A stretch of DNA of 55,074 bases, the filler included, from Dimargaris cristalligena (lineage: Eukaryota): NCBI GenBank assembly GCA_003614675.1. It is 2 parts of 2 records of this genome, joined end to end, with 100 filler letters (N's around TTAATTAATTAA, not from the genome) between each part and the next. Parts side by side here need not be neighbours in the genome. Positions count along the whole stretch, not along the records: positions 27,589 to 55,074 come from ML002519.1; 1 more part is not named here. One strand, written 5' to 3'. Below, one piece after another: positions 1 through 55,074 of the stretch. How positions within the stretch are numbered: the first letter of the stretch is position 1; each line of letters begins with the position of its first letter. The translations under genes were made by a program, and so were the position numbers. A model generated the notes under the pieces. The model did no database searches. It was given only the letters and a program-made list of their open reading frames with translations, and was not told the origin of the DNA.

Positions 1-12223: not shown

Positions 12224-14011
12224 TGTTTATACCTCCCGCGATACCCGCTAGTTGACATCGCCTCCACCAAGTCGCTCATCTGATTAGGGCCAAAAACCTT
12301 TACCTGAACGAACATCCAACTCAATAGCAATTATATTTGTGAACAACGTAAAGTAAGCTATCCATTACTCTATGAAGGGGCCTGGTAAGTGGGTGCTATC
12401 TCTGAGCTTTAATTAGAAACAACAAGGTTGTTTTGATTTTCAAACATCGTTTTCACAGTCACCTATCACACCACACGCCTTAACATTTGTTTATGTATTC
12501 TAGTGAAGCCATTACTAGAATAAACCGAAACATGTTGACGACATCGATCAATAAACAACATCGCGGAGTAGAATGCTGCATAGATGCCGAGCGAGTTGGC
12601 CGCCTGTATAGCGGATCAATCCTACTAGCGAAGCCATACCCCATGATGTCCCCTCTATACTAAACACTGGTACCTAAAATAATCGATTAGGAAGCGAGTT
12701 CGAGAGTGTTTGATGGGAACCCTGGTGCCCTGGCATACCCAATCCACCCCGGGGTTTATAAATTCCGAATATAAATAATAAACCCCAGCCATAAAGTCAA
12801 AACAATTATGCCAAGTTGCGGCACAGTTGAGGCCTACTGTGGCGGAGGTTCTCTCACCCCCCGCTCCCAGTTGGGTGTGTTTTAAGGTGACCGGAACGCG
12901 TCGGTCGAGACGGGGCTGCTGATCTCAGGTTAATGGCAAAATAGCGGAGCAGTCATATATAATAACAACAATAGTATTATTTAAAAATAAACTAAAGGCC
13001 AGTAATAACAAAAATATTAAGGTATAACCGACGCCAACCAAATCAGGTAAACATCAAAGTCAAACAGTGTTTACGGCACCTTGTGAAACATACCTGCACT
13101 TCCCTTACCGACCATCAACGGGGGTTCCCACTTTCCAGGATCACTTTTACGTGCTATTGGGGTAACGAAAGGGTGTCATTATTCCTGTTAAAGAGGCAGT
13201 TTGGCACGAGGCGAGGCGAGGAATGGAGGGGAAGGGCATTGTTTAGATTTTAGTTCATAAACACTCGAGTTCAGTCAGTAGCGATTTACCCTTTTTCTCA
13301 TAGCCTCCCACCCACACAGCCAGACTTAAACACTGGTTTTCCGGTTCAGTAACCAGCGCGCGTGTATGTATCTATGTATGTAAGTACGTACCAGAACAAC
13401 CACGGAATAATATAATGAAAACAATAGGGGCCTTGGGGAATAACAAAAACAGTACTCTATGGACTTTGCGGTATTGTAATATACCTTCGGGTCAGGCCCA
13501 CACTCCTCATTGTTGACACTGTTTAGATCGATTAGTTTCCCGTTCGAGACCCTATGGGTCAGGAAACGTAAACAACTATAAGCCCCGTAGTCACACACCC
13601 ACACCCAAGGGAGAGGCTTGGGTTGTTTTTTATTTGGCCCCCCTTCTGAACGGGGGCGAGTGCAATGGGGAAGGAATATATAAATACGGCCCATCATCCT
13701 TACCCGGGCTTCCAAGTGTTCGATACCTACCTTCTTGTTTCCAGCAAATGTCCTCCCCAACCCCAAACTCGTTACCGAAACTGCCTTTTAACCTTCACGC
13801 TTGCCCTGCTATCATTTTTATTTTATTTTGTTCTTCTACTATTCTCAATTAGCCGTCAAGTACGTTTCCAGTTAGGCCGGGGGGCCCACCGCGATTGGAG
13901 CCTCATTGTGAGGTGATATTTTCTTCCCTATCACCCATTTCTTATTCGCTTGTTGCGCTAGTTTATCGGCTATTCCATATGGCTTAAAAGAGTGACGGTA
14001 ATTGTGTTTAT
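12224..14011. promoter_or_regulatory. Cluster of forkhead-type RTAAACA sites
   Basis: RTAAACA on either strand at about 12224, 12488, 12551, 13047, 13068, 13257, 13568 and 14005. Confidence 0.4.
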
Positions 14012-14779
14012 TTTTATCGAATTGGCCGTATGTCCGCGGTCCAGCTGCATCGGTTTCCAAGCAATCGTCAGCGTGAGCTTCCATTTTGTTCATCATATTT
14101 CGATGATTGCCAGTCTTTGAATATTCCACCCGGGCAAGTCGGTAAGAATCCCGCCCGTTTCAGGTGTACCTATTAGTAAATCCGCCATTATACCCATACC
14201 TAAATGATCTTGAGGATTGCTGCTACTAGAGAACTAAACGAAACAAAAAGCAACAACGAGCCCGTAGAATATCATTGATTAACAATCAAAAATTAATGTG
14301 CTGAGGCTATTTATAGGGGGATATTTTAGGGTGGGGATGAGTCGGTCTTGGACAATATACAATATAGTACGGATATGGTTAACAGTGATAGTTATGCGGT
14401 ATCGGGTATGTTCGAAAGCTGGCCAGCAAATCGAGTTATGTGAGATATTAGAAAATGAATAAGTAGGGCCTGAAGGCATCAACTGAGGCGGGGGGAGATA
14501 GGTCGATAAGTAAGAAATTAGCATAGTCGCAGATTCGGGAAGTAAGTTAGTTAGCGGGAAAGGAAATGGTAATAATACAGATGCAATGAGGTAAAAAAGA
14601 CGGATGAATACTTGCATAAATATATAATATGTATAAGTGATAATAATACCGCAGGGGTATTGTGGGTAGCAAGGCGCCGCGAGTTGCAAGGCACGTGAGA
14701 TGTTTCTAAAAGAAATCTGAAGAAAAGTACCAAAGGAGAAAAAATTGGAGCCGAAGCATCTGTCCGGGTTTATCTTTCT

Positions 14780-16606
14780 TTAAAAGCCAGCGGGGAAATA
14801 AGCCGAGAAATCGACCATGGGTTCCTGATGACTAGTGTACATCTCGGACCAGTCCACACTACAGAGCATCTCGTTGAAGGCGCTTTCAGTGAGGATGCCA
14901 CCGGGCACCAGAGCAGCCGAACCGGCCAGGACATTAGCGCCACCGACCTGGAAGAAGGGATCGAGGAGGGCATCGGCCGTAGTCGAGGGGGAGGAACCGA
15001 TGGCATGGTGAGCTCCGGACGAGGCAACCAGTTCCTGGAGCTCTGACTCGCTCAAGGCGCCCTTAAAAGTGGTGGCCAGGTCAAGACCCCCCACTTCATC
15101 GAAACCGAGGTTGACATGCAGGGGGTTGAGGTCCGCAGCGGGAACGGACAGTCCCACGGAACCCGCGCGGTTCATAATGGGAGTGGCGGAGGGGGTGGAG
15201 TAGGAGTTGGCCGATGGACCCGAGGCCTTGGAGCCGCCGCCGGTGGATAGTCCAGATCCCATGGACAGATGCCGAGCGGGAGGGGGGGTTTGGTACTGCA
15301 GGTGGGCAGCGGTGTGGTTAAGGTTGAGGGCCATGGGGTTGGCGGTGGTTTGGCCGCTCTTGGACCGGTAGGGGGAAAAGGTCTCGTTAATGTAGGCGGC
15401 CTCTTTGGCGAAGTGCACGACGCTAGGGGAGGCGGGGATAGAGAGCATGGGGTTGGAGGTGAAGGGGTACATGGGGGAAGTAGGGGCCGTGGCGTCGGAG
15501 GTGGGGGAGGGGAACCCGGCCCACGACTGCGAGGGGCGCAGAGACGTGGGGGACGAGTTGGTGATGTCCTGGGGCGACACCACGGTCGGGGGGAAGTCGC
15601 CATTGACGAGGTGGTCGGCCATGGAGTGAGTCCGGCCGGTCAGGGTCAATAGGCCTGGGGTAGAAGATTCAGTGGGGCTGGTGGCCGGAGTGATCCACGA
15701 GTTGGCATCAGGGGTGGCGGTGGTTGCCAGCATCGACTGGGTGGGGTTAGTCTTCGAACTAGTAGTAGTGGTAGGGGGAGAGGGGGAAGCGGTGCGCAGA
15801 AGGGGGGCGGTGGAGGAAGTGGGGTGGTGGGTCTTGCACTTCTTAAGAGGGGCCCCACGTGGGTGGCCAAAAACGGCAGCCGCCGCCGATCCCTGGGCGG
15901 GAGCGGGAGTCATGACAGTCTGGGAAAGGGACCGCTTGAGTTTCTGGGCGGCGCTCACTGGCACCCGGTTCTCCTTGTCCTGTTGGCTGGCCTTCGAATT
16001 AGTAGACACCTTGGGGGTGGAACCATCGGGGCCGGGCAATGAAGTCGCTGGCTTGCGGGGCTGAGTGGTACGGGACTTCTTGAACACCCCGTCCACGAAA
16101 CAGTGGTGGAAAGCGGAATCGATGGTCCAGAACGACCCCTTGCCGGGCTCCTTTTCCCCCCGCAGCACTTTTACGAAGCACTTGTTGAGGGACAAGTTGT
16201 GGCGGATGGAGTTCTGCCAACCGCTCTCGCGGCCCTTGTAGTACGGGTGGTTTTCTTGGATCCACTTGTACACCGCGTTGAGGGTCATTTTCCGCTCAGG
16301 GGAGGCGAGAATGGCTTGGGCGATCAAGGAGGCGTAGGAATAGTTGGGCTTGACATTGGGGTCGGTGGGCGTGGCCTTGTAGAGGGGCACGGTGAAGGAG
16401 GCGATTTCCAGTGTGGATAGGTCAGTGCAGCTCGCAGGAGTGGCGGGAGTCGATGACGAGTCACTGGTGGACAGTTGTGGTGAAGAGGGAGAGGAGCAGG
16501 AGGAGGGGGGGGTTTTGCTACTGCGGCTATGATGGTTGGGAGTAGGCAGGGGAGATATGGCAGGGAAGTTGTCGCAAGCGGACGCGGAGGGGTAGTAGAA
16601 TGACAT
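14780..16606 (-). CDS. Forkhead (winged-helix) transcription factor without an FHA domain, Sep1/Hcm1-like (608 aa)
   Basis: [14 protein letters not shown]...[17 protein letters not shown]...[18 protein letters not shown]...GKGSFW. S/T/P-rich disordered body and acidic-hydrophobic C-terminus. First ATG at 16606 (the ORF track starts at a TTG). Confidence 0.95.
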
Positions 16607-17085
16607 GCTGGTAGTAAGGGATATGAAGGAATGGTGTGGAAAAGGAAATGGACGGGGCCGATGGTAAGATATGAAAAGGAGGGTCAATGACCAATGATGA
16701 TGGATGTTCGTAGGCTATTAAGGCAAGGATGTCTCGGGGAATACAATTAAACGGCCAGCTCAAGCAGAATAGATATAGTGGGTCGTGAGAGTAAACGGGC
16801 AGAGTATGTAAAAAGAGTGCGACGTATAATCGACGGGGATAAAACGATGATACTGAAGAATGGGGGTGCAAGTGTACAGTTTAACAATCGATCCAAACAA
16901 GAGTCGGACGACAAAAGGCTAATGTATAACAGATGTTTGGACTAGAAGCACAGACAATAGTAGAGAGGTAGGGCGTCGGAGCAAATTATCGAAACCAGCC
17001 AAAAAATGATGGAATGCGGTCCAGTGTATGTAGAGAGAGAGGTATGTAGGTGTATGTGTGCGAGAGAGGAGGGGGATCCAATGGC

Positions 17086-17180
17086 TTTATATATGGTTGG
17101 GAGGGGAGCCAGCTCCGGCTGAATGGCTCTGGTGGTGACCCCACAAGCGGCGGGTATAATGCGGCCTGAGAGCGATTGGC
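17086..17180 (-). promoter_or_regulatory. Likely core promoter of the forkhead gene (TATATAAA and CCAAT)
   Basis: Minus-strand TATATAAA at about 17086-17093 and CCAAT at about 17175-17179, followed by an ATG-free leader. Confidence 0.5.
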
Positions 17181-17830
17181 CCTTGATTCTGCCATTAGTG
17201 TACCCATTCCCATATCTGGCAAGCGAATGTGTGCTGAGGGGCGGGGGGTACTAAGAGACAGAGAGAGAAAGTGAGGGAGTACATTGGCCCCTCAGCCCTC
17301 TTTCTCTCTTACTCACTTTTATCCGTATATCTTAATATAAGCGGAGCTGGGTTTGAATTGGACTGCCTACATATTACAATACCCTGTCCCTCTTTCCTAC
17401 CCTCCCTCCCCAGCTTCATTATCCCCCATCACCCTATTTTCGGTGTCCCTATTTTTTAATAATGTTTTAGCCTCCCTATCTAACCACCTGTCCCCCTCTT
17501 CCCCCAAATACTCCGCCGTATCATTATAGGGTCCTCTTAGCTCTCTCTCCCCTTTGCGCCCCACCTTTTGGGCCCTGAATTACGGTATCAGGGACCTGGG
17601 CTAGGTCATTCCAGTCCGTCACTGTATACTACGTTATTACAATAGTCGTTTTAAAGTCCGTCCACTGCTGGCTTCTTGTTCCGTGGGCCACCTGCCCGCC
17701 TCACCCATCCTTGACTTTCGGCCACTATGGGAAACCACTCCTTAGTGACACCTACCCACTCTCAACTGGGCTTAATCGATGTGAGTATATTTAGGGCACA
17801 GGGTCAGACTATTTCGTTTGGCATTCAACC

Positions 17831-17870
17831 CCAAGTCCAAGTCCAAGTCCAAGCCCAAGCCCAAGCCCAA
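17831..17870 (+). repeat. Hexamer tandem repeat (CCAAGT)3(CCAAGC)3
   Basis: Directly visible in the sequence. Confidence 0.85.
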
Positions 17871-18151
17871 CCCACCCAAATCATCGCACCGTACCGCCTC
17901 GAAGCCCTCCTACGCAATGCGGACTGTACTTTACAACTCCGACCTCCCAGCGTCTACCGGCATTTCAAGCAATGATTCTTGTGGACTCGTTCCAGGGTTT
18001 TATTTCATATAGGCCACATGGAGGCAGGTTACATGTCGGGACGGAGTATGAAATAACGCAGGACAGCACTTGGCGATGCACCTTTGATAGGTGGATCCAA
18101 TGGGCTGGACCAACCTCATGTACCTAGAGTGCATGCCTCTCTCCTTCGTCA

Positions 18152-18155
<4 letters not shown>

Positions 18156-18186
<31 letters not shown>

Positions 18187-21100
18187 TCCCCTTATTCCTT
18201 CCTTCCTACCATAGCACGGCCTGGTCCTTTCCTCACATTCTCTCCTTTTCTTCTTCTTCTCTCTCTCTCCTTGTCGGCCATATGGTCAGGTACGCTGGTG
18301 ATTATTTTTACAGTTTGTGGAGAAGAATCCTCCTTCCCCCTCCCCAGCCAGATCAGAACCACCCCTTCGAGCGAACCGATCTTGGTACTGCTCTTCAGCC
18401 CTAGCGACAGCTGCCCTTTCCAAGTTACTCGCAGAGGCTAGAGCACGGAGAAATAGCTAAATTCAGGGGAAACGAGATGGGGAGGACGAGAGAGAGGTAC
18501 GCTAGGGGCAGCAGAGCGCAGTGATGGCCGATGGCTTCCCGTATCGGTATGTAAGTGTGTATGTGGGTAGGTGGGTGGGTGTGCCCTCGCGACCGGGAGT
18601 GGTAATTATTCGGGGGTGAGCACATACCAACGGAGGGCTCCTGGCGACACCAGAAAAGGACCTCCATGGTTACAGTTGGATTGAAACTACGGCTCAGTGC
18701 TTCCCGTACACCGACCTTCCCATTCGTTCCTATTAACGCTGGTGTCGGTTGGTTTTTTGGTGGTAGTACCGGTCCAGAGCCCCTTGGGGGGTCTCTCTCT
18801 ATCTCTCTCTTTCGCAGCGGGCTAGATCCAATTAATGGGTATAGGTTGCGCCATTCCAGTACGATTGGCCCTGCCCCTGGCTGCTGCTCATGATGGTGGT
18901 GGTGGTAATACAGCCATGGCTTCTCTTCTCTTCCCTCCTCTTCTCCTTCCCCCGCCTCACCTAGAGTCTCCTTGGAATCGCACCGTCGCTTTTCTAATTA
19001 CCATTTCCCCAATGGGGAGTGACGGTCAATGCCAGGTTAGGAGAGTGAATATAGACTATATATATATATATGTAATAATGAGGGAGGGGGAACCACGGGA
19101 TTCCTCCCGGTCCACCAAACCGTGGAATTAGAGGAAGGGGGTAGAGGATAGAGGGTGGACAATAGGAGGACATGTCAACCTGCACCCGGCCAAGGTGAAG
19201 GGGAGGTCTGAGAAATACGATCAGGCACCAGATTTAATCACCATGCATGGAGGAGGGGGGAGAGGTCATGCCGAGATATCCGATGGGTGCAAGTTACGAG
19301 GACCAAACCAACGGTATAATTAAAGAACTGTGCAGGTAAGGCCAGGCACTATCGGATGTCAATTAATCCCGGAGAAATGGTCGGCATATCCTAGACCCAT
19401 GAGGTATTAACCTATTGTCCGAATTTAACCAAAAGTTCCACGGATCCCGGCGATTCATTTTTTCCACCCGTGCTATAGGTTTATATAAGGGGCAATCGAG
19501 GAGGAGGAGGAGGAGCAAAAGAACGAGGGGGGTAAATGTGTGGGGCGGGAGAATACATGTGCGTATGACTATGCTTAGTAGTACTTTTTCTGGGGGGGGT
19601 TAGGGTAGTAATATGGCCCCGAAAGGGTTAGTTAGTTACGGCTGACTTGTCATCTTAGACGACCTACCTATTCACCACCGCCCAATACGGCCCCTATTCG
19701 TACTGCACCAAGGCATGCGGAGTAATTCTACTCGCCTCCCCCATTTTTTTCAACCCAGCTCAACTCAACTCCTCTCCCTATCCATCCGTTCCCTCGCAGC
19801 AATGGGTCTTATTGGGATGGACAAGTTGGTTGGTGTTGCCTTCACCAGCCATCTGTACAACTTTGGTGAATGAGGGGGGAGGAGGAGGAGGAGGCAAGCA
19901 CCGCTCCTAATGATTCATTGGTCACCTTCAGAATTGAGCTTCACTTTGTCTCAGTTCTGCGAGGTGAGGGGGGATCAAGGCCAAGTTAACCCGCTGGCTC
20001 CATCTGTTGGACCAGAACGGGAGGTTTTAAGAAGCCAGCGAGCAAGAGTGCGTGAATAGAGTGGGGCTATGTTTGGCCGTGTGTATGTGTGGGTGTGGGT
20101 GGGTGTGGGTGGGTGTGAATGTAATAATGAGGGGGGTAGATGCTTTGGTGTATGTGTGGCGTAAGGCTAAATTTGGGCTGACGCCAGTGCTGTGTGTCCA
20201 CTCAAATGTGCGAATTCCGAAGGTTTTGGACGGCCACATCCTTCACTTTACCCTGTCCACTCGAGTCTAGTCCGTAAGGCACTACTGCCTGAAGGGTCGG
20301 GGTAGCAGCGTATCCTAAAGTTAACCTAAACCGCCTAATATTATTTAAAACTCCGCCACTCTACGCAACCCCCCTGCTCGAATTAATGGGCCTTGGCAGG
20401 CCAAACCCTCGGCCAAGGAGAAGTTTTACCAAAAATGACTGCTTTCTTGGCATTAATATATTGGTTACTGTCTACTATCTATCCGGCCCAGTCCAACTTG
20501 GTCGCCTTCAATCCTCGGATTCTCCCACTTCCACTACTTTCAGTTCATAGGGTATCCGACTCCCAGGTCTTCCTCTCTCTCTCTCTCTCTCTCTCTCACT
20601 CGCTCGCCACAGTCGCACCTATACCCAAATCGAGACATCCCTAGAATGATGATAGTGGTGTACAAAGTCGCCGCCATCGCTGCTGGTGGTAGTAGTAGTA
20701 GTAGTAATAGTGATTCTGGGTAGTCGTTGACACCATACTGCCCCTGCTTAAGGTGGGTGTTGGATATAGTCGCTAGTGTGGCATCGAAAGCAGTATGAGG
20801 GAGGGGAGGAGGATAGTCAATGAATCAGACTAGTGGGTGTAGGAGTCCAAGTAGGAGGGCAGTCCAAACAGAACGACCATTTCGCACTGGGTCGATCGTG
20901 GATGGATCGCCGGGTCCAGTGGGTTTTATATAGTGAGGGGCCCTCCCCATAGTGCAAATGAAAAGGAAGGTCCTGAACTCTCCTCCTCCATCATCAGTTA
21001 TTTATATATATATATATTTTCGATCAGGTCTTCGCCTTCTGGATAAACTACCGGTTGGTCGAGGTGAAGGCGGGGGTTATCGACTGTGTAAAAATGGCCC

Positions 21101-22167
21101 AGCTTCGGTTAAGCGTCTCCGCCCCTTTAAACTAAGCGATCGATGGAATACACTAAACTGCGCCTGTAGCGGTAGCGGTAGCGAACCTCCCATGTAGCCT
21201 GATGCACATACTTGCCGCACCCATTCCGCATCGGCTTCTTAACCATGGGAATAGATCCATCCCCACAGCCCAGCTGGCATATGTAGCTAAATTGTGCTGT
21301 TTAGTATAGAAAACAGTTCTACTAGTCATGTCACTTTTCACAGCATGGTTACTGTGACGGCCTTTCAAACTAGTCAATTAAAGGTAGTAGTAGAGCTGCC
21401 AGCTTAGTCTTCCCACTCTCACTCTCACCCTCACTCGCTGGTTCTTTCGCTCGGTAAATTGGGTTAGTTGGATCTCACGGTCTTTAGTCCAGTGTTCCAA
21501 TGGCCGCCCTTCTCCAAAGTTAAGATTCGCACCAGTGACGGGTTCAATTAGACTGGTGCCAATGGATATAGCCCACGCTACAACTGCATTATAGGTTCGC
21601 AACGTGGTGCTGGAGCGCCGAGGGCTATTCCTGTCCCGATTGGCCCCCTTCCATGGCCAATAGTGGCTTGTGCTAAGCTGGCGGGGTGGCTCTGACCGGA
21701 TAAAAAGGCCATTTGGGCATTTTGATCCATGCACCACGCAGTCCACCCTACTTTAGTAGTACTTGCTTGCGAATGGGTTACTATGGACTCCCCCGCCAAT
21801 GTTCGGTATATCGGCGGGTTGCCATATCTGCTCCACCAACCACCTAGTGGTGATTGGAGCCAGGCCCGGTATGACATCTCCACTTGCTGCTCTCATCTAC
21901 TATGGCTGTGTATAGTGAGGCTATACTAAAGCATAGATAAAGTATGGGCAGCCACACTGGTCTCAATGAGGGGTGTGCGGAGCTTGAAATCCAATCTTAT
22001 TCGTGGACTTAAATAGTGCGCACCAATAACGTGGATTCTAGTCATCGCAGGTACTTCGATGGAGATCACAGACTACAGTCCATTGGTTATCCCTTACCTC
22101 ATCCCGCTCTAGGCGTGCTTGACACAATACAGGGCTTTTCCCCCGTTCCGTCCCTTTTCTTATCCTT

Positions 22168-22203
<36 letters not shown>

Positions 22204-24450
22204 CGCCGTTACCTTTTCTCCCCAACTGGCCTATTCGCTGGGGTTTGACAGCACTCAGCGTTACCCAAGGGACATTCTCAATTGTACACCACACTCGCCC
22301 AGCGGGTCCAATCGCGAGACCTGAGGATAGCGGGCCATGGACTGTGTGTTCCCTTCACTTGGGCAGATGTTAGCGCCACTCTATCCGCGATCCTTTCCCC
22401 CCACACCACGCACACTCTGCCCGCCGGCTTACCCCAGTCGGGCCAGCCGACTGGCTAGCACTGGTTGGTTAGCTGATTTAAACCGGCGGATCCACCAGAT
22501 AAGGTACCCCCGACTTCACCAGGGTGCGAACAAAACTAGACTAGTCTGCTCAGGTATTAGTTGCGTATGGCCAATGGGGGATGCGATGCGCTGCTTTGAA
22601 TAACTAGGTGGTTATAATTCACCTACATGAATTTTTTTTGGGGGGGGGGGCTATCACCACTTTCGGGTGGGTATGAAGTATGTCTGTGTAGAGGAGAAGA
22701 TAATGAATGGGGGGCGCGGTGAAAACCGAGTTGCTCAGTATTAGGCTTTTCTCATAATATTAGGAGAATCGGAATGGTTGAGCAAATAGTACCCACGTTA
22801 TTCGACTCGAATTATCTCTGACTCGCGCACGCACGCACCCACGCCCACACCACGACCTATATACCCCGGTGGTGGAGGCTATAGTTATCCCTCCTCCGCC
22901 CATTCCCACTGGCAAAGCCTAGTTCGAACCTCAAACAATAGCCCCCAAACAATAGGTTCATCTAGTTTTAAACGTTAAAGCACACTATAAAGGCATGGTA
23001 ACTATAGGTCAATGGTCCAGCCAATTTGCTGTTGGTAATTTCACATTACCATACATTGGGCCAAGTTTTTATGTTTTTTTTTGGATCACTCCTCCAAGCG
23101 TATAGGCTGCGTAACCACACTGGAGGTTTCGAATACCACTTCACATTTTCTCACTTGAGGTACTTCGCCTGTGGAAAGTCAAAGCATCTATTGAGGGACA
23201 TTAGTGGCCAGCAGCGTAGGATCCGGAGGGTGGCTAAAGGAATGCCTGCCAAACAATTTGGTGAGTGTAGTTTTAGCAGTGCCCGGGCCACTGTTTCCTT
23301 TCCAGCCATATGGGTAAAAAGATCAGAGTGGGGTGGGGTGGGTGGAAGGTACATTCATATGCACACACCGTTATTATTATCCTTATACTGTTGTTCCTAA
23401 CGGGGTGGCTAAAGTGACCAGTACTTATTTAGGGGTGGAAATAGAGTTAGGAGGGTGGGGATGGCAAAGGCATGTCAGTAAAGAAAGTAGGTACCTGAAA
23501 GTATCATGGCAAAGTTGGTGGATACACGAATATTCATCGCTACCCTCTCCCCTACACTCCCAAGCCATGCAGCTCTATTTTTGAACTCCGCTAATAGATT
23601 GACATGGGCCTTGAAACTGCTCCTACGCTAAGCCCCCCCTTCCTCTCTCCCTCCACCCAGACCCACACATATATACAATCCATTTCCCTCTTTTGGGTCA
23701 CTTTGTTATTCCGGTGCCCTGGTCTAATTCAGGAACCGCCAGACATGGTCGGCGAAACAAGGTTGAAAGATCCCGACACTCTTCCGTAATTAGGTCGGAA
23801 CTTTGCCATGGCCGCCCACCGGAAGGCAAAGTACAACCCAGGTTATAACCCACTCCACCCCACCCCACACCCCCTTCCTTCGCTTTCCAAACACCACACG
23901 ATGGATCGGATTCTTTGGCTCACTTAAATCCAATATGTAGCTAATTCGGGGGTTTGTTTATGTGTACGAAAGTGCGGGTGTAGTTTTTGGTTAAGCCAAA
24001 GTAGTCGGAATACACCTATACTTACCGCAGATCAACCGTTTGTTTATGACGATGGGTGAAGTTCCACTTTCCTTTTCATTCCTCGGCATTTCTTTCGTAA
24101 CCAGTAATGTTGGGATCGTTTCCAATCACATTAAACACCCCCCATCATCGCCAACACCAGCACCTCCTTCTCCCGTGCGCTCTGGTGCTCTACCCCATAC
24201 CCCATTATTAACAGTACCGCAAGCCAGCCAAAGAACACAACAACCCTGCATTGGTATGCACCCCAACTTTTAGCTCGCCATATTCACCTCTTTACCAATC
24301 TTGCGCTTTACTTGATAACAGGGTCGGTAGGATCAGACTAATCCCTTCCCGCCGGTTGGTTCACCCTTATTCACACTCCCGATTCCATTATATCTCTAAC
24401 CATTGGCTTAATTAGAGTAATGGTAGGCTGCCACTTTCTTTTGACCTTGT

Positions 24451-24486
<36 letters not shown>

Positions 24487-27293
24487 GCACCCCCCACTCC
24501 CCCCCCCACTGCTTCACTCCATCCGGACAAACGCTTTGGTCCTACACCATGCTTCATATTTCCACTCGCCACCCAACCCCCAATATTCCCCCATGGTGCA
24601 ACCCCAATTGAAATGAACCAATGCACGGTCGGGCCCATGTCGATGGAAAAATATAGTGTGTAAGGCTATTTGATGGGTCTGGGGCACCTTTCAGATGAGA
24701 CAATTCAGAGAAACCGCTAAAATGTAAGAGTATTTTAACTCCCCCCACCCCTACACACAGACGCACATTGTTTCAGTTTTTCTAATGGTGGTAAAGGCGT
24801 CACCAGGGAGTTACCTTTTTCGTTGGTAACCGGTGGCCGCTGTGGCATTGACATGCCCTGAGCATCGGTTGAACCATCTACCTTTTACCCACTACACCCC
24901 CTTCCCAAGGATTCTAAAACACTCATGGACTATAAGACTGCACTCCAGCGGTGAACCTCTATGGTGCATCTATTGGGGAGTGAGTGTGAAGATAAGCCAA
25001 TGATAATTACCTACCCTACTGACCTATCGCGACCCCGTCTAACTAAAAAAACCCGCAGTGATGACCGACTTTATATTTTATTTTATTTTAATATATATAT
25101 ATGTCTGACCATTGTCAAATGGTCCATCCCTAGAATAGTCCCAACAGTCAGGGGATGTTCAACTGTCAACTGATACTAGTCTGAAGCCACTGATTTATCC
25201 ATCCTGCTAAATCCCAGTCTGCTTTACACTACCTACTTACCCACCCACCCATTGAAGGCCACCCATATGGGGGAACTGTATCCGGATTACTTTACCCTCG
25301 TTACTTGAGGGGGATTGCTCATCAACCCACAACTAGGGTAATCTCCAGTACCTCTTTTTCGGCGGAGCCGGAGGGATCGGTTGGCAAGTCAAGGCAAGGG
25401 AAAGGAGGCAGGTACCTGTCATTATTGGAGGTTGCTGTATAAAGGGTGCCGTCGCCATCGACTAGTGCTCCTATTTTAAACCCGCCGTACAGCTTACATT
25501 TGGCCTAGCCCGTTGTACTTGTACTTATCCCAATAGCTGTACCCTAGCAGTGAGAAGGGAAGGGATGGGGAAAGAGGGGGGTAAACCTAAGAAAAACTGC
25601 CTACAGTTTAGTCATTCGGCCCCTAAGGTACATGTTACAAAATGCCGAAGGTAACTTAGATTGTATTACACCTATTATGTTCACCTACCACTCATTTTTT
25701 AAGTTTACTACCCTAATCTACCCAACCGCCGAATCACTCCCGTACTCAATGGCCAAAGACCCCACTCGTGTAAATTAGATATTAGTCGAGGCCATTTTTG
25801 GTCTTATTCGAGGCCCATTTTGAGAGAAAGGGGGAGGGATATGATAAAATAGGAATCAATAGCTCAGTCACTGGATTTGACTGCCTTTTCACTACAATAT
25901 AGAGCACTGAGTATTAGGCCACAGTCAAAGGGTTTCAATGGAAGCCAGAAAATGAAGCAGTGACATGATTTCATAATGGATCCTTCTTCCATCACTCGCA
26001 GGATTGGGTAGTTCAATACCAACTTGTACTAGGCCAGACTGGCCCCAATCAAGCCAACCGCGGAACATCAACTAGGCCAAGTAGACGACTGTCCCAAGGC
26101 CATTGTCTAGCCCCAACGTCCACGCCATCCATCTGATATATATTGTAGTATATAGGTGTGCGTATATATTGCAATTGTACAGAGATGATAAACCCTCTGC
26201 TGCTCCTCCATACAATTTGCACCACCCCTCATTGTACTTCTTTTCTTCTTCTTCCTCTGTTCACTCATACTTGTTCGTCATCCCTTGGCTTTTTTTATAT
26301 ACTATTGATCCGTACCAATCATCGGGAAGAATTTAGCGTCCTTGGTCACCTATAATACTATTTGCACATACACTCCAGCCCTGCCTCCGGCTCACTGTGC
26401 TGAGAGTAGTGCAACAAGGGATGGGCGGTTGCCTAGCGGGATACAGGGCGAGAAAGCCTATGGGCAGTAGGCGGGGGTTTAAAATTGGCCCTGTGTAACC
26501 CCGGTGGCCCATCCCTGCTGCTACTCCCGCTACTTTCATACGCCCATCCATCTCACACACCCATTCGCTTCCGTTTACCTGACGCATTGCCCCCCTCTTA
26601 CTCGGCAGGGCTTCTTGAGCTACCGGTTGGTTTCACCGGCCTAGTCCCCCCCCCAATGACCACTGGAGATGGCTTGGGTAATCTCTATTAACACATATCT
26701 ATAGTTTCGAGCATAAAGTCGTCCCTAAATAGCCCGCTGTTGCCGTCCGTATTCCATGAGTGCATCCTCAAAATAAAGGTATAAATGAAAAAATGGTTAC
26801 TTATATAGATCTATGTAATACTCTTTAATAAATATGCCCCTTTTCAGCGACACAATTTCCTAGCAGACTCAATTTGAAGCCAGTGATTCGGAGAGCCTTT
26901 AGCCAGGATGATGTGATGGACCGCCAGGATGGTCGTTGAATGAACGGTGGGAGAATTCTTAAAGTGACAGTCGGAGGAGAAGTTTCTACACATGTGTTGT
27001 GGAGGTGCTATGGGAAACTAGGTTGCTCACCAGGAGATTAACCTTAATGCTGTCTTAAGTTTTTATTTTTTACCACCAACCAGTCGGGCATTCCTTCCGG
27101 CTTTCGGCTACTTGATGACATAATTTTTGGCTATATAGAAATTCGATGGATGGGATATACCAAGAAAATGGGGTGGGTTGCCCTTTCATCTCGTCGATTG
27201 AGCCGTAAATTATCCATTTAGCCAAACTAGGCATCGTTAAACACAGGGACCATCGATTATTTTTTGTCGGATTCACACACACACACACACACA

Positions 27294-27328
<35 letters not shown>

Positions 27329-27987
27329 ATTTTTATAGTGAGCAAGATTTCATTAAAATATAACCCTGGCCTAATAGATAATATGCGGGGCTTTTGAAAA
27401 TGGCGCGTTGGTGGCCCCAGTGAGAGAAAATGTATATGGGTGAAGTTCAGCTTGGCTGTATAAGAGTTTAACTGATATGTGTATGGGANNNNNNNNNNNN
27501 NNNNNNNNNNNNNNNNNNNNNNNNNNNNNNNNTTAATTAATTAANNNNNNNNNNNNNNNNNNNNNNNNNNNNNNNNNNNNNNNNNNNNCCCGAGCCTGAG
27601 CCCTAGTCCCGAAAGCGAGACGCTCCCAAATGCCGGCCTAACAATAGACAGGAATTGTTTACAGTCTTTGGCGGAATAGCATATCCTACACGGGAAGTGA
27701 AAATGCATAGTCCTCTTGTGACCGAATGGAAGGGCTTGGATGTTTCTTAAGCTGCGCCGGTAGTAATAGGACTCGTCCTTTTATAATTAAGTACGGCTTA
27801 GTGGTATAGTGGGTACTGGTTAAAGTGTGTGAAAGAGGCAGTACCCTAAGGTTTCATAAGTAAAGGTGAATGGGAAAAAGCCACTGAACCGAGGGAAAAT
27901 AGCCGACTGCTCCTTCACTTTGGATTCCTATTTGTCTCAGCGGCCTTGGTAATTAGCTGGACCACCGCCTCTCTCTCTCTCTCTCTC
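18156..27987 (+). repeat. Dispersed (CT)n microsatellites at about 18156-18182, 20573-20597, 22171-22200, 24450-24486, 27274-27327 (compound CA/CT) and 27969-27987
   Basis: Directly visible in the sequence. Confidence 0.9.
27489..27588. other. Assembly gap with artificial TTAATTAATTAA six-frame-stop linker (44 N + 12 + 44 N)
   Basis: The linker at 27533-27544 is centred in a 100-nt gap. Confidence 0.95.
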
Positions 27988-28085
27988 GAATTTACCTGGT
28001 AATCCCTCTTCTTTAAGTTTGTTTGGTGTTTGCTTGCTAGTCCCCCACCCCCATTACCTTTTACCAGTCTAACCACCTTTCAACC

Positions 28086-28794
28086 ATGGACGACGACCTT
28101 CAAGCCATCCGTGCCCGCCGCCTCGCCGAGCTCCAAGGCCGCCAAGCGGGTGCCTCCCCCTCCGCCGCCTCTTCCGGCAGTCCCCTCGGCCGTCAAGCCG
28201 GTGGAGGGCCCGGGGCAGGAGGTAGCGAAGAAGAAGAAGCGCAAAAGCGCCAGCAGATGGAAGAACGCCGCCAAATGATGCTGTCCCAGATTCTCGAAGG
28301 GGACGCTCGGGAACGTCTGGCCCGCATCGCCATGGTCAAGGCGGACAAGGCCCGGGGAGTCGAGGATATGCTGATCCGGATGGCGCAGACGGGCCAGCTG
28401 CGCGGTAAAGTGAACGAGTCGCAGCTGATTGGGCTGTTGGAACAGATCAGCGAGAAGTCGAAGAAGAATGAGCCCAAGATTGTGGTAAGTACTTCCCATT
28501 CCCTACTCTTCTCCCCTCCTACAAATCGGTTTAATTAAGCTCGGGGACAAGGCGGAGTTTAGACATGGCCGACTGGGGGAGGTCGGCCTTTATTATCCAC
28601 CCTCGGTGAGATCGCGTTAAATTAGCTGACCCGGGTGTTAAGACTAACGAATAATCACGTCTATTTTGGTTTCCTTGTTGTCTTTTGGGTTTATTCCCAT
28701 ACCGTATCGGTGGGCTAATCCATGACGTCTATGCTAACTATAGTTCAACCGGCGGCGGGATGACGACGACGACGATGACGATTTCAATCTGTAA
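28086..28794 (+). CDS. PDCD5: Programmed cell death protein 5 / dsDNA-binding protein (149 aa); exons 28086-28484, 28744-28794
   Basis: MDDDLQAIRARRLAELQ, MLSQILEGDARERLARIAMVK, GQLRGKVNESQLIGLLEQI; the spliced tail IVFNRRRDDDDDDDDFNL is typical of the family. Confidence 0.95.
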
Positions 28795-29942
28795 TTGCCC
28801 TTCTTACTCCGGATAGACGTTCGAATGACAAGGGCGGTATGATCTCTACAATGGATATGTTCCCTCTATCAGACCCCTCAATGGTCCCGTACTCGGATTA
28901 GTCTGTCTGGGAAAATATCGTCCAACGTCACACCGCTTTCCCTTACGACATTGTCCGATATTCTGGGTGTGCTTTCATTAATGAAGTTAATGGATGGTTT
29001 GTATCCAAGATATCCGCACTTAATTGGGGGTACCCGCCTACCGCCCCAACCCTGATACCCTCCCCTGGCATTACTATACTACCAGCCATATTTTTCTCCA
29101 CCACCCTTTGAGTCGTAGTAATAAATATATATACCTGCCTATATAATTTAGGTTTAAGGAGATTGGTTGAATGGACTTGGGCGGTTGGACCATTATTGGT
29201 AAATAAGCACAAGCCCCGCGGGTCTGCCAAACCTTGTGGCAATGGCATCTGATAATTATTAACCCAAAGGTCGCGCTGGAGCCAGTCACTGAATTGCCCG
29301 TATTTCCTTTTCATTAATCACCGAAATCTAACACACTCCGACGCCCATTCGTGGTTGGCGGAAAGGCAGGCGAGGGGAGGAGGAGGGGGCGACGCCCCCC
29401 ATCCGAAGTCGATATAAATATAAATATATGTATTGGTATTATTCTAGCCACCCAATCCCCGCACTTGTACTTGCGGGGGTCGTCGAGTTCCTCACATGCC
29501 AATACAGTGGGTGTAGTCGAGGCGTTTTTCGCCAACCTCCGAACCCCGAATTAAGGCCAATGGGCAGCTACGAATGTAATGGTGGTATATATCGGGCGTT
29601 TCGGAGGAATGTGTGGGGGGAGGCTGGCCGGTCGGAATTGTTCTAGAGTCGTTTTCGCTTAGTTTGGCTTGGCTTGTGTTTTTGGAGCTAGTGGGCAATC
29701 TCACCTTTGGTGTTAGAGGAATAGAGATATGGGGGGGATAAAGAGAGGCTAGTGCCAGCGGCGACTGTAGGCCAACCAACCATCTCGTACGTTTTCCTGT
29801 TGCTCCACGCTAACAGTCCACGTACGACGGGTATTGCCTGGTTGGCTTGTCTCCCAACAACCGCCTGATAACTTGTCTAGTCTATTTTATCATAATCTAT
29901 AGACAATACACATATATATATAAAGTCCTCTCTTTTGCCTCC

Positions 29943-31674
29943 ATGTTGCGCTCATTCCTCCCCACTCGTCTTCACTCCATAGACCCTTTAGTTCGTACAA
30001 GGTGTACTCCACACTTGTTGTCTCTGCCGCCCATTGGACTTGGTTTGACTCCCAAGGTCTCATTGTATCGCACTGCCTCACTGTCCTGTTTCTTACCTTG
30101 GTCTGACACCCCACCACCACTACTAACACCGGTTTTATCCTCGACCCGTTCCTTTACCACTGTCAGCTCTCCTGCGAATACCTCCTCTTTCCAGCAACTA
30201 CGTACCTCACAGTCACCATTGGCATTACCACCTCTGTCTTCTCGAGTCTCCCTTTGGGCCCATTGCGTCAGACCCGCCGCAGCAACTCCCCTCATTCACC
30301 CCCCGCACCGTGCTCAACTATCGACCATGTCCAGCTCGCAGTCCCTCGAAAAGGTCTGCATCATCGGCTCCGGCAATTGGTAGGTTGGCCCGTCTCTAAA
30401 AGAAAAGTCCGAATGGCGTGACTGGTATGGCCGCTAACTCCCAAGTCCATACTTAGTGGCCTGGGCCTTCTATACAGTGACTGGTTCAAATCCGGTACTT
30501 TATTGAGACTGATTTCCCGACTATCCCCCACCCCACACACACAGAGAGAGAGAGGCAATCTATCCAGGGCCATATTTAACCACTGCCCCACTTTATCACC
30601 ATCACTATTACCATCCATAGGGGCACCGCTGTAGCCAAAATTGTGGGCAATAATGTCACCCGGTTCCCCCATATTGACTCCAAGGTGATGATGTGGGTGT
30701 TTGAAGAACAGGTAGACGGCACCCCTTTGACCGAGGTCATCAACACCCGCCACGAGAATACCAAGTACCTCCCAGGTATTCAGCTTCCCGCCAACGTGGT
30801 AGCGGAGCCCAACCTGCTTAAAGCCGCCCGGGACGCCACCCTATTGATATTTGTTCTGCCCCACCAGTTTATCCGCCACACCTGCGTAGAACTCCGCGGG
30901 CACATCCGACCCAACGCCAAGGCCATTTCACTGGTGAAGGGCCTGGATACCCACGACGGCGGCCTGGATTTAGTGTCCAACGTCATTGCCGACGAACTCA
31001 GCAAGCCCTCGGGCTCCTCATCCACCAATGGCAACGGCCGGACGGATCGGCTGGATGTCAGTATCCTGAGCGGCGCCAACATCGCCAACGAAATCGCCCA
31101 GGAAAAATTCAGCGAAACCACCATTGGGTACCGCATTGAACAGAACGGCCGGTTGTTCCACGACCTCTTCAACACTTCCTACTTCCGCGTCAACATCGTC
31201 AACGACCCCAGCGGCGTCGAACTCTGCGGGGCATTAAAGAACGTCGTTGCGTTAGGGGCCGGTTTCGTCGACGGGCTCGACCTGGGCGACAACACCAAAG
31301 CCGCCATCATTCGCATTGGGCTGATGGAAATGATGCGCATCGCCCAATACGTCGACCCGTCCGTCCGGGACGCCACGTTCTTCGAGTCGTGCGGCATTGC
31401 CGATGTCATCACCACCTGCTACGGCGGCCGGAATCGGCGCATCGCTGAAGCGTTCGTGCGGACCGGCTTGCCCTTTGATGATCTGGAAAAGGAAATGCTA
31501 AACGGCCAGAAGTTGCAGGGCACGTCGACGTGTTTGAAGGTGTGCCAGTTTCTGCGGGAACGCCAGTTAAGTCAGGAGTTCCCGTTGTTTACGACCATTT
31601 ACAATATTTGTTTCCAAGGGTTGCCGCCCGACCACATTACGCAATTCCCCTTGCCCCATCTCTCCAAAATGTGA
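29943..31674 (+). CDS. GPD1: NAD-dependent glycerol-3-phosphate dehydrogenase; exon 1 from ATG 29943 (496 aa) or ATG 30327 (368 aa) to 30379, exon 2 30621-31674
   Basis: KVCIIGSGNW/GTAVAK spans the intron; HENTKYLPG, FVLPHQF, LSGANIANE, VELCGALKN, LGDNTKAAIIRIGL, TTCYGGRNR, LNGQKLQG. Ends in SKM*. Confidence 0.95.
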
Positions 31675-32475
31675 GTGAATGAGAGTTAGTTAGTTAATTA
31701 GTTAGCTAGTCTGACTGGCTTCGCTTTTGACGACTGTGCTTTTTTAAAAGAAAGGGAGAATTATTCCCGACGTCGGGTTTACTGCAGTGCGAATTTTGCA
31801 TATTACGGCCAATCCCAAATATGTCGAATAAATTGTCCGTATAAACCCCCCACATTCAGACCGATTCTAGAGTGGTTGGCAACGGATAGGAATGACACTC
31901 CAAACCTGGAAGGGGAGGGCGGTGGAATCCGAGTGTTTGGGAAGTCTATCTCTGCAACGATGACTAATATGCTCGATTTGCCAAGCATTTCAGTGGCATG
32001 AAAATTATGGACAAGTGGGGGAGGCAATACCGGATTAGCTACAATTATATCCAAACGTAATAAGAAACGACTCAAGGGATTTGGGCCGAGCTGTGGGTGT
32101 CTACGGCACAGGGTTTATCCTTAGCGGCGGGGTGTATTCGCTCGCCTACCCCCCTCCCCTTTACTTTACTCTACCTTTACTAATATACTGCCCCCTTTAT
32201 CCTACAGAATAATGGCATCTATAGCCACAACTGGGCTTAGTCACTTACTTCAGTGCATGCCGGAGTTTACAAGGCGTACGATGCATCGGGGATAGAGAGT
32301 GACCTCAACTCTCCTACACTCTAATCTGATGTGGCTCGGCCATATCACCCTCTCGCTCACTCGCTCACTCACTCGCTTGATTGTCTCCTCTGAACTGTAT
32401 TTCTTAGGGACTGTCTGCCGTGTCGGTATGGCGTTCATATACCAATGGACGTAGTAATAAAGTAGTCATTGTGTG

Positions 32476-32625
32476 TGACTCACGTATGGCTGGACGGCTT
32501 AATCACCCAATGATTGGATTTAGTATTCGCCCTGGCAAATCGCATCATAGGTATATAGTTGATAAATAGCCCGTCTATCATATAGAGACTCTATTTCCCA
32601 ATGGTTCTTCGTTAAAACCCCTCCC

Positions 32626-32669
<44 letters not shown>

Positions 32670-32967
32670 TATATTATCTATACACCCCCTCTCATCCTCT
32701 TCTTCTCTCCCAACTCGTTATATTAATTACCCCTGTTGGAATTCTACCGAGATATCTAAAAGGTTTGATGATGAATCACTTACGCTCGGGTATTCTCTGC
32801 CGATAGACCCACTCCACCACCCCTGGCTGGTGGGGGGTTCTCCACTTCCTTTCCATTCGGTATTTATAGCCCACTATTACGCGGTGCGTATTATGGTGAC
32901 TCTTGTCCACTACCATACCTCCATTATTTAGCGTGACCGTCCCTCTGTCATTTCGGCCATTGACTCA
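32476..32967 (+). promoter_or_regulatory. Gcn4/CpcA(AP-1)-like sites upstream of chorismate mutase
   Basis: TGACTCA at 32476 and 32961; TGACTC at 32897. Confidence 0.5.
32628..32664. repeat. (AT)n microsatellite
   Basis: Directly visible. Shorter (AT)n tracts occur near 3870, 49105 and 51289. Confidence 0.9.
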
Positions 32968-33147
32968 TCCTGTATGTTTGCCATACGATCCCTTCTGTCT
33001 GCCCCCTACCCCAATCCTTTTTCTGCCACCCGCTTCTCCTCTCTAGTACCCACCGTAGTTCAACCCCGCCGGCTGGTTCTATTCCTAGCCGCATTAACCA
33101 TCGTCTCCCCGCTATTAACCTCCGCGCAAGCACCGGCCCCAACCGCC

Positions 33148-34413
33148 ATGGATTTGCTTAAAACCCAGACTCAGCTGTCACTTTCCGAATTGCGTAACAC
33201 GCTTATTCGACTTGAAGACACTATCATTTTCGGTAAGTCTGCCTCCGCTTTTTGCGGTGGTTACCATAAATACAAGCATCCCCTGATATCCTTGTACCCT
33301 ATCTGGAAATTAGGGGGCAGGTTGGCCCACTGCTACCCCCCCCCCCTTTCCTCCCCGCTAGAGAGGCACCGCCTTTATTGAACGCCTCTTTTTTAGCCCG
33401 GCCATTTCAATTATATTCCCAAATTATATGGTCAAGGTGATGGTGGCGTTTGGTGGCGCCATCCTTAAAATAACCCCCTGCTAATTCTATCAATCCCATG
33501 GAGAGCCATGATGAGCTAACCAAACTACCATACGCGTAACCTGTAATTAAATGAAATCTGCCCTTTCCTCGCCCCCACTATTATTGTCTCCCCCCCCCCC
33601 TTGTGATCAGGTCTCATCGAGCGGGCCCAGTTCAAATCCAACGACATCATCTACCAACAGGGCGCCTTTCACTTCGACAATGGCTTCACCGGCTCGTTCC
33701 TCGAATACCTAATCTGGGAGCTCGAAAAAGCCCACGCCAAAGTCCGGCGCTACCAAAGTCCCGACGAATACCCTTTTACCCCCGCCGACCACCAACCTCC
33801 ACTCCCGGCGCCTATCCTCCCCGCCCTGGACTATCCGCCCATCCTGCACCCCAACCACATCAACATTAATGCCCAAATCCTGACCATGTACACCGCCTCC
33901 CTAATCCCCCAGGCCTGTGCGCCGGGTGACGATAGCAATTACGGTTCATCCGCCACCAAAGACGTCGAATGCCTCCAAAACCTGTCCAAACGGATCCACT
34001 ACGGCAAATTCATTGCTGAATCCAAATTCCAGGATCCCCAGTACCACGACCAGTACGTGCAACTCATCAAGGCCCGGGACGCCAAGGGGATTTACCAGCT
34101 GTTGACCAACGAGGCCGTCGAACGGAAACTGCTTCGGCGGTTACGGCGGAAGGCGACCATCTACGGGCAGGATATCGACGATGATGATGGTGATGATAAT
34201 CAGTCCCCGGCCACTACCACTACTGCCCCCGTCCGGCATTCGACTGATACTAGTCTGCCCCAGACGAATGGAACAGCCACGGCCACGGCGACTGCGAACG
34301 CTGCTGGTCCGTCTAAAATTAGCCCCGATGTGGTAGTGGATTTGTACGAGAAATACGTGATCCCGTTGACTAAACAAGTTGAAGTGGATTATCTGCTGCA
34401 ACGACTCGATTAG
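33148..34413 (+). CDS. ARO7: Chorismate mutase, eukaryotic AroQ type (295 aa); exons 33148-33232, 33611-34413; possible upstream in-frame ATG at 32974
   Basis: LSELRNTLIRLEDTIIF/GLIERAQF, VRRYQSPDEYPF, NYGSSATKDVECLQNLSKRIHYGKFIAESKF, VIPLTKQVEVDYLLQRL. Confidence 0.96.
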
Positions 34414-35323
34414 ACTGTCCGGGTTATTATTTATTTATTTTAATCCTTTATTTATAAATTGAGGTTTTTATAGTTAAGGGAGCGTACTATTATTCTAGAC
34501 TACCCTCCCCCCCCTCCATTTCATCCCAGTACAACACCCTCTCTCGGTGAACACTTTCGTTTGGTTATCATTATATTCTATGACATTGTCGTGACAAATT
34601 ACGAATTAAATTAGTCTACATACTTCGTAATAATCCATACAGTTGGTTAAATCGTAACCTTAATGACATGCGGCCATCTAAATGGCATTGTCTCAAGTAG
34701 GAGAGTTTGTGAATATGTGTTTATATAAGTTGATGGCCAAGCTGGACGTATATTTGCGGAGATTGAGTGGGAAGCAGTTAGAGAAGAGCAAAGTGGGATA
34801 ATTGAACATATCGAAATGGTCGAGGAAGCATGAAGTGGGAAAGGGGATATAGAAATAAAGAAAAAAAAATAAAGAAAGACGGGGACAATATTCAAAGAAG
34901 TAATTAGAAACAAATACAAGAAAATAAATAGAGCGGTTTATAGATAAATAAACTCCTCCAAAAAAATATAATATAAAAAAAGGGCCAAACTAATCAGTAA
35001 GAAATAATCAAAAGGCTTCATCAATAAAGGGAGATATTGGGGCCGTTTGCTGATTTTTCCGAAGCCATATGGGGGGAGGTGGTCACGCAATGGGCTGCTG
35101 AAAAATAAAATATATTGAAGTAGAAAACCACCCATTCTTCAATAATCCAAAGCAGAGGACGGTGCCTTATAGGAAAGTAAAACCAATGTCATAAAAGCCC
35201 AAACCCCTTAGAGAATAAAGGTAAAGTGAGATAAACGGTATCGGATTCTGTTACTGCCATTCATTAATAATCCTTCGTTGATCCAACCTATCCAACCTTC
35301 TCGTCCTTCTCCCCCCACACCTT

Positions 35324-36541
35324 CTACTCGAGATTCACCCAATGGTCCGCATAATTGCCGAGATACGGTACTTGATACCGAGTCAGTGTTGCCGCATCCA
35401 CGTACGCCCGGTACGCCAGTATGGCCAAGGTTGCTAGAAAGCCCACGAACACGATCCAGTACAGTACCGCCGAGATGAGACCCACGAAGACGAGGCCGAC
35501 CGTAAAGGCCACGGAGACCAAGCAGGACTGCCAGGCGTGGAACCGTACGTAGTCGTTCTTCTGTTCTAGGATGAGGAAGGCCACCCCTGATACGCAGCCG
35601 AGTGCGTAGGTGAGGCCCGCTTCAATATCCGCCCGGAAGGGTAGGGAGGTTTCGTAGCGGTTGACCCGAATCATACCCCGGCCTCCGCCACTGCCGTTGA
35701 GATGATGAGTGTCGCCCAGGGACGAGGAGGAGGATTCGGCCCGGCCGTGTCCGTGTCCGTAGAGGAGTCCCCCTTCCTCGGCCGACGAGGAATCCGCCCG
35801 GGAGTGACCGGCGTAGGTATGCTGCTGCGGGGGTCGATAGCCCGACGATGAACCACTGGCCCCACCGGCTTGACTATTGCCACTCGGGGGGAAATAGCGG
35901 TAGTGACGGGCGGTGCTGTCATTTTGGAAAAATCCATCTTCATCGTCGTCGTCGTTGTCGTTGTTGTTGTTGTCATTCGTGTGGTTGATATGGTTGTGGT
36001 TGCCATCACCGTCCCGATGGGCCCCTTTCATTGTACCGGCTCGGCGGTCATGTTGGGGGTTATCGTAGATCATGCGAGTGTTCCCGTGGCTGTTGGGGTT
36101 GTAAGGACCACCACTGGTCGGCGGGGGATAGTCGGCATCATCATCATCGCCGATGGGAGCGTAGCCGTTGTTGGCGGCCGGCTGTTTACCACGGCGACCA
36201 GTCGGGTGGGTGGGGGGCGGCAATGGCGACGATAATCCCGCAGTCCGCCCACGGCCGGAACCGTCGGAAGGGGTCGGGGCCAACTGGTCGACCTGGACAG
36301 TGAAGGAACCGCCGGTATTCTGATATGACTCATAGGGGAGCACCGCGGCCCTAGTCGGAGAGGGAGAGCCGCTGGACCTCGTGGTATCCGGGTGGCCACT
36401 ACCATATGGCGACGGGGGTTGCTGTTGGCCGGAGAAGGCGGGGGAGCCGGACGATGAGTGTGGAGAGGTCTTTTTACGGGACTTGGAAGGGCGTTCGTCC
36501 GGCGGCGGAGCGTACGGACTGAATTGGTGGTTGTGGCTCAT
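35324..36541 (-). CDS. UPF0132/DUF4870 (Tic20-like) membrane protein with a long disordered N-terminus (405 aa)
   Basis: Start MSHNHQFSPYAPPPDE (gccATG). C-terminal NRYETSLPFRAD.EAGLTY...ILEQKNDYVRFHAWQS with about 3 TM segments and AYRAYVDA. Confidence 0.85.
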   Translation of the reverse strand: MSHNHQFSPYAPPPDERPSKSRKKTSPHSSSGSPAFSGQQQPPSPYGSGHPDTTRSSGSPSPTRAAVLPYESYQNTGGSFTVQVDQLAPTPSDGSGRGRTAGLSSPLPPPTHPTGRRGKQPAANNGYAPIGDDDDADYPPPTSGGPYNPNSHGNTRMIYDNPQHDRRAGTMKGAHRDGDGNHNHINHTNDNNNNDNDDDDEDGFFQNDSTARHYRYFPPSGNSQAGGASGSSSGYRPPQQHTYAGHSRADSSSAEEGGLLYGHGHGRAESSSSSLGDTHHLNGSGGGRGMIRVNRYETSLPFRADIEAGLTYALGCVSGVAFLILEQKNDYVRFHAWQSCLVSVAFTVGLVFVGLISAVLYWIVFVGFLATLAILAYRAYVDAATLTRYQVPYLGNYADHWVNLE

Positions 36542-38004
36542 GGCGACAGGAGAGGCTCTTTGGGATGGACAGGCGGCCAGGAATGCCAAGGAACGGAAAA
36601 CGATAAGAGAGTTTGAAGTGAATAGAGCTAAAGGAATGCGAGCCAAGAACAAAAGAAGAAAGGGAGAAGAGAAGTTCAGAAAGAACAGAACGGGATGGAA
36701 TGGAATGGAATGGCAGTGCAGAGTGGAGTGGCCAGAAAGGGGTTCTGACCTGGTATGTGGGTGTGTATATGCCAATGCGTCTCTATCTATAAGTCGATGT
36801 GTATATGCGCTGGTGGGTGGGAGTGAATAGGTTAAGTGGCGGCGGTAGAGTGACCACTATGCACTTACGGCCAGTTCGATTAGGCAGTAAGGGCTTCCCT
36901 ACAGAGGCTATCTATTGTACCATTACATAGCGGCAAAGCGGACTGGTCCCGTGGATCATTGGGGGACCTGATACCTGTCTAAGAAGCACGCCAAGCTCAG
37001 GCTCGGGCAAATAGAAAATGTATCCGTTTGCCCAAAGGAAAACGGACTTTCAATTCCAGTGGAATTTTTACACCCTGAATCAATCAAATCAATGGGCGGA
37101 GGGGGTTATTCCGCCTGGCCCCTCACCAAGTGGCAAGTGAATCACGCAGGAGGGCAACTAGGCCCAGTTCACGCTTTAAGGCTGTTTAGCTTATGTACGG
37201 AAGGGTTGGCTACTGTATGGGCCGTCAAATACATGGCATTACACCCCCCCCTTTTAATAGGTTGGGTCTTCCCCCCTTCCCTCTGCTCTTCACCAACAGA
37301 GGCCCATTGCCCGCATTCCTCCGCTGTTGGGTGAGGTTTTCGCCTAAATCTGGGACGCTTGATTGATTTTTGGGCACAAATAAGCTGTCGGAATGCGGGA
37401 GTGGTCCTGAGCATTTAACGCTTCTACATTTTTACCGACATGGCAGTCTTCGTTTCACAGCAACTTACTTCAGCCATATTGGCACTATTGTGTCCAAGGG
37501 ATACCTGGGCAATTAGTAATATTTAGATATCATCAGTAATCCCTAAAAGTATTATACATCACGTGACTACCATGTCTAATTTATTTATCAGTGAGGTCCC
37601 CCCCCTCTGTGATGGGGAGTAATGAATTTTGGACTAGAGTAATCCCTGCACACTATATAAACTATACTAGCGTGAGGCTTAGGTGAAAAAAAAAAAGCAA
37701 TAATCCAGTTTTCTCAGAAAGAGGGTCAAATTTTCGACACTAAACCCGACCTAAACTACGGCCACCGGTGTGTCGAGCCCAGAAGCCACCACTACTCTTC
37801 GGCATCCCTCTTACTATCTCCTATTTACTGATAGTTTTTTCATCGTTGGTCGGAATCCCCCCGTGCATTGGTTCAACCTGACAACAGTACTGTACTATAC
37901 CACCCCTTCACTTTATATTTTAAAGAAAAAATAAGTTTATATTTATACATATAACCCCCTTTTTGTTTGCATTGAGCACCCACTTCACCTCGCTATTCAC
38001 CACC

Positions 38005-38571
38005 ATGGCCAAGTCCGGACGAAGCAAATCCAAGATCCAATCCCGCAACATACGCCGGGAGGTCATTTACGGCCCCAAGGAAGCCGAGCGTCTGCTGCGT
38101 TTAGCCACCAAGCAAGCCGATTGTGCCAATGCCCCGTCTTCCATGTCCGGGGTAGTAGAGGACGAAGTCGCCGAGGTATCCTCTGATAAGGTCGACGAAG
38201 ATGTGCCTATGGATGAAGATAACACAACCAAGAGTAAGTGCCGCTGGTTTATTTTTTTATTTCGCCATATATATATATATAAGTATATCCGATTATTCCA
38301 TGTACAAATATACCAACAACTCCTTACCCAGATTCACTGAATCCTAATATCATTACGCTAGTTACCAACCAATTGGTCCGAAACTAACTAATCCTTCTAT
38401 AATCTCGCACTCACCTATTGACTTGTGTTGTTTTTATTTTAATCATCAGGCAAAAAGAACAAGGATGACAAATACAAGGGTCTTCGGGGTTGCGAAATCA
38501 AACGGCGCCGGAAAGAGGCGACCAAGAAACTCCGTCTGGCCAAAAAAGCGGCTCGCCGGGCCGGGAAATAG
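38005..38571 (+). CDS. DUF2423 (YBL028C-like) small basic, probably nucleolar, protein (116 aa); exons 38005-38233, 38450-38571
   Basis: MAKSGRSKSK...RREVIYGPKEAERLLRLATK; GT-AG intron joins in frame to a Lys/Arg-rich tail. Confidence 0.85.
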
Positions 38572-41500
38572 ACATCCTGCTAGGGAGTTGAGTCGATCCA
38601 TTACTGTTACCATCCCTTTTATTTTCTTTTGGCCATGGCGAGACCATATATCCCCGTATAGTCCTTTTGAATTAAAGACTGCATTGTTTTTATTTTCTGT
38701 CGCTTCTATCTGCGAGTTATAAAACACCCTGTTTTATTTATATGTATAGATATTATAGATGGGATGGGTGCTCGATCATCGTCCAAAGTTACATCCACAT
38801 TTTTGATACATCACTATATTTGGGACATATAGGATGTTAGAAAGTAAAGGCAATCCTAGCTGGTACTGGTGGTAATAGAGACTAGCTGTATGCTGATCGG
38901 ATCGTTACATTGCCAATACCGGTCATAATATAAAGGGTACATTAGTGAGTAGCTTGGAGTCAATGCGGATGATGGTATAAGAGGAAGTTATGTCGCATTA
39001 GGGCTGCAATCTTCCTAGTCGACTAAAACAGCTCCAATCTCGTTTATTATATATATATCACAAACTGCTCCTGGAGATTCATATTTACTCGAGTTTCACC
39101 AACTCCGACGGTTCACTAGACCAATTCCAGTCCCAATACCGCCTCCGCTGAAACCCCCCTGTAGCAGCGGATTTCCTCAACCAACCGGTACCATTAATGT
39201 AGATTGTGGAACAAGGGGAATACTATCAACTGGGGCTATTACAGAAGCTTTAAATAGGCACCCTAAGCAGGTCCTTCGGCAAAGACCAAACAATATGGCT
39301 TAATTATCTACTACCTTTACCCCTACCATATTTGACCCCCCAACACCTGAACATACCAAGTCTTCGACTCCCTCCAAACGTGTCGATATTCAACGAATAC
39401 CCCTCTGATCATCTAACATATATATACCAATATGCGGAAGTTACCCATGTCTGATCCGCTGTCTAACTACATCAACGAGGCCCTAGCCTCCCACTTTGTG
39501 GCCCTGACTTTATACGACTCGCCATCACATAGCACCGCAGAACCGCTCCAAACTCATACACTGGACTACTGTATCACCTCAATTCACCCATCCACCGCCT
39601 TCGGTTTGCTAGGCAGTCCCACGCTTAAGGCCAAGCCGACGAAGCAGCTGGCCAGAGTAGAACAATGGCCACCTCTGTCCCCCTGGGTTGACGAACTTCG
39701 AATCACAAGTCGGCTGCCGCAGACTGGGTGGGTCCGGCGCCGGTATGTGCTGATGGTGGCTTACGGCTACGGTGATCTTGCGGCCTGGCTATGGGGTAGA
39801 ATGGCCGCCGCCTTACAGAGTGCCACTTTACTCTCTCCGTACTCGAAACGGCGTGTTATAGGTCTACCAGTTTAGCGGATACGATATAGTTTAACTTGCG
39901 TATCATCAAAATACCCGATATCGTATACTGTGTAAGTAGCTATAATTGTAAAAACGTGGGTCGATAGTATACTGGCCATACGTCTGTAATTTTTAATAAT
40001 GAAATGCCTCATTAATTCAATTAAAAGGCGGGGGGGGTGTACCGAATCTAGTACGGTATTTATAATGGTGTTTATTTAATAGTGGCCTTGTGTGGGTGCA
40101 GATGGCCCGACCAAGGCAAATTAGCTGACCATCGGTATGCCACCGAGAATATTACTATGGACCTGATGAGGAACGGGGGGTCTAGCTCACGTTTCCGTGC
40201 CGAAAATAGAACAGCCATCTAACAATGCTCACCGGCCCAAGGCTGCTCTTTTGGTTCCCGGAAATCCGTGACCAGGATTGACGTTGCCATGTACCCAAGG
40301 TTGATAAATGTAGCTAATACGAGTGGGAGAGAGGAGTAGTGGTAGGGGGGGGGGGGTTACAGTGGACTGGCCCATATGGCGGCCACTAAACCCCCGCAGC
40401 ACTTGCAGAGGCCTGGGATACTTTGGATTGTTGGCCATTGGAGGAGGTGGGGCCGAAAAGTACTGAATGCATATTAACTAGTGCGCCGGTTGCCGGAGTT
40501 TATTATCTACCACCAAGCACCGTCACCTATTGTTCGCAGTTGCATTCAACATACAGTACATGCTCCATCTGGGCTGTTGATTATTCTTACTGCACCTATT
40601 AGTATGCAGTGGGGAAATTAGTTTGATCACTTCGGCGCTTTAACGCTGAATCGCAATCACTTTAAACACCCCCTCTTGTTTCACAGTATTAAACTTTCGA
40701 ATTGATTGGGAATTACATAGTTGTCTATTGACCTTATTAAACGGGGGTGGAGGAGGAGGGGGGTGATTGGTCTTCGGGGAATAAAATACTGGATTTGGTA
40801 ATGAAGTAAAATATGGTGGTGGTAGTTGAAACAAAGGATTTGATTTTGGATTAAAGGTTACCCAAGACTATAATTAAATGGTCAGTTTAAGAATACTGGA
40901 AACTCCAAGACCTATTCTCCAACCCATGAAAAACACAAATGAGAAAAGGCTGGGGTGAAGGATCTCCTCCCCTCCCTTCCACCAATGGACATCACCACCG
41001 AAAAGGTTGCCAAGTGCTGAATCGACAACTTATTGCCTCCGAATGTGGGATGGAGACAGGTGGGGGGAGAGGGGGGTGTACACTGGGGTGAAGCGGATTG
41101 GGACTGGTTGACGATCACTTCGATTTGTGCACCGCCACTACTCGGTCACTGTGGTGAATGGATTGGTGCATAAAGACAGCTCCCAAGAAGCCAGTGTTGG
41201 TGTGAATATCAATGGGGTAGATCCACCGAGCTGGTTCGCTAGGCGGGGCGAGTTCACAGGCTGGCCCCGATCGCACTAACCGAAAGACAATATCCCAATG
41301 CTGCTGGGACGGGGGAGAGGTCAAGAATCGATGAAGAAGAGGCAATATCTCCCCATCCCCCCTCAAGTGGCACGCTATGTGGAGAAGCTCCTCAGTATAT
41401 ATGTCTACGACGGATACGGGGCGGAGAAGTCGGCATGCCCCTCTTCGATTTTAGACGTTCTTTAGAGCGGGGAATCGGGGCCAAGTGGCGGTGGGAGGCT

Positions 41501-43688
41501 TAGGAAAGGGAGTGAATTGGTTCATTTGCCAAAGCTGAGGTGGCTCGCGCAGTTGGGAATCCATGGGCTTTCCCAATCAAGTGAGATATCATTTACGACC
41601 CTGGTCAGGCTCTCCCGCTTCAAAAGAAACGATTGTTTCGATGGTGGTCCGGACTCGCTGGGCGGATAGACGGCGGTGAAGCCGGTAGATATACTTCACG
41701 GCTGGCGGGGGGAAGGATAGATGGATTTGCTACGTTCGATTGCCAAGCGGTGGGGATGCCTGCCTTGCTTCAAATTCGTATCCTCCGAAAGCGGTCGTCA
41801 TTTGATTTACGTCTCAGTCGCCACTATTAAATGATGCTACTCTAACTGGTGGGGGCGGATTTCTGGAACGAGGCTGGCGAAAATGAAAAAAGAAGGAAAG
41901 TGTCCTAAAGGCGGAGGTACTGCTGCTACGCTTCACAAGAGCCAACATGAAGATGAGGTCTCCTAGGGAAAGGCAGAAGGATGGGCATTTACTATAAGTC
42001 GGCGGCGTACATGAGGGCGGGCCGGGGGCCTTTTACGCACTCTTTGATTTTGTTGCTTTACGTTATTTACAACCACGTTGATATCCGGGTTTACGGTGCC
42101 CGGCCGTGGTACTTGCTTCGTTACTTGTGCGGAGTTTCCTTCCTAACTTTCCTCGGTGCTCTTTACGACCTTGACCCATCTCGGCTCCGTCCGCATACAA
42201 AGTGCCCGGACTCTTGTTAGTTAACCAGGATACTATTGTGGCCACTTCCTTCCTTCTTTCTTTCGTTCAGCCTCGTCTATTTCCCTTTCCTTTCCTTTCT
42301 TTAGATCTCTCCATCTCTCCCCTCTGGTTAGCTTGCTTATTTTCCCCTTTCGTTATTTAGTTTACTGTTTGTTTATTGCTATTCCCTTACTTGGTCTACT
42401 TTCCTTCATCTTGTTCGCCTGCATATGTCCAGCTTCAAGTCACCTTGACGCTGCCTGCCCCTTGTTACGTTACGTTGTACCTCTTTCTCCTCCCTAATTC
42501 ACCCACTTCCACTTACCCAAGTGGTATACTTGGTCTCCCTCGTGCATGTGTCGCGTTTCCTAGTTCTAGGCTTGCCCCTTTTTATTTTTATTAATAGTAT
42601 CAATCTTTTAAAACCCCGCCCTGGACCCACTTGCCCGCTGCTTCCTTTCTCGGGCAATATACCCTCGTCTACTTCGTCACTCCCTTTCCTATAGGTAGGT
42701 TTCCCGATAGTTTTTCCGCTCTAACCCCCAGACGGGTTTTAATGGGTGGTCCAGTGGGCTGCGTCGTTCTCCTTAACAGCCCGCCAGACTTTGCTCTTCT
42801 GGCTTGAATCCCCGCCATACTACCGTCCTTCTCCTGGAAGTTTGGCGACCGCCAATACTCTCTCTCTATATGCACCCCAGTGTATATGCAGTGGTCAGAA
42901 CCCTTGCTACTTCAGGCTCACTGGTCTGCCTACTCCCCTCCACAACCGCTTTTCCTGGTTCTCCTCCTTTCTTTTTCTTCCCCTTTATATTAGCCAAGGT
43001 CGACTGGGTTTTGGCACTGAGTGGTGCTATATACCCCCCTCCCCTACTCCTCTCCAGTGTTTTCCAGCTCGTTTACCCGACTTCAGAGCCGGTGCTGATA
43101 ACACGCCATTATCTCACTACCCTAGGCCTCGTTACCCGCAGGCGTGGTTAGGTTTGTATGAGTCTGGTCGCGCTAACTCCTTGTTTGAATATTATATTCT
43201 ACTCCGCCCTGCCTTCCCTCATATAGTTCCTCTGTCTGTGGCCGCATACCAACTCCGCTCTCTGTATGCCCAGGTCTTTTGAACCCGTGTCTGCCTCCAC
43301 TCTTCCCCGCTTGGTAGGCTTCGTTGTTTTCCTCCTTACCAATCAGTCCGCTTCCTACCCGGATCCACGCCATAGTGATCGCCCCGCCCTCCCCCCCGCT
43401 TTGCATATCCCACCGCTCACGTTGACCGCGACCCGCTTGGCACGTCTATAGTGTTCCCGCCCCGCCTTCCACCGCCACTTTTGCCTACCCTATTCTCCAG
43501 TGGCTTTGTCGACTCTTTCTATAGCCAAGTGTTTTTTTATTCTACCTCCGTCTCCTTCATTGGTCCATCTCTGCCATCCCTTGATTGTCAGCGGAGTTCA
43601 TGTTAGCCCACACGCTCCCGGTCTATACGTATCTTTAGTTTATTGCCCCCATAATTTCCCCTCGTAGTTATTTCTGTTACCATTCACA

Positions 43689-46600
43689 ATGACCGACCAC
43701 GTCCCCACTGAGCCCCAGAGCCCCAGCTCTCCTTTCTATACTGGCCTCCCTCCGCCACTACCCCCAACGCCAGCTGCAGGCGGTCAGCCCCAGCCCTCCC
43801 AGTCCTCCTCCAGCCGTCGGCGACCCCGTTACAATGTCTTCGGTCATTACGTACTTATGCAAACCATTGGGGAGGGGGAGTTCGCCAAGGTCAAGTTCGC
43901 CGTGGAGCGCCAGTCCGGCACCGAAGTGGCCATTAAATTGATCAAGAAGGAGAGTATCGACTCGGAAGCCAAACTGTCCAAGATTAATCGTGAGATATCC
44001 GCTCTAAAGGTAAGCCACCGGTCTCGCTATTTTCTACCGCCCGAGTTCCCAGTCGTTTGGGGTATGGTGTTGGTTTACCTTTCAACTAACGGGGTGTGAT
44101 GTCATTTCCATCGATTCCTCCTATCAAATCGCCCTTTTACCCCGTCTAGTCCGTCCGGCACCCTCATATCGTTCAACTCTATGAAATCATCGAAACGGAC
44201 CGATATATCGGAATAGTTATGGAATACGCCTCAGGTAAGTTAATCAGTAAACATTCCACGTCATACGGATGATCCTCCCGCGCTTACCCACTGTCGGAAT
44301 GAAATATTCTGTGGATATCCTCTTGCCCTATAATCGTCGCTACAGTAACTGCCATTTTCTCACTCAATCGATTTCACCTACCGTTTGAATCTGCCTTCAT
44401 TTTAGGGGGCGAGCTGTTTGACTATATTTTGGCCCATCGGTTTTTGCGTGAGAAGGAGGCTGGTCGATTATTTGCTCAATTGATTTCAGGTAGGTTAAGT
44501 GCCTCATTGATTAGTCATTGGCTGACACTGGCTCACTTTTGACATATTTCCAATAACTGAATAGATAAGGCCCCCTTATTATACGCGATCTAGTCGATTG
44601 GTCCATCACCCGTCTATCATATCGTCCATTTTAATAGACACTGTCGGGTGTCGGTTATGTCAGCATAAAATTATTATCAACTAACCAGTACCACCACTAT
44701 TGCCCGTATTGCTCGCATCGATTACCTTCTCAGGCGTCGATTACCTTCATAAACAGCACATTGTGCATCGTGATCTTAAACTTGTAAGTCGTCCTTTACA
44801 GATACTAACATTTGAAGTTACTGGTCCTTTTCCTGTCTATTTAGTCCTTATTAGGCCCCGCCAGATTTAACTCACCCCTCTCTTGCATTATTTTCTATAC
44901 CTAAATTTCATTCGGAATCATCACCAGGAAAATTTATTGCTCGATAATCACCGAGATTTGAAGATCACCGATTTCGGGTTTGCCAACCAGTTCCGTAAAG
45001 CTACCGAGGACCTGATGGCGACGTCGTGCGGGTCCCCTTGCTACGCCGCCCCTGAATTGGTCGTCAATGACGGCATGTATGTGGGAACTGCCGTCGATAT
45101 TTGGTCCTGTGGCGTTATTCTGTATGCCATGTTGGCCGGCTATCTTCCCTTCGATGACGACCCGACCAATCCCGACGGCGACAACATCAACCAATTGTAC
45201 AAATATATTCTGACCACCCCACTGGTATTTCCCGACTACATTAGCTCCTCGGCCCGTGACCTGCTTCGGCGCATGTTGGTGCCTGACCCCATTCAACGCT
45301 GCGACATCCGGGCCATTATGGCTCACGAGTGGTTGAGTGCATTTTCCTACATTTTCGATTTGCCCTCCCAAGAGCAGATTGTTCCCAATATGGACCCCGT
45401 CCCCGTCCTTGTGGTCGAGCCCACCCCGCTGGCCTCCACTCCGCCGGATCTGACCATTCCGTCGGAAGAGGCTCGCAAGGCGAAGGCCCAGAAGCGCCAT
45501 ACTATTCAAGTCGAATACGACGTAGATACACTAGCCGCCTTTGCCCAATTGGATGATGACATCAAGGCTGTTGCGGCTGCCAATGCCGACGCTATCATTC
45601 CCGCGACAGTCGACCCTATACCGGTACCGGCACCGATTCCTGCTGCCGACAACACTGTCGCCCCCCCTGATAGCCCCGTGGACCCTTATTGCATCCCCAG
45701 TGTAGATCAATCCTCAACTACCCGTTCGGAAGAGCCTGCGGCCATGTCCGAGAAGCCCCCTACGGATATCCAGCCCGTCCCTCGTGAGTCAGCCAAGGCG
45801 GATTCTGGCACAGCCGTGGAGCCCGATGAACCTTCCAAGGTGATTGATGACGAAGGTATCGCTGCAGTGGATGTGGCCCCCGTCCACCGGAGTTCTGATC
45901 TCACAAGCGGCACTCGGACCCCGACAACGGTCAGGATTACTGAGCCGGCCCCGTCCACTGAATCCCATTCTAACCCGCCAACGAAGGCTACCGTGCCCAC
46001 CAAACGCCGTAAGGCCCACAGTGTCCTTGTCACTTCAAATACGTTAGCCGCCCTTAACGGCCGGGATTCTGAGACGAGTGAATTCGACCACAAGGCAGCG
46101 GCTGCCGCCGCCGTGGCCGCTGTGTCGGCCTCAAACCCAGCCAAACGTGTGATGGACTGGTTCCGGCGCAAATCCAATGCCCCTAAAGTCGAAGTCGCTC
46201 CCATCAGCACGAATCCTTCGGCCGCAGTTAGTGGGGACCAGCTTCCCACGACCATCAAGAAGCCCGAAGCCTTGGATGATAATCCCAAGCTTAAGCTACA
46301 CCGCGGTGCCGTGGACCAAAATTCACTCACCTCACTACCTCCCGACGAAGTCTTCCAGCGCGTTAAGCAAATCATATTTGATATGGGGCTGGAGGTGTAC
46401 AAAGAGTCGGACTATAAGATTAAATGTATCCGACCCTCCAGCAAGGCAATTCCAGTGGAATCTACATCTAGTAGCCCTGCTGGGCCTGCCGCTAAGAAGC
46501 CCCCTCCCCATCTGGGACTTGTCGCACCCCGCCCCAGCGAGGCCTCGCCGACCTCGCCTGAATTATCACCTACTACGGTTGAAGGAAATGCCATTCCTCT

Positions 46601-47978
46601 CCCTACTAAGGTCCGAGTACATCGGCCCAGTACCAGTCACACCATCCCCTCGCCCTTCAGTGGGTCCGGGGTCTTTAGCCGGCTTAGCCTGGCCATCGGG
46701 GGTGGCAGCACTAAGGGGTCATCTTTACATTCAGACTCCAAGGCGGAACTCCCTTTGCGGACGACCAGCCCCGAGTTACAGCGGCATAGTGTGGACAGTG
46801 CTCGGGTCCCTTCACCCGAGGTCCCCGCTGACTGCACAGCCGCTTCGGTCTATCAGCGGAAACGCCAGAGTACTTTTATGCGATTTATCCCCTTTGGCCA
46901 AGCAAGTCATAGTCAGTCCAAATCGGCCGGCATTAGTTCCACCGATGTAACTGTCTCAGGCTCCATGGCGGGCCACCGTACCAAGCGACAGGGTGGCGCC
47001 AAGTTCGCGGCTGAGGTTCCCCTGGCCAAGAAACTGTCCAATGACCTCTTGGCCAAATTGGCCGAACCCGAGCCTGCTAGTGGGTCGCCCGCTGGCCCTC
47101 AGACTGTCTCCGATAACGGTTCGGTTCATTCTTCTCAGGGCCGCCTTCCTGCCACCACCGGCGCCGCTTCTTCCAACGACCCGATGCTTAACCACCGCCG
47201 GAATAAATCCACCGGTACAGTGTCATTTGTGTCGGTTCAAAACTGCTCCCAGGCATCTGGGGATCCGGAAACCAAGGAGGCCAATGGCGCTCCCGCTTCT
47301 GCCGGAATACCTCGTCCTTCCCACGATTCCTCAGTAACATCCCTTCTTAACCATTCCCGGGACCACCTGTCGACTCATTCGGCCGACTCGCCCCGTCTCC
47401 CGCTCCGGGGAATTCGTGAGCAGCCGGCGCCTGTCTACGGTGAGCTCTACATTGATGCGGCGGGTGAAGTGCGCCTAACGGTGGATATCTGCAAATTGAA
47501 GAACTTACCCCATCTTCTGACGGTACGGGTGCGTCGCCAGCGTGGTAATATCTGGTCCTACAAATTCCTTTACAATGAGTTTTTCAAGCGCCTGGATGTC
47601 AACCAGGGTGCATCGTCTACAGTACCTGTCACCTCGATGGCTGCCGGTGAAGAGGATATGGCGGAGGGGACCACGGCCGGCCCTAGTGTCGGATCCACGC
47701 ACTATAAGGTGACTGGCAGTGTATCGGGGGTTGATTTGTCCCAACAAGATAAACCGGAGATACCCAGCCGGACTAGTCTTTCGCTTCAACATAAACCTGC
47801 TGCTACCACCACTGGAGTCACGGGTTCGTCCCGCCAAGCCAAACGGGCATCTATTTTTCACCCCTCGAGCTTATTCTCCACCTCGAATGGGGTGGGTCGA
47901 TTCATTGGACGCAATAGCTCGGACTCTAAGCACGCTCCCAACCTGAAGGAAATCTTCACTGGCAAACATGAGGCTTAG
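43689..47978 (+). CDS. KIN4: CAMKL Ser/Thr kinase, Kin4/Ppk1-like (1196 aa); exons 43689-44009, 44150-44234, 44406-44489, 44734-44783, 44928-47978
   Basis: GEGEFAKVK, VAIKLIKK, MEYASGGELFDYILAHR, HRDLKLEN, TDFGFAN, TSCGSPCYAAPELV, GYLPFDDDPTNPDGDNINQLYKYI (Kin4-family signature), KRHTIQVEY, and a C-terminal KA1-like domain. Exons total 3591 nt in frame. Confidence 0.92.
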
Positions 47979-50669
47979 TCGAATGCACGTGTACGAGGGC
48001 ACTGTATTCTCACCCGCTCCTTGGTTACGTTCTAAGCGTGGTCACTATTGGCTATACCTGGCGACTCGTATCACTATTTTTATTATTAGTTTAAATCTCA
48101 TTTATCTTTTTTTAATTACTTATTTCCTAGCCTCTTTTCCTGTTCAACGTCTGTCCGGGTTCTTCGCATTTCAGTAAATTGGTCGGATTCGTTACATTTC
48201 TTCTGCTACCTTGGTTTAACTTTTTTTTTACCGGTCAAGCACTATTATTTCGAAATTGGCTCACTCTAGAGTCTCGTCCATTTTTCCATATTATCTTTCT
48301 CATAATTTTTGTCACCAATTTGCTCACTTTCTGTTATGCAATCCCTTATGGAGTTGTGCCACCCGATTGTTTTCATTTCCCCCGCATTTGTGGGAGACTT
48401 GGCTATGCGCTGAATCTCCCACACCCATTCCCCCTACTCCTCACAATATCCTGTTCACTTCCCCCACCCCCACTCTTCCATTTCTTCATCAGTTCCTTCA
48501 ATGAATGTCTTTCTATCCTGCAGTGCTTTATATTGGTAGTCTAGACATCGTTTTCAACAATTTGTGTTGCTGTAGTGGAGTCCAAAGAGGCGTTATTATT
48601 ATTTGGCTACGGAAAGCGCTGCTTCTCAGTTTTTGCAATTGTCAAATCGATAACCGCACTCTCATTTCTCTGTATCTTAGCAGATCATGTCAGCTTGTAT
48701 GTTGTTCTCTGCACCCTTGTTCTCCATTTTGCAGTATATTTTGCAATAGCATTCGTTCGTAATACGTTATTCACTTATCATTAACTCTTAATTAATCCAG
48801 CATAATTGAGCTGCATAGCTTTTCCCTATTCACCCTTAATTAGCCTAATCCCCATCCTTCCTTTTTTGCTAAATCTAGGGGGTGTCATAACTATACTAGG
48901 GTAAACATCCCTAAGCCCACGAGTAAGCTTATATTTTTCATTGCCTTTTTTGCAACCTGTCTCCGTGCTTTACACTATATCTAATGCTAGGCTTGGTTCA
49001 ATAAACAGTTTGATTATAACCCCTAAAGGTCCCTGCTAATAGTGCCTAGGAATTATTGTGTATATTTAGCTCTCTCCAGGCCAGATGTTCATTTGCCGCC
49101 AATTTATATATATATATATATATGTGTGTGTTTCAGATAATTCGGCAGTATTCATTAATAGGTTGTATTTATAAATGGGCTCAAACGGCGCACTAATTTT
49201 CGAGTGACATTAGAGTCACATGTCCATAATGGGGTATGCGCCGTATTAGTATATACACATATATCTATATATAGATATTTGGGTATACAGGTATGTCGGG
49301 GGCCAAATTGTCTGGGTGTCTGGAGTTGGCAAATTGTTGGGTGTCCTACCATATGTACCACACTATACGGCCGTATCCTACTGCTCGCCTAGGGACTATT
49401 GTGGCCATTGCGTTGGGTATAGCTACAAGGTATGCGAGAATTATTAGGGACTAAAGCAGTCCACTCATTGGAGTTGGGGCAGCCTTATATTGTCACTTCC
49501 CAAGCACTACTCTTATTTTACTCGTATTTATGGCCCAAAAAGCGAGATGTGGCCCGTAATGTTACTTCCAATACACATGTACATTCCCCTCTTCCTTGTA
49601 AACCACAGTTACTACGGTTGCCAAGAATTAGAATACTATTTCATAACATATATAGTTTGCCTCTTTCTACGTCACAAAGAGGAAGAGTGGAAGTGTCCGA
49701 TATTGGCCATCGACGTACACGGCCGCTGGGGGCGTAGGCCAGTCCCACCCATGGGATATGGAGATTCCGGTAAAAAAATGAAGGAGGCGGGCTTGTATAT
49801 GTGTGCGTTTCCGTTGGTGGGGAATGGGAGAGGACAGAGGAAAGACTCGGAGTTGAACGAGGAAGGGGAGTATACTTTACGAAATTCCACTGCGTCTGGC
49901 CCCCTATTCGCATTACGCAGGGCCCACTGGCTTGATAGTATACCTTCAACTAACAAGCTGGCATATAGGATGTCCCCTTAATCTTCCCGGGATTCTTAAG
50001 GGCAACCCAGTGGTATTGCAATGTCAAATCAAGGGCAATGTAGTCAAGGCTGCAAGGTGCACTAAAATGAACTAAAAGGAAGAGCATACTAATAATAAAA
50101 ATGTGTGGGCGCCCTAATTATCAATACATACATATACATACACTTACAGGAAACCGTTAAACATAGCCTTAGTGCACGAATAAAGCAATATGAGGGCCCC
50201 TCTATCTGTACTCTCGACGGAGAGGACTCAATTGATTTAAAGGAGGCCAATTGGGTAAAGAACCGAACCAAGTTTACTTCAATAAAGAGCGCAGGTACCA
50301 TACTATTGAAGGAGGCCCTGTGCTTCCCTCGGTGGCTGTAATGTGTCTTCTATCCTCGGCCATTCATGCCTTCCTATTACAGTTGTATTCAATCCCCCTC
50401 TACATTAACTCCCCTCCGGTATGTCTTATAAAATCACCCAAAGCCCCTTTGCTTTCCCTTTTTTTGTTATACCTTTTTTCCGCGGCATCCGCTATTTTTT
50501 TCATTTGGCATCAATGTCATTATCCCCTCCTCCACCTCACTCTCTCGGATTTCTCTAAATCCCTTCCGCCTTTATTTGCAGTTCATTAAAGGAATTCGCC
50601 ACCTCTCTCTCATTTTTTTAATTTATTTATTAAGCTGAGCGTTCTTTACTTCCAGCAGGGTCACTAAAT

Positions 50670-52463
50670 ATGAAATCCACCGGAGCTTCTGTTTCCTTTT
50701 TGGGCCTAGTTCTGGTCCAACCTTTTCTCTCCACTGCCGTATCTAGCCCCACTTTAGCAAAGAGCGGGAAGGGGGATATTGGGGTCACAACTCCCCTCAT
50801 ATGGAGAAATACGTACTATACGCCCAAGTATTTCAGCGATTACTCTGTCGCTTCTCCGCCTAAGGTGCCTGCTAGCCGTCGAAATTCCAACGCCTCCACA
50901 ATTTCCCGTAACTCATCCACCTCTTCAAGACAGAACTCCCTCCCTGCTAATAGCTGGGACGATTCCAAGTCGTCTCCGCGGGTTTGGAGCGGCGGTTATA
51001 CAATGAGGGGTCGCTCTTGGGACAGTGGACTTAGGGAGCCTAATAAGTCCCCATCGCTACCCCCTACAAATCGCCGGGACACAATGTCCAATGTGCAGGC
51101 CAAATATTTGACTCCAGCGGTAAGGGGTCCGTCACCATCATCCCAATCACTGCCGCTCGTAAAACCTAGTCCAGATTTAACCTCGGAATCTCGCCCAAAA
51201 TTGATTGAACATAAGCTGGAAGACGTAAGTGTTTTTATATATTGTATAATTGAGTGCATTCGTGTACCTCACTCCAGCGCTTAATTGCATATATATATAT
51301 AGATATATATATATTAAACAAAAGATTCCCGTGGTCAATCCTGAGTCTTACGATTGAACACTGTGGACTGTGCCGAATGCCATAGCTGGAGTTAAATTTT
51401 GGGGCATCAGTGGATACCCGGACCAGCATGATATTATATCATACACCCATATATGATTTCTCTAACTCTGGGAATTTCTATATACTGTCTACTTTTGGTT
51501 TTGTTTGGGATTCTTAATTGCTACGCTGGTCAGGTAAAACGTATGGTTTCTTCCTGGCTTATATCACCGCCGGCTTTAATCTCGGCCACTGAACTCCGTG
51601 CGTTAATACCATTAAACTTAGAGGATGCCATGATGAGTGAGGTCGCCCACGATCTTGTTCCCGGGATCGCTCGGTCTACCGACCCCAAATACGTTGAAAT
51701 GGTAGCCCCCATGTTGGATCTATTCCGCGGGAAATGGGGATATGTAGATTACACCACGTTAACCTCCCCACAGCAAGCCGCCACCTTCCCCTTGCTAGAC
51801 GTGGCTCTGGAGTTACCAGTGGCTGATGTAGTGAATCTAATCACTGCTCTAGCGACGGGTGAGTATTCCCAGGAAACTATGGGCCAAGTCCTGGTCTCTA
51901 CCGGATCTGGTTTAGGCAGTAGCGTAACGGCCTACATGACGAAGCGTCCTTCGATGGTTGAAAACTCCCAACGGACAGTACTACAGGAATTCGTATTGGT
52001 GTTAATCGCCCTTTGGGCGACCTCGGGACACTTCAATAAACTGGCGGAGCTACGAGGCTCCTGGGACTCGTTGAAGGAGAATATCGGGACCCAAGGTCGC
52101 GACTGGTTGGATGAAATAGTGGCTACATTGGCAAGCACACCCGGCTCAAGAAATGACCAGCCGGCTCAGTCCGGCAGCCAAACCTGTATTCAGCAACTTG
52201 AATTGAACCCATTGGGTCGTCCTTCCCAGGCCCGGATTTCTGGGCTTCAGTCGAAAGCCGTGGTAGACAAAGAGTGTCTAAACATCTCTAATCGGCGTGC
52301 GGTTCAGCTAATCCCACATTCGGATGGTTCTACGGGAGTGGCATTGCGAGTGAATCGATCAACGTTCGACTTGCTTATCTCAACTGAACCAACCTCTAAT
52401 ATCAAATGGCTCACCGAGAACGAGACCAGCCACATTTTGAAATCAGCCCAATTATTACTCTAG
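50670..52463 (+). CDS. Putative secreted hypothetical protein (494 aa); exons 50670-51224, 51534-52463
   Basis: Signal-peptide-like MKSTGASVSFLGLVLVQPFLSTAVS-SP. A GTAAGT...CTAAC...CAG intron joins two ORFs in phase 0. Ser-rich N-half, globular-looking C-half. Confidence 0.75.
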
Positions 52464-55074
52464 ATTCCCCGGCATACTCTCATTCGACGTGTTAGAATAT
52501 ATTGAGTGATTAGTCCTGTAGTATTACGACTAGCCGTATGTTGATTGGTATCATTAGACGTTCGCTAAGAGATTATCCCAATAAAATTCGAGCTTTAAAG
52601 TTAGTATATATTGAATCTACTCTACAAATTCACAGTAGATACAATATTATCTCCTCACATTATCCCAGGGTGCTTCAGTCACTACTGATATCATTTTTAC
52701 TTGGCAATGTATATATATGATGTGTTCAAATCCCCTCTCGCCTGCTCTTCGATTATACCCATCTAATTATGTTCTTTTACCTTCAAGTACTTTTTTCATT
52801 CTGGTTATTTTTTCCATTTAAAAATAACCATCAGATTTCATCCCCAGAGAGCCCGCCTCTCTATAACGTATTATACGCTCCATAGGCATGTATCCTTCCC
52901 AACACCGAACTTAGGCCATAGCACCCTGTACCTACTCTTTTACTTGTACCGAATAAATATATGACTACTACACAGTCATAGGTATTTAGTTGTGGTTAGC
53001 TAATTGTTGCCGGTAAGCCCCTGTGCAATCATGGCACATGTATACCGAGTTAGCACAATTTCTGCTTCTAGCCGGATCTTAATAAATTTGCACTATATGT
53101 ACTGCCGTGGGAATCGATGGTGTCGGCAGGGCTAGGCAATTCCGTCGATAACGGTCGAAAAGGACGTTCAGGATTCAATGTTTGGTGATAACAAGCCTAC
53201 GACGACAAGGAGTTTTCATAATCGATATCAAATAACTTTGATAGGATGAAGTATTGGCGTATTCCTAGTGAAATTATTATAGGAAATATAGTAAAGAAAA
53301 ATGGATATAAAAACCCACTGATTTTCTGCCTCAAAGAGAAGTCTTGAGAATTTTTCGTCCTCTTTCTTTAAATAATAACATATTGAATAAATCTTTATTA
53401 GTGTCACCATGTCTCTCTCCGATGATTGTAAATCAAAGAATGTCGCCCCCGGGGAACCCTCGACATCTGCGCTTGGTGAAAAGGGAGGCGAAACTCATCT
53501 GCGCGACGTAGGCGCTGACCCGTCCCCCACCGACCCCAACATATACACATAGATATTAATAGAGTGTGGGAATATTGTAAGATAATCTAGGTAATTATCT
53601 TATTCATATGTTATTTTTATTTTATTTTAAAAAAGTGAAAGTCAGAGAGGAATGTCTCAGTGAGCCACTCTACCTCATGGTGTCTATTAGTTTACAGACC
53701 TTGGATTACTAAAAGTATTACCTTGCTTAAGATGCCACTAAAACCTAGTTGTGAGAAACCACCAATTCCTACGTAATGGTGTGCCCACTCTGGATGTTTA
53801 CTATTACAATACGCCAAGATATAATAAAAGCGTTTTCTGCGCCCTAATGGACTGGGTATTACCATTCGCGTAATAAACAGCATAAGTTGCCATCTTACTA
53901 TAAATTATTATAGTAAATTAACACCCTACTCCAAAAATTAAGGGCCATGTGTTTACATGGTATACAACAATGTACAGTAGATATTACTAACTGATTATTG
54001 GGCCAGGTAGTTTGTTGTATTTTTAGAGATCATATAGGCGCCTCGGATGCTTCTAATAGTTCTTGACTACGGTTAGGGAAAATGGGGTCAGAGAGCATCA
54101 TATTCCAGTCACAACAATACATACTTTTACTCTTCATTTGCGTCTCTCAAGCTATAAGCACATCAATATTTATATATTGCAATCAGACACACCTATCGAA
54201 CTCCGCCTGTCTCTAGACGTGTTATACTACAAAAACCATCACCTAATATTTTCCATTGTTCATTCCGGAGATTTAAGTTGAAGAACCCGATTATGGCAGT
54301 GCCCATCGTTATGACTGCTTTACAGCCATCTGCCAAGGACTTTGACCGGAATATTTGTCTTCCAATGTCAACATTTACTGGTTGTAGCAATTTGTTCTGA
54401 CATACCCCTGGTGTTTCTACAAAGTCGGCATTTAATGATCACCCCAGACAATGTAGTTGGTAGAGGAACGAATTTTACATGGAACCGAGTGGGGATCATG
54501 GTCAGAGTATTCGGTAAGCAGGCACTTGGCAACCATAGGGGGATATTATTTTTATGTATTGGTAAGTGGCGCTTATTGGCGGTTCTTGTTGCTTAGATGT
54601 GGGCTGGGTTTGACTAGGCTGTATAACGGAAGATGCCGCTGAGGGAGACAGTTATTATTGGCTATATACAAATCCCCCGCCTATTCCATCGTCTATATGA
54701 GTGAACTTCAACCCAGCTGTATAAGACTTTACATAATATGCCTATGGGATAATATGTGAGAGAATAACCTTTGACCAGGGATATCTACCTCGTCAAACGG
54801 ATTATTCGTTATACAGCCTGGATGAACTTCTGCCATATTATAATAAAAATAAAATACAGTTGTACTGAATTTCGCCCATATCATACTCATTTAATTGCTA
54901 AGGCCATGCATTACTTATCTATGGCTTTTAATAGGGTATACAATCGAATTCATAAGCACGGCCGACTCTATAGTATCTTCAGGATTACCAAACAATTATG
55001 TCAGTCCCAGTGTCTAATATCTAAAGGTATGTCCCCCAAGTATTACATAGCAAGTCATAAACTCGGCTTCATTG

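Follow-up and report, generated by a model that had tools for sequence, protein, structure and literature searches.

A weak PTS1-type tail and a stop-overlapping donor motif on the GPD gene of Dimargaris cristalligena

The single GPD gene of Dimargaris cristalligena encodes a protein ending in SKM, a probable weak PTS1, and its stop codon lies within a donor-like GTGAGT hexamer. We examined both in a window of 55,074 nucleotides (the whole stretch of DNA analyzed, two joined records with filler). The explanation we favor, and consider likely though not secure, is leaky Pex5 import of one unspliced GPD-SKM protein that feeds cytosolic and peroxisomal shuttles. The gene would give one main unspliced mRNA and a protein with an SKM end, the low-affinity signal would let Pex5 import part of GPD into peroxisomes while the remainder stays cytosolic, and a single gene would in this way supply a glycerol-3-phosphate shuttle in the cytosol, together with Gut2, and an NAD(H) shuttle in peroxisomes that supports beta-oxidation. 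The stop-overlapping GTGAGT would then be idle, or spliced at noise level only. What we observed is the sequence itself, its single copy, a tail kept across relatives, and genes for Gut2, Pex14 and acyl-CoA oxidases; we infer that Pex5 binds the tail, that import is partial, that the enzyme serves a shuttle and that splicing does not occur. Were a weak PTS1 on GPD indeed to run through the whole lineage, the peroxisomal glycerol-3-phosphate redox shuttle would extend to these mycoparasites, the Dimargaritales, through a PTS1 instead of the PTS2 of yeast, a modest addition. More useful may be a by-product of the analysis, namely that GPD stops appear to double repeatedly as PTS1-adding donors in fungi and arthropods, with a PTS1-bearing added exon of GPD overlooked by gene callers.

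A protein search and a family search of the D. cristalligena genome each returned one GPD match. The gene model (+ strand) agrees with RKP37248.1, a protein of 368 residues, and consists of exon 1 (30327..30379, start ATG at 30327-30329), an intron of 241 nt (30380..30620, GTAGGT...TAG) and exon 2, which runs through the stop (30621..31674). This intron is typical of the genome and its 3' score exceeds that of 63/73 predicted introns. PF01210 (residues 9-190; 145 bits) and PF07479 (residues 213-358; 151 bits) both match above curated cut-offs, and the PF07479 match ends at residue 358/368, which places SKM beyond the folded domain on the basis of the domain match. The protein cluster of this GPD has 2 members, both with an SKM end and both with unspliced models. 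An in-frame upstream ATG would extend GPD by 128 residues (29943-30326), and this extension opens with an Arg/Ser/Leu-rich stretch resembling a mitochondrial presequence. Use of the upstream ATG is doubtful because the extension has a negative coding score (-9.0) and a TATA-like run lies so near, only ~20 nt upstream of the ATG. GPD is flanked in the window by a PF01984 gene upstream (~28086) and by a chorismate mutase gene after it (32974-34413); a Dispira simplex model (P0123) is a GPD fused to chorismate mutase, which points to a conserved order of these genes and to an erroneous join in the model.

The terminal tripeptide (TCCAAAATG; 31663..31671, + strand) is followed directly by the TGA stop (31672-31674, + strand) and closes a tail 7 residues longer than the end of the GPD measured in five other early-diverging fungi. 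SKM fits the PTS1 motif quoted in a passage of PMC10526880 and is a documented weak PTS1 in the portion of PMC4874748 consulted, in line with the original prediction, which had called it a PTS1 variant. In the Dimargaritales, each of the 4 species whose model is full-length, drawn from three genera, carries a 7-8-residue tail that ends in a PTS1-like tripeptide: SKM in D. cristalligena (2 records), SKI in Tieghemiomyces (2), TKL in Dispira simplex and NKL in D. parvispora. The Lys at -2 is kept, and the residues ahead of the tripeptide are unconserved. Measured from the FPLF motif to the C-terminus, the Dimargaritales proteins have 31-32 residues vs 24 in the GPDs of those five early-diverging fungi. 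Most early-diverging fungal GPDs among the 120 homologs listed end directly after the last helix, and a PTS1-like end was present in 12 of these 120 homologs (8 by a strict and 4 by a loose pattern). Canonical SKL was found in 0/4 Dimargaritales species with complete models, and each of the four endings departs from it by a single residue, as would be expected if import stays partial; four distinct departures of this kind suggest selection for partial import. A PTS1 on the D. cristalligena GPD is probable. The models of D. verticillata and D. xerosporica (P0008, P0125) are ~32 residues short and were left out of tail scoring. Both end just ahead of the FPLF motif, and their last exon was probably missed at an intron.

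A close functional parallel for the tail is human soluble epoxide hydrolase (sEH), which has the identical SKM tripeptide. According to the parts of PMC4874748 available to us, sEH binds Pex5 more weakly than an SKL protein would and resides in both cytosol and peroxisomes, a dual location that arises from the low-affinity signal and to which oligomeric state contributes. It differs from the Dimargaris protein in being another enzyme from another kingdom, and the fungal GPD is known from sequence. We propose that the low affinity of SKM would likewise allow only part of GPD to be imported. The D. cristalligena genome has a Pex14_N match and three acyl-CoA oxidases, two of them with canonical AKL ends. 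It also has one DAO_C/Gut2-like gene and, given a single GPD, a cytosolic pool would be needed. A PTS1 end was found on 0/3 MDH/LDH-family ORFs of this genome. One MDH without an obvious presequence (L023, G000:C1370) ends in ASK-TAG, and readthrough would lead to ASL, which is not a standard PTS1. The PGK gene (L168, G000:C178) stops at TGA, where readthrough would add nine residues with a PHL end, a loose PTS1 pattern. TGA is the rarest stop among the predicted gene ends here (11/89). Readthrough of the GPD TGA itself was rejected, as it gives VNES and then a stop rather than a PTS1.

The putative donor, GTGAGT (31671..31676, + strand), spans the wobble base of the final Met codon and the TGA stop. 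Re-reading the sequence, we recovered the SKM end, the TGA, this hexamer, the CTGAC and the AG-free stretch as the original prediction described them, and splicing out 31671-31750 in silico gave the peptide it had claimed, a 30-residue extension with an LSV end. Its description of the donor as perfect holds for the generic consensus but not for the exonic -1 base, which is T, nor for this genome, where GTGAGT is rare as a donor. Introns were predicted ab initio by a gene finder trained on 855,074 bases (800 kb of the genome plus the window) with a generic prior on donors, a neutral one on acceptors and one for short introns, giving an unfiltered set of 271 and a filtered set of 81 with strongly coding flanks. 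The predicted introns have a median length of ~200 nt, which is long for a fungus, and CTRAY peaks 40-59 nt before the acceptor. GTGAGT opens 0/81 filtered and 3/271 unfiltered introns (one convincing by eye), and GTAAGT opens 39/81 of the filtered set. When coding-to-noncoding transitions were scored without a donor prior, GTGAGT gave 10/333 vs 11/566 for control hexamers (p=0.36), and GTAAGT gave 65/462.

The GPD site scores 3.8 bits, above 16/73 predicted donors, and a donor of at least this score occurs within the last 30 nt of 4/89 predicted gene ends, a background that excludes GPD's own end. Since ATG followed by TAA or TGA already fixes four of the six donor bases, the GTGAGT on this stop is probably mostly a by-product. 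The chance of GTRAGT in this position is ~3.4% given a final Met (68/89 x 4/89) and ~0.9% for any gene; GTRAGT lay at the stop of 0/89 predicted gene ends, though gene-finder bias may have lowered this count. Measured against chance, the donor at the GPD stop is mildly unusual. Folding of the RNA around it gave z = -1.39, with 15/200 shuffles folding as well, and a structural switch is unsupported. Ile codons never end in G, so the SKI end of Tieghemiomyces cannot hold a donor in the same register; the Leu codons of Dispira are compatible with a GT donor there. Of the two elements whose conservation the original prediction had put forward as a check, a PTS1-like tail is present in 4/4 species and the donor is not conserved in this register in Tieghemiomyces.

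Downstream of the donor, the 3' half of the proposed 80-nt intron has the character of an ordinary 3'UTR, because its 3' signals are matched at ordinary gene ends, its exon scores non-coding and that exon contains AATAAA. The CTGAC branch-like motif (31711..31715, + strand) lies in a (GTTA)n-rich 3'UTR, and the same simple pattern follows 9/89 ordinary stops. AG is absent from 31711-31748, and several AGs upstream of CTGAC end at 31693-31709. The proposed AAAAG acceptor (31746..31750, + strand) has a 3' score of 3.2. The branch and acceptor together score above 10/73 predicted introns, whose own scores are optimistic because the same introns served to train the matrices, and the 3' score is equalled within 130 nt at 36/89 ordinary gene ends and within 450 nt at 83/89. 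Predicted acceptors are AAG in 9/81 cases and AAAAG in 0/81. With respect to length, 73/81 filtered introns measure 131-437 nt and none measures 65-98 nt, and 10/130 unfiltered GTAAGT introns are at most 102 nt, including introns of 70, 79, 92 and 93 nt. The distance from a CTRAC branch to its acceptor is 39-106 nt in this genome, and since branches lie far from acceptors in D. cristalligena, the 37 nt of the proposed GPD intron is borderline; CTGAC accounts for 2/25 CTRAC branches. The hypothetical third exon (31751..31844, + strand; 30 codons, ending in LSV and TAA at 31842-31844) has a coding log-odds of -10.7 in the spliced frame. The AATAAA within it (31827..31832, + strand), a possible poly(A) signal, lies 10 nt before its stop; AATAAA occurs within 400 nt of 39/89 predicted gene ends. 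The best-scoring downstream acceptor is a CAG (31857..31859, + strand; 189-nt intron) with a score of 5.2 and a poor branch. An acceptor as good is found at 69/89 ordinary gene ends, and the spliced product likewise lacks a PTS1.

Judged from sequence, the GPD stop codon is a recurrent splice donor. We scanned the best 80 of 181 metagenome GPD loci, dropping 14 3'-end duplicates and 2 without a stop in view; 21 of the remaining 64 were set aside by eye (C-terminus apparently incomplete, mostly with the frame entering an internal intron) and 43 were kept. In 18 of these 43, GT lies across the final codon and the stop, and stops of the form G+TAA/TGA are followed by GT in 9/17, far above chance. 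In-silico splicing to a branch-bearing AG gave a strict PTS1 in 7/18 GT loci vs 0/25 without GT; in these seven (L121, L123, L125, L132 [stop ~2752], L122, L156 and L092) removal of 62-258 nt would add SKL, ARL or SRL. As L121, L123, L125 and L132 share one conserved SKL exon, the loci are non-independent and represent about four events. With the conserved L121 added exon as query, 5 proteins were retrieved, all unspliced ab initio ORFs and none joined to GPD, which add further instances of the conserved tail. Crustacean GPD isoforms either end at the Met of HPEHM or run on to SKL, and L089 and L090 have GTAAGT at that position. A similar arrangement exists in Drosophila Gpdh. The metagenome and crustacean genes resemble Dimargaris in bearing a donor that overlaps the final codon and the stop (in crustaceans at the equivalent Met of the alignment) but differ in that splicing would give SKL, ARL or SRL to a signal-less protein, and every splice that altered PTS1 status in the scanned loci added the signal. 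The recurrence of this donor raises the prior for splicing in D. cristalligena. The final Met of D. cristalligena (31669-31671) lies 31 residues past FPLF and aligns gap-free with the animal HPEHM Met (P0116, P0127, L089, L090). This shared position is probably convergence, and homology with the arthropod donor was rejected because five other early-diverging fungal GPDs stop 7 residues earlier. No Dimargaritales DNA was present among the best 80 of 181 loci (best identity 56%), and a short-protein search with the GPD C-terminus gave 15 matches, none named Dimargaritales and none above 57% identity.

Both a peroxisomal location of GPD and peroxisomal isoforms produced by splicing are already known (passages in PMC3798809, PMC9549241, PMC10526880, PMC8124512, PMC12316961). 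The Gpd1 proteins of S. cerevisiae and Debaryomyces hansenii are peroxisomal NAD-dependent GPDs of a redox shuttle (excerpts of PMC3798809, PMC9549241, PMC10526880), and they use an N-terminal PTS2, phosphorylation-regulated in S. cerevisiae, unlike the C-terminal PTS1 of Dimargaris. Ustilago maydis GAPDH and Aspergillus nidulans PGK have cryptic PTS1 isoforms (Freitag 2012, as cited in parts of PMC3798809 and PMC12316961). These genes share with Dimargaris GPD the supply of peroxisomal and cytosolic isoforms from a single metabolic gene, but their PTS1 is hidden and the isoform minor, whereas the PTS1 of Dimargaris GPD is overt in the annotated protein. For MDH, splicing adds the PTS1 in A. 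fumigatus and L. starkeyi, and in Aspergillus fumigatus, Lipomyces starkeyi and Yarrowia lipolytica retention yields the cytosolic form, a conserved device backed by RNA-seq (sections of PMC7491326); the polarity would be reversed in GPD, a case known from its sequence. Judged by title and start of abstract in mostly non-subscription full-text literature, no report addressed GPD targeting in Dimargaritales or a PTS1-removing splice at the GPD stop. The portion of PMC4207609 available has 0 occurrences of 'glycerol' or 'GPD', and those of PMC9133605 and PMC3493640 contain no relevant passages.

The original prediction had combined tail and donor into a peroxisomal switch, in which retention gives the SKM-ended peroxisomal form and splicing from 31671 to 31750, or alternatively to 31859, gives the cytosolic form, an explanation we regard as unlikely. 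Dimargaris would on this account invert the usual device, with a weak regulated intron on the stop stripping the signal from a default mRNA that is peroxisomal, which seems to us doubtful, and the site that adds a PTS1 in arthropod and other fungal GPD genes would here have been put to use independently and with opposite polarity, a proposition to which we give little credence. If true, splicing that takes a PTS1 away instead of adding one would be a new twist on a known mechanism. Retained introns often have weak splice sites. A donor that is mildly improbable (~3.4% given the final Met; 4/89 ends), the recurrence of stop-overlapping donors in GPD with a strict PTS1 in 7/18 GT loci vs 0/25, a branch-acceptor gap of 37 nt that falls only just under the 39-106 nt range, an AAG that ends 9/81 predicted introns and two compartments to be supplied from a single-copy gene all speak for such a switch, and A. 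fumigatus MDH also has an AAG acceptor (within the portion of PMC7491326 consulted). That the donor is within the predicted range, that strong donors are rare at gene ends and that GPD stop donors recur counts against leaky import. The switch nevertheless has to contend with 0/81 introns for both GTGAGT and AAAAG, with a 65-98 nt range empty of filtered introns, and with a 3' score that exceeds only 10/73 introns and is equalled by 83/89 ordinary ends within 450 nt. Its new exon is non-coding with AATAAA 10 nt ahead of the stop, its donor register is impossible in Tieghemiomyces, and the seven PTS1-changing GPD loci and the MDH cases have the opposite polarity; moreover, an abundant cytosolic form would be needed, although the two models in the database are both unspliced. 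The PTS1 half of the original proposal is supported by the conserved tail and by published SKM behavior, but the switch half is weakly supported because donor type, length and acceptor context are atypical and the 3' signals are at background. A functional splicing switch at D. cristalligena GPD is more probably absent than present.

The remaining alternatives concern the signal itself. SKM might be a non-working PTS1, leaving GPD cytosolic, perhaps in part mitochondrial via the upstream ATG, with tail and donor incidental. The nine residues ahead of SKM lack Lys/Arg, TKL and SKI are non-canonical, and most other early-diverging fungal GPDs among the homologs listed are tail-less; but four different PTS1-like ends in three genera, on a tail otherwise unconserved, together with the peroxisomal GPD known in yeasts, make an inert SKM quite improbable. 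Least probable, and very much so, is that the 31671 donor splices to a stronger or different PTS1 end, as in GPD and MDH genes of other fungi. It would have the polarity of L121, L122, L123, L125, L132, L156, L092 and the crustacean isoforms, yet single-intron routes to a PTS1-like end exist via 4/50 AGs before the next gene, and those four all give SKI with introns of 23, 31, 35 or 888 nt. The 23-35 nt introns yielding SKI were rejected as too short. Leaky import of a single unspliced GPD-SKM protein accordingly stays our preferred explanation.

Two of the scanned loci, L126 and L135, have GPD ends where GTAAGT overlaps the stop and a shared TTGAC is followed by two acceptors in tandem, spaced by 4 nt. 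The proximal acceptor restores the stop, and in L135 the distal acceptor opens a frame of more than 400 codons, which we take to resemble a ThiF/MoeB-family protein.
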